NCBI GenBank assembly: GCA_964016885.1
Contig: OZ024744.1
Span: 88,846,001-88,910,000, forward strand
Source: Eledone cirrhosa
Taxonomy: Eukaryota
Direction: 5' to 3'
DNA length: 64,000 bases
Position 1 is the stretch's first letter. Each line of letters starts with the position of its first letter. The position numbers were made by a program, and so were the translations under genes. Positions 1 through 64,000 of the stretch are shown here, in pieces. Under the pieces are notes generated by a model. That model ran no database searches. It worked only from the letters and a program-made list of their open reading frames with translations, and was not told the origin of the DNA.

Positions 1-3000
1 AACAGTTGAGCAAAGTGCCGCTGAAAGGCCGCGCACATTTGCTTCGGTTCACGTATCACGCGTCCGTCTTGGTCCTTCAAAGACCGAATCGTGGACTTGT
101 TGCCACTTTTCGCCTCCGTCACTCGGGCCCAGCTAACAGCTTTGGCTCCCTCGTTTCCCAAAGCACTAATTTTGCTTCTGATAACGCAGCCTTGATGCTT
201 TGCGACGAAGAACTGGTCCAAGGCCGTTCTCGTCGCTAGCACGCTGGCTACGTTGCCACACCTAAGTGCCTCTTCTACTTCATCTACCAGTTCCTTTTCG
301 GTCTTATTTCTAACTAACCCTAATTCTTTACTAATATCTATCGAGTCTAATCTAATTGCCCTCTTGAGAGAGTACCACCATCTGTTGTTGACAATGGCCC
401 CCGTCAAGTGCTGCTTAACTAAGGTGCTAATCCGTCCACTGTAGGCTTTGCATATCGGTAACGACAGGTTCAGCTTCCAGTAGCCGGGTCCCTATCTATG
501 GGTTTTGTCAAAGTTGACTAAGCAGGTCACTAATTTGTGATCTGAATAGGCAACCATGAACATTTGTGGACAGCTTAACAAGTCCCTATCCTTCTTTCTA
601 ACTAGAACCCTATCTAGGTACGACCTAGATGTTCTGCTACGATTAGTCCACGTCCACAGTGGCACAGTCGGAAAATCTAGTCGATAGCTATCGGCCAGGT
701 CAAATCGGCCGATTAACTGTTTGAGGCTGTTACACCCCCCTTTATCGGGACATGCTCCCACATAGTCCCAACGTGCATATAGAATTCCATTACAGTCCCC
801 CACTAAAAGAAAGGATCGGGACGTTTCCAGAAAAGTCTCTAGACGTTTGAAGAAGTCTGGCCACCAGTCTGAAGGCTCCACCTTCACTACCGTCAACGTC
901 TAGGACCACTAGTCGACCGTCCGGGTCCAGATGTACCGTCTGTGTTACGAGGTCTAGGTGTTTCCGCAGCAAAACGGTACCCCGCCACCAGCTCCCGACT
1001 GACAGGCGACCTGAGGTCGTTTAAGAGTTTGCCCTGTTTCCAGGGCATCCCCAGGCCGCGTACATTCACACATCCAACTCTTATATTGGCCATGTTGGTG
1101 CTGAAAAGTTAAAAGAAGAGGAAAAGAAACCACTCACCTCTTCGTCTCCTGGGGACCAGGCTGCACAATTTCCATCGGGGTGTTGGAGGGTATGTTTGGT
1201 GGGATGGTGGTTTCTGGTGGGGTGGGGACGGAGGTGTTTGGTGGGAAGGGGGTGTTTGGTGGGATGGGGGTGACTGGGGTCGGGGTGCCTGTGGTGGGGA
1301 GACCTTTGAAGAGGACGCGGTTGATTGGTTTCACGCAGAAATTCCCCACGTCCTCTTCAAATGTTTCTTTTAGGGACCTATAAGTTCCTATAGGGACTCT
1401 GATCAGTTTTAGGTTCGTTTTTTTTGTTTTTGTTGGCGTTATCCAAAGTTTTCCCTTCGGTTTTGACCAAAGGGTTGTTTTTGATGGTCTCCATCAGTGT
1501 TCTATTTTCTTCGTTTATGTAAGTGTATGTGTACTTTTCCTGTGTTGTGTTTGTTTTTGTCTGTCGTTCCTGCGTGTGTTTTCTCTTTGTTGTGGGTGTT
1601 CTGTTTTCGAGAGGGGGAATTTTTGTTTGTGATTTTTGTGCTGATGTTTGTGTCTTTGTTTCGTTTTTGTTCATGCGGTGCTTTCTTTTTTTTTCTTTTC
1701 ACGTGTTGGAAGCGTTGCTCCTCATCGCCGCTGCGTGCCGTCGATAGGGGTTCCTCATCCGTGTTGATGGGTAGGGGTATGTTTTGGGTTCTGTAGTGTC
1801 TGTGTGTGTTTTTGTATTTGTTTTGGGTGGGGAGAGGTTGGATGGGATAGTGTTATGTGTTGTTTTTTCTTGTTGTTTTTGTTGTTGTGGTGGCGGTGGT
1901 GGTGGTTGTGTTGTTATTTGTGGTGTCGGCAAAAGTGGTTTTCTTTTTGTCAATTGAGGACAGGCAGCCCTTAGTGACCTCTGCTTGCGCAGTGGTAACA
2001 TGCGGGCCGCCTACCCTCAACCGAAATGTTTATGTAGGTCTGTCCATCCAGAGGTACTCTTTGTGGGATTTTCGCTATACGTTCTGGGCTCATCTGCACC
2101 AGAATTTCGAAGCTAGTCCCACTAAATATATCTTTGGAGGATTTTCCTACTGAGATCAAAATGTCTTGTTCAAAGTCAATTAGACCATAAAGTATCCACC
2201 AAATATCTACTTTGGGTCTTATGCATGTAATTTTAATTTGTGCGTCCTTTTCCCCATGTATGTAGGGAAAAAGGGAAAATGGGTGGACACAATGGGCGCG
2301 ATGGAATATTTTTGTGCTGTTACTTTGTCTTTCATCAGCACCGAGATGCTGCCGAAAAGTTTGGCTTTCTGAATGAATAAAATGTTATCCATGTGGTTCC
2401 TTAAAACCAGCTCAATCTCACTCTAAGATAGTTGAGCTGGTTTTTTTTTATGCATTTGAGATTGTCCTGAAAACCACCCTGTTCAGGGCATTCTCTCTCC
2501 TTAGTTCTTGTGGTGAATTTATGCTAAATGACCCATTGGGTCCAAAAGTCACACATTGTTTAGCTTCTTCCAACTTTTGTTTCGCGTTGGTTAAATCCAA
2601 AAGTTGAAATATTTCCGGGGTTTTTTTACAGTATCAGCAAAAAAAATTTTGCTTTTGTTGTCTTTCTTGTTGTTGTTGTCACTGTTGTTTGTATTTTCTT
2701 TGGTGTTTGTGTTGACATTTTTTTTCTTTTGATTGGTGTTGTTGGAAGTGTTTTCAATTTTTTCATTTTCTGTATTTTTTGGTGTCTGTTGTGGGCTGTT
2801 ATTTTAATTTTTTTGTTGTGTGAATTTCCATTTCTTTACGAAACGAAGTATTTGCTACATATGTTTCCTTCTGTGTGTGGATACATGTGACGTTTGTGAC
2901 GTCAGGCGTGTTCAGTTGCTTACAAGCAGCTGAAGCCTTTCCTCTTCTAAATGTTGAGGCGATGATGTTGGCATTCCTTTGTCCATGTCTGTACTACCTG

Positions 3001-3269
3001 CTGATCAATCTTCCCATCTTCTTGTTTTGACAAAGAAGTAGGTGCTTCGGCCATTTAAAAAGAAATGTAGTGTTTTGCAAAAATATTTTCGAAGATATTT
3101 TGGATGTTTTTGCCCTGAGGGGCACGATATTTTGGAGGACTGACCAGATCAAAATTTGACCTGTCAGTCCCTCTACAAATTGGTATAAAAATAAAAGTTC
3201 ACAATGACGAATTTCTAAGGAAATTTAAACAAATCTTACCGAGCAAGTTTAACACATGTGTCCATCCCA
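1..3269 (-). mobile_element. Tx1-like (L1 superfamily) non-LTR retrotransposon, copy A: 5' UTR, ORF1 and start of ORF2, running off the left edge; decayed
   Basis: Minus-strand ORF pieces: CYHCASRGH zinc knuckle, MANIRVGCVNVRGL (APE N-terminus), LLVGD, SRSYLDR and YSDH motifs. The 5' end TGGGATGGACAC matches copy E (22653) and abuts (GATA)n. Confidence 0.93.
1134..3054 (-). pseudogene. ORF1 (gag-like, CCHC knuckle) of copy A, frameshifted
   Basis: ATG GCC GAA GCA matches copy E MAEA. Homologous pieces at 1971-2159, 1378-1674 and 1134-1349. Confidence 0.8.
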
Positions 3270-3416
<147 letters not shown>

Positions 3417-3856
3417 GTGTGTGTATATATCTTAATGTGTGCATGTATCTTAATGTGCACACGAAACAAAAAAACAGATTATATATTTCTTTTTTATGTG
3501 TACTCTCTTCAATGTTTTCTATCTGAAAGATGTCCTTGTTTTAAATCCATTGCTCACATATTGTTCCCCTTGCAATTGTGTGGTAACTGGGTGCATTTTT
3601 CGTTCGTTTGTTTTTATGTTGTTGTCTTGTCCTGCACTTATCGTTCCAGTGACTGTTCTTTCAAGCCGTTGTGCATCCTGTAAAGAAGACATATACAATG
3701 CTACTCTTACGCACGAAATCATATTTCCAAGGGTTAGCTAACAATTAAAACATATACTTTTGTTTGTCGTCTCTCCATTTTCGTTTTTGTTTTTTATGAT
3801 GTGCAATTCTGCTAATATATATTTTACGTGTAATGCTAGGTGACTTTCTCATACAC

Positions 3857-3860
<4 letters not shown>

Positions 3861-3940
<80 letters not shown>
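3861..3940. repeat. (TG)n microsatellite
   Basis: Perfect TG run. Confidence 0.98.
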
Positions 3941-3941
<1 letters not shown>

Positions 3942-4401
3942 ATTCAATCCCAGTTTATATAGGTGCTTTATAGTTAAATAGTTCGCCTTCGAGTTTCGAG
4001 TTACGTCGTGTAACCTAGCGGTTCTAGGAATAAAGATATATAACAGCGGTCGGCAACCCCGGCCCGCGGGCCACATCAGCCTCGTGAAGAAGTTTTGACC
4101 AGCCTGACAACAGGTTTCAATGTTAGGTTAAGTGATCCCTGAAAAAGTACTCAGAATTATTTTGGATTGGAATACCAACCAGAGAACATGTCTAACCACA
4201 AGACTCACTTAACTGAACGTAATGTTTTGCATGACAGTAACAAACAATCAAATTCAGACAGATAGACAGAATAGTGAGACATTGATGTAAAGGGGACTTT
4301 TTGTGCGTGTATTTAACTATATATGCCAGTACAGACATCACTTTAAATTACTTTGGTCTCTGTACGAAACAGATGTGGGGACAGTAGAAGAAAAATATTA
4401 G

Positions 4402-4677
4402 TTGGTGTTGATTGATTTAGAATGCGATGAATTTCTGAAATCAAAATTCCATTCTGAATCAGTAACTGATTTCTACAAGAAATATGTTTTGTTTAGTGGA
4501 AAGTATAAAAACCTCTTGAATAATGCAAAAATGCAAATATCATTATTTGGCAGTACGTATACCTGTAAACAGCTTTTTTCCAAAATGAAATATACCCAAG
4601 ATTATTTAAGAACAAGGCTGTGTGATGATCATCTGGACAATGTTCTACTGTCCAAACAAATATTTTGCCTGATGTAG
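4402..4677 (+). pseudogene. hAT transposase C-terminal dimerisation domain fragment
   Basis: SLFGSTYTCKQLFSKMK...RTRLCDDHL matches the hATC (GTF2IRD2/SPIN-type) motif FGSTYxCEQxFSxMK..RSRLxD. Confidence 0.88.
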
Positions 4678-4874
4678 AGAAGCTATCCAATGACAGACAA
4701 AAACAAGTATCTCATTAAACAATTTACCATTTCTGCCTATATTTTATTTGTAGAGAGAAATTTCATTGAAGCAATATCACATAAAATTCATTGTTCTTCT
4801 TTAATCTCACGATTAAGGTAGCCTTCTGGACAGAACAATCTGACGTCGAGTATTTTTTATTATATTTCGATATC

Positions 4875-6340
4875 ATGGCCCGCTTACAAGACACTGCATA
4901 GCAATATGGCCCGCCTATGAGACACTGCATAGCAATATGGCCCGCCTATGAGACACTGCATAGCAATGTGGCCCGCCTATGAGACACTGCATAGCAATAT
5001 GGCCCGCCTACGAGACACTACATAGCAATATGGCCCGCCTATGAGACACTGCATAGCAATGTGGCCCGCCTATGAGACACTGCATAGCAATATGGCCCGC
5101 CTATGAGACACTACATAGCAATATGGCCCGCCTATGAGACACTGCATAGCAATGTGGCCCGCCTATGAGACACTGCATAGCAATGTGGCCCGCCTATGAG
5201 ACACTGCATAGCAATATGGCCCGCCTACGAGACACTACATAGCAATATGGCCCGCCTATAAGACACTGCATAGCAATATGGCCCGCCTATGAGACACTGA
5301 ATAGCAATATGGCCCGCCTATGAGACACTACATAGCAATATGGCCCGCCTATGAGACACTGCATAGCAATATGGCCCGCCTACGAGACACTACATAGCAA
5401 TATGGCCCGCCTATAAGACACTGCATAGCAATATGGCCCGCCTATGAGACACTGCATAGCAATATGGCCCGCCTATGAGACACTACATAGCAATGTGGCC
5501 CGCCTACGAGACACTACATAGCAATGTGGCCCGCCTACGAGACACTACATAGCAATGTGGTCCGCCTACGAGACACTACATAGCAATGTGGCCCGCCTAC
5601 GAGACACTACATAGCAATGTGGCCCGCCTACGAGACACTACATAGCAATGTGGCCCGCCTACGAGACACTACATAGCAATGTGGTCCACCGACGAGACAC
5701 TACATAGCAATGTGGTCCGCCTACGAGACACTACATAGCAATGTGGCCCGCCTACGAGACACTACATAGCAATGTGGCCCGCCTACGAGACACTACATAG
5801 CAATGTGGTCCACCGACGAGACACTACATAGCAATGTGGTCCACCGACGAGACACTACATAGCAATGTGGCCCGCCTACGAGACACTGCATAGCAATGTG
5901 GTCCACCGACGAGACACTACATAACAATGTGGTCCACCGACGAGACACTACATAGCAATGTGGCCCGCCTATGAGACACTACATAGCAATGTGGCCCGCC
6001 TACGAGACACTACATAGCAATGTGGCCCGCCTACGAGACACTACATAGCAATGTGGCCCGCCTACGAGACACTACATAGCAATGTGGTCCACCGACGAGA
6101 CACTGCATAGCAATGTGGTCCACCGACGAGACACTACATAGCAATGTGGTCCACCGACGAGACACTACATAGCAATGTGGCCCACCTACGAGACACTGCA
6201 TAGCAATGTGGTCCACCGACGAGACACTGTATAGCAATGTGGTCCACCGACGAGACACTGCATAGCAATGTGGTCCACCGACGAGACACTACATAGCAAC
6301 ATCGCCCGCCTACGAGACACTACATAGCAATGTGGCCCGC
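4875..6340. repeat. 31-bp minisatellite, about 47 copies, inside the hAT element
   Basis: Unit ATGGCCCGCCTATGAGACACTGCATAGCAAT, period 31 (4875, 4906...). Confidence 0.96.
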
Positions 6341-7039
6341 ACATCCCCAAAGGTTGCCGACCCCTGATCTACAAAATAAATATCAGACTTCAAAAGCAAA
6401 TTTCTGGGGTCAGTATGGTGGACTACATCTCTTTAACGCAGTGCCCCAGCATGGCCACCATCTTATAACTGGAACAAGTAAAAGAATAATAGAATAAAAG
6501 AATAAGTGTTCTGTTCAAATCCACGGAAGACGTTTCATTTCTGCATTAGGCTGTTTGTTCATTTATTTCTTCTCTAATACATTTCACGAAAATATTCTAA
6601 TTTCCAGGGTCAACTTGTATACATTCTTATACACTTATGCAATGGTTGTCTCACCACTACTTCGGTAAGCTAATGAGAAGAAAGTTAGAAAGAACTTGCC
6701 TGGAATTGTCTCCACTACATACCGAAATAATATAATTAAAATTAGTAATTGAGTTAATCTGTATCTTTTATTTTTTATTTTTTTCCTTGCAGTACAATTA
6801 TTTCTTGTATTTTTTTTTATATTCCGAAGTGTAAATATGTTAAACATTAACGTACCACTTAGTTTGCGAGTTATTTATTCTGTAAATAATTCTATGCAAA
6901 TGAATGTGCATTATTCTGCATTTATTCAATGATTCTCTAGTCACTATTTTGGCAATGAAGTATTAACCATTGTTAATGAAGTATTAACCATTGTTAACAT
7001 CAGCACAATGCTTTAATTGAAAGTTCCTTGCTTTGAGTA

Positions 7040-8165
7040 AAAGAAAATACAGGAGGATCAATTAAAAGAAAATAGAAGAAATTCAGTTAATAGAAAATAC
7101 TGGAGGATCAATTAAAAGAAAATACAGGAGGATCAGTTAAAAGAAAATACAGGAGGATCAGTTAAAAGAAAATACAGGAGGATCAGTTAATAGAAAATAC
7201 TGGAGGATCAGTTAATAGAAAATACAGGAGGATCAGTTAATAGAAAATACAGGAGGATCAGTTAATAGAAAATACAGGAGGATCAGTTAATAGAAAATAC
7301 TGGAGGATCAATTAAAAGAAAATACAGGAGGATCAGTTAAAAGAAAATACAGGAGGATCAGTTAATAGAAAATACTGGAGGATCAATTAAAAGAAAATAC
7401 AGGAGGATCAGTTAAAAGAAAATACAGTAGGATCAGTTAATAGAAAATACTGGAGGATCAATTAAAAGAAAATACAGGAGGATCAGTTAAAAGAAAATAC
7501 AGGAAGATCAGTTAATAGAAAATACAGGAGGATCAGTTAATAGAAAATACAGGAGGATCAGTTAAAAGAAAATACAGGAGGATCAGTTAATAGAAAATAC
7601 TGGAGGATCAATTAAAAGAAAATACAGGAGGATCAGTTAAAAGAAAATACAGGAGGATCAGTTAATAGAAGATACTGGAGGATCAATTAAAAGAAAATAC
7701 AGGAGGATCAGTTAAAAGAAAATACAGTAGGATCAGTTAATAGAAAATACTGGAGGATCAATTAAAAGAAAATACAGGAGGATCAGTTAAAAGAAAATAC
7801 TGGAGGATCAATTAAAAGAAAATACAGGAGGATCAGTTAAAAGAAAATACAGGAGGATCAGTTAATAGAAAATACTGGAGGATCAGTTAAAAGAAAATAC
7901 AGGAGGATCAGTTAATAGAAAATACAGGAGGATCAGTTAATAGAAAATACAGGAGGATCAGTTAAAAGAAAATACAGGAGGATCAGTTAATAGAAAATAC
8001 TGGAGGATCAATTAAAAGAAAATACAGGAGGATCAGTTAAAAGAAAATACAGGAGGATCAGTTAATAGAAGATACTGGAGGATCAATTAAAAGAAAATAC
8101 TGGAGGATCAGTTAATAGAAAATACTGGAGGATCAGTTAATAGAAAATACAGGAGGATCGGTTAA
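7040..8165. repeat. 25-bp minisatellite, about 45 copies
   Basis: Unit AGGAGGATCAGTTAAAAGAAAATAC, period 25. Confidence 0.96.
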
Positions 8166-8894
8166 CTATGATTTTATTCAACATATTCCTTTCTCATTTA
8201 TTGCAGCGGACCTACCTTCCCTGTAAATGTAACAGCTTTACTCTTTCGCGATACTCTTAATCGAGGAACTTTTCAGCACCCGGTAGATATAAATCCATCC
8301 AATATTCAACTGGTATTTTATCGATGTTGCCAGAGTTGACCTCGCCGTGATTTGAACTCAGAACGTAAAAGTATACATCTAAATACAGTAAGGCAATTTT
8401 TTCTTCACTCTATCGATTTGGCCAATTCCTCACTAAATAAAGGAAGAAATATTGATTTTTAACATAGGTCCAATGCTAAAGATTTGGTTGAAAATTTAAT
8501 CATTTAAATTGTTTTTAACTGGTACATAAGAAAGTTGAAAGACAAAGTTGACGTAGGCAGGATTGTAATACAGAACGTAAAAATCCAGAAGGAATTTTTT
8601 CCTGCGTTCTAAGGCTTTTTTTTTCTTGTTTTGTTTTATTTTTATTTAATTTTTTTTTTTTTTTTTTTTTTTGCCAATCCACAGTCCTGGGCAATTTTTA
8701 AAAAAATGACATGAGAATTGTTTATGTTATTGTTAATGTCATTATTGCTATTACACGGTATTGTAGTAGAGTTTCTAATGGTGGACATACTGAAGATAAT
8801 GGAGATATCGACAAGATAAACAACAACAAAGAGCGGGAGTTTGGCAAGCAAGAGATCTAGTGAGAGAACTAGAAATAGAGAAAGAGCGGATGAA

Positions 8895-8982
8895 GAGAGA
8901 CAGAGAGAAAGAGAGAGAGAGAGAGAAAGAGAGGTCTGGGAAGTGTGAGAGTGATATAGAAAGATATATATATATATATATA

Positions 8983-9042
<60 letters not shown>

Positions 9043-9082
9043 TGTAAGATAGTTATAGAGAAAGGAAAATAGAAACTCTAGC

Positions 9083-9140
<58 letters not shown>

Positions 9141-9823
9141 TAGTAACACAAACAGAGAGAGAGTTGGGAGAGAAAGCTAGGGAGAGTGTGTGAGACAGAT
9201 GTAGAAAGATTTATATATCTGTATATAGAAAGAGAGTGAGAGAGTTATAGAGAAAGGGAAATAAAGAGATCTAGTGAGAGAGAGAAAGGGAGAGGAGGGA
9301 TACAGAAAAGTCTAGAAATCTAGAAGGGTGAAGGGAAAAGGATCAAAAGAGAAAAAGGGATTTGAAAGGGAAAGTGGTCAAAAGAGAGAGAGAAAAATCT
9401 ACCAAGAAAAGGAACTAGAGTGGGAGTGAGAGAGAGAGAGAGAGAGGGGGAGAGAGAGAGAGCTAAAGAAGGAGGTGGGTGTTTAGAGAAAGAGAGAGAA
9501 AGGTTCGAGAAAGATGGAGAAAGAGAGAGAAAGATAGATTTATAGAATAGTCGAAGGCATGAGACGTGGTTGTTTCCATCATAATTTGTGATTCCTAATG
9601 TATTAGCATCTTTCTTCACAATCTATTGTATTCACAGCCTGGGTGAATAATTCGGTAAAATATGATGTGGTAGTGAGTGAGCTAATGTCTAACTGACATC
9701 TCTATCTGCACTACGTCAACGGAAAACATATCTGGCTTTCTAATCACTTTTACCAATCAAGTTTATTAGATATGTATGCCTCTGTCTGTCTGTCTGTGTG
9801 TGTGTGTGTGTTTGTGTTTGTAT

Positions 9824-9855
<32 letters not shown>

Positions 9856-9910
9856 TTGTGTGTCTATATGTGTGTCTGGGTGTGTGTGTGTTTGTGTGTG
9901 TGTGTCTGTG

Positions 9911-9943
<33 letters not shown>

Positions 9944-9967
9944 TTGTGTGTCTATGTGTGTGTCTGG

Positions 9968-10005
<38 letters not shown>

Positions 10006-10006
10006 T

Positions 10007-10060
<54 letters not shown>

Positions 10061-10150
10061 TGTGTGTCTATGTGTGTGTGTGATTGTATGATTGTATGAT
10101 GAGAATGGCTGCTATCAGATGAATATAAGTGACGATGTTGTTGTTGATGA

Positions 10151-10183
<33 letters not shown>

Positions 10184-10391
10184 CGGTGGCGGTGGTGATG
10201 ATGATGATGGTGATGATGATGATGAGGAGGAGGAGGAGGAGGAAGATAATCGTGGTGGAGGTTGTGGTCGTGGAGGTGGTTGTGGATGATGATGATGATG
10301 ATGATGGGAAAAAGGAGGAGAAGGAGGAGGAGAAGGCGGGCTGGGGGGGGGAGGGGGAGGAGACGCTGTGTAAGGAAAAAACGAGGAAAGG
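8895..10391. repeat. Simple-repeat tract: (GA)n, (TA)n, (TG)n, (GAT/GGT/GAG)n, with short unique segments
   Basis: Visible low-complexity runs. Confidence 0.9.
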
Positions 10392-10591
10392 NNNNNNNNN
10401 NNNNNNNNNNNNNNNNNNNNNNNNNNNNNNNNNNNNNNNNNNNNNNNNNNNNNNNNNNNNNNNNNNNNNNNNNNNNNNNNNNNNNNNNNNNNNNNNNNNN
10501 NNNNNNNNNNNNNNNNNNNNNNNNNNNNNNNNNNNNNNNNNNNNNNNNNNNNNNNNNNNNNNNNNNNNNNNNNNNNNNNNNNNNNNNNNNN
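10392..10591. other. Assembly gap (200 N)
   Basis: N run. Confidence 0.99.
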
Positions 10592-11077
10592 GAGAAAAAA
10601 AGAAAGAGTGGAAGAAGATGAGGAGGCAGAGTAGGGTGTGGGCGGGGAGGAGGAGGAGGGGCAGGACGAGGAGGAGGAAGGGGAGGAGGAGGAAGGGGAG
10701 GAGGAGGAGGTGATGGCAGTGTAGTGGGAGAAGGGGAGTAGGAAGAGGAGCAAGAGTATGTATGGCGAGGGGATAGAAGAGAGGGAAGTCGTTGAACGAG
10801 GAAGTTGACAATGAAGGAAGGAGGGAGTGTGAGTTGGAGATGAAACTGTTGTCTGTCTGTCTGTCTGCCTGTCAGTCTGTCTGTCAGTCTGTCTGTCTGT
10901 CTTTGATAGTAGACGTCTTGCACATCGGCTCTTCGATTTGGAATCTTTACTTGGATTATTTGTGAGTGTATTATTTAAATTGTTTTTCTATTATTGACTC
11001 TAACCCCTAGTCTGGGACTGTAGACGTAGGGTAAATATATTTTCACCCCTTTTGGGGTGAAAAATATTTAATTCAAA

Positions 11078-12592
11078 ATGTTCATCGATATCGTGGAAAA
11101 CGATATCGTTGAAAATGAGGAAGCCATATTGGAAGCTAACGCCACGCCTACCAAAAAAAGCGAGAAAGAGGGAACAACAATTCAAACTGTTGAACAGCCC
11201 TCCTCTCGAATGAAAAAAAGAATATTAATTCGAATGAAAACCTAAATTTTGAAGAAAAAAATAATAAGAAAATAAACACCACAAAAGAAGAAACCAACAA
11301 CATTGCAACAACAAGCAACAAAGACAACAACATTTCTTTTGCCCAAACGGTCAGGAAAGCTATCGAGTACAAGCCAATAGACATCACAAACGCTAAGCAG
11401 AACTTGTTAAATGCCAGAAAATACATATCTTTTGGGGAGGATGGTTCTTTTACGATCAACTCCCCAGAAGAAGTTCGCCAACAGGTATATAGGAATACCA
11501 TAACCTTCAGAACGATATCCAACACAACAAGAAAGCCAGCTCAATTGACAGAAAGTCAAATTGAGCTGGTGCTGAAAGACATTAAAGAAAACATACTTTT
11601 TATTGAAAGAGGAAAGCTGTATGCCAGCATTATGGCCGAATGAAGGACGAAATGCTGGCTCAAAAATGCTCGGTGGCACCTATAGTGTCACCACAATACA
11701 CCTTCTTCCCCACGTATAAAGGAAGAAGAACTCAGAGACTACGAATGTGGAGTCCAACGCCAGAAGTTAACATCTGGTCCGTCCTGACAGGATTTACGGA
11801 CCTAGAAAAGGACATTCTTATATCAGCAGGGGAGTCCACCAGTGGACTGTTCGGGGGGAAAAGTCTGGAGGTTCTCTTACAGATGACACCTGAGAGAATC
11901 GCCGGAATACCCGACCGAGTCCTACTGGATGGACGAACCTTCATCAATATTACGGTGGAAGGCAGGAGACCTTCATGTTACCACTGCGCTGGCAGAGGTC
12001 ACCTGAGGACGGCCTACCCTCTACAAACAACAAAAAAACCACTGCTACAAACACCACAACAACAACAAAAACAACCAGCACCACCACCACAAAAACAACA
12101 AAATACACTACCATCACCACCACAACGACAACAAAAACCAACAACACCACCTCCACCACCACAACCACAACAACAACATCAACAACAGTTCAAGAACAAC
12201 AAGCAAAAACAAACACAACAACACAAAAACTCTACACATACATAAACAAAAACAATAAAAACTTAACGGAAAAAATAGAAAACAACCCTTCGGTACAAAC
12301 CGAAGGGCCGAATTTTGCAACGGCAATGGGACTCCCTAACCTGAAAATGGTGAAAGTCCCACTTGACATTTTTAAAACTTTGAAAAACATTTACCCTGAG
12401 GACGTGGGGCCACCCTGCACCAGGCCACTCAACCGCGTCCTCCTGAAAGGTTTTCCCCTCCCCTCCTCAAACACCCCAACCCCTCCACACACTAATACCC
12501 CCACACAACCCCAAACCACCACCCCACCCAACAACCCCTCCACCGGCCCCATGGGAACTGAGCAGACCGGACCCCGGGACGCAGAGAGGTAA
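11078..12592 (+). pseudogene. ORF1 of copy B, frameshifted
   Basis: ORFs 11404-11643, 11640-12245 and 11975-12592 are homologous to ORF1 of the other copies; start codon uncertain. Confidence 0.78.
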
Positions 12593-12599
12593 GTGCCTC

Positions 12600-15500
12600 T
12601 CTCTGTCAGCCCGGTGGTGGGGCTGGGGTTGTCGTTCTGTTGCAAAAACATCTGGGTCTCGCTACACAGACGGTACACTTGGACCCGGAGGGTCGACTCG
12701 TGGTTCTGGACCTTGGCAATGGCTTTGAGGCTTGTCGCCGTATACGCCCCTTTTGGGGCCTTGCGGTCGGATTTCTTCCATCATCTGGAGACTTTTCTAG
12801 GGACGCCCCGCTCCTTGCTTTTAGTGGGGGACTGGAATGGTATCCTAGATGCACGTTGGGACTATGTAGGGGCATGTCCCGATAGAGGGGGGTGTAACAG
12901 CCTCAAGGGGTTAATCGGCCGATTTGACCTGGCCGATAGATACTGACTAGATTTTCCGACTGTGCCAACCTGGACTTGGTCAAATAACAGTGGTCAATCT
13001 AGATCGTACCTAGATAGGTTCTTAGTTAGAATTAAGGATAGGGACTTTTTAAGTTGTCCAGACATGCTCATGGTGGGCTATTCAGACCACAAGTTAGTGA
13101 CCTGCGTAGTCCACCTTGATAGAATGCATAGGCAGGGACCCGATTACTGGAAGCTCAGCTTGTCCTTACCGGCAAATAGAGCTTACAGGGACCGGATTAG
13201 CACCTTAGTTAAGGAGCGGTTGACGGGCGCCATCGTCAACAGCAGGTGGTGGGGATCTCTAAAAAGAGAGATTAGAGTAGTTTCAATAGGAGTTAGTAAG
13301 GAGTTAGCCTCAGATAGAAATAGGAAGGAAAGGGAGTTGGTAGTTATTGTTGAAGAGGCAATGAGAAGCGGCAATGTGGCCAGAGTGCAACGGTCGAGAA
13401 CGGCCTTGAACCAGTTCTTCGATGCGAAACACGAACGCTGCGTTGTCCGAAGCAAAATACGTACTCTGGAAAACGAGGGGACCAAAGCTGTTAGCTGGGC
13501 CCGCGTGACAGAAGCGAAAAGTGGGATTAAATCCACTATCCGGTCTTTGCGAGACCAGGATGGACGAGTTATCCTTGAACCTAAGCACTTGTGCGAGGCC
13601 TTTCAAAGGCACTTTGCCCGATTGTTCGGGAGGGGAGGGTGCCGGTTGGAGATGTGGATTTCGGTCCATACCTCGAAGCCCTGCCGCGTCTTTCGGACGA
13701 GGAGGGGAGGTCCTGCGACGGGCCGATCTCAGCTGCTGAAATAGGGGACGTGCTGAGCCTATGCGGCAAACGCAAATCTCCAAGGCTCGATGGTCTGCCC
13801 TACGAACTATATATTAATATGCCGGACTTGTTCCCCGATCTCCTCGAGGCGTTCTACTGCAACTGGCAACAGAACGGGAGAATTCCCTGTTCTGTGATCA
13901 AGGGCGTAGTCTCGCTAGTGAGGAAGGACGAGAATAAGGGGGATGACATTAGTAATTTTAGGCCCATAACTGCTAAATGCAGAGTTAAAGATTTTGGCCA
14001 AGGTGTTAGCGAAGAGGTTGGCGCTTGTCGTGGGGGGGCCTGGTGGGAGATGCGCAGACATGCGCTATCCCGTAGGTCCATCCACGACAACCTCCACCTC
14101 ATGCGATACATCATAGAGAGGGTTGGGAACGAACCCGGCTTTGGTGGGGCCCTGATAAATTTAGATCAGTCTAAAGCGTTCGATAGGGTGGACCATGGTT
14201 ACCTGGATGCGGTGCTAGCGGTGGATGGGTTCGGACCCGTTTTCAGGTGCTGGATCACTGCCATGCACAGCAGCTGCATCTGCTCTAGAGTCAAGGTGAA
14301 CGGCTACCTTTCGGAGCCGTTCGAAATCACCCGCTCCATCCGACAGGGGTGCCCTCTCTCCTCCCTTCTGTATGTATTGGCTCTCGAGCCACTACTGCGG
14401 AAGTTGGAGTTGTTGCAGGGCATCCCTTTGGAACCGGGATTGCGCAAAGCGGTGTCGGCCTACGCCGATGACATAACAGTAATGGTGTCGACCACTTCGG
14501 AAATCGAGGCAATCGGCACCTTACTGGAGGAGTACGAAAGGTTGACAGGGGCTAAGCTGAACCGGGACAAGTCAGTCGCTTTGCAACTCGGCGAGTGGAG
14601 GGGCAAACCGATGTCGTCCGACGGTATCGTCGGACGGTGGACGGAGGGCCAGGTGAAGTTGCTTGGGGTCTGGTTCGGACCGGACCTCCAGGTGGAGAAA
14701 AACTGGGCTGAGGTGACGAATAGGGTGTTTGCACTGACCCAGAAGTGGGCCGAGTGCAAACTATCCCTGAAAGGTCGGGCGGAGGTGGCGAACGCTTACA
14801 TAGCGTCCGTCATCTATTACCGCTTGACTGTCGTGCCTTTCCCGGGTGAGAACCTCGCCAAAATGGAGCGCGCCCTCTTTTATTTCCTTTGGAAGAAGAG
14901 GTCTCCTCTGGTGAAGAGATCCATCTGCTGTCAATACCCTTTGAAAGGAGAGCTGGGGATGCCGTGGCTAAAAATGCGTAAACACGCATTGAGGCTAAGG
15001 CACCTCCAGGTATTCCTCTCCGGTCAACCGGTGTGGGCCCCGTTTGTGAGGCGAGCCTTCCCGGCTATCGATGGAGACTCCACCTCGTCATTCTATAGAG
15101 GGCTGGTGGTTAGCAGGTGCGACGACGCCCTCGGAGAAACCCTAGGCATGGAGTAGGACGAACTGGCCAGTCTATTCGGTAGGACTTTGGGCCCGGGACC
15201 TATGGTCAACTTCCAGAAGTCCTTGGCCTGGCAGTGCTACCGAGGGGCTCTGCCCGTTCGGGATAAGCTCTACAGACACGGACGCCCGGGTAGGGACCCC
15301 TCGAAAAAGATCTGTCCCAGATGCGTGTGCGACGAGGAAACCGTCGCGCACGCATTGGTGCACTGCCCGGGCGTTGCCGATCTGTGGGGCTATGTCGAAC
15401 AACTGCTGTCACGGGTGGGACCAATTAGGTTGACCACCGAGTCTATTGTAACGATCAAGCCGCCTCCCCCCTTCAAAAATGAAGGAGAGGCGGTCTTCCT

Positions 15501-15680
15501 CTGTGTAATAGCCATGGTAAAAGAGGTTACATGGTGGACGCGTCTGAAAGGGCTGATGTCGGACACCTTTCTCTCCGGCCAACAACTGGTCCTTTTCTTC
15601 CGATACAGTTTTATGAAAGGTGGGTGAAAGTTGCGAGAATGGCCCGTGTGAATGGGCCTACTCTCTACCTCAGCCTGTAG
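12600..15680 (+). pseudogene. ORF2 (APE-RT-zinc finger) of copy B, start deleted, frameshifted
   Basis: ORFs 12593-12946, 12962-13744, 13591-15156 and 15187-15627. Confidence 0.92.
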
Positions 15681-16164
15681 GTGGAAAAGGAAGAAGGGAG
15701 CACCCTCTCTTTGTGCTCCCGTGGAGAAGGGTCGCACATTTTTTTCGAGGGTGTGTGTGACCCCAAAACGATCCGTCCCTATTGAGGACGTTCTTGTTAA
15801 AATTTTACTTATTACATTTTTCTTACTCGATTTTTATGTAAACTCCCCCCACCCATGTACATGTCCCTTTCTTTTGTGCCCTAGTGGCAAATAAACAGAA
15901 ATTAGTCTGTCAGTCTGTCTGTCTCGCTGTCTGTTTGTTGTCTGTGTGTCTGTCTCTGTCTGTCGAATGAGGTAGACGTGTATTAACGAGCTCTGTGTTT
16001 TACATTGGTTTTACCTTCTAAAGAGTGAGTTTTTGGATTATTTTTCTATTGTAATATAGTTTAACCCCTCGTTTGGGCCTGCAGACGTTGGGGTTATTAT
16101 TGTTTTCGCCCCTTTTGGGGGTGAAAGTTTTCTTCTTACAATTTTGTGAATTCAGCTTGTAGTA

Positions 16165-17883
16165 ATGGATGGCATTAATACAAGTCCTGGTGCCACACTC
16201 CGCCCCCCCCCCCCCCCCAAAAAAAAATCTTCGAGGAAAAATGAAAGCACAAAGTGCCCAGCTTCCTCCCCACTTTCCTTTAACGAAAAACGTTAATAAG
16301 GAACAACAGTAAACAACCGAAAAGATAAAAATTGGAAATAATACCAGCAACGGAAAAATTATGGATACCAATACGAACACCAAAGTGAACAATGACAACA
16401 ACAACAATAACAAGAAAGACAACGACAACAAAATTTCCTTTGCGGAAACTGTAAAAAAAACACAAGTGTTCCTACCTTTGGATTTAACCAACGCAAAGCA
16501 AAAGTTAGAAGAAGCAAAAAGGTATGTGACTTTCGAACCCGATTGTTCATTCAGCATTAATTCCCCTGAAGAAATAAAAAGAGAAATTGCCACGAGCACG
16601 GTGGTATTCAGGACAATGTCGAATGCGACAAAAAAACCAGTACAACCGTCTCAGAGTGAGATAGAGCTGGTTTTAAGGAACTAAATGGAAAACATTTTGT
16701 TCATTCAAAAAAGAAAACTCTTCGGTAGCATCTCGCTGCTTATGAAGAATCAAGAAACGGCGCAAAAACATTCCATTGCGCCTATTGTATCCACCCACTT
16801 CACCTTTTTCCCGTCTTACATGGGAAGAAGGTCTCAAAAAATAAAATTCCACTGCATAAGACCCAAAGTAGACACTTGGTGGATACTTTGTGGCGTTTTA
16901 GACCTTGACCAAGACATTATAATCTCGGTTGGAAAGTCCTCTCTGGGAGAGAGGTCTTTAGTGGGACCAGCATAGAACTTCTGGTGCAGATGAGCCCAGA
17001 AAAGATAGCGAAGATCCCACAGAGAATTCATTTAGATGGAGAGACCTACATAAACATTTCAGTTGAGGGTAGGCGACACGCGTGTTACCACTGCGCAAGC
17101 AGAGGTCACCTGCGGGTTGCATGCCCTCAACTGATAAAAAAGAAACCTTTATTACAAACACCACAAACAATAACACGGCCAAAACCACCACAACAACAAC
17201 ATCATCAACAACAGCTCAAGAAAACAACCCAAAACACGGCCCCACCCAACCGCTCCCCACAGAACACAAATACAAAAACACACGCAGTGCAAAAACAACC
17301 TGGCAGTATACCCCTCCCCTCCAATACGGAAGAGGAGCTCATATCCTCGGAAGACGAGGGGGCTCCCTTCCAAAAAGTCAAAAGAAAAAAACGTACACAC
17401 ACCACACAAACAAAAATAACCACACCTGAAAACACAACACAGACAACAAAGCGCAAGCTCACTCAAGAACAACAAACAAAAACAAACACAACAACACAAA
17501 AAAATCTACACATACATAAACAAAAACAATAAAAACTTAGCAGACAAAATAAACAACAACTCTTCGGTACAAACCGAAGGGCCGAATTTTACAATGACAA
17601 CGGGACTCCCTAACATGAAAATGGTGAAGGTCCCAATTGACTTTTTTAAAACATTGAAAAACATTTACCCTGAGGACGTGGGGCCACCCTGCACCAGGCC
17701 ACTCAGCCGCGTCCTCCTGAAAGGTTTTCCCCTCCCCTCCTCAAACACCCACACAATTCCAAACACCCCAACCCCTCCACACACTAATACCCCCACACCA
17801 CCACAAACCACCACCCACCCAACTACCCCTCCACCACCCCCATGGAAACTGAACAGCCCGGACCCCGGGACGCAGAGAAGTAA
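16165..17883 (+). pseudogene. ORF1 of copy C, frameshifted
   Basis: ORFs 16361-16684, 16685-16975, 16984-17532 and 17594 onward; start codon uncertain. Confidence 0.78.
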
Positions 17884-17905
17884 GTGCCTCTTTCTTTACC
17901 ACCAA

Positions 17906-20900
17906 ATGGCTGTGTTAAGAGTAGGTTGTCTAAATGCGCGTGGCCTGGGCTCACCTTGGAAGCAAGCTAAACTTCTAAATGATCTCAGGTCACGATGTAT
18001 AAATGTGATGGTTATTTGCGAGGCCCGGATCAGCAGCGTGCGACAACTATCCCCCACCTTTGATGACTTTGAGGTGCACCCATCACTCTGTCAACCCGGA
18101 GGTGGGGTGGGGTTGTCGTTCTGCTGCAAAAACATCTGGGTCTCGCTACACAGACGGTACACTTGGACCCGGAGTGTCGACTGGTGCTTCTGGACCTTGG
18201 CAGTGGTGAAGGCGAAGCTTTTAGGTTTGTCGCCGTTTACGCCCCTCTTGGGGCAATGCGGTCGGACTTCTTCCATCGTCTGGAGGCTTTTCTAGGGACG
18301 TCCCGCTCCTTGCTTTTAGTGGGGGACTGGAATGATATCCTAGATGCACGTTGGGACTATGTAGGGGCATGTCCCGATAGAGGGGGTGTAACAACCTCAA
18401 GGGGTTAATCGGCCGATTTGACCTGGCGATAGATATCGACTAGATTTTCCGACTGTGCCAACTTGGACTTGGGCGGTTAATCTAGATCGTACCTAGATAG
18501 GTTCTTAGTTAGAATTAAGGATAGGGATTTTTTAATTTGTCCAGAAATGCTCATGGTGGGCTATTCAGACCACAAGTTAGTGACCTGCATAGTACATCTT
18601 GATAGAACGCATAGGCAGGGACCCGATTACTGAAAGCTCAACTTGTCCTTACCGGCAAATAGAGCTTACAGGGACCGGATTAGAACCTTAGTTAAGGAGC
18701 GGTTGACGGGCGCACTCGTCAACAGTAGGTGGTGGGGATCTCTGAAAAGAGAGATTAGAGTAGTTTCAATAGGAGTTAGTAAGGAGTTAGCCTCAGATAG
18801 AAATAGGAAGGAAAGGGAGCTGGTAGTTAATGTTGAAGAGGCAATGAGAAGCGGCAACGTGGCCAGAGTGCAAGCGTCGAGAACGACCTTGAGCCAGCTC
18901 TTCGACGCGAAACACGAACGCTGCGTTGTCCGAAGCAAAATACGTGCTCTGGGAAACGAGGGGACCAAAGCTGTTAGCTGGGCCCGCGTGACAGAAGCCA
19001 AAAGTGGGATTAGATCCACTATCCGGTCTTTGCGAGACCAGGATAGACGGGTGATCATTGAACCTAAGCAAGTGTGCGAGCCTTTCAAAGGCACGTTGCC
19101 CGATTGTTCGGGAGGGGCGGGGGGGATGTGAATTTCGGTCCATACCTCGACGGCCTGCCGCGTCTTTCGGACGAGGAGGGGAGGTCCTGCGACGGACCGA
19201 TCTCAGCTGCTGAAATAAGGGACGTGCTAAGCCTATGCGGCAAACGCAAATCTCCAGGCTTCGATGGTCTGCCCTACGAACTATATATTAATATGCTGGA
19301 CTTGTTCCCCGATCTCCTCGAGGCGTTCTACTGCAACTGGCAACAGAACGGGAGAATTCCCTGTTCTGTGACCAAGGGCGTAGTCTCGCTAGTGAGGAAG
19401 GACGAGAATAAGGGGGATGACATTAGTAATTTTAGGCCCATAACTCTGCTAAATGCAGAGTTAAAGATTTTGGCCAAGGTGTTAGCGAAGAGGTTGGCGC
19501 TTGTCGTGGGGGGCCTGGTGGGAGATGCGCAGACATGCGCTATCCCGTCCAGGTCCATCCACGACAACTTCCACCTCATGCGATATATCATAGAGAGGGT
19601 TGGGAACGAACCCGGCTTTGGTGGGGCCCTGATAAATTTAGATCAGTCTAAAGCGTTCGATAGGGTGGACCATGGTTACCTGGATGCGGTGCTAGCGGCA
19701 GCTGGTTTCGGACCCGTTTTCTGGGGCTGGATCACTGCCATGCATAGCAGCTGCATCTGCTCTAGAGTCAAGGTGAACGGCTACCTCTCGGAGCCTTTCG
19801 AAATCACCCGCTCCATCCGACAGGGATGCCCTCTCTCCTCCCTTCTGTATGTATTGGCTCTCGAGCCACTACTGCGGAAGCTGGAGTTGTTGCAGAGCAT
19901 CCCTTTGGAAACAGGATTGCGCAAAGCGGTGTCGGCCTACACCGATGACATAACAGTAATGGTGTCGACCACTTCGGAAATCGAGGCAATCGGCACCTTA
20001 CTGGAGGAGTACGAAAGGTTGACAGGGGCTAAGCTGAACCGGGACAAGTCAGTCGCTTTGCAACTCGGCGAGTGGAGGGGCAAACTGATGTCGTCCGACG
20101 GTATCGTCGGACGGTGGACGGAGGGCCCGGTGAAGTTGCTTGGGGTCTGGTTCGGACCGGACCTCCAGGTGGAGAAAAACTGGGGTGAAGGGACGAACAG
20201 GGTGTTTGCACTGACCCAGAAGTGGGCCGAGTGCAAACTATCCCTGAAAGGAGGTCGGGCGGAGGTGGCGAACGCATACATAGCGTCCGTCATCTATTAC
20301 CGCTTGACTGTCGTGCCTTGCCCGGGTGAGATCCTCGCCAAAATGGAGCGCGCTCTCTTTCATTTCCTTTGGAAGAAGGGATTTCCTCTGGTGAGGAGAT
20401 GCATCTGCTGTCAACACCCTTTGAAAGGAGGGCTGGGGATGCCGTGGCTAAAAATGCGTAAACACGCATTGAGGCTAAGGCACCTCCAGGTATTCCTCGC
20501 CGGTCAACCGGTGTGGGCCCCGTTTGTGAGGCGAGCCTTCCCGAGGCTCGTCTCGCTCACCGAGCTGCAGTCCTGGGTGAAGCAAAGACCGAGAAAACTG
20601 GGCGACTGGCACACCGAGTGTGCCCAGGCGCTCACGGTTCTCTGGCAGGTGGTCCCGGCTATCGGTGGAGACTCCACCTCGTCATTCTATAGAGGGCTGG
20701 TGGTTAGCAGGTGCGACGACGCCCTCGGAGAAACACTAGGCATGGAGTAGGACGTACTGGCCAGCCTATTCAGTAGGACCTTCAGCCCGGGACCTATGGT
20801 CAACTTCCAGAAGTCTTTGGCCTGGCAGTGCTACGTAGGGGCTCTGCCCTTTCGGGATAAGCTCTACAGACACGGACGCCCGGGTAGGGACCCCTCAAAA

Positions 20901-21323
20901 AAGATCTGTCCCAGATGGGTGCGCGACGAGGAAACCGTCGCGCACGCATTGGTGCACTGCCCGGGCGTTGCCGATCTGTGGGGCTATGTCGAACAACTGC
21001 TGTCACGGGTGGGACCAATTAGGTTGACCACCGAGTCCATTGTAACGATCAAGCCGCCTCCCCCCTTCAAACATGAAGGAGAGGCGGTCTTCCTCTGTGT
21101 AATAGCCATGGGAAAAGAGGTTATATGGTGGACGCGTCTGAAAGGGCTGATGTCGGACACCTTTCTCTCCGGCCAACAATTGCTCCTTTTCTTCCGATAC
21201 TATTTCGGAAGAAGGATCAGGATGGAGAGAGAGGTGCTCCACTCCAGCCAGTTTTATGAAAGGTGGGTGAAAGTTGCGAGAATGGCTCGTGTGAATGGGC
21301 CTTCTCTCTACCTCAGCCTGTAG
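17906..21323 (+). pseudogene. ORF2 (APE-RT-zinc finger) of copy C
   Basis: All domains present across 5-6 frames; the RT motif reads YTDD where B and E have YADD. Confidence 0.93.
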
Positions 21324-21668
21324 GTGGAAAAGGATGAAGGAAGAAGGGAGCACCCTCTCTTTGTGCTCCCGTGGAGAAGAGTCACACATTTTTTTTTTTT
21401 TTTTTTAGGCGGTGTGTGTGACCCCAAAACGATCCCTCCCTATTGAGGACCTTTTTGTTCCAATTTTATTTATTACATTTTTCTTACTCGATTTATATGT
21501 AAACCCCCCCACCCCCACCCCATGTACATGTCGCTTTCTTTTGTACCCTCGTGGCAAATAAACAGAAAATTGTCTCTCTGTCAGTCTGTGTGTCTGTGTG
21601 TCTGTCTGTCTCTCTCTCTGTCAGTCTGTCAGTCTGTCAGTCTCTCTGTCTCTGTCAGTCTGTCTGTC

Positions 21669-22642
21669 TTTGATAGTAGATGTCTTGCACATCGGCGCTT
21701 CGGACCCGGCTGTCAGTGGAGAATCCACCTCGTCATTCTATAGAGGGCTAGTACGCAGCAGGTGCGACGACGCCCTCGGAGAAGCCCTAGGCATGGATGA
21801 AAACGAACTGGCCAACCTGTTCGGTAGGACATTCAGCCCGGGACCTATGGATAACTTCCAGAGGTCCCTGGCCTGGCAGTGCTACCGAGGGGCTCTGCCC
21901 GTCCGAGAAAGGCTCTACAGACACGGGCGCCCGGGTAGGGACCCCTCGAAAAAGATCTGTCCCAGATGCGTGTGCGACGAGGAAACCGTTACACACGCAT
22001 TGGTACACTGCTCTGGCATTGCCGATCTGTGGGGCTATGTCGAACGACTGCTGTCACGGGTGGGACCGATCCGGTTGACCACCGAGTCTATTGTAACGAT
22101 CAAGCCTCCTCCCCTCTTCAAACACGAAGGAGAGGCGTGTTTCTGTGCGTAATAGCCATGGCGAAAGAGGTTGTATGGTGGACGCGTCTGAAAGAACTGA
22201 GGTCAGACACCTTTCTCTCTGGCCAACAACTGGTCCGTTTCTTCCGATATCATTTCGGAAGAAGGATCAGGATGGAGAGAGAGGTGCTGCACCCCAGCCG
22301 TTTTTATGAAAGATGGGTGAAAGTGGCGAGAATGGCCCGTGTGAATGGGCCTTCACTCTACATCAGACTATAGGTGAAAAATATGAAAGACCAAGGAAGC
22401 ACACCTTCTCTGTGCTCCTGAGGAGAAGGGTTGCACACTTTTTTCGGGGGTGTGTGCGACCCCCCAAGGCGCCTCCTCCCTATTGAGGATTTTGTTATTC
22501 AATTTATTTTTGTTATATTTTATATTTTATATTTTCATATTTTGTTATTGCCTCCTCCTTAGTGAGGACGCCTTTTTATGTAAACTCCCCCAATTGTACT
22601 TGTCCCACTCTTTGATGCCCTGGTGGCAAATAAAAAGAAAGT
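21669..22642 (+). mobile_element. Short Tx1-like copy D: about 28 nt of B-type 5' end joined to the last ~0.95 kb of an element
   Basis: TTTGATAGTAGATGTCTTGCACATCGGC matches the B 5' end, then DPAVSGESTSSFYRG...CPRCVC..HALVHC, 3' UTR and AATAAA. Confidence 0.88.
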
Positions 22643-22652
22643 TATCTATCTC

Positions 22653-25600
22653 TGGGATGGACACACGCGTGAAACATGCTGGGTAAGTTCTGCTTAAATT
22701 TCTATAGAATTTTTGACTGTGAAATTTTTTTTTATACCAATTTGTAGAGGGACTGCCAGGTCAAATTTTGATCTGGTCAGTCTCTCAAAAAATCTACACC
22801 TTTAGGCGAAATAGTTCATAAATAAAAAATTTTGGGGGAAAAACTAACGTTTTAAAAAAAAATGGCTGAAGCAACAACTTCTTCACCAACATTCGAAGGA
22901 GGAAAGAGGAAGATATGCTTACAGCTTCCCCCTTCCATTGTCATAGTAGCAGATGTCTCAGACAAAGGTCAGTCAGAGGAAGGATTTTGTTCACCTGCTG
23001 ACCAAGAACTTGACGTTGCCATGGCAACAAACCAAAAACAAAAGTGTGAAACAATGAACAAAAACAACACAACCAGCGGCACCAGCAACAACAACAACAA
23101 CAACAATGCTATGAAAGAAAACAACACCAACAACAAGAACAATAACAACAAGAAGACCAATAACAGCAACAAGGAAGTAAACGACAAAATATCGTTTGCG
23201 CAAACCGTAAAGAAAAGGGTAAGCTACACTCCGGTGGATATTTCAAATGCAAATGAGCTTTTGAATAACGCCAGACAGTACATAACTTTTGGGGAGAACG
23301 GATCATTCTCAATAAACTCTCCCCCAGATTTGCGAAGAGAAACTGCCTTGAAAACTGTGGTTTTCAGGACATTCTCAAACAAAACCCGAAAACCGACTCA
23401 ACTTTCACAAGGTGAAATTGAGTTGGTTTTAAAGGATGCCTTAAAAGACATTGCTTTCATTCAGACGGGTAGACTCTACGGGAGTTTATCCATTCTGATG
23501 AAAGACCAATTGACGGCACAGAAATATTCTGTTTCGCCAATTATGTCACCTTTTTCCTCACTTACATGGAGAAAAGAACACAGAAAATAAAAATCCAAAG
23601 TATCACATCAAATATTAATATTTGGTGGGTACTATATGGATTTTTAAACCTCCCAAAAGACTCGATAATATCGGTAGGTAAGTCCTCCGGTGACCTGTTC
23701 AGCCGAACTAGCCTGGAAATTCTGGTCCAAATGACCCCAGAACGAATAGCTAGGATCCCGGAACGTGTGCTGCTGGATGGGCTTATATACATAAACATTT
23801 CGTCGAGGGTAGGCGGCCCTCATGTTACAACTGCTTAAGCAGGGGTCACCTCAGAGTCTCCTTTCCTCGGCTAACTAGCCAAAAAAAAGGCACTGCAACA
23901 CCAGCAACACCAGCAAAACAATCACCACTACCACAACAACAACAACAAAAATAGTGACAGCAAAACAAACGACAAACAGAGTCCCACCCAACCCCCTCCC
24001 CACCTAAAACTACTCCAGAACCACCCACACACATAACAGCTCCACAAAATGAACCCCTCCCCAACAACAAGGATGAGGCCTCATCATCGTCACCCAGTGA
24101 CGATCAGGGAGAGCCTTTCCGACCAGTAAAATGAAAAAAGAAAAGACATAACACAAACCAAAATGCAACAAACAGACAAACACCAACACAAGCGACGCAA
24201 ACACCAAAAACAAAAACACCCCCTCCTAAAAACAAAACACATACTCCAAAACGTAAACACACACAAGAACCACAGACAAAAAGCAACACAACACAACAAA
24301 AAGTTACACCTATATAAATACTAACACTAAAACTTTAACAGACACCGTATATAAAAACCCTTCGGTGGAGACCGAAGGGAAAACATTTAAACACTATTCG
24401 GAGAATCCTAATCTTAAAATGATTAGGATTTCCATGGACACACATAAACAGTTAAAAGGAAAATTTCCTAACGACGTAGGTAACCCCTGCGTCAAACCCA
24501 ACAATCGAGTCCTGTTAAAAGGTTTCCCCACCCCCACCCCAGGCATCCCAGCCCAGACACCCCCACCCAGACACCCCCATCCCACCAGACACCCCCTCCC
24601 CACCAAACATCTCCGTCCCCACCCCGCCAGAAACCACCACCCCACCAAACAACACCCCATGGAAATTGTGCAGCCTGGTCCCTAGGAGACGAAGAGGCGA
24701 GTGATTTTTTTTCTTCTTTTAACTTTTCAGCACCAACATGGCCAATATAAGAGTTGGATGTGTGAATGTACGCGGCCTGGGGATGCCTTGGAAAAAGGGC
24801 AAACTCTTAAAAGACCTCAGGTCGCACAGTATGGGTGTAATAGTCATTTGCGGGTCCAGGATCCACAGCGAGCGACAACTGGCCCCCATCTTCTGTCACC
24901 CGGGAGGTGGGGGCGGTGTTGCCGTTTTGCTGCGGAAGCACCTGGACCTCGTAACACAGACGGTACATTTGGACACGGAGGGTCGACTAGTGGTCCTAGA
25001 CGTTGACGGTAGTTAAGGTGGTACCTTCAGGCTGGTGGTCGCATATGCCCCATCCGAGACACCGCAGCCAGAAATCTTCAAACGTCAAAACACTTGCTGT
25101 TAGTGGGGGACTGTAATGGAATCCTAGATGTACGTTGGGACTATGTGGGAGCATGTCCCAATAGAGGGGGTGTAACAGCCTCAAACAGTTAATCGGCCGA
25201 TTTCAACTGGCCGATAGATATCGACTAGATTTTCCGACTGTGCCACTGTGGACGTGAACCAACCACAGCGGGACATCTAGATCGTACCTAGATAGGTTTC
25301 TAGTTAGGGTTAGTGATATGGTCATGTTAAACTGTTGACAAATGTCCATGGTTGCCTATTCAGAACACAAACTAGTGACCTGCATAGTCAACATTGACAG
25401 AACCCATAGACAGGGACCCGGCTACTGGAAGCTGAACTTGTTATTACTGACATGCAAAGCGTACAGTAGACGGATCAACACTTTAGTTAAGCAACACTTG
25501 ACGGGGGCCATTGTCAACAACAGATGGAGTTACTCTCTCAAGAGATTAGACTCGATAGGTTTTAGTAAAGAATTTGTTAGATTGAAATAAGACCGAAAAG

Positions 25601-28200
25601 GAACTGGTAGATAAAGTAGAAGAGGTACTTAGGAGTGACAACATAGCCATCGTGCTAGCGACGAGAACGGCCTTGGACCAGTTCTTCGACGCAAAGCCGA
25701 AGGCTGCGTTGTCAGGAGCAAAATATGTGCTCTGGGAAACGAGGGAGCCAAAGCTGTTAGCTGGGCACGAGTGACAGAAGCGAAAAGCGGCAACAAGTTC
25801 ACGATTCGGTCTTTGAAGGACCAAGACGGACGCGTGATACGTGAGCCGAAGCAGATGTGCGCGGCCTTTCAGCAGCACTTTGCTCAACTGTTCGGGAAGG
25901 GCACCGCACCGGGAGGGGTTATGGATTTCGGTCCATACCTCGACGGCCGCCGCGACTCTCGGACAGCGAGACGAAGTTCTGCGAAAGGTCGATTTAGGCT
26001 GCTGAGATAGGGGACGCGCTGAGCCAATGCGGCAAACTCAAATCTCCAGTTCTTGAGAGTTTACCCGACGAATTTTACGTAGCAATGCCGGACTTGTTCT
26101 CCGGTCTCTTGGAAGCGGTCTACTGCAACTGGCAGCAGAACGGGAGAATTTCCAGTTCTGTGACCAAGGGCGTAGTCACGCTAGTCAGGAAGGACATGAA
26201 TAAGGGGGATGACATAGGCAACTTCCGGCCCATAACTCTGCTAAACAGGGAGTTATAGATTTTGGCCAAGGTGTTGGCAAAGGGGCTGGAGCTTGTCGTT
26301 GAAAACCTGGTGGGAGAAGATATGCGCAATCCCGACCAGGTCAATAGACGACAACCTCCGCCTCATGCGCAACCTCATAGAGAGGGTGAGGTGTAAACCC
26401 GGCTTCGGTGGGGCCCTGATCAACTTGGATCAGTCTAAGACTTTCGATAGGGTTGACCATCGTTACCTGGATGCGATGCTCGAAGCGGCAGGCTTCGACC
26501 CCGTGTTTAGGGGCTGGATTGCTACAATGCACAGCAGCAACATCTGCTCAAGGGTCAAGGTGAACGGCTACCTCTCGGAGCCGTTCCATATCACGCGATC
26601 CATCCGACTGAGATGCCCTCTCTCCTCCCTTCTGTACGTACTGACTCACGAGTCACTACTGCGGAAGTTGGAGCTATTGCAGGGCATCCCTTTGGAACCG
26701 GGACTGCGAAAAGAGGCGTCGGCCTACGCCGATGACGTGACACTAATGGTGTCGAGGACCTCGCAAATCGGGATGTCGGCACCTTACTGAAGGAATACGA
26801 AAGGTTCACAGGAGCGAAGCTGAACCGGGACAAATCCGTTGGTTTGCAACTCGGAACGTGGAGAGGCAAACCGATGCCTTCCGACAGCGTCGTGGGCCGC
26901 TGCACAGAAGGACCGTTAAAGCTGCTCGGTGTCTGGTTTGGTCCGGACCTCCAGGTGGAGAACTGGAACGAAGTGATGGTCAAGGTGTTTGCACTCACCC
27001 AGAAGTGGGCTGAGTGCAAACTATCCTTGAAAGCTCGAGCGGAGGTGGCGAACATTTTATAGCGTCCATCATCTACTACCGCTTGACCGTCGTGCCTTGT
27101 CCAGCCAAAACGCTCACCAAAATGGAGCGCACGCTCTTCCAATTCCTTTGGAAGAAACAGGCTCCTTTGGTGAGAAGATCCATCTGCTGCCCTTAAAAAG
27201 GAGGGCTGAGGATGCCGGGGCTGACGATGCGCAAACACGCGCTCAGGCTGCGGCACCTTCACGTATTCTTCACCGGACAACCGTGAGGCGAGCCTTCCTA
27301 CGACTCGTTTCGATGACCGAGCTGCAGTCTTGGGTCAAGCAAAGACCGAGGAAAATGAGCGACTGGCATATCGAATGTGCTCAGGCGCTCACAGTCCTCT
27401 GGCAAACGGACCCGGCGATCAGTGGAGATTCCACTTCGTCATTCTATACAGGGTTGGTCCGCAGCAAGTGCAGCAACGCGCTCTGGGCGTAGAGATGGAC
27501 GGACTGGCCAGTCTGTTCGGTAGGATCTTCCAAAAGTCCCTGGCCTGGCAGTGCTACCGAGGAGCTCTACGAGTTTGAGACAAGCTCTACAGACACGGGC
27601 ACCCGAGCAAGGATCCTTCGAAAACGTTCTGTCCGAGATGCGTGCGCGACCAGGAAACTGTCCCGCACGTATTTGTACACTGCCCGGGCGTTACCGACCT
27701 GTGGGGCTATTGTCGCGGGTGGGACCAATCCAGTTGACCACCGAGTCTATTGTCATGACCAAACCGCCACCCTCCTTCAAAAACGAAAGAGAGGCGGTTT
27801 TCCTATATGTTATGGATAATGGTGAAAGAGGTTATATGGTGGACGAGGTTAAAAGGGCTGAGGTCAGACGCCTTTCTCTCCGGCGAACAACTGATTCGTT
27901 TTTTCAAATATCATTTTGGGAGAGGAATCAGGATGGAGAGAGAGGTGCTGCACTCCAGCAAATTTTATGAAAGGTGGGTGAATGTGGCAAAGATGGCCCG
28001 AGTGATTGGGCTTTCTCTCTATATAAGCCTGTAGGTTGAGGAAAAAGAGGAAGAGAGGAAGGGAGTACTCACTCTTGGTGCTCCTGGAGATGAGGGCTGT
28101 ACATTGGGGATTTCAATTGTTATTTGTTGTTTTATTAATAGTTTTATTTTCATATACCTGCATGTAAACTCCCCATTTGTATTTGTCCCCTTCTTTAATG
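22653..28200 (+). mobile_element. Tx1-like non-LTR retrotransposon, copy E (same family as A; decayed, extreme 3' end missing)
   Basis: Preceded by TATCTATC. ORF1 from 22862 (MAEATTS). ORF2 24738-28034 with APE, RT (YADD) and 3' homology to B-D. Confidence 0.94.
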
Positions 28201-28599
28201 CAGGACTCCCGAACGTTATGTTCCATTCTTTTCAGGAGCGACGAATACTATGACGCGGTTTAGGAAAGATCTCTGCATAAACTTACATATTTAACTATAT
28301 CTGATTTTGTTACATCTCTCCCATGTGTAGGTTTAGCTGATCTCCAATTAGATTGCATCCCAAAGGATGTTTATTGGGTGGTTTAATGATAGGGGCCATT
28401 GTTCTAACATGTTTTTACAGCTCTCCTTTATGTAGATTTTGCTGGCCTCCTAAGAGGTTACATCTCAGTGGATGTTTCTTGACTGCTTTAATGATAGGGA
28501 CTCCGGGTCTATCACATTCCTACAGAGATTTCGCTGGCGTCCAACAAGATTTGTATTTCATGGCAGGATTCTCGGGTGTTTTAATGATAGCTAAGTAGA

Positions 28600-28972
<373 letters not shown>

Positions 28973-29137
28973 CGTATAAAATAATGGTTGGTGGGAGTGT
29001 CGGGAGGAGGAGGCGGGTCTGAAGATCGATCTAAAAAGCTAACGATAAGTTGCTTCATTACTTAAATTAAAGATCTCATGTTACATATTTATTTATTGCA
29101 AATGTTTCTACATCGAAGAAGTCGATGTACGAGAAGA

Positions 29138-29455
29138 TTACTGGTACTTTATTTTATCGACCCCGTAAGGGTGAAAGGCAAAGTTAACCAAGGCGGGATT
29201 TGAACTCAGAACGTAAAGGGCAGTAGCTCTATGCCACAAGCAAGTTGTCCGACACTGTAATAATTTTTTCTACTTTTGGCACAAGGCCAGCAATTACCCC
29301 TGTGTATTACTGGTACTTTATTTTATCGACCCCCCCCGTAAGGATGAAAGGCAAAGTTAACCTCGGCCGGTTTTGAACTCAGACCGTAAAGCGACGTAAC
29401 TCTGTGTAGTAAAGCATGGCGTCCGACCTTCTACCGATACTGCCAATTCTCCGCC
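29138..29455 (-). mobile_element. Two tandem tRNA-derived SINE copies (main family)
   Basis: Reverse complement of GAGTTCAAATCC (B-box) ... CTTTCATCCTTACGGGGTCGATAAAATAAAGTACCAG ... GGCCTTGTGCC. Confidence 0.85.
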
Positions 29456-29511
29456 CTTGTTGCATGAGAAGATAATGATAATTTGTCATTATATATAAAA
29501 AATATATCGCT

Positions 29512-29723
29512 AGAGTCGGAGAGTATTGGTAGAGAGTCGGATATCATGCTTTGCAGCATAGAGTTACGGCCCTTAACGGTCTGAGTTCAAATCCTTCCGA
29601 GGTTAATTTTGCCTTTCATCCTTATGGGATCGATAAAATAAAGCACCAGTAATTCAATCGGGTCGATTTAATCGTCTTACCCTCCCCCCAAAATTACTGG
29701 CCTTGTGCCTCTACTAGAAATCA
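29512..29723 (+). mobile_element. SINE, long-tail subfamily
   Basis: B-box GAGTTCAAATCC, conserved core, tail GGTCGATTTAATCG..CCCTCCCCCCAAAATTACTGGCCTTGTGCCTCTACTAGAAATCA. Confidence 0.85.
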
Positions 29724-30800
29724 TCTACTTATATATATAACCAGCAATTTCTCTGTCTGTCTGTCCGACAGTGGAAACACGTGCGTAGAGAGAGAGTGAG
29801 AGTGAAAGAAAGAGACAGACTACGAGAGGGGGATAGCGGGAGGGAGAGAGGAAGAGAGAGAGAGTGAATAGACGCTAAAACACGTGCTACAGAAATATTA
29901 CCTTCCCCTTCCTTTCTCCACTTTGGTACTACCAAGAGAAACACTGTCGCTATAGAAACATTACCTTCCCCTCTCCACTGACTTTGGTCACTGAGGCCGA
30001 GGGAATCGCTGGTTGCCATAGAGACACCTTGCACAAGCCAGAAGTAACCTGTTCGAGGCGGTTCTGACTTGACACCATGCGAAGAAGGTTGCCATTGAAT
30101 TTGTGGTTTGAAGAAGGTTGCTATTGAATTTGTGGTTGTTGCTGCTGATAATAAGGACCATTTGAAGAAGGTTGCTGCTGATGAAGTAATTTATTAATCA
30201 GATTGCGCAGTTCCATAACCTACGTTTGATTTGTTCAATATTTTTGTTCAATTTTTTTGTTGTTTTTTTTTTATTTCTTATTGAAAAAATATAAATAATA
30301 AAATAAGGCTAGAAATTTAAATACAATTAAATACGATTTAATTTCCATTTCCAGCAGCCAATCTCCAGTGTTTAATTTCATGAAAAAATTGGAAAATACA
30401 ATTAAATACGATTTAATTTCCATTTCCAGCAGCCAATCTCCAGTGTTTAATTTCATGAAAAAATTGGAAATAATTCAAAAAATTGAAGTTTAACTTTTGA
30501 ACATTTGTTTTGTCAATAAAAAAATATTTCCTTATTCACACCTAATGGTATGATTAAAATTTCATAGGAATATTTTTTTCTAACCGCCAGTTATTTATTT
30601 TCTCCTCTTTCGTTTTAACATATATTTATTTCAAAGATTTCACCGTATAGATAACATATATATTTATACATGCATAAAAGACACACCGAGAGACGGTGAA
30701 CATGTGGTGCCGAAAACATTCCTCATCCAAATCTCAACAATATCAGTATATACACTAGATTTGCTAGCAGAAAACCGCCCACCCGGTGGCTTTCTGCTAG
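29724..30800 (+). mobile_element. Putative non-autonomous Helitron
   Basis: A|TCTACTTATATATATAA 5' end followed by (CTGT)n; 3' palindrome ending in CTAG at 30800; internal ~75-bp duplication at 30319-30470. Confidence 0.5.
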
Positions 30801-31441
30801 TCTATATATATAAAACAGAGGATGTCTGTGTGTGTCTGTGTGTGTGAGTATGTGAGTTCGAATCCCTAAAACTCGAGAAGTACCGAACTGACTTTTTTCA
30901 AACTTTACATGTGTATTACTTATGTTTCAGGGAGTGTTATGCACATAAAAATATATTCAACTTTTTTATCCCCTAGGCTACGCATTAGGTTAAAAACTGC
31001 GTTTTTTTCAGTTTTTTAGGGGTTTTTTGAGGCGTTACGTCAGTTGATTTCCCTGAAATTGTAACTCTATGTATTAGTCAGTCTCTTCTTCACACCGCGA
31101 GCAAAGAAAATCCAACTTTTTTATGGCCTAGGGCCCTAATTAGGTGAAAAACTTCCTTTTATCAGCTTTTTGGGTCTTTTAGGAGGCGTTACGTCTAGCC
31201 GATTTTCCCAAAATTTCAAGGCATTTTATTCACATTAAAAAAAATTCATTTTCTTGATCCACTAGGGTCCGAATTGGGGGAAAACCTGCATTTTTCCGGC
31301 TTCATCGAGGAAAATCTTAGAGAATTCGGTTTATTTTTTTTTTACATATTGTCCAGCCATGCAGTTTTTCCACGATTAGGTCTGTTGGCAGCCCGCGTTC
31401 CAAAAAAGCTTATCCCGTGCAACGCCGGGTACTACTGCTAG
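30801..31441 (+). mobile_element. Non-autonomous Helitron, 641 bp
   Basis: 5' TCTATATATATAAAA; 3' hairpin CCCG-TGCAACGC-CGGG then CTAG|T; second copy at 56499-57140. Confidence 0.85.
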
Positions 31442-31607
31442 TTATATATTTACATCACCAGAGGGCGTTAGCCCTCCGGTGTTTGCATAGCTACGGACGG
31501 CTTCCTAAACCCGTATTTCTTTGTAGATACGAAATATTTATACATATTGTATAAAGATATGCTTGAAACGAAATCCTATTTCTCTTTTATATATATATAA
31601 CAGAAAA

Positions 31608-31918
31608 AGAAAAATCAGAGATGCATCTGAACTCGATTTATTGTGTGTTACAATTGTTTCGCCGGCGGACAGCTCGAGACGCGATCATTGTGTGGATCTG
31701 TCTGATTCTGGACTCGCAGGTTCGACGGACTCGTCTAAGGATTTCGGAGCATATGAGAGCATATGAGAGAATATGCTCCGAAATCATTAGATGTGTCCGT
31801 CGAACCTGCGGGTCCAGAATCAGACAGATCCACACAATGATCGCGTCTCGAGCTGTCCGCCGGCGAAACAATTGTAACACACAATAAATTGAGTTCAGAT
31901 GCATCTCTGATTTTTCGT
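31608..31918. mobile_element. Palindromic insertion (~145-bp arms), PLE pseudo-LTR-like, between TA runs
   Basis: Arms are near-perfect reverse complements (the ORF track gives nearly the same peptide on both strands); hammerhead-like 3' half in each arm. Confidence 0.7.
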
Positions 31919-32003
31919 TTTATATTATATCATACTCTGCTCTGTAAGAACATAGAGTGCTCAACCTGCATACCGCCTATGGAAGCATCTTAGCTACCAT
32001 CAG

Positions 32004-32093
<90 letters not shown>

Positions 32094-32097
<4 letters not shown>

Positions 32098-32232
32098 GTT
32101 TCTACTTTTGGCCCAAGGTCATCAATTACCCAGTGCATTACTGGTACTTTATTTCATCCTTACGGGGTCGATAAAATAAAGTACCAGTAATGTATTGGGT
32201 AATTGCTGGCCTTTTGCCAAAAGTAGAAACAA
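32094..32232. mobile_element. Fold-back SINE made of two inverted 3' halves, between (TA)n runs
   Basis: TTGTTTCTACTTTTGG...TACTGGTACTTTATTT / AAATAAAGTACCAGTA...CCAAAAGTAGAAACAA. Confidence 0.8.
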
Positions 32233-32264
32233 CTATATATATATATGTATATATATATATATAA

Positions 32265-32373
<109 letters not shown>

Positions 32374-32519
32374 AATACATATATATATATGTATATATAT
32401 ATAAATACATATATATATATATAGATATATATATAATATATTTATATATTTTCCAAGAAAAACTTGAACCGTTAAGGTATTTTTTCTTGATTATGTCAAT
32501 ATTTATAAAACAAACTTTG

Positions 32520-32625
32520 TATTTTATCTGATGAGAGCGTGCCAGAGTATTGGTACCCTTCAAATATATATGATAGAATAAATATGGTTTTATAAATATA
32601 GTTTCCATTTATTTAATATCATTGT
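32520..32625 (+). ncRNA. Degenerate hammerhead motif (GAAA changed to CAAA) with adjacent flank; same family as 48870-48995
   Basis: CTGATGA at 32528, stem II, CAAA, TATATA, TG; downstream sequence matches the reverse complement of 48870-48922. Confidence 0.55.
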
Positions 32626-33556
32626 GTATATATATAATTGGTGTGGGATGCTTAAAGCGTCCGTTAGCGGTAGGCTGTTCGAGCACTCGATGCTCTTACA
32701 GAACAGAGTATGATATCACATAAGAAACGGAGAATCAGTGTTGCGACGAATACAATTTATTAGACATATTACAATCGTTTCTCTGGCGACCAGCTCGAGG
32801 CACGATCGATGCAATGATCGAACCTGACTCTGAAATCACATGCGCCTCGGATACGTCTCGATTCTACGAAGCAGAGTTTCAAAATGTCCAGTTAGTCCCG
32901 CGGCCCTCACTCGGCAGCTTAGATCCTGTTGTTGTTACTCTATGAGTGGTCAAGAATTGTACACGTCATCGGTATTTTTGGCCACTCATGGCCGTTCTAT
33001 ATTTGGTTCCTTTCATTCGCCACCTGTCAACCAAAGTTGTTTCTTAAATCAGAATTACTACTGTAGGAGGTAAGGGGTTGTATGATAGAAACGCTCGCGC
33101 CCTGTCGCCGGCTTCTCCACCTGTAGGCGCCCTCACACATGTCCATGTTTCACGTAGGCGTGATACATACGGGCACTTATAGACCCACAGCGATCACGTA
33201 CACACCCGCAACTGTATTATAAGCGACAATCACAGTAGATATTGAATGTGCAGCGAATACTTAGAAACAATTTTTTTTTTTAAACATTTAAAACATTTAA
33301 CAGAACGTTTCAGAAAAATACACCTAAAATACCTTAAAAATCACACATTTCAAAAGGAAAAACCCTGTAAAAAGAGCGTTTTTTTAAAGAATGCTTGAAA
33401 TAGCCTTTCAAAAAAGTTAATTCAAAGGTATTTTTGATAAATATATACATATCTACACACACACACACACGTATATACTTCCTCGAGCTGGTCACCAGAG
33501 AAACGATTGTAATATGTCTAATAAATTCTATTCGTCGCAACACTGATTCTCCGTTT

Positions 33557-33599
<43 letters not shown>

Positions 33600-33873
33600 A
33601 TAATAATAAATGTGAAGACTAAAATCCAAAGAGGGCTCGATAAGGATAAATATATATCAAATATATAAGAACCCGTTAAGGGGGAAAGGAGCGATTCTTT
33701 GCTTAAACTTTAATCTATATATATATATATATATTAGGTATAGGATTATCCTAGATGTAGTAGTGGTTAATTGCTACACCGGATATGGTTGACGTACGGT
33801 GAGAGGTTACTCTACGAGTTATGGAAGAATTGTTGAAGAAACTTAGTTCCTGATCCTTCTGTATTCCGGAGTG

Positions 33874-34214
33874 TATATAAAGAATGAATAATAACAGGTA
33901 GACATCATAAAAAGGTAATTTATTCCGTGTGCTTACAAATGTTTCCACGGTGGTACTACAGCCTAGTTATGCTATGTGCAAATTTACAACTATTTGCAGA
34001 ACTCAAATATCCAATGCTGTGACCACTGTATCGTCAGAGCAGAATGGTTAAAATGTACAATGTAAATACAGCATTGGATATTTGAGTTCTGCAAATAGTT
34101 GTAAATTTGCACATAGCATAACTAGGCTGTAGTACCACCGTGGAAACATTTGTAAGCACACGGAATAAATTACCTTTTTATGATGTCTACCTGTTATTAT
34201 TCATTCTTTATATA
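33874..34214. mobile_element. Palindromic PLE-type insertion (~147-bp arms, 47-bp spacer)
   Basis: 33874-34020 is the reverse complement of 34068-34214. Confidence 0.8.
33930..34041 (-). ncRNA. Type I hammerhead ribozyme with a long stem II insertion
   Basis: Minus strand: TGCT-CTGACGA-(stem II ~85 nt, GTGGT/ACCAC and ACAGC/GCTGT)-GAAA-CATTTG-TA-AGCA; GUA cleavage triplet. Confidence 0.78.
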
Positions 34215-34227
34215 TATATATATATAT

Positions 34228-34413
34228 AATTCTTTCTACTTTAGGCACAAGGCCAGCAATTACCCAGTGCATTACTGGTACTTTATTTTATCGACCCCGT
34301 AAGGATGAAAGGCAAAGTCAACCTCGGCGGGATTTGAACTCAGATCGTAAAGGGACATAACTATGTTGGAAAGCATGGCGTCCGACCCTCTACCGATACT
34401 GCCAATCCAACGC
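34228..34413 (-). mobile_element. Full-length tRNA-derived SINE directly downstream of tRNA-Gly
   Basis: A-box-like TGGCAGTATCGG, B-box GAGTTCAAATCC, core and tail. Confidence 0.9.
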
Positions 34414-34415
34414 CT

Positions 34416-34420
34416 AAAAA
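34416..34420 (-). terminator. Pol III T5 terminator of tRNA-Gly
   Basis: TTTTT on the minus strand 7 nt after the tRNA. Confidence 0.75.
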
Positions 34421-34427
34421 TTAGAGT

Positions 34428-34498
34428 TGCATCGGCCGGGAATCGAACCCGGGCCGCCCGCGTGGCAGGCGAGCATTCTACCACTGAACCACCGATGC
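34428..34498 (-). tRNA. tRNA-Gly (GCC)
   Basis: GCATCGGTGGTTCAGTGGTAGAATGCTCGCCTGCCACGCGGGCGGCCCGGGTTCGATTCCCGGCCGATGCA: intact cloverleaf, anticodon GCC, no encoded CCA. Confidence 0.97.
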
Positions 34499-35007
34499 TT
34501 TATATATATTAAGGTTTGTTGTCGTTCATAATGTTGTCAGTGTTGTTTTATTTAACGCCAGCTCAACAACAATAAATCAAACAACAAGTAGAGGCTACCT
34601 CACTGGTTACTTCGCTGCCTAGTCCGCTAGCTACCTCACTAGCTACCCCCACTGGCTTTCTCGCTGGCTACTTCATTGGCTACCTCATTGACTATCTCCT
34701 TAGCTATCTCTCTGGCTAACTCCCTCGCCACCCGGTTGGCTATCTCACAGGATATCTCGTTGGCTACCTTGCTAGCTACCTCGCTAGCTACATCGCTGGC
34801 TTAAATTGGTGAGAAACTCTCAGGAGAGCTGGACACCAGAAAAGGTCTTCATAGAAGATCACCCCAGCCCCACCACCACCATCAGAGAAATGGGCTACTT
34901 ATCTACAAACATTTGTCTTAAAACAAAAATATATTTGCAAATATCTGCATACGAGTAACACTCCAATAACAAGATTATTGCTAAACGCTAAAATTTCGAT
35001 ACGATCC

Positions 35008-36254
35008 AGGGTACATTAGAATACCTGAAGTACATTCGGGTGGTTTGTGACTTACCTCAGTAAACAATTGTTACATTGTGCTTTTTATTTTAGGTACATT
35101 AGAATACCTGAAGTACATTCGGGTGGTTTGTGACTTACCTCAGTAAACAATTGTTACATTGTGCTTTTTATTTTAGGTACATTAGAATACCTGAAGTACA
35201 TTCGGGTGGTTTGTAACTTACCTCAGTAAACAATTGTTACATTGTGCTTTTTATTTTAGGTACATTAGAATACCTGAAGTACCTTCGGGTGGTTTGTGAC
35301 TTACTTCAGTAAACAATTTTTACATTGTGCTTTTTATTTTAGGTACATTAGAATACCTGAAGTACATTCGGGTGGTTTGTGACTTACCTCAGTAAACAAT
35401 TGTTACATTGTGCTTTTTATTTTAGATACATTAGAATACCTGAAGTACATTCGGGTGGTTTGTGACTTACCTCAGTAAACAATTGTTACATTGTGCTTTT
35501 TATTTTAGGTACATTAGAATACCTGAAGTACATTCGGGTGGTTTGTAACTTACCTCAGTAAACAATTGTTACATTGTGCTTTTTATTTTAGGTACATTAG
35601 AATACCTGAAGTACATTCGGGTGGTTTGTAACTTACCTCAGTAAACAATTGTTACATTGTGCTTTTTATTTTAGGTACATTAGAATACCTGAAGTACATT
35701 CGGGTGGTTTGTGACTTACCTCAGTAAACAATTGTTACATTGTGCTTTTTATTTTAGGTACATTAGAATACCTGAAGTACCTTCGGGTGGTTTGTGACTT
35801 ACTTCAGTAAACAATTGTTACATTGTGCTTTTTATTTTAGGTACATTAGAATACCTGAAGTACATTCGGGTGGTTTGTGACTTACCTCAGTAAACAATTG
35901 TTACATTGTGCTTTTTATTTTAGGAACATTAGAATACCTGAAGTACATTCGGGTGGTTTGTAACTTACCTCAGTAAACAATTGTTACATTGTGCTTTTTA
36001 TTTTAGGTACATTAGAATACCTGAAGTACATTCGGGTGGTTTGTGACTTACCTCAGTAAACAATTGTTACATTGTGCTTTTTATTTTAGGTACATTAGAA
36101 TACCTGAAGTACATTCGGGTGGTTTGTGACTTACCTCAGTAAACAATTGTTACATTGTGCTTTTTATTTTAGGTACATTAGAATACCTGAAGTACCTTCG
36201 GGTGGTTTGTGACTTACCTCAGTAAACAATTGTTACATTGTACTTTTTATTTTA
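35008..36254. repeat. 83-bp tandem repeat, about 15 highly homogeneous copies
   Basis: Unit AGGTACATTAGAATACCTGAAG...GTGCTTTTTATTTT, period 83 (35258, 35341). Confidence 0.96.
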
Positions 36255-36416
36255 CTGGTTACTTCTCTTCATAATCATCGATATACTTGACTTATAGCAT
36301 TTCACTAACAACGCGGCAAATTCTACGATAGACGTAACGTTCGTTGCTCGACAGACCTTTGACCATAAATACTCTGTACACATATATATGTACTTATGTA
36401 CTTAAGACTATTATGT

Positions 36417-36728
36417 ATTGGCAGTATCGGTAGAGGGTCGGGCGGTGGATTGGCAGTATCGGTAGAGAGTCGGGCGGTGGATTGGCAGTATCGGTAGAGA
36501 GTCGGACGGTGGATTGGCAGTATCGGTAGAGAGTCGGACGGTGGATTGGCAGTATCGGTAGAGAGTCGGACGCCATGCTTTCAAACATAGTGTTACGTCC
36601 CTTTACGATCTGAGTTCAAATCCCGCCATGGTTAACTTTGCATTTCATCCTTACGTGGTCGATAAAGTAAAGTACCAGTAATGCATTGGGAATAATTGCT
36701 GGCCTTGTGCCACAAGTAGAAACAATTA
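36417..36728 (+). mobile_element. SINE whose 5' 32-bp segment is tandemly repeated about 5 times
   Basis: GTGGATTGGCAGTATCGGTAGAGAGTCGG(A/G)CG repeats followed by a normal SINE body. Confidence 0.9.
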
Positions 36729-36749
36729 TGTATTTAAGACTATTGATTT

Positions 36750-37437
36750 AGATGTATGTATATGTATGTCTATGTATGTGTGTATTTATGTGTGTGTGTG
36801 TGTGTGTATGCGCGCGTATGTGAAAGTGTGTGTGTGTGTGTGTGTGGTTATGCGTATGTGTTTGTGTGTCTGCGTGTATGTGGTTATGCGTAGTATTTAT
36901 ATGCGTGTGTGTGTGCGCGCGTATCTGTGAGTGTGTCTGTATGGTTATGCGTATGTGTTTGAGTATGTGTTTGTGTGTCTGCGTGTGTGTGGTTATGCCT
37001 ATGTATTTGCGTGTGTGCGTGTGTGTATGTATGTGTGGTTATGCGTATGTGTTTGTGTGTGTATGTGTGTATGTATGCGTATGTGTTTGTGTTATGTATG
37101 TGTGTATTTGTGTGTGTGTGTGTGTGTGCGCGCGCGCGCGCGCGTATGTGAGAGAGAGTGTGTGTTTGTGTGTGCGTGTGCGTGCGTATCTGAGAGTGTG
37201 TGTGGTTATGCGCATGTGTTTGTGTGTCTGCGTGTATATGTGTTTGTGTATGTGTTTGTGTATGTGTGTGCATGTGTATGAGCTTGTCTGTGTGTATGTG
37301 TGTGTGGGGGGGGGGGGGTATGCGTATGTGTTTGTGTATGTATGTGCATGTATATGTGTTTGTGTATGTGTGTGCATATGTATGTGCTTGTGTATGTGTA
37401 TGTGTGTGGATATGTATATGCTTGTGTATGTGTATGT
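36750..37437. repeat. Degenerate (TG)n tract
   Basis: Low complexity. Confidence 0.9.
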
Positions 37438-37819
37438 AACAGCCGTGTCACCCTATGTTTTCTGCAATACTCTAAGCTGTGTCACATGTGTTCTTTTACA
37501 ATCAACTGATCAGATCTAAAATATATTCTGACCTTGAGTAGAAATCCAGAAACATATTCATATTATTGATTACTCTATTGATTGGTAGGGTACTACATTG
37601 GCATATCGATTCAATGATCTATTTATTTGCTTGACGATGTCATTAGCTTACGTATGGCTGCTTGGTTTCTGCTGGCTGCCTTTGTCACTGGTTGAATAAT
37701 GGTTTGAGCGGGTAGACTGTCTGGTTGTCTTAGTAATTTTCTACAATGTATGGTTGTTAACTGGACATTATAGAAATAATCTGAAAGAGAAATATAATTT
37801 AAAAAAACGTACACCAACC

Positions 37820-38340
37820 TCCATCACTACAATGACCGCCACCACGATCACCACCACCGTCACCTACACTACACACAACACTACTACTACCACAACCATA
37901 TACACTACCGCATACACCACCAACAACAACAACAACAACAACGACAATAACACCTACATCGCCACAAACAAAAACATCAACACCAAATCGATGACCACGA
38001 CGATCACCACCACCACCACCACCTCAAACACCAGCACCAACTATAGCATCAACAACAACAACAACAATAACAACAATACGAATACCAGCACAAACACCAA
38101 CAACAACAACATCAAAAACACCAACACGATCAACAACAATAACAACACCTACACCACCACAACAAAAATAACACCAACTCCACCACCACCACCACCACCA
38201 CCACCACCACCACCACCACCACCACCACCACCACCACCACCAACACCAACAACACCAACAACATCAACATCACCAACAACATCTACATCACCAACAACAA
38301 CCACACCTTCACCATTACCCGACAACACAATCACCACCAC
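37820..38340. repeat. (CAA)/(CCA) trinucleotide tract
   Basis: Low complexity. Confidence 0.9.
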
Positions 38341-38677
38341 CGCTACATTCATCTCTATACTTTCTATTTCCTCTCTCTGTTTGTTTGTTTGTTTGTTTGA
38401 TGATTGAATCAAACAAAGAAAACAATCAGACACGACCTACCCCATTGAGTCATGGCATCAACTTCAATGGTTTCAAATTTGGTCATATCGAGACCAGTAT
38501 TTTGCCTGATGCATATTTTTATCTTCCATCTTCCCACAAAGAATGAAAGGCAAATTCGACCGGGTTTAAAAGAAGGTACCTGAATCAGAAAAAAAACTAA
38601 AAGTCATCGGTTCTGACCATTCTCGTTCTTGGGTGATAGATTTTATATTATGGGAGGCGGAAGGAATCAGTTGAATT

Positions 38678-38865
38678 GACGGTGGATTGGCAGTATCGGT
38701 AGAGGGTCGGACGTCATGTTTCCCAGCATAGTTACGTCCCTTTACGATCTGAGTTCAAATCCCGCCGAGGTTGACTTTGCCTTTCATCCTTACGGGGTCG
38801 ATAAAATAAAGTACCAGTAATGCACTGGGTAATTGCTGGCCTTGTGCCTAAAGTAGAAACAATTA
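38678..38865 (+). mobile_element. Full-length SINE (main family)
   Basis: Same sequence as 34228-34413. Confidence 0.9.
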
Positions 38866-39304
38866 TATTACCAATGCATAACGATACAATGACATGCTTA
38901 TTATAGCAGTTACTTTTTCCTGATATCATACCTAACAATATCTTAATTTGAGGCCCTCCGTCCTTTCCGACGACGAGTGCTCCAGTTGATTCAATCAATG
39001 GAAATACCTGCTCGTGAAATTAACTTGTAAATGACTGAGCCTTCTATAGACACGTTTAGCCTTAACCTAGTTCTCATAGAAACACAACGTGACACAGTGT
39101 GTGACAAAGCATGTCTCTTCAATTCTTAACAATATAGAATAGGAAGGCCATACACACAAGCAAGCCTCATATTTAAAGTTCTATAATAATCTCCTCCTCC
39201 CCATCTCTCTTTTTTATGAGCAAATAGGGTCCCACGTGCTGGCCGCCTCACAGCCCCGGCGGACAGAATGGAGAAGGCTCACACCTGCTGCTGACCAGTT
39301 ACAA

Positions 39305-39461
39305 CGCATTTTTTTTTTTTTTGCCAACTGAGTAGACTGGGGCAACGTGAAAGACAGCGCCTTGCTTCAGGACACAACGCACCGCTCGGTCCGAGAATCG
39401 AAATCTGGACTTTACGATCGTGATTCGAACACCCTAACCACTAAGCCTCGCACCTTCACAC
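39305..39461 (-). mobile_element. Second tRNA-derived SINE family, 5' part
   Basis: Minus strand GGCTTAGTGGTTAG (A-box) ... TTCGATTC (B-box) ... GTGTCCTGAAGCAAGGCGCT...CCAGTCTACTCAG. Confidence 0.65.
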
Positions 39462-39949
39462 CATTTTAAATGGGCCAAAAGTCACTTCCTATTAAAAAAA
39501 ATTCATAATTTTTTTTATTATTACATTTTTTTTTCTGATTAAAGTTGAATAAAAACAAGATCCAGTTATGGAATTTAATGTAAATATAAAAAAATAGTTT
39601 CGAGTTAATTTGTAATAATAGGTAAGAAGTGACTTTTGGCCCACCCTATACAAAAAAAATATAATGCATAATGTAGCCCTAGATTTATTTTTAAAAGTGA
39701 TGGTCATTTAGTAGTCATTATCATATTTTAATAAGATTGCCACTATAGGAAAATGGAGATGTATAAGAAGTGTTCCAATGGTTCAAAAAGAATATATCAA
39801 AAGGAACATGTTTGACACAGTGCTAAACGAAGTCATCGACTTCTGGTGCATAATTTATCGACACTGACGCGAGAACATCAAATTCGATGCCTCTAGTATT
39901 TGAATTCATAACCGACAGCTGAAAAAAGTTGGCCAAACCCAAAATGGTT

Positions 39950-40455
39950 TCTGATTTAGACACAAGCCAACAATCCTGGTCGAAGGGAAATTCGATTAAA
40001 TTGATCCGAGTAGTTTCTGGAACTTTATTTTATCGGCGCTGTAAGGATAAAAGGCGAAGCTAACATTGGTGGGTTTTAACTCACAACGTAAAGGGCCGTA
40101 ACTCTATGCTACAAAGCGTGCTGTCCGACGCTCTACCGACACTGCCAATAGTAATAATAATGGTTTATGATTTAGGCACAAGGCCAACAATTCCGAGGAA
40201 GGGAGAAAGTCCATTAAACGACCCCAGTGTATTACTGTGTATTACTGGTACTTTATTTTATCGACCCCATACGGATGAAAGGCAAAGTTAACCTCGGTGA
40301 GATTTGAACTCAGAACATAAAGGGACGTAATTATACGTCGCGCAAAGCATGTTGTCCGACGCTCTACCGATATTACCAATTCACCGCCCTTAAACCAAAC
40401 CAGTAGCAGTTTTGGGTTTAGGCACAAGGCCAACAATCCCGAGTAAGGGGGAAAG
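39950..40455 (-). mobile_element. Cluster of two older SINE copies plus a tail fragment
   Basis: Repeated GGCACAAGGCCA tails and core TACTGGTACTTTATTTTATCGACCCC. Confidence 0.8.
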
Positions 40456-40477
40456 TATATTAAAAAGTATATTCAAT

Positions 40478-40700
40478 TCATGGTGGTTTAAAGTTTGTGA
40501 ATCTAGTAGCTATTTTATGTCTACAGAAAATAGATCTTTCTACTTTGCTGTTAAGCAGCATCCCATCGTACCTTAAAATATGTAGTAGTTCTAAATTACA
40601 AAGCCCGCAGTGGGACATATCGTTGCTGTAGGCTTTCGCTACCGATAATTTTGACCAGCTAATCTTATATTCTAGATTTCTGTCCTTAAGCCAAAAAAGT
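40478..40700 (-). pseudogene. Naiad-like PLE C-terminal fragment (end of GIY-YIG region)
   Basis: ISWSKL..AKAY....CGLCNLE...LLNSKVE..FCRHK aligns with the C-terminus of ORF 52655-53584. Confidence 0.8.
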
Positions 40701-41308
40701 TTTATCTTCAAAATCCAAAGAATTTTCAAATCTAAACATTTTTTTTAATTCTTTTAAAAAAAGACAGAGTGGAGTATCAGTAGTGGCTCTCGGGCAGTAA
40801 CTTCTGCAATGAGTAATCTTTCTCTCTCTTATTATTGGTGTATGTGTGAGTGTGTGTGTGTATATATATATATTATTTGTTTAATAACGTCTAGTCGAGA
40901 GCTTTTCATTCGGAATTTACCCGCCAGTTCAGCGTTACATTTCACACCAGCTTGAGGCATAGAACGAAATTCCTGTTGATGACGTGAATCCAATGTTCGA
41001 TCATGGAATACCACAGGTTTACACATTACGTAAGCTGGATGGATGATTTCGATTTCATAGAAACCTATCGGACGTATTGCAAAATATCGTTCGATATGTC
41101 CACGTCAGTTGTCTAACCTGATTAGTGTTTTCGTCGTTTTCGCTATTGTTTGGCTAGATCTACCTGCCGCAATTTCTAATTTGTCAAGCTATCTAAACGT
41201 ATGTTATTACTCTAAGGGCCAACCTTATTGAATGCTTTGCTGCTCATTCCTAATTGTAGGTCGTTAGCTTGGCCACAGCCAAAGCTTCGATTTTACTAAG
41301 TGTCCACT

Positions 41309-41354
<46 letters not shown>

Positions 41355-41429
41355 ACAATGCACATATATGTATATATATATATATATTAGTTTTGCGAGG
41401 TTTTTGATATGAAATCGTGTGTCGAAACA

Positions 41430-42005
41430 AATATTGTTATACTTGGGGAGGGTCATATTTGTGTAATATTGCCAGAATTAATAAAAGAACTAAAATATAT
41501 AAATAGATAAATAAATAAATAAATACATACACAAGCACAATAACAACAAACACATATAAACACACACTAGTAAAGATAGAATACATTAACCAATTCACAG
41601 TCACCCATTCACGAACACACATCAAACAAAACACTATACACACACGCAAACGCATGCGCAAAGAAGACAAAATAAAATAAACAAATAAATAAATATATAA
41701 ACAGACTAAATAAAGATGGCGTAGAAAATACAATGCAACGGGAGGAAACAATAGCACCACTGACGATGTTGCAGATGTGCAACGAAAGAACTTTGATAAA
41801 CTATATATATATGTGATTGTGTCTATATTGTTTCTGTATTTTTGACCGTTGGTCAGTCAATGGTAACATTGAGGACCGAATAAATTATATTACAGATATA
41901 AAATACACAGAAGCGAAAAGCGAAAACCAACCAAACAGTGAGTGTGTTCTGTTATTAATTCTGGCAATATTACACAAATATGACCCTCCCCAAGTATAAC
42001 AATAT
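41430..42005. mobile_element. Element with ~55-bp terminal inverted repeats and an internal degenerate hammerhead (41755-41797, +)
   Basis: ATATTGTTATACTTGGGGAGGGTCATATTTG... is inverted at 41950-42005; CTGACGA-T-GTTGCA/TGCAAC-GAAA at 41760-41787. Confidence 0.6.
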
Positions 42006-42185
42006 ATATATATATAACAATGTAATTGTGTGTGTGTTCGGGTTCAGCCTGTTTGTCAAAGGTCCCTTTGTGGTGGGAAATTAAAAGAACTTTTCCAAAA
42101 ATTCAGAAAATTGTCAATAACTAAAAATTATTTTGTGGTGTGTGTGTGGGGGGATAATGGAGGTGATTACATATTTAGTTTTGGT

Positions 42186-43880
42186 TTAAATTTGTTTAAT
42201 AAATAGTTTTTCCTCATTTAAGATTTTAAAGTTGGGTAGAGTCTTTCCTGCACTATCAATGTGGCTACTTAAGGGGATTTTCCTTTTGATTACGTCTCGG
42301 ATTTGTTGGCGATGGATGGTCATTCTTTTGCGTAATGATAACCCCGTTTGTCCTATATAGTTATGTCGACAGCCACCGCATGTGATTACATAGATCAGGT
42401 TCTCCGAGTTGCAAGTGAAGTTGTTTTTCACTGTGAAAGTTTGGCTATCTTTAAACGTGAATTTATGTCCTTCAGTTAAGTATAGGCATGTTCCAATGTT
42501 TGTTCTTCCGCATTTTGTTACCGAAGATTGGAGATAGGTTTGTGTATCTTTGTTCCAGTGAGAATGTGTATTAGTGATTTCGGTTGCATTTTGCTTTTGA
42601 TGATCTTGTGTGTTTCTAGAATTGTTTTCATTTTTTTCATCTTTAAATAGAATGGGGAGGTTTTTGTGTAGGAGGTCGAACATTTCGGTGTTTCTGGTGT
42701 TGAGCATATGGTAAGGTATTGTTTGTGGTATCTGCTTTGGGCTGTTAGGTTGATGAAAATTTGCGTGCTTTGCTTTGCCTATTCCGTTATTAATTATGTC
42801 AAGTGGGAAGGCTCTTAAGGTAAGTGTGTTTTAGAGTTCATTTAGTCTTTGTTCCCGTTTAGCTGGGTCTGATACTATGATTCATATGCGTTTGGCTAAA
42901 TTAAACGGAATGTTAAGTTTTGTATGTTTTGGGTGATTTGATGTGAATAGGAAGTACTGTTTGGAGTCCGTGGGTTTATAAAAGATGTCTGTTTCTATTT
43001 TCTCATCCGTTTTTAAAATGAGAATATCCAAGAAGGCTAATTCCTTGGAGTTAGATTCCATTGTGAATTGTATATTCTTGTTAATGTTGTTAATCATATT
43101 TTTGAGTGAGTATATTCATGTCTTCCTGCCATAGTATGAAGCAATCGTCTAGGTACCTCTTCCAATGATATTTGAGATGTGTAAGGAAAGAGTCTCCGAA
43201 TAATAGAAGGGATTGGTTGTAGATTTGTTGTTCGTGGAATCCCATGACTAAGTTGGCGTATGTGGGGGCTACCTTGTGCCCATTGCAGTCCCTGAGATTT
43301 GGTGGTATGTTGAATCATTGAAAGTAAAAAAATTATTCTGTAACATAAATCGGAGTCAATCAATAATGAAGTTTTTGTTGATGCCTGTTGGTATTTCAGA
43401 TTGGTGTGTGACTAGCCAAAACTGGATTGCTGTTATTCAATAGTTATGGGGTATGTTAGTGTAGAGGTTTACTACATCACAGGAGACAAGAATACAAGGT
43501 CATCCCGTACGTAGCTCTGTATATGTTTTAGTAGGGCTTTAGTAAGATGTCCAGGAAGTTGCTAAGTCTGTGAGTTTCACATGCAGGGCCTGCTATAATT
43601 GGTCTGAGTTTTAAGTCTTCTGGTGGTGTTAATTGTATGTATTTGTTAGTCGAAGTGTCACATGCATTGCTTATGAGTTTACATTTATGTATCTTCGGTA
43701 AGCCGTAGAAAGCACCTGTATTATATTTGAAATGGCTTATGTATTCAAATTATTTTGTGGTTAGGCCACTGTGGTATTTTTATAGTAATGCTAGGAGGCT
43801 CCCCATTCTTTTAGTTTGTTTGTACTTTGCTGTTTTTTCGTGGTACTTGTCGTCCTTGATTTTGAGTGCCAGAAAAACAG
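42186..43880 (-). mobile_element. Penelope-like element (Neptune-like) RT + GIY-YIG, decayed
   Basis: FYGLPKIHK, LRPIIAGP, IQFTME..LAFLDI..TDIFYKPT..SNHPKH (PLE RT) and NLIYVITC..C...YIGQT...RM..H (GIY-YIG). Confidence 0.9.
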
Positions 43881-43969
43881 ACCCTTAAATATATTTTCCG
43901 TGCTATTTCCAACTTCACCTTTTCTCTATATCCACGGTTTTATATATATATATATATATATAATCATTG

Positions 43970-44132
43970 GAAACTCTGCTTTGCAGAATCGAGGCATATC
44001 CGAGAATCTTGCGATTTCAGAGTCAGATTTGATCATTGCATCGATCGTGCCTCGAGCTGGTCGCCAGAGAAACGATTGTAATATGTCTAATAAATCTTAT
44101 TCGTCGCAACACTGATTCTCCGTTTCTTATGT
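43970..44132 (+). mobile_element. Short repeat family, also at 32718-32885 (-) and 33481-33560 (+); related to the 31.6-kb palindrome
   Basis: Shared CTCGAGCTGGTC.CCAGAGAAACGATTGTAATATGTCTAATAAAT...CTGATTCTCCGTTTCTTAT; usually bordered by TA runs. Confidence 0.75.
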
Positions 44133-44254
44133 CATATATATATATATATATATATATCAGTCAGATCTGCATATTAGCAGATCCACTGATCAGCCAGATT
44201 TGTATATCAGCAGAATGGCCGGTCAGTTTCCTGTATACGAGCGATTAATGGCCT

Positions 44255-46918
44255 GGAACTTCCTGGATGTAACCCTGGAGCTTTACACAGGCATTCACCG
44301 ACCCTATCATAAGCCTAACAAAAACTTACAATATGTAAGCAGACATTGGAAGCACCCAAAATCTGTAATCAACTCTATAGTGAAGGGGGTTTCGAACCGG
44401 GAATCTACCTTGTCGGCCAATGCAGACGTTTTCAAGCCAGCACGCCGAATATTATAATGAGGCACTGGCTAAAGCCGGTTATACAGAATCCATAGTATAT
44501 ACCCCGGACAAGGACGAGCCTAACTGCAGGAAACAGAGCTGCACGGATAGTAATAACATAGTTTAAGACAGACACAATAACCGCGAACTAATGCGAAATA
44601 GTAAGCCGAGGAAAATAGATAAGGACAGGCATAATAACATGACAGTCAGAGAGATTCCGACGCGAGGAGACTGTAGGGCGCATAACACACGGAGACAGAA
44701 CCTCCACACCAACACACCGAGGGATGGGAGGAATAGCGATAGCGATAGCGTACGGGCAACACAAAATGTGGAACCACCTAGTGAGGCCACATGGGCCACT
44801 AACAAAGGTGTAGCACCAGCAACGCAATTAGATAGTAATAACGGGAATGACTATAGAGCTATTAACTCTACACAGCATAATTTAGAAAGTGAACACAGTA
44901 AATCGGACATGTACGGTAGATCTAGGAATAGCGAGAACATTGGGATGGAAAGAGCGACACAGGAAAACAACTTGACCCTTTACCCACTACACACAGACGA
45001 CACAGTAGGACTAGATCTAGAAATATTACGTGGTTCAATGCACCGTACTCGAAAAACTTGCGCACCCATTCCCGGCCTTTTTTTAAGGGCACTAGATGAG
45101 TGTTTCCCGGCTGCACATAGGTACCACAGGTTTTCAATCGCCTCACGGTGAAATTCTCATTTTCAACTGCACAAAACATGGGCGACTATATAGCCAAAAC
45201 CAACTCAGTGAAGATGAGAAGCTTCGACCGTCGCCAACAACAGACGAGCGGTATTTCTGAAGTGCCAGGGAGAACATTTAGAGACACGGTAACACTTGCG
45301 GCACAGACCCCCACTGGCAACCGACCCGCAATGTGCCGGGACCTCAGCAACCAGACGATGCCGACCATGAACGTGGAGTCCACTACGCCCGCGGATCGAC
45401 ATGGAGTAGGTGGGGTGCACTGGGAAACAAGGCCCATCACTAAGTAAATACTGAGCAACATCAAACCCGAACCTGTAACCGCCGCCATGGTATACAATGC
45501 CCACTACAGGGGAACTGCCTAATGAAAGGCATCGAATATAAATGCGTGGTTGTTACGCACAACACAAAGCACATCTAAATCGGTGCAACATCCACGACCT
45601 TTAAGTCGAGGATGTAGAACCATACGAATTCTTTCAAGGACAGGGCTAAGAGGCGCTCCACTAGACTAGCGGACTTAATCTGGGGCTTGGAAGATAGTGG
45701 CACAACATACAAACTCAACTGGAGTATAGTCCGCCGGTAAGAGAAGATGCAGACTATGTCTACTGAAGTCATGGAGATAGTCAGATTAAAAGGTAACACA
45801 GTCAACCTCAAATCCGAGGTCATCATGACATGAAGGCATCAATGGAACTGCATATTTTCTGCACTGGAATTCCCGGATAATTATAGAGTGAACCTCGTGG
45901 GGGAATGACCGGTATAGCGCGACGCATTCATACGTCGATCATTTATTTCACCTCAAGAACCTCAGGCCGTGTATATCTGCCAAATCCCACCCCGGATTGA
46001 GAACCATATAATAACTGAATATATGGAAATACGTAGTGGTATAAATATCGGGTATATTGCCTGAAGCATAATGCATGCCACTTTTAACTTTCAGTATGTA
46101 ATAAGCTTGATATATTCGCTTTCTGTTTTACCTTATGCATGCTTTTATTAATATTCTGTATATTTTGCTTCATCTCTAATCTAGGGCGGGTAAAATTCCC
46201 GAGATCCATGGACGAGTTCTCTCCAGCGGTCTCTGTCCCGCATTATCGCTGCCACGTCCTGCGTCTCCAACAGATCAGTGTCTGTCCTTAGGGCATCAAC
46301 ATACGTTAACCTTGGTCTTCCCCTTCCAGTGTGTCCATGTAGGGGCTCCCACAGGAGGACTGAGTGCAATGTCAACTCTGGATGTCGGTGAGCATGTCCA
46401 GCTAATCTCAGTCTCCTCTGTGTCACTTTTGAGCTGACTTTTGGGAGGCTCCCATACACCTCTGAGTTTTTCATCCTCAGTGTATACTGATTAATGTTCA
46501 GAGCCATCCTCAGCATTCTCGTGTACCACCCATCCACCATCTGAGTGAGTTTGCTTCGTATAGCCTTATTATAACACCTTTCAATACTTTCTTTTTCCTG
46601 TAATATGTATTTGATATCTTTTTGCACTTGTATTAATTTTATGCATAACTTTCTTTATAATATGCTTATTATAACCTCTTTACAACAGCTCCCAATATTT
46701 TGCTATCTTTCACTATAATATCATTTTGTTACTCTTGCTTTTCAATATGATGTCACTGACACTGTTCATAATATTGTATCTTAACGAATGTTCTAGAGAC
46801 TAGGATTGAATTACATGTTTAAACATTGTGTAAGCTCCGATGATCCCAGACAGTTTTCTGGAAGAAACGATCGACAGCAATTAAATCTATTAAACATAAA
46901 TTTGATTGTTTTATATTT

Positions 46919-46920
<2 letters not shown>
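44255..46920 (+). mobile_element. 5'-truncated Naiad-like PLE (RT thumb, linker, GIY-YIG, 3' UTR/pLTR), decayed and interrupted by an RTE fragment
   Basis: NFLDVTL..G..RPYHKPN..LQYV....HP; FLRALDECFP..H; CNRR...CPLQGNCL; CRLC; VNLKSEV...RH; degenerate hammerhead at 46834-46878. Confidence 0.82.
46181..46545 (-). mobile_element. RTE-clade LINE 3' fragment
   Basis: DGWYTRMLRMALN...RRLRLAGH..RH...LLWEP.HG..GRGRPRLTYVD, typical of RTE ORF C-termini. Confidence 0.85.
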
Positions 46921-46956
<36 letters not shown>

Positions 46957-47397
46957 CATTTTCCTACACACACACACACACACAGAATATATATATTCTC
47001 TCCATCTTAACATGTTAACCATACTCCAACACACACATACACACACACACATAACACCCATACACACACAGAACTCCCTCCCCCATTTCTACTAATAGAA
47101 TCATCTTCCTATACACACACACACACAAGCACACAAATAAACATACATATCTCTATTTTCTTTATTTCAATAGAAAGTCTGAATTCTGACACCCCAGCAC
47201 ACCAGCTGTATTCACTGAACCAGAACAATTCTCCCCATCCCGTTTTTCTTGACCATTATCTTTTGTTTGGCACAAAATTCTCTAAAAGGCTACAAAATAA
47301 ATTCCCAAATACGGGCGCGAAATTTAATGCACTTGTTCACGTGACAGTTATAATTTCATTTATAACCAATCAAATTACATTTATAAAAAAAAAAGCC

Positions 47398-47680
47398 TTT
47401 TTCAATGACCGGGTTCAGATTGAATCCGGTAACATTATCAGGTATTCCGAAATTTATCCCACAAAGATATAAATAATAGAAACAATCCAAGGGGGTGAAA
47501 AGCAGAGAGAGATGCCCAAGACGAGAAGGCGGCTAAACATTAACAGTTGCTAGTCCAGGCGGCCGCCTTCAAGACTTGATTGTGTCTATTATTATATTCC
47601 TTTGTTGCATAAATTTCGGAATATCTGATGATGTCACCGGATTCATACTGAACCCGGTCATTGAAATGTTCATAATATAA
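47398..47680. mobile_element. Inverted-repeat element (~68-bp arms) with a hammerhead motif at 47621-47678 (+)
   Basis: ATAT-CTGATGA-(ACCGGATTCA/TGAACCCGGT)-GAAA-TGTTCA-TA-ATAT; inverted partial copy at 47398-47466. Confidence 0.68.
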
Positions 47681-47869
47681 TAAACCTTTAAGGAATTACA
47701 CCAGTCCAGTCTCCTGTTATTTTATAATAATTAACTCCGTACTCGCACCACCAACTACACAAACAAAGACGGATGAGTTGCATTACTTTGAGTGCTCTCC
47801 ATAATATTACATCGAGGTTGACCATACGGAATGACCAGTTCTATCCAGTGGTGAACCAACAAACCTAAA

Positions 47870-47919
<50 letters not shown>

Positions 47920-47924
<5 letters not shown>

Positions 47925-48770
47925 GAAGTATTTCCGTAGGAAAGATAAAGGAAAAGGAAGTGCTCTCTGTAGACTACGGCCCTTTTTTAGTTATGCAATA
48001 AACAAGAATTGTAGTGTGTGTATGGTATATTGTATATGTGTTTATGTATGTGTGTATATGTATTCATATACATGTGTATGTGCGTGTGTGTACATAGATG
48101 CATGTATGTATATATATGTAAGTGTGCGCGTATATATATATATTTATATGGGTGTGTTTATATGTATCCATATATATGTGTGTGTGTGTGTGTGCATGCA
48201 TGTGTACATGTATACGTATGTGTGCGTGTATGTATGTGTGTGTATATGTATATATATGTATATTTATGGGTATGTGTATGTACACGTATACGTGTGTGTA
48301 CGCATGTGTAAGTGTAAGTGAGCATGTATGTATGTATTTGTATATATATGTATGTGTACATGTACATATGTGTACATATACGTATGTGTAAGTGTGTGAG
48401 TATATGTATATGCGTGGGTATGTGCTTATATATGTATGTGTTTATATATATATACATATACATTTATTATTTTCCCCTTTACATTACGTCCGTTATTTTA
48501 TTTCAGCCTCGTTTTCAATTGTCCTAGACTTTGTTTTGAAATCCATATCTCAAATCCTTTGAAATAAATTTTCTTTCTGACGACCGAAGTCAGACGTTTG
48601 TGTCAGGCTCGTCTGTCTTCGTGAAACCTTTGGTAAATGAAATAATTATCTTATATATATATATGAAATAATTATCTCATGTTGTTTATTACATAACTAA
48701 AAAGCTCTGTAGCCTACATAGAGCACTCTTTTTTCCTTTACCTTTCCTACGGAAATACTTCATTTATATA
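47920..48770. mobile_element. PLE-type element with ~60-bp terminal inverted repeats, in (TA)n; relatives at 51460-51600 and 59825-59940
   Basis: ATGAAGTATTTCCGTAGGAAAG..GTGCTCT versus AGAGCAC..CTTTCCTACGGAAATACTTCAT. Confidence 0.7.
48568..48645 (+). ncRNA. Type I hammerhead ribozyme
   Basis: TTTCTTT-CTGACGA-(CGAAG.CAGACG/CGTCTG.CTTCG)-GAAA-CCTTTGG-TA-AATGAAA. Confidence 0.8.
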
Positions 48771-48895
48771 TATATAAGCAGAAGGGATATTCAATTTGTT
48801 GGTAATTCAACAAATATAAATGTTTATAACTGATTCAGAGCACTCGACAAGCCTCCTGGGGTATAATATTCAATGATATTAAATAAATGGAAACT

Positions 48896-48995
48896 ATATT
48901 TATAAAACCATATTTATTCTATTATATATATTTCAAGAGTACCAAAAACTTTGGTACGCTTTCATCAGATAGAATAAATATGGTTTTATAAATAT
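48896..48995 (-). ncRNA. Type I hammerhead ribozyme closed by a 27-bp perfect stem
   Basis: Minus strand: ATATTTATTCTAT-CTGATGA-AAG.GTACC/GGTAC.CTT-GAAA-TATATA-TA-ATAGAATAAATAT. Confidence 0.82.
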
Positions 48996-48999
48996 CATT

Positions 49000-49034
<35 letters not shown>

Positions 49035-49224
49035 GTGTGTTTGTAGACAAAACAGTATTTAACATAGAGTTATTTTTTAATTTTCTTCTTGTTTTTAGCC
49101 TACAGCAATGTATCTGGTGAATAAATACATAAGTGAGTCTGAGAAGGCTTTACAGTGAGAAAAGCGATGAGATATTGAGATAAAACTGCACTAATTGTTG
49201 TCATTATTGTATCTCTCAGCACAC

Positions 49225-49760
49225 ATCCTTTACGGACTCAGTTCAAATCCCGCCGAGGTTAACTTTGCCTTTCATGCTTACGGGGTCGATAAAATAAAGT
49301 GCCAGTAATGCACTGGGTATTTGCTGGCCTTGTGCCAAATGTAGAAACAATTATTGTATCTCTTTGGTGGTGAATCGGCAGTATCGGTAAAGGGTCAGAC
49401 GCCATGCTTTCTAGCATAGTTACGTCCCTTTATGATCTGAGTTCAAATCCCGCCGAGGTTGACTTTGCCTTTCATCCTTACGGGGTCGATAAAATAAAGT
49501 ACCAGTAATGCACTGGGTATTTGCTGGCCTTGTGCCAAATGTAGAAACAATTATTGTATCTCTTTGGTGGTGAATCGGCAGTATCGGTAAAGGGTCAGAC
49601 GCCATGCTTTCTAGCATAGTTACGTCCCTTTATGATCTGAGTTCAAATCCCGCCGAGGTTGACTTTGCCTTTCATCCTTACGGGGTCGATAAAATAAAGT
49701 ACCAGTAATGCACTGGGTAATTGCTGGCCTTGTGCCAAAAAGTAGAAACAATTATTGTAT
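49225..49760 (+). mobile_element. Tandem SINE array, ~200-bp period, about 2.7 copies
   Basis: Tail GTAGAAACAATTATTGTATC at 49341, 49541 and 49742. Confidence 0.9.
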
Positions 49761-49859
49761 CACTTTTGCTGTTGAGGTTTTTGTTTGTTTGTTTTTGTGT
49801 TTCAGTGTGTTTTTCTTCTTTATTTGGATTTTTTATTATTTGACTGGTGGTGAGAAGAG

Positions 49860-50790
49860 CTGATTGTGTGTATGTATGTGTTTGTGTGTGTGTGTGTGTG
49901 TGTCTGTGTGTGTCTGTGTGTGTGTATGTATGTGTGTCTGTGTGTGTATGTGTAAAGTTGTGATGGGTTATGTGGAAGGATGACAGTGTGTGTGTGTGTA
50001 TGTGTCTGTCGGTGTGTCTGTGTGCGTGTGTGTATGTGTGTCTGTGTGTGTATATGTGTAAAGTTGTGTTGGGATTCTGTGGAAGGATGACAGTGTGTGT
50101 GTGTGTGTAGAAAGAGAGAGACAGAGTAGTAATGTGTTCTATGGAAGCATGGTTGTCTGTGTGTATGTGTGTGTGTGTGTATGTGCCTGTGCGACTGGAT
50201 GGTGTGTGTGTATGTGTGTGTGTATGTGAGTGTGTTGAGTAGTAATGTGTTCTGTGGAAACATGACTATGTGTGTGTGCGTGTGCGTGTGCGTGCATGTG
50301 TATATGTGTATGTGCGGCTGGTTGGTGTGTGTAAAAGTGTGTGTGCATGTATGTGTCTGTGCAGCTGGTTGGTGTGTGTGAGAGTGTGTGAGTGTGTGTG
50401 CATGTATGTGTGTGCGGCTGGTTGGTGTGCGTGTGAATGTGTGTATGAATGCGTGTGTATGTGTGTGTGTGTGTGTGTATGTGTGTGCAGCTGGTTCATG
50501 TCTGTGAATGTGTGTATGAATGCGTGTGTATATGTGTATATACATGTGTGTGTGTGTGTCTGTGCGGCTAAGTTCATGTCTGTGAATGTGTATTTGAATG
50601 CGTGTGTATATGTGTATATATATGTGTGTGTGTATGTGTGTATGTGTGCGTGGCTAGTTCATGTCTGTGAATGTGTGTGTATGGATGTGTGTGTATATGT
50701 GTATATGGATGTGTGTGTGTCTGTGTCTGTGCGGCTAGTTCATGTATGTGAATGTGTGTATGAATGCGTGTGTATATATATATTTATATT

Positions 50791-50850
<60 letters not shown>

Positions 50851-50990
50851 TGTGTGTGTGTGTCTCTGTGTGTGTCTCTGTGTGTGTCTCTGTGTGTCTC
50901 TGTGTGTGTCTGTGTGTGTCTCTGTGTGTGTCTCTGTGTGTGTCTCTGTGTGTGTCTGTGTGTCTGTGTGTGTCTGTATGTGTGTGGCAT
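49860..50990. repeat. Degenerate (TG)n tract with higher-order units
   Basis: Low complexity with recurring GGCTGGTTGG / GTTCATGTCTGTGAATG motifs. Confidence 0.85.
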
Positions 50991-51407
50991 ATATACAGAA
51001 AAGCGGAAGTAGTTCTGTTATGGTTGAAATGTTGGAATCCATTTAATTTGAAGAGAATTCGTTTTGCCTGTTAGGTTGCTTCTTGTTCGTTGTGTGTCCA
51101 GGACAGTTTAGTTTGCAGAAATGGATAGAAAGACGAAACATGATGTGTTTAAAAAAAAAAAAGTGTGCGAGAGAGAGAGAGAGGGGGTGGGGGTTAGGGG
51201 TTAGTTTGGTTGTGTGTGCATATGTGTATTTATAGGGATGGATAAAGAGGTGCTGACTGGTGTTACAAATAGTCTGGAACTAGCTGTTGAAACAGTAACA
51301 GCCCAAAACGTCGGGGTCCCGACTCTTTATACCCATACTTTACTACCCTGAGTATTTAGTACTCTGTTGAGTAATAGTCTAACTAGTTTTAAACTGGTTC
51401 TATCCTG

Positions 51408-51454
<47 letters not shown>

Positions 51455-51597
51455 TGTTAAGTATTTCCGTAGAAAAGGTAGAGGAAAGAAGAGTGCTCTA
51501 TCTGTAGTACAGAGCTATTTAATTACATAATAAACAACAATATAATTATTTCATTACCCAATGGAATAATTATATTGTGTTGTTTATTACATAACTG

Positions 51598-51721
<124 letters not shown>

Positions 51722-51794
51722 CAAGTTATATATATACGGGTTGAATCGGAGTAACCACAGTAAGTAAGGTACTCAATACATAGCAGAGTATAAA

Positions 51795-51921
51795 AGTTTT
51801 AATATAGATGAGATTCTGCAGGACTAGAACTGTTTCATTCTTTAGAAATCATCAGGAATCTTGATGATTTCTAAAGAATGAAACAGTTCTAGTCCTGTAG
51901 AATATCATCTATATTAAAACT
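51795..51921. mobile_element. Palindrome (~62-bp arms) containing a hammerhead core (51813-51859, -)
   Basis: Minus strand: CTGATGA-TTTCTAAAGAAT-GAAA-CAGTTCTA-GTC; the mirrored copy has TTGATGA. Confidence 0.68.
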
Positions 51922-51929
51922 ATATATAT

Positions 51930-53765
51930 ATAAAAGAGAAAACACAGGTAAGCATTAAGAGAAGGATTTTATCCAAGTATTTACGACCGTTTCATTGGTA
52001 AGTGCAACCTTATATTGTTATACTGCAAATAGCAACCACTCAATTATAATTGTTGTTCACAGTCCAAATTTTCAAAATAGTGAGTAAGTTACTCTTGAAA
52101 TAATTCTTAATATATAGAGAAAAAACATTTATTTGGAATTGTATCTACTAGTATAGAGAGAGAGGAATTAGAAGGTGAGGGGACAAACGGAATAGTATAG
52201 AGAGAGAGGAAGGGGGAAGAGGTAGGAAGTAGTGTGACAAACTGAGATGGAGGGAGGGGTAGAGGTGGAAGGATTCTTTGGTCAGTTTTGATAGCAGACT
52301 TCATGTCGTGGAATGTAGTGAGTTAAAGAGAATTAAATTGATCATAGTGGGAGGGGTGGATAGAGTGGGAGAGAGAGAGGGGGGAGATATAAAGAGATAA
52401 ATATATATATATATATATATATATAAAATAAAGATAAAGATAATAATGACAAAAATAAAAGCAAAGAAGGGGGTGAGAAAGAAGAAAAGAAAAGATAGCC
52501 AAGAAGGGGAGGGAAGGAAGGAAGAAAACGAAGTAATAGAAGAGGGAGAAGAGAGGGATATATGCATTGGTTTTGTGGGTAATTAAAAGGGTTTAGATAC
52601 AACAAGAGGCTATAAAGTTTAAGTATATGTAGTTTGTCAGTTGGTAGTAAGAGGTTAAGGGTTCGATTTGTAGTGCGAAAACTTCTCTTTGGGTCTATGG
52701 TTACAATAAATTGATCTTTCGATTTTATAGTTGAGTAACTTATTCTTCGAACTGAAGATGTGGAACAGCTCAAGGTCGCATAATCGACAGCTTCTCATAC
52801 CACTCCGATATGGGGGCGCGTTCGATAATTTTTTCCACTTCAGGGTGTATTGATGGTTACTTTCCCTCAGTTGCCAGGTCTTGTTTGCAAGGGTAGTTAC
52901 ATAACGATGCTGGGAATGTTTCATTCCGTAACGGTGTATATACCAACGGGCTTTAAATGAATTCCCAGTCGCTCCGATGTAATACCATTTCTGGTTGTCT
53001 GATTCCACTGTGCATTGGTAAACCAGGTTAGACTGCATACATTCCTTATGTAATGGACAGGTTTCAGGTAGGTGGCAGTGACAGTTCTTATCATGGGCAA
53101 CTTTGGCGTTATTGGTGGGCTGCGATGCCTGAACAAGTGTGTTACGTTTTGTTTGCCTATTAGCGGGTGGTTGTGTATTAGATATTCTGTTGTGTTCGGT
53201 GGTGATTGTATTGTTATTGTTATAAATTTGCGTTTTGGTGTTGTTATGTATCTTTTTAGCGTTAAGCATCTTAATGTGTGCCTCTATATTTAGTGCCGTG
53301 GAGTAAGATAGTCTAATAGATTTAGTGTTAAGGATTTTGCTGTATCTATGTGAATCTGGAAAGTGCTTATTTATTATTCTAAAGAAGGTAGAGGGTAGGT
53401 TAGTACTAATAGAGGTGTTAAATATGGGGTTAAACCAAATATATTTTCTACTGCGTGACTTGTTTGATTTCGATGTTGTATTTCTATTTGCCGTATACTT
53501 TGCAGTTCTATGCGTAAGTGCGTGTGTGCGTGTGTGACCGGAGTTTGTTATGCGTGTTCGTGTGTGCTTCACAGAGGCTTTCATCTATATATTCTACTCT
53601 ATCTAAGTGGCCTTTCTTGTCTAATGCGGTATTGTAGTATCCTGCATGTTCTTCGAAGATTTGTCGGTTAGTCGAGAGGCGGGAGATCCTAAGGGATATG
53701 CTGCGTGGAATGGATTTAATTATGGATAGTGGGTGGTTTGAGTTACAGTTGATGTATACTAAGGA
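51930..53765 (-). mobile_element. 5'-truncated Naiad-like PLE with 3' UTR/pLTR; a ~165-bp pLTR segment recurs at 56008-56172
   Basis: YIN.NSNHP.SIIKSIP.SIS.RIS (RT thumb) and ORF 52655-53584; direct repeat AAAAGAGAAAACACAGGTAAG...GTAAGTTAC. Confidence 0.88.
52655..53584 (-). pseudogene. PLE linker + GIY-YIG endonuclease, open for 309 codons but 5'-truncated
   Basis: RKYIWFNP..STN....F..INKHFP..H; CHC....CPL...C; LVY...YYIGAT..FKARW..H; CRLC..E; CNH. Confidence 0.9.
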
Positions 53766-53894
53766 TCCGCTAAAGTGAAACAATTGTTCTCGGTATGGTG
53801 AACTAACTGTTGTGTAACCACTTCTACCTAACTCGTCCCATGGACTGAGTGCTCTACCCCTACGGATATTACCTTCCAGTGATCTACCACTATA

Positions 53895-54530
53895 TATATA
53901 TAATTTTATAATTGGATATAAAAGAAAAACGAACACAGATATATACATATATGTGTTAAAATCGAAAGGGACCAGATTCGCTAGGTGAAAAGACAATAGG
54001 GTTTGCCTGTCTCAATTTAAGAAAAAATCAAGAAAATAAATACAAACAGAATTGTGGTAACTACCAATCACCCAGACAACTTGGTGCTGTTTCGCAATAC
54101 TAATTAATTGTGAATAGAAATACCAATTCTTGCTCATCAATGGGTGACAAATTAGTATCCTAGACACTTCTAAGTATATTAAGGCACTGAATAGTGTGCT
54201 ATATATAATAACGCACATGGTATATTAGCGTGTCTCACAAACTTACGCCACTAAAAATAGCAGCCAGGTTTATTCAACATTTGAAATAGCTCAACAAATT
54301 AACGGAGCCAAATATATCAAAGGTATATATTGCGTTAGAAACTCAAAATAGTCTCTTACAATAAAATAGCTCTAAGAAAGAGATTTTTCCGAGCTGTATA
54401 TTATAATTGAATATAAAAGAAAAACGAACACATATATACATATATGTGTTCAAATCGCAAGAGACCAGATTCCCTAATTGATTATACAATTCCAGTATTG
54501 GACTGGCAATACTGGAATTGTATAATCAGG
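53895..54530. mobile_element. Element with a ~75-bp direct repeat (53908 / 54402) and a terminal hairpin (54479-54529); possibly related to 61021-61830
   Basis: Repeated ATATAAAAGAAAAACGAACA..GACCAGATTC; TTTCCGAGC.GT motif shared with 61560. Confidence 0.55.
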
Positions 54531-54561
54531 ACCGTAGCGGTATGTCATATATCAAATCATA

Positions 54562-54625
54562 TATTTTATCTGATGAAGACATACTGAAAAGAAACAACAC
54601 AGTACCTTTGAAATATATATATAAT
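54562..54625 (+). ncRNA. Hammerhead motif truncated by a SINE
   Basis: TATTTTAT-CTGATGA-AGA.ATACTG/CAGTAC.TTT-GAAA-TATATA-TA. Confidence 0.55.
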
Positions 54626-54805
54626 TGTTTCTACTTTTGGCACAAGGCCAGCAATTACCCAGTGTATTACTGGTACTTTATTTTATCGACCCCGTAAGGA
54701 TGAAAGGCAAAGTTAACCTCGGCGGGATTTGAACTCAGAATGGCAAGGGCCGTAACTCTACGCTTCAAAGCATGGCGTCCGACCCTCTACCGATACTGCC
54801 AATTC
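54622..54805 (-). mobile_element. Full-length SINE (main family)
   Basis: Matches the other copies. Confidence 0.9.
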
Positions 54806-54935
54806 ATCGATATATAATAAAGCATATATTTTGATTATGTAAATATCTTTCATTTGTTAATATTTTGAATAATATATATATATATCAAATAATTAATTAA
54901 TTATATAATTAATTTATTAAAATAACCAATACACG

Positions 54936-55355
54936 CATAAATATATTCGTATCTCTCTATATTTTAACCACATAAATATATTCGTATCTCTCTATATTTT
55001 AACCACATAAATATATTCGTATCTCTCTATATTTTAACCACATAAATATATTCGTATCTCTCTATATTTTAACCACATAAATATATTCGTATCTCTCTAT
55101 ATTTTAACCACATAAATATATTCGTATCTCTCTATATTTTAACCACATAAATATATTCGTATCTCTCTATATTTTAACCACATAAATATATTCGTATCTC
55201 TCTATATTTTAACCACATAAATATATTCGTATCTCTCTATATTTTAACCACATAAATATATTCGTATCTCTCTATATTTTAACCACATAAATATATTCGT
55301 ATCTCTCTATATTTTAACCACATAAATATATTCGTATCTCTCTATATTTTAACCA
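54936..55355. repeat. 35-bp tandem repeat, 12 identical copies
   Basis: Unit CATAAATATATTCGTATCTCTCTATATTTTAACCA. Confidence 0.97.
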
Positions 55356-55814
55356 CTCTCAATCACCACTTTCAATAATCTTAATATGTTTATCAAGATT
55401 TCGCACATTTTTACTTATTTATCTTCATATTTATTATTATTTTGTATCATCCTCGATGTAACTTGTTTATTTATTTACATTTATTCATGTATTAATTCAT
55501 TTATTGTTATTATCATTATTTTCCCTCTATTTTTCTCTCTCTCTACCTTTATTTCTCCTTTATCCTTTTTTCTCTCCTCTTTCTCTCCTCCTTTCTCTAT
55601 GTCTTTTTCTCTATGTCCTTTTCTCTCTAAATCTCTCTCTTTGTTTTCCTTTTTCCTTTTTCTTTTTCTTTTTCTTTTTCTTTTTCTTTTTCTTTTTCTT
55701 TTTCTTTTTCCTTTTTCTTTTTTTCTTCTTTCTTTCGTTTATCTATCTCTATCTTTATTATTAATATTATTAATGTTGCTGTAATTTGAATTTGTAAATT
55801 TAACGGTTATTCTA

Positions 55815-55928
55815 GTTGTCTCTGATGATCTGATTAAGCTAACATCGTATTTATAATTGAGTAGCACTGCTTCTAGTGTTCAGCAATTTTTAGACAACTT
55901 AATTAGTGAAACAATTCTTAGTCTGTAA
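55815..55928 (+). ncRNA. Hammerhead core with a long stem II; stem I weak
   Basis: CTGATGA (55822)-CTGATTAAG/CTTAATTAG-GAAA (55908)-CAATTCTTA-GTC. Confidence 0.6.
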
Positions 55929-56271
55929 ATAAATTCCTTTTTTTTTGTTCTGTTGACCATGTTATTCTTCACTTTTTCAATTTTATATATATATATATAT
56001 ATATATAGTATAAAAGAGAAAACACAGGTAAGCATATTAAGAGAAGGATTTTATCCAGGTATTTACGACCGTTTCATTGGTAAGTGCAACCTTATATTGC
56101 TATACTGCAAATAGCAGCCACTCATTTATAATTGTTGTTCACAGTCCAAATTTTCAAAATAGTGAGTAAGTTACAAACTTGTGGAGTTACTCCTAACCGT
56201 ACGATAAAACCATCCATGTAACCGGCTATCTTAACCAAGAACTGGATCACAATAAGCAATTTTTTGCTTCT

Positions 56272-56330
<59 letters not shown>

Positions 56331-56498
56331 CATATATACGCATATATATATACATATATATACTTCGTTTTTTAATTTGTTTTGCAAAATTTCGTATCTG
56401 AAAACGTGTGTTGAAACAGATATTGTTATACTTTGGGAGGGTCATACTGCCAATAAAAACATACGCACTTGTTGGTTTTCACTTCAATTTATTGTAAA

Positions 56499-57140
56499 CT
56501 AGCAGTAGTACCTGGCGTTGCACGGAATAAGGTATTTTGGAACACGGGCCGCCAACAGACCTAATCGTGGAAAAACTGCATGCCTGCGCAATATGAAGAT
56601 AAAATGAACCGAATACTCTGATAGCTGGATAATCTTTAAGATTTTCCTCGATGAAGCAGGGGAAATGCAAGTTTTCACTTAATTCGGGCCCTAGGAGTTC
56701 AAGAAAATAATTTTTTTTTATGTGCATAAAATGCCTTGAAATTTAGGGAAAATCGACTAGACGTAACGCCTCTTAAAAGCCCTAAAAAGCTGAAAAAAGG
56801 AAGTTTTTCACCTAATTAGGGCCCTAGGCCATAAAAAAGTTGGATTTCCTTTGCTCACGCTATGAAGAAGAGACAGACTATTACATAGTTACAATTTGAA
56901 GGAAATCAGTCTGACGTAACACCTCAAATAAATCCCCCAAAACTGGAAAAAACGCAGTTTTTCACCGAATGCGGAAGTCAAAAAGTTGAATATTGTTTAT
57001 GTGCGTAACACTCCCTGAAACATAAGTAATACACATGTAAAGTTTGAAAAAAGTCGGTTCAGTACTTCTCGAGTTTTATGGATTCGAACTCACACACACA
57101 CATACACACACATAGAGATTCTCTGTTTTATATATATAGA
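56499..57140 (-). mobile_element. Non-autonomous Helitron, second copy of 30801-31441
   Basis: A|TC...hairpin...CTAG|T on the minus strand, no TSD, colinear with the first copy. Confidence 0.87.
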
Positions 57141-57298
57141 TGATTTCTAGTAGAGGCACAAGGCGAGTAATTTTGGGGGGAGGGTAAGTCGATTAAATCG
57201 ACCCCAGTGCACTACTGGTGCTTTATTTTATCGACCCCATAAGGATGAAAGGCAAAGTTAACCTCGGAAGGATTTGAACTCAGACCGTAAAGGGCCGA
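57141..57298 (-). mobile_element. 5'-truncated SINE, long-tail subfamily
   Basis: Same tail as 29512-29723. Confidence 0.85.
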
Positions 57299-58440
57299 GT
57301 GTGATCCTAGGTCGGACCTGACCGATATAAATAGGAGTGATTTCGCTCAATGAACAACACTCGAGTTGTCTGATTGGTTAGATAATACAAATAAGTGTGA
57401 TGAAATCTACTGAACACAACACACTGATGTGTGGTTGGCCAGAGGTCGCTATTTCGCACTTAATTGAGGTGCAATTAAACAGGGCAGACAACCGGGAGCA
57501 AAAACTAATCAATCATTCGCACAGTTTAGGCAGGAGTGTGAAATAGGACAATCCACATACAGTAGGCGTTAAAATTTACACCTGGGTTAAATCGTGCTTT
57601 CTTGGTTAGGAGTGTGAAATAACGCCAAAGTTCAATGAAAAAAATTTAACTCCCCATTCCGCACTTAATTGTGGTGCAATTACACGGGGGAGACAACTGG
57701 GTGCAAAATTAAATTCAATCATCCTAAAGTTAACTAATCAAACTAAAGTTAAGTCAGGGGGATTTACAATTCTGTATGACATGAGTAACCGATGCGTCAA
57801 CTTTCGTTTAAATTGAATTTTATTTCCAGACGTTGAAATGCTTTGCTGCAACCATAATATGAACTTTAACAGTGGTCCAACAGTGGTCCAACAGTGGGCT
57901 CACTGCTCCCCCCCAGGGGGTTCCCTTGCAAAATTCAAGTGATAACGAATGTGTGGTGCTTTATTTTAAGGCAGGCAGTAACCATTTCGTTTAGTTTTTG
58001 TAAGAATCAAGTATAAACTCCCGAGGTTATGGTGCTTTTTTATTGTGGCAGTTTGAAATTTTATAGGTTAATGGATTGGGCTCATTGTCCCCGAGAGGGT
58101 CCTCTTGCTGAATTGAAATGAAAGTAAATGTGCCTCACTGTATCTTCATCTGTAGTACATGAATAACAACTAAGTCGAAATTCGTTTTATTGGACTACCA
58201 ATTATGGAAGCTATGCCGCTTTGCTGCATTACAATAGCCAAATTCAATAAATGACCCACCGGGGCTTACTGCCCCTTGAGGGTCCCCTTGCTGGTTCCGG
58301 GTATAGACAGTGTCTTAAACATCATCTTTAGGCAATGGGTAACCAATGTGTCCGGTAAAGTTAAAATCGAACGTAAACTTCAAAAGTTATCAGGTACTAA
58401 TACAGTGTTAATGAGAACTTCAATAGATAAATCGAAGGGC

Positions 58441-58575
58441 TCTAAAGAAACCGGGTACTGTGTGTAGAGTTATGTATAAAGAGTGTAATCGGTCTTAACT
58501 GAGTGTGTACACACTCAGTTACGACCGATTACGCTCTTTATACATGACTCTACACACAGTACCCCGTTTCTTTAG
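58441..58575. repeat. Spacer-less palindrome (~67-bp arms)
   Basis: TCTAAAGAAAC...CTGAGTGTGT|ACACACTCAG...GTTTCTTTAGA. Confidence 0.9.
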
Positions 58576-59525
58576 ACACGGAGTTCCCACAGTTATGATT
58601 GGTCAATATCCTATCAATTGAACACTACACTAGGTTTTGATCCGTGATCATCTAACCATGGAGTGCTCACGGTTACTGATTGGACAATATTACTTACACA
58701 CCATTAATGGGCTTACACACATCCTCGGGGTTTTGCTATTATTTTTTATTTTATTTTACTTTATTTCTGTGTTGGGTAACACACCTCCACCACTCAAACA
58801 CCTATCTTAAAAGCCCAAGGGCCCATATGACGGGAAAACGCACACACTGACACCTTAACTCAAATACCAAACCCTACACAGAGCCCCTTAGTGGCCTACA
58901 TAGCGGTTGCTTGCACGCACAGATCTGGGGACTCAGATTCTCAATGGGACAACGGCACATACAGAGTTCAATATGAACTGACTACTTGCTCTTCACATGG
59001 ATGTGTATATACCTAAACATACACTTTTTTAGACGATACGGATGGGTATATACCAAAATATACACTATTTACAATTCGATCGATACACGTATAACAGAAC
59101 ATTGAACTGAATTTACTTGCGTCTGTATACGGTTGCGGTTGACCCAATTTCTCCAATTTACATCGTCAAATGGAGATTTGACCAATATAACATTTGTTGT
59201 CTTGTAAACTAACTTTCGGTGAATACTATGTTGGTATATATTTTTTTTTCTTCGACCTCGCGTCGGTGTGTGTGAGTGTGTGTATACTCACTCACACATA
59301 ACTGTGACCGACTGTAATTCTAAAGATTTGATGTTGAGATTAGACCCGTCCAACGTCTTTTCCAGCCATTGAGAGATAGAGATTTGATAGTTTTATGACC
59401 CTAACTAAGGAGGATAGCAGTTGAGGTGTTTTGGCTACTTAATCTTCATATGGGGGACAAAACTCTAGTGAGTGAACATCGTTAAATTTTCTCCCTCATA
59501 TCAAGGATTTGAAGACAATTCATTT

Positions 59526-59599
59526 TCACCTGACGAGATCAGTGATAATCGATCATGGCCGCACGATCGATCTATCTCTTATTGAAACATGTGTCGTGA
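59526..59599 (+). ncRNA. Type I hammerhead ribozyme
   Basis: TCAC-CTGACGA-GAT(..ATCGATC/GATCGAT..)ATT-GAAA-CATGT-GTC-GTGA; palindromic stem III (ACATGT), GUC triplet. Confidence 0.85.
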
Positions 59600-59920
59600 T
59601 TAATATTGATTGGAAATTTAATACCATGCCTTCGGATCTTTGTTTTGATACAAATACTCCGTTTTACATCATCTAGCTGTTCCCATAGATGGAATTGGAG
59701 ATATACAAAAGCGTGGAGAACTTAATATTGCTAACAAAAGTTTATTGGACCGTATGACACAACCAATAATACACCTTACTATATATATCTATATTATATA
59801 TATCTATATATATATATAATATAAGTATTGAAATTTCCGTTGAAAACAGAAAAGGTCATAGAAGTGAAGAGTGCTCTATGTAAGTATCAGAGCAAAATTT
59901 AATGTATAAAAATCAATACA

Positions 59921-60831
59921 ATATAATTACCTCATTACCAGAGGTTTCCCGAATGAGGCGAATACAAAAGAAACGTCTTCATTCGTTCGTCAGACGAGGC
60001 AATATAGAACATGGGTAAATACTTGGAAAGTCTCATCAAGAAAAGCAAAAAAACAAAAAAGCAAAAAAGATATAGACAAATGAATTAGAATATGAAATAT
60101 ATAATAATCTTTCAAGAAATATAGTTAGGTGTGTATATATGTATGTATATACGCTCACAGATGTGCATATATGTGTATGCACATATGTATACGTATAGTG
60201 AAAAAGTGTGCATAAATATATAATTTAGGGCAAATGTATCTGTATGTCTGTAATCTACAGACAGAATAGATACATCATAAGAATATGAAGGCACGCGCAT
60301 AAACACACCTACACACACGTACACTTAGATGTGGAAGTAAAAGAGGTAAGGGAGTGTAATAATTAAAGGAAAGTATCAATCTCGATATATTTATACACTC
60401 CCTTACCTCTTTTACTTCCGCATCTAAGTGTACGTGTGTGTAGGTGTGTTTATGCGCGTGCCTTCATATTCTTATGATGTATCTATTCTGTCTGTAGATT
60501 ACAGACATACAGATACATTTGCCCTAAATTATATATTTACGCACACTTTTTCACTATACGTATACATATGTGCATACACATATATGCACATCTGTGAGCG
60601 TATATACATACATATACACACACCTAACTATATTTCTTGAAAGATTATTATATATTTCATATTCTAATTCATTTGTCTATATCTTTTTTGTTTTTTTGTT
60701 TTTTTACTTTTCTTGATGAGACTTTCCAAGTATTTACCCATGTTTTATATTGCCTCGTCTGACGAACGAATGAAGACGTTTCTTTCGTATTCGCCTCATT
60801 CGGAAAACCTCTGGTAATGAGGTAATTATAT
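59921..60831. mobile_element. Large palindrome (~438-bp arms, ~35-bp spacer) of PLE type, with a hammerhead in each arm
   Basis: ORFs 60112-60324 (-) and 60428-60640 (+) are nearly identical; arms are reverse complements. Confidence 0.85.
59926..60003 (-). ncRNA. Type I hammerhead ribozyme (mirror copy at 60749-60826, +)
   Basis: ATTGCCTCGT-CTGACGA-A.CGAATGA/TCATTCG.G-GAAA-CCTCTGG-TA-ATGAGGTAAT. Confidence 0.82.
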
Positions 60832-60901
<70 letters not shown>

Positions 60902-60925
60902 AATACACACAGACACATACATACA

Positions 60926-61020
<95 letters not shown>

Positions 61021-61023
<3 letters not shown>

Positions 61024-61830
61024 AGTTAATATAAATTAATATATGAAAACACCTAAATGTTTGTATTGTAAAAGACAAAAGTTAGCTAGAATGAAACAAA
61101 CTAATTCAAATTAATATAGCCTGCCTGTATCGATTTAAAAAATAATAAATCAATATACACAAACTTATATTGGCAAATAGCCGTGGTACCTAGACAAATT
61201 TAAATTTCAAAATTCAAACCTTTTCCGCAGATAAATCTGAACCTCAAATTCCAAATAATGTTTCGCAAACGATGGTATACAAGTGAAATAATCAATGTTT
61301 GTGCTTATCAATAGGTACCCATAAAAATTAGGTTACTTCACCTCGAAAAAATTCTGAAGGTCTGGTTTACGAGCACAAACGCATGAGGTTTTGCACTCGG
61401 TTCTTCCAGCTCACTAGCCTCTCATACTCATGGCGCTAGAGATAACAGCCGTTTATATGGAATTAAAGATTAGCTCAACCGAGGGAGCAGTAATATATTA
61501 TATTTAGAGTATACACTCAAAGAGTCATTTACAATTAATTAGCTCAAAGAAAGAAGCATTTCCGAGCCGTGTAATACAAGTTAATATGAATTAATATATG
61601 AAAACACCTAAGTGTTTGTATTGTAAAAGACAAAAGTTAGCTAGAATGAAACAAACTAATTCAAATTAATATAGCCTGCCTGTATCGTAACTTTTGTCTT
61701 TTACAATACAAACACTTAGGTGTTTTCATATATTAATTTATATTAACTTGTATTACACGGCTCGGAAATGCTTTTTTCTTTGAGCTAATTAATTGTAAAT
61801 GACACTTTGAGTGTATACTCTAAATATAAT
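61021..61830. mobile_element. Element with a ~110-bp direct repeat (61021 / 61576) plus a ~140-bp inverted repeat (61498-61640 / 61688-61830), in (TA)n
   Basis: Direct-plus-inverted terminal arrangement typical of PLE pseudo-LTRs; no clear ribozyme core found. Confidence 0.65.
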
Positions 61831-61879
61831 ATATATATATATATATATGTATGTATGTGTGTGTCTGTGTGTATTTATG

Positions 61880-61946
<67 letters not shown>

Positions 61947-62150
61947 GAAACCGGTAACAGACAATTATTAAATATATAAATAGATAAATAAATGCCATTG
62001 TTAAATAATAAATAAATCAACTAATACCTTAACACTTTACACAAAGTAAAACATTTCGTTTTAATCATTTTCTAACCCAGAAAACAGAGAGAGAGAAACA
62101 AAAAAAAAAAAAAATGTTTCTACCTAATAATCGTCTTTCTCCCTGTTTTC

Positions 62151-62249
<99 letters not shown>

Positions 62250-63008
62250 TGTATGTATGTATGTATGTATGTATGTATGTATGTATGTATGTATGTGACT
62301 GTGTGTGCGCGAACATATACAAAGAGAGGAAGAGTGGGAAAGAGAAAATGGAGGAGAAAAAGAGCTAATGTGGGAGTTAGAAAAAGGGGAGAGAGAGAGA
62401 GATAGAGAATAGTTGAGATGAAAGAATATTAACACTGGGGCAACGAAGAAATAGAAAAAATTGCAAAGGGGAATAAAGTTAAAAGGATTTGAGCTGAAAA
62501 ATAGCAAGACAAAAGAAGAAAATATATAAGAAAAGGAAAGAATTTAGAAAAGAATACCCCGCTAAAGAACAGCAAAATGGCCACGGAAAGGTCAAACTGA
62601 GAGGGGGAATGCATTGATTCTATATAAGAAAGGAGATTATTAAATGGTAGAGAAAGAAATGAAGGGAGATAATATTGACAAGGTCCTTGATTTCTTTTCT
62701 TCACAGTTTTCTTTTTACCATCCGACACTCCGCGCTCTCTCTTTCTTTCTCGCTCCTTCCCCTCCCCCTCTCTCTCCCCCTTTATCTCTCACGCACTCCC
62801 TCCTCACTTTTGTGCTTCTCTCTCTTTCCGTCTCCCTCTCACGCACTCACTCCTCTCTCTCTCTTTCACTCTCACTCTTCTTTTTTTATTTCTGTTTTAT
62901 TTCATGTACCTATCTATCTACTCCCCCCTATATATATATATATATATATATACATATATACAATATATCCGTTTATGTATATATATATATATACAATATA
63001 TATATGTC

Positions 63009-63042
<34 letters not shown>

Positions 63043-63087
63043 ATATATACATATACATACATATACATGCACACACACACACACACG

Positions 63088-63177
<90 letters not shown>

Positions 63178-63388
63178 TGTGTGAGTGTGTGTGTGTGTGC
63201 ACAATATGAACCTGAAGATTGCGAAAGCATGAAAGAACTTGTTCAATTAACACTTAACATTTAATATTCTACCATACTATTTCATTTTAATACCATTATA
63301 CATTTTAAAGGATTGTAAATAAAACGAGTAAATCACACAAAGTTGGAATTCCTTTTATTAATATATATATATATATATATATGTGTGT

Positions 63389-63501
<113 letters not shown>

Positions 63502-63729
63502 TATATATATATTTATATATATTCTTTCTTTCTGATTTTCCAGACGACGTGTTCAGACAAGCGGTCAAAGGATGGTTTTATCTCTTGAAGTTGATTGTGA
63601 AATCGCTCATACGATTCTTCAAGTCCTTGTAAATGCCTCTGTCTACAGACTATTTGTGACAAGACACTTGGAGTGTACGATATCTTACGGAGTTTTAGAG
63701 TTCGGTTTTAAAGAGGACACACAAAGACA

Positions 63730-64000
63730 GCAAGAACGGCGGCAACAACGCCGGCAACAACAACAACAACCAACAACAACAATGACGATGACAACAACAA
63801 CATCAACGACGACAGCAACAACAACAACAACAACAACGACGACAGCCACAACAGCAACAACAGCAACAACAACACCAACAACAACAATGACGACGACGAC
63901 AACAGCAACAACAACAACACCACCAACAACCACAGCAACAACAACAACAACACCAACAACACCAACAACGACGACGACAACAACAACAACAACAACAACA
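63730..64000. repeat. (CAA/CGA)n trinucleotide tract
   Basis: Low complexity. Confidence 0.92.

Follow-up and report, generated by a model that had tools for sequence, protein, structure and literature searches.

LINE copies and the 5' UTR segment

The window (the whole 64-kb stretch of octopus DNA analyzed here) contains four copies, A, B, C, and E, of L1/Tx1-type two-ORF LINEs tied to (TCTA)n/(TCTG)n repeats, each with a GT..AG segment in its 5' UTR, upstream of the ORF1 ATG. All four segments have exactly the coordinates and sequences given in the original prediction. One exon of host HSP60 shares 99% identity with the Octopus vulgaris protein and no more than 89% with the other matches listed, which identifies the host as an octopus. 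The features are listed below, where registers 1 and 2 are the two positions taken by the segment, hairpins 1 and 2 are the stems associated with it, the second donor is a 5' splice site motif at the end of ORF1, and a slash marks the exon boundary.

3173..3239, minus strand: copy A GT..AG segment, 67 nt, register 1
3135..3173, minus strand: copy A hairpin 1, beginning at the acceptor G, predicted by folding A-family copy L166
1132..1137, minus strand: copy A second donor, GAG/GTGAGT, overlapping the ORF1 stop
10962..11023, plus strand: copy B GT..AG segment, 62 nt, register 2
11000-11004, plus strand: copy B branch-like motif, CTAAC
11005..11032, plus strand: copy B hairpin 1, spanning the acceptor and thus predicted to be present only in unspliced RNA
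11040..11063, plus strand: copy B hairpin 2, predicted by folding
12589..12594, plus strand: copy B second donor, GAG/GTAAGT, at the ORF1 end
16025..16084, plus strand: copy C GT..AG segment, 60 nt, register 2
16061-16065, plus strand: copy C branch-like motif, TTAAC
16061..16096, plus strand: copy C hairpin 1, which includes both the branch-like motif and the acceptor, predicted by folding C-family copy L093
16103..16126, plus strand: copy C hairpin 2, predicted by folding
17880..17885, plus strand: copy C second donor, GTAAGT, which overlaps the ORF1 stop and precedes the ORF2 ATG (17906) by 26 nt
19068..20750, plus strand: copy C ORF2 reverse transcriptase frame, L1-type (Pfam RVT_1, E 1.7e-26)
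22659..22664, plus strand: copy E GGACAC, by alignment an apparent instance of a position-conserved RGACRY motif near the 5' end
22683..22747, plus strand: copy E GT..AG segment, 65 nt, register 1, with about 33 nt between the 5' end and the donor
22713-22717, plus strand: copy E branch-like motif, TTGAC
22747..22786, plus strand: copy E hairpin 1, with the G of the acceptor AG as its first base pair, from folding of E-family copy L006 and covariation
22797..22808, plus strand: copy E hairpin 2, a short GC stem with one mismatch in this copy
22862..22864, plus strand: copy E ORF1 start codon, which leaves the GT..AG segment wholly inside the 5' UTR
24697..24702, plus strand: copy E second donor, mutated to GCGAGT (GTGAGT in relatives)

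ORF2 matches RVT_1 and zf-RVT in Pfam, its reverse transcriptase is closest among solved structures to human L1 ORF2p (E 2e-38, versus 3e-17 for R2), and its best homologs carry PF03372 and PF00078 (APE endonuclease and reverse transcriptase). A query with the APE region matched intact frames of 1167-1173 aa within this LINE group, and since many copies have such intact ORF2 frames, the group is young. ORF1 is separate and has a zf-CCHC match (E 0.0076) below the curated cut-off, and the 3' ends carry AATAAA. In the 5' flank, (TCTA)n is found for 24/30 copies of E, and (TCTG)n for 26/30 of B and 23/30 of C; elements are often arranged in tandem. The label Tx1-like derives from the original prediction, the architecture, and the target preference, no named Tx1 reference being among the homologs returned, and when the genome was searched for more distantly related Tx1 elements, the 40 of 150 places inspected all belonged to this group. 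Metagenomes yielded relatives at 34 loci, with best segments mostly 24-48% identical and mostly without full 5' ends; among nine inspected, one (L216) has an acceptor-like site and two (L211 and L217) have donor-like sites near their starts, and a donor at the matching place of the ORF1 end was found in 0/10. Six long ORFs elsewhere in the window have no Pfam match.

Putative splice signals, two registers, and hairpins

Mapping the segment beyond the window, we obtained 22 further 5' ends (9 + 13) from 60 flanking stretches, six other ORF1 matches being truncated or rearranged, and all 22 carry the GT..AG unit. Removal of near-duplicates from 26 aligned UTRs left 16 representatives, from lineages whose ORF1 regions are mostly 51-68% identical, and every one has a donor and a YAG 58-69 nt apart. 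Under a rule requiring GT(A/G)AG or GTAGG and a CAG or TAG 50-75 nt later within the first 170 nt of the UTR, the unit occurs in 16/16 representatives compared to, on average, 8.6% (2-16%) of dinucleotide-shuffled sequences and 0/16 antisense strands, a null that serves as a guide only, as the motif set was picked after viewing the data and 16 related UTRs of few origins are not 16 independent trials. The segment shared by the four copies, as noted in the original prediction, is thus beyond chance. At the family level, the GT and AG boundaries are retained in 40/41 and 40/41 E copies, 30/30 and 30/30 B copies, and 28/30 and 29/30 C copies.

The donor has a U1-complementary context in all 16 representatives, with 6-8 of 9 matches to the U2-type consensus, and its variants, GTAAGT, GTGAGT, GTAGGT, GTAAGA, and GTAAGC, are by their sequence all U1-compatible. 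Donors without a G at -1 invariably end in +5G+6T (9/9), and 4/7 of those with a -1G depart at +4 or +6; compensation of this kind between -1 and +5/+6 is known from real 5' splice sites. On the acceptor side, a YAG lies inside the 50-75-nt interval in 16/16, but L124, with CGG at the usual acceptor, depends on an AG located 6 nt downstream. A branch-like motif is found in 13/16 representatives, including 10/10 in register 2, and is absent from 3/6 in register 1. The pyrimidine tract is weak in several representatives, being weak or G-rich in register 2. Recurrent subfamily variants in the E, B, and C families fall in 22/160 interior columns and 0/18 donor columns, and in 1/12 acceptor columns (-4 to -1) versus 2/120 exon 2 columns, so acceptor columns are not clearly more constrained than exon 2.

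The original prediction held that the A/E and B/C UTRs do not align, which is incorrect: they are homologous and alignable via intermediate families. It had also described the segments as alike in length and boundaries; the length is kept, but the location differs between the two groups, the segment occupying two different registers. Register 1 (E, A, L161, L123, L176, and L122) has its donor about 30 nt from the 5' end and its AG at the foot of hairpin 1, as in copy E, whereas register 2 (B, C, L129, L131, L180, L171, L147, L124, L137, and L127) has its AG inside hairpin 1. Counted on L129, the donor and the AG of register 2 are downstream of those of register 1 by about 33 and 25 nt, respectively, with the length of 58-69 nt maintained. 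L129 and L131 match register-1 UTRs base for base but have GAGAAG or CAGAAG at the register-1 donor; reciprocally, E and A have GGGAC and TGAT at the places of the register-2 branch motif and acceptor, and the hairpin still pairs. Judged from such alignments, sites of the unused register have apparently mostly decayed, albeit incompletely, as L123 retains the register-2 CAG and L131 the register-1 TAG. The ORF1 tree, with weak deep nodes, 5' heads swapped between lineages, and rows L006 and L165 mis-anchored, does not give the direction of the shift. Of the original prediction, the part supported here is that the segment resembles in its behavior a splice unit under selection, as judged from the registers with length kept, the U1-compatible donors, and the branch-like motif in most representatives.

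Two hairpins follow the segment in nearly all families, with shortened forms in L122. Hairpin 1 has two-sided changes at 7/12 pairs among 14 sequences, and 75.6% of cells pair, a level reached by 0/500 shuffles; for this count the structure was written from L129, and the E and A rows are one column off. An independent consensus fold of 10 sequences yields both stems, and G-U pairs are common, which suggests a structure formed in RNA. In register 2, it holds the branch-like motif and straddles the acceptor, whose AG pairs with a conserved CT, and is modeled to form only in unspliced RNA, whereas in register 1 all of it falls within exon 2 and would persist after splicing. Folding predicts the acceptor G to be paired in 16/16 UTRs, but a paired G is also predicted in 52% of 111 other AG dinucleotides of these UTRs, so masking by itself is weak evidence. 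An Rfam search of window positions 10800-23000 gave two matches, weak and scoring far under the gathering threshold, both of them in a 3' UTR and none on the 5' UTR hairpins; a known self-cleaving ribozyme in the 5' UTR, lacking any Rfam match, is not supported.

Compared to host introns, the unit is short. The shortest of 32 introns in the HSP60 and CCT genes (9 measured exactly, 22 approximately, and 1 short one exactly) is 81 nt, longer than any unit, although the sample is too limited to define a minimum length. Strongly T-rich sequence is seen at nine HSP60 acceptors, and register-2 units have no good pyrimidine tract. The available part of one source (PMC11649378) gives no minimal intron size for molluscs.

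Retention in genomic copies and a second donor

LINEs are copied from their own RNA and are expected to lose introns. The original prediction nevertheless proposed that the segment is retained in the transposing RNA, and a genome-wide count agrees: 88 E, 52 B, and 17 C copies have the segment and none in any family is without it, in a search with patterns of the two exon flanks that accepted exact matches only, separated by either an intron-size gap or a gap of 0-12 nt. Processed copies precise at GT..AG therefore number 0/88 in E, 0/52 in B, and 0/17 in C, and a level of about 2% is still compatible with 0/157. With E exon 2 alone as query, 30/30 loci carry intron sequence before the acceptor, two of them being truncated at or just before the donor and two having short interior deletions. 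Among 40 places picked by ORF2 similarity, the 32 with a recognizable 5' end all keep the segment, with GT and AG both intact in 29, and the other eight are truncated or interrupted. Four read sets of unrecorded kind, searched as contigs (which drop rare forms), showed no splice joint on the B 5' end, nor did two of them on the 5' end of the L171 subfamily. In set X4, also of unrecorded run kind, one contig crosses the L171 acceptor unspliced, leaving exon 1 and the donor uncovered. Contigs of this kind weigh neither for nor against splicing.

In addition to the first donor, a near-perfect donor (RAG/GTRAGT or RAG/GTAGGT) is found where ORF1 ends, 26-54 nt upstream of ORF2, in 64/70 junctions. 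It lies 1.6-2 kb downstream of the first donor, and only 3-5 donor motifs of comparable quality occur per 5-kb element. In most families it overlaps the ORF1 stop codon, which accounts for three of its six bases; the L127/L270 family retains it even though translation continues through it as sense codons. It mostly has no nearby acceptor, a CAG about 34 nt on being found only in the A/E-type spacer, and 63/63 ORF1 ends continue unspliced. An ORF1-ORF2 fusion from this donor was rejected, as there is no conserved in-frame acceptor nearby. In B, C, and E, sense AATAAA signals follow the first donor at a distance of 100-1500 nt. We also considered a uORF switch in E and set it aside, the uORF being in no fixed frame to ORF1 in the 20 of 30 copies scored.

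Possible roles of the unit and known systems

The reading that we favor, giving it about an even chance, takes the features observed directly (the sequence of the unit, its conservation, its two registers, its retention in copies, the covarying hairpin, and the second donor at the ORF1 end) as those of a selected mini-intron that the spliceosome recognizes but that mostly stays in the RNA, and that, with the second donor, provides two landing sites for U1 which raise and protect full-length transcription. From the sequence of the donors, we infer that U1 may bind both and thereby affect transcription. The unit is likely recognized by U1 and the early spliceosome and likely left unspliced in the RNA copied to DNA; the template RNA is probably unspliced because the acceptor is predicted to be buried in the hairpin. 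U1 on the first donor, 30-65 nt from the element 5' end, would increase Pol II output (intron-mediated enhancement) and would suppress the AATAAA signals in the A-rich ORF1, and the second donor would do the same for ORF2. The T-rich body, the branch-like motif, and the AG could stabilize early spliceosome assembly across an intron of such small size. Catalysis would be rare owing to hairpin 1 and to a length shorter than that of the measured host introns, so that the template keeps the unit; spliced RNA, if any, would make up less than about 2% of templates or be a dead end. In human reporters, a preprint reports that enhancement is driven by the strength of the first 5' splice site and by U-rich motifs, independent of 3' splice site strength, and it analyzed well-spliced introns only (bioRxiv 10.64898/2026.09.28.754465). 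For Copia, U1 at the EVD donor is described as blocking premature termination of unspliced RNA (PMC5580714). Against a mostly retained unit, the kept AG, branch-like motif, and length through the shift are harder to explain if the acceptor is never used, and the gaps in the branch-like motif, the weak tracts, the CGG of L124, and the small host intron sample also count against it.

The same joint shift of donor, acceptor, and length can be read as a sign of actual splicing. According to this alternative, which we hold as a tentative minority view, two RNA pools exist, an efficiently spliced part serving as exported mRNA and unspliced RNA alone serving as template; in register 2, splicing would remove the 5' arm of hairpin 1, which would mark the RNA for template use or packaging. 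The branch-like motif in every register-2 representative, the position of hairpin 1 across the acceptor there, and the lack of spliced copies, which fits a strict choice of template, all agree with it, and Copia elements are described as using such a split (PMC5580714). However, human L1 shows cis preference, and retrotransposition of its spliced RNAs accounts for about 2% of full-length insertions (PMC5860796). Moreover, the register-1 hairpin would outlast splicing and yet no E copy is spliced, the coding sequence would be unaltered by splicing, and the E uORF offers no fixed frame in the copies scored. A split between translated and template RNA, as the original prediction suggested, is thus possible but requires an exception to cis preference. 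A similarly tentative form, again with the odds against it, is a true, structure-gated spliceosomal 5' UTR intron that was maintained while both splice sites shifted jointly, in which a hairpin-1 switch sorts mRNA from template and the second U1 site, at the ORF1 stop, protects ORF2 transcription. If true, a non-LTR retrotransposon would control the fate of its RNA much as a retrovirus does and would depart from simple cis preference.

The remaining explanations dispense with splicing or give it another purpose. Promoter motifs acting at the DNA level might merely resemble splice sites, the AG following from hairpin pairing, and the pairing of the register-2 AG with a conserved CT, the location of the segment in a probable internal promoter region after the RGACRY motif, and the human L1 donor G98U99, which lies in a RUNX3 site (PMC5860796), all speak for this. 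We consider it unlikely, because the donor relocates by about 33 nt jointly with the acceptor, varies with compensation between -1 and +5/+6, and recurs as the same signal at the ORF1 end, and because the G-U pairs suggest RNA. The RGACRY motif itself is one that we take to resemble the DPE consensus. The original prediction had further suggested that the intron helps the transcript pass as a host mRNA, here understood as escape from HUSH-like surveillance of intronless RNA; introns can protect without being spliced, but, in the available account, protection was limited or absent when the intron was short or very short (PMC8770142), which weakens the idea and leaves it improbable. Chance motifs inherited by related copies are the least credible explanation, with a very small probability. 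Family copies do share all ancestral sequence, and T-rich UTRs are rich in AGs, but the comparison with shuffles and antisense strands, the two registers, and the decay of unused sites have already largely refuted it.

Returning to the mostly retained mini-intron, its closest counterpart in an L1-type element is the G98U99 donor and the SpIREs of human L1, where a long-conserved 5' donor is likewise found in mostly unspliced RNA, and masking by structure has been suggested (Larson et al. 2018, PMC5860796). The human introns, however, are hundreds of bases long, with variable acceptors and a donor explained by RUNX3, and splicing gives dead-end copies that make up about 2% of full-length insertions (PMC5860796). 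In contrast, the octopus LINEs have a unit of 58-69 nt whose donor, acceptor, and length are kept through a shift, a predicted mask on the acceptor, and 0/157 spliced copies. The Arabidopsis Ty1/Copia element EVD also has a U1-type donor at which U1 protects the unspliced full-length RNA, and this donor, like the second one of the octopus LINEs, is located where the first (structural) ORF ends (Oberlin et al. 2017, PMC5580714). EVD differs in being an LTR element with a coding intron whose splicing, which has been demonstrated, yields the GAG mRNA (PMC5580714), whereas the first octopus unit lies in a LINE UTR with splicing only predicted, and no conserved acceptor lies close to the second donor. 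Penelope-like elements are similar in keeping spliceosomal introns through retrotransposition but have a GIY-YIG endonuclease and pLTRs, and retention is proposed to occur via an antisense template (PMC3846280). In place of GIY-YIG and pLTRs, the octopus LINEs have an L1-type reverse transcriptase, two ORFs, and 3' ends with AATAAA, and a sense template is therefore expected.

Retained introns or U1 sites are thus already known in Penelope, Copia, and human L1. Apparently new, as judged from the literature found, is a minimal unit that persists across deep lineages of a LINE group, was relocated with its length kept, is tied to a hairpin, and is paired with a donor at the ORF1 end; a functional intron retained in transposing RNA would be unusual for a LINE, as the original prediction remarked. 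In the literature searched, no conserved intron is described for the 5' UTR of Tx1 elements, although Repbase or a subscription paper may mention one, and two sources (PMC13282606 and PMC9115989) do not mention such an intron. Use of the spliceosome, if true, would show that non-LTR elements can turn it into an aid to transcription or a switch for sorting RNA, much like retroviruses and Copia. With a 60-nt unit, one hairpin, and young families with intact ORF2, these LINEs offer a compact, testable system that bears on enhancement by promoter-proximal donors without splicing and on the choice of template RNA by LINEs, and they provide a natural record of intron relocation under length constraint. 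Among named Tx1 elements, Kibi, Koshi, and the crocodilian (TTCC)n/(TTTC)n Tx1 are also two-ORF APE-type LINEs in short tandem repeats, and the intron mentions in the available part of their description do not concern Tx1 UTRs (PMC4494074). The targets of the octopus LINEs, (TCTA)n and (TCTG)n, are unlike theirs.

5' heads and ORF1 lineages

ORF1 lineage and 5' UTR type are uncoupled, both in the window copies of the Tx1-like LINE and at further loci of the same group. ORF1 identity is 80% between copy A and copy C, which carry the intron-like GT..AG unit of the 5' UTR in register 1 and register 2 (its two alternative positions), respectively, and reaches 92% between L161 (register 1) and L137 (register 2). 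Since UTR type does not track ORF1 lineage, these sequence comparisons suggest that 5' heads have been exchanged between lineages. Among distant metagenome relatives, perfect donors are found at the contig starts of L211 (25-35) and L217 (16-25), and an acceptor-like site at that of L216 (1-100).

Arrays, flanks and the 5' end

Across window positions 1-28200 and loci L121-L180, elements of mixed families lie in head-to-tail arrays with (TCTA)n or (TCTG)n as the junction between neighbours; a related 3' end lies upstream at 16 of the 30 E loci. TCTA is associated with the E, A, L123 and L127 types and TCTG with the B and C types. An RGACRY motif is conserved 8-13 nt from the element 5' end:

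22659-22664, plus strand, copy E
10911-10916, plus strand, copy B
15974-15979, plus strand, copy C
3263-3258, minus strand, copy A

The motif is similar to the DPE core; if it is a DPE, transcription would start within the flanking microsatellite.

The ORF1-ORF2 junction

A second splice donor sits where ORF1 ends; a pyrimidine tract and then the start of ORF2 lie downstream of this site:

12589-12594, plus strand, copy B
17880-17885, plus strand, copy C
1137-1132, minus strand, copy A
24697-24702, plus strand, copy E (donor mutated to GCGAGT)

A near-perfect donor is present here in 64 of 70 junctions (window copies, L121-L180 and L260-L299). In the L127 family (L270-L275, L293, L295-L299), which is young, ORF2 is intact without an ATG at the usual start site. 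The TAG that ends ORF1 shares bases with an ATA read in frame with ORF2, an arrangement that hints at non-AUG reinitiation.

A deleted derivative and other repeats

At 21670-22636, a deleted derivative joins a B-type head of ~35-45 nt, which stops short of the donor, to an ORF2 3' end; the junction corresponds to 20651-20653 within ORF2 of copy C, where an internal deletion of copy B also maps. A dispersed repeat of ~190 nt recurs from 29137 to 57297, and the window holds three minisatellite arrays:

4876-6340, period 31 nt
7038-8165, period 25 nt
35010-36254, period ~83 nt
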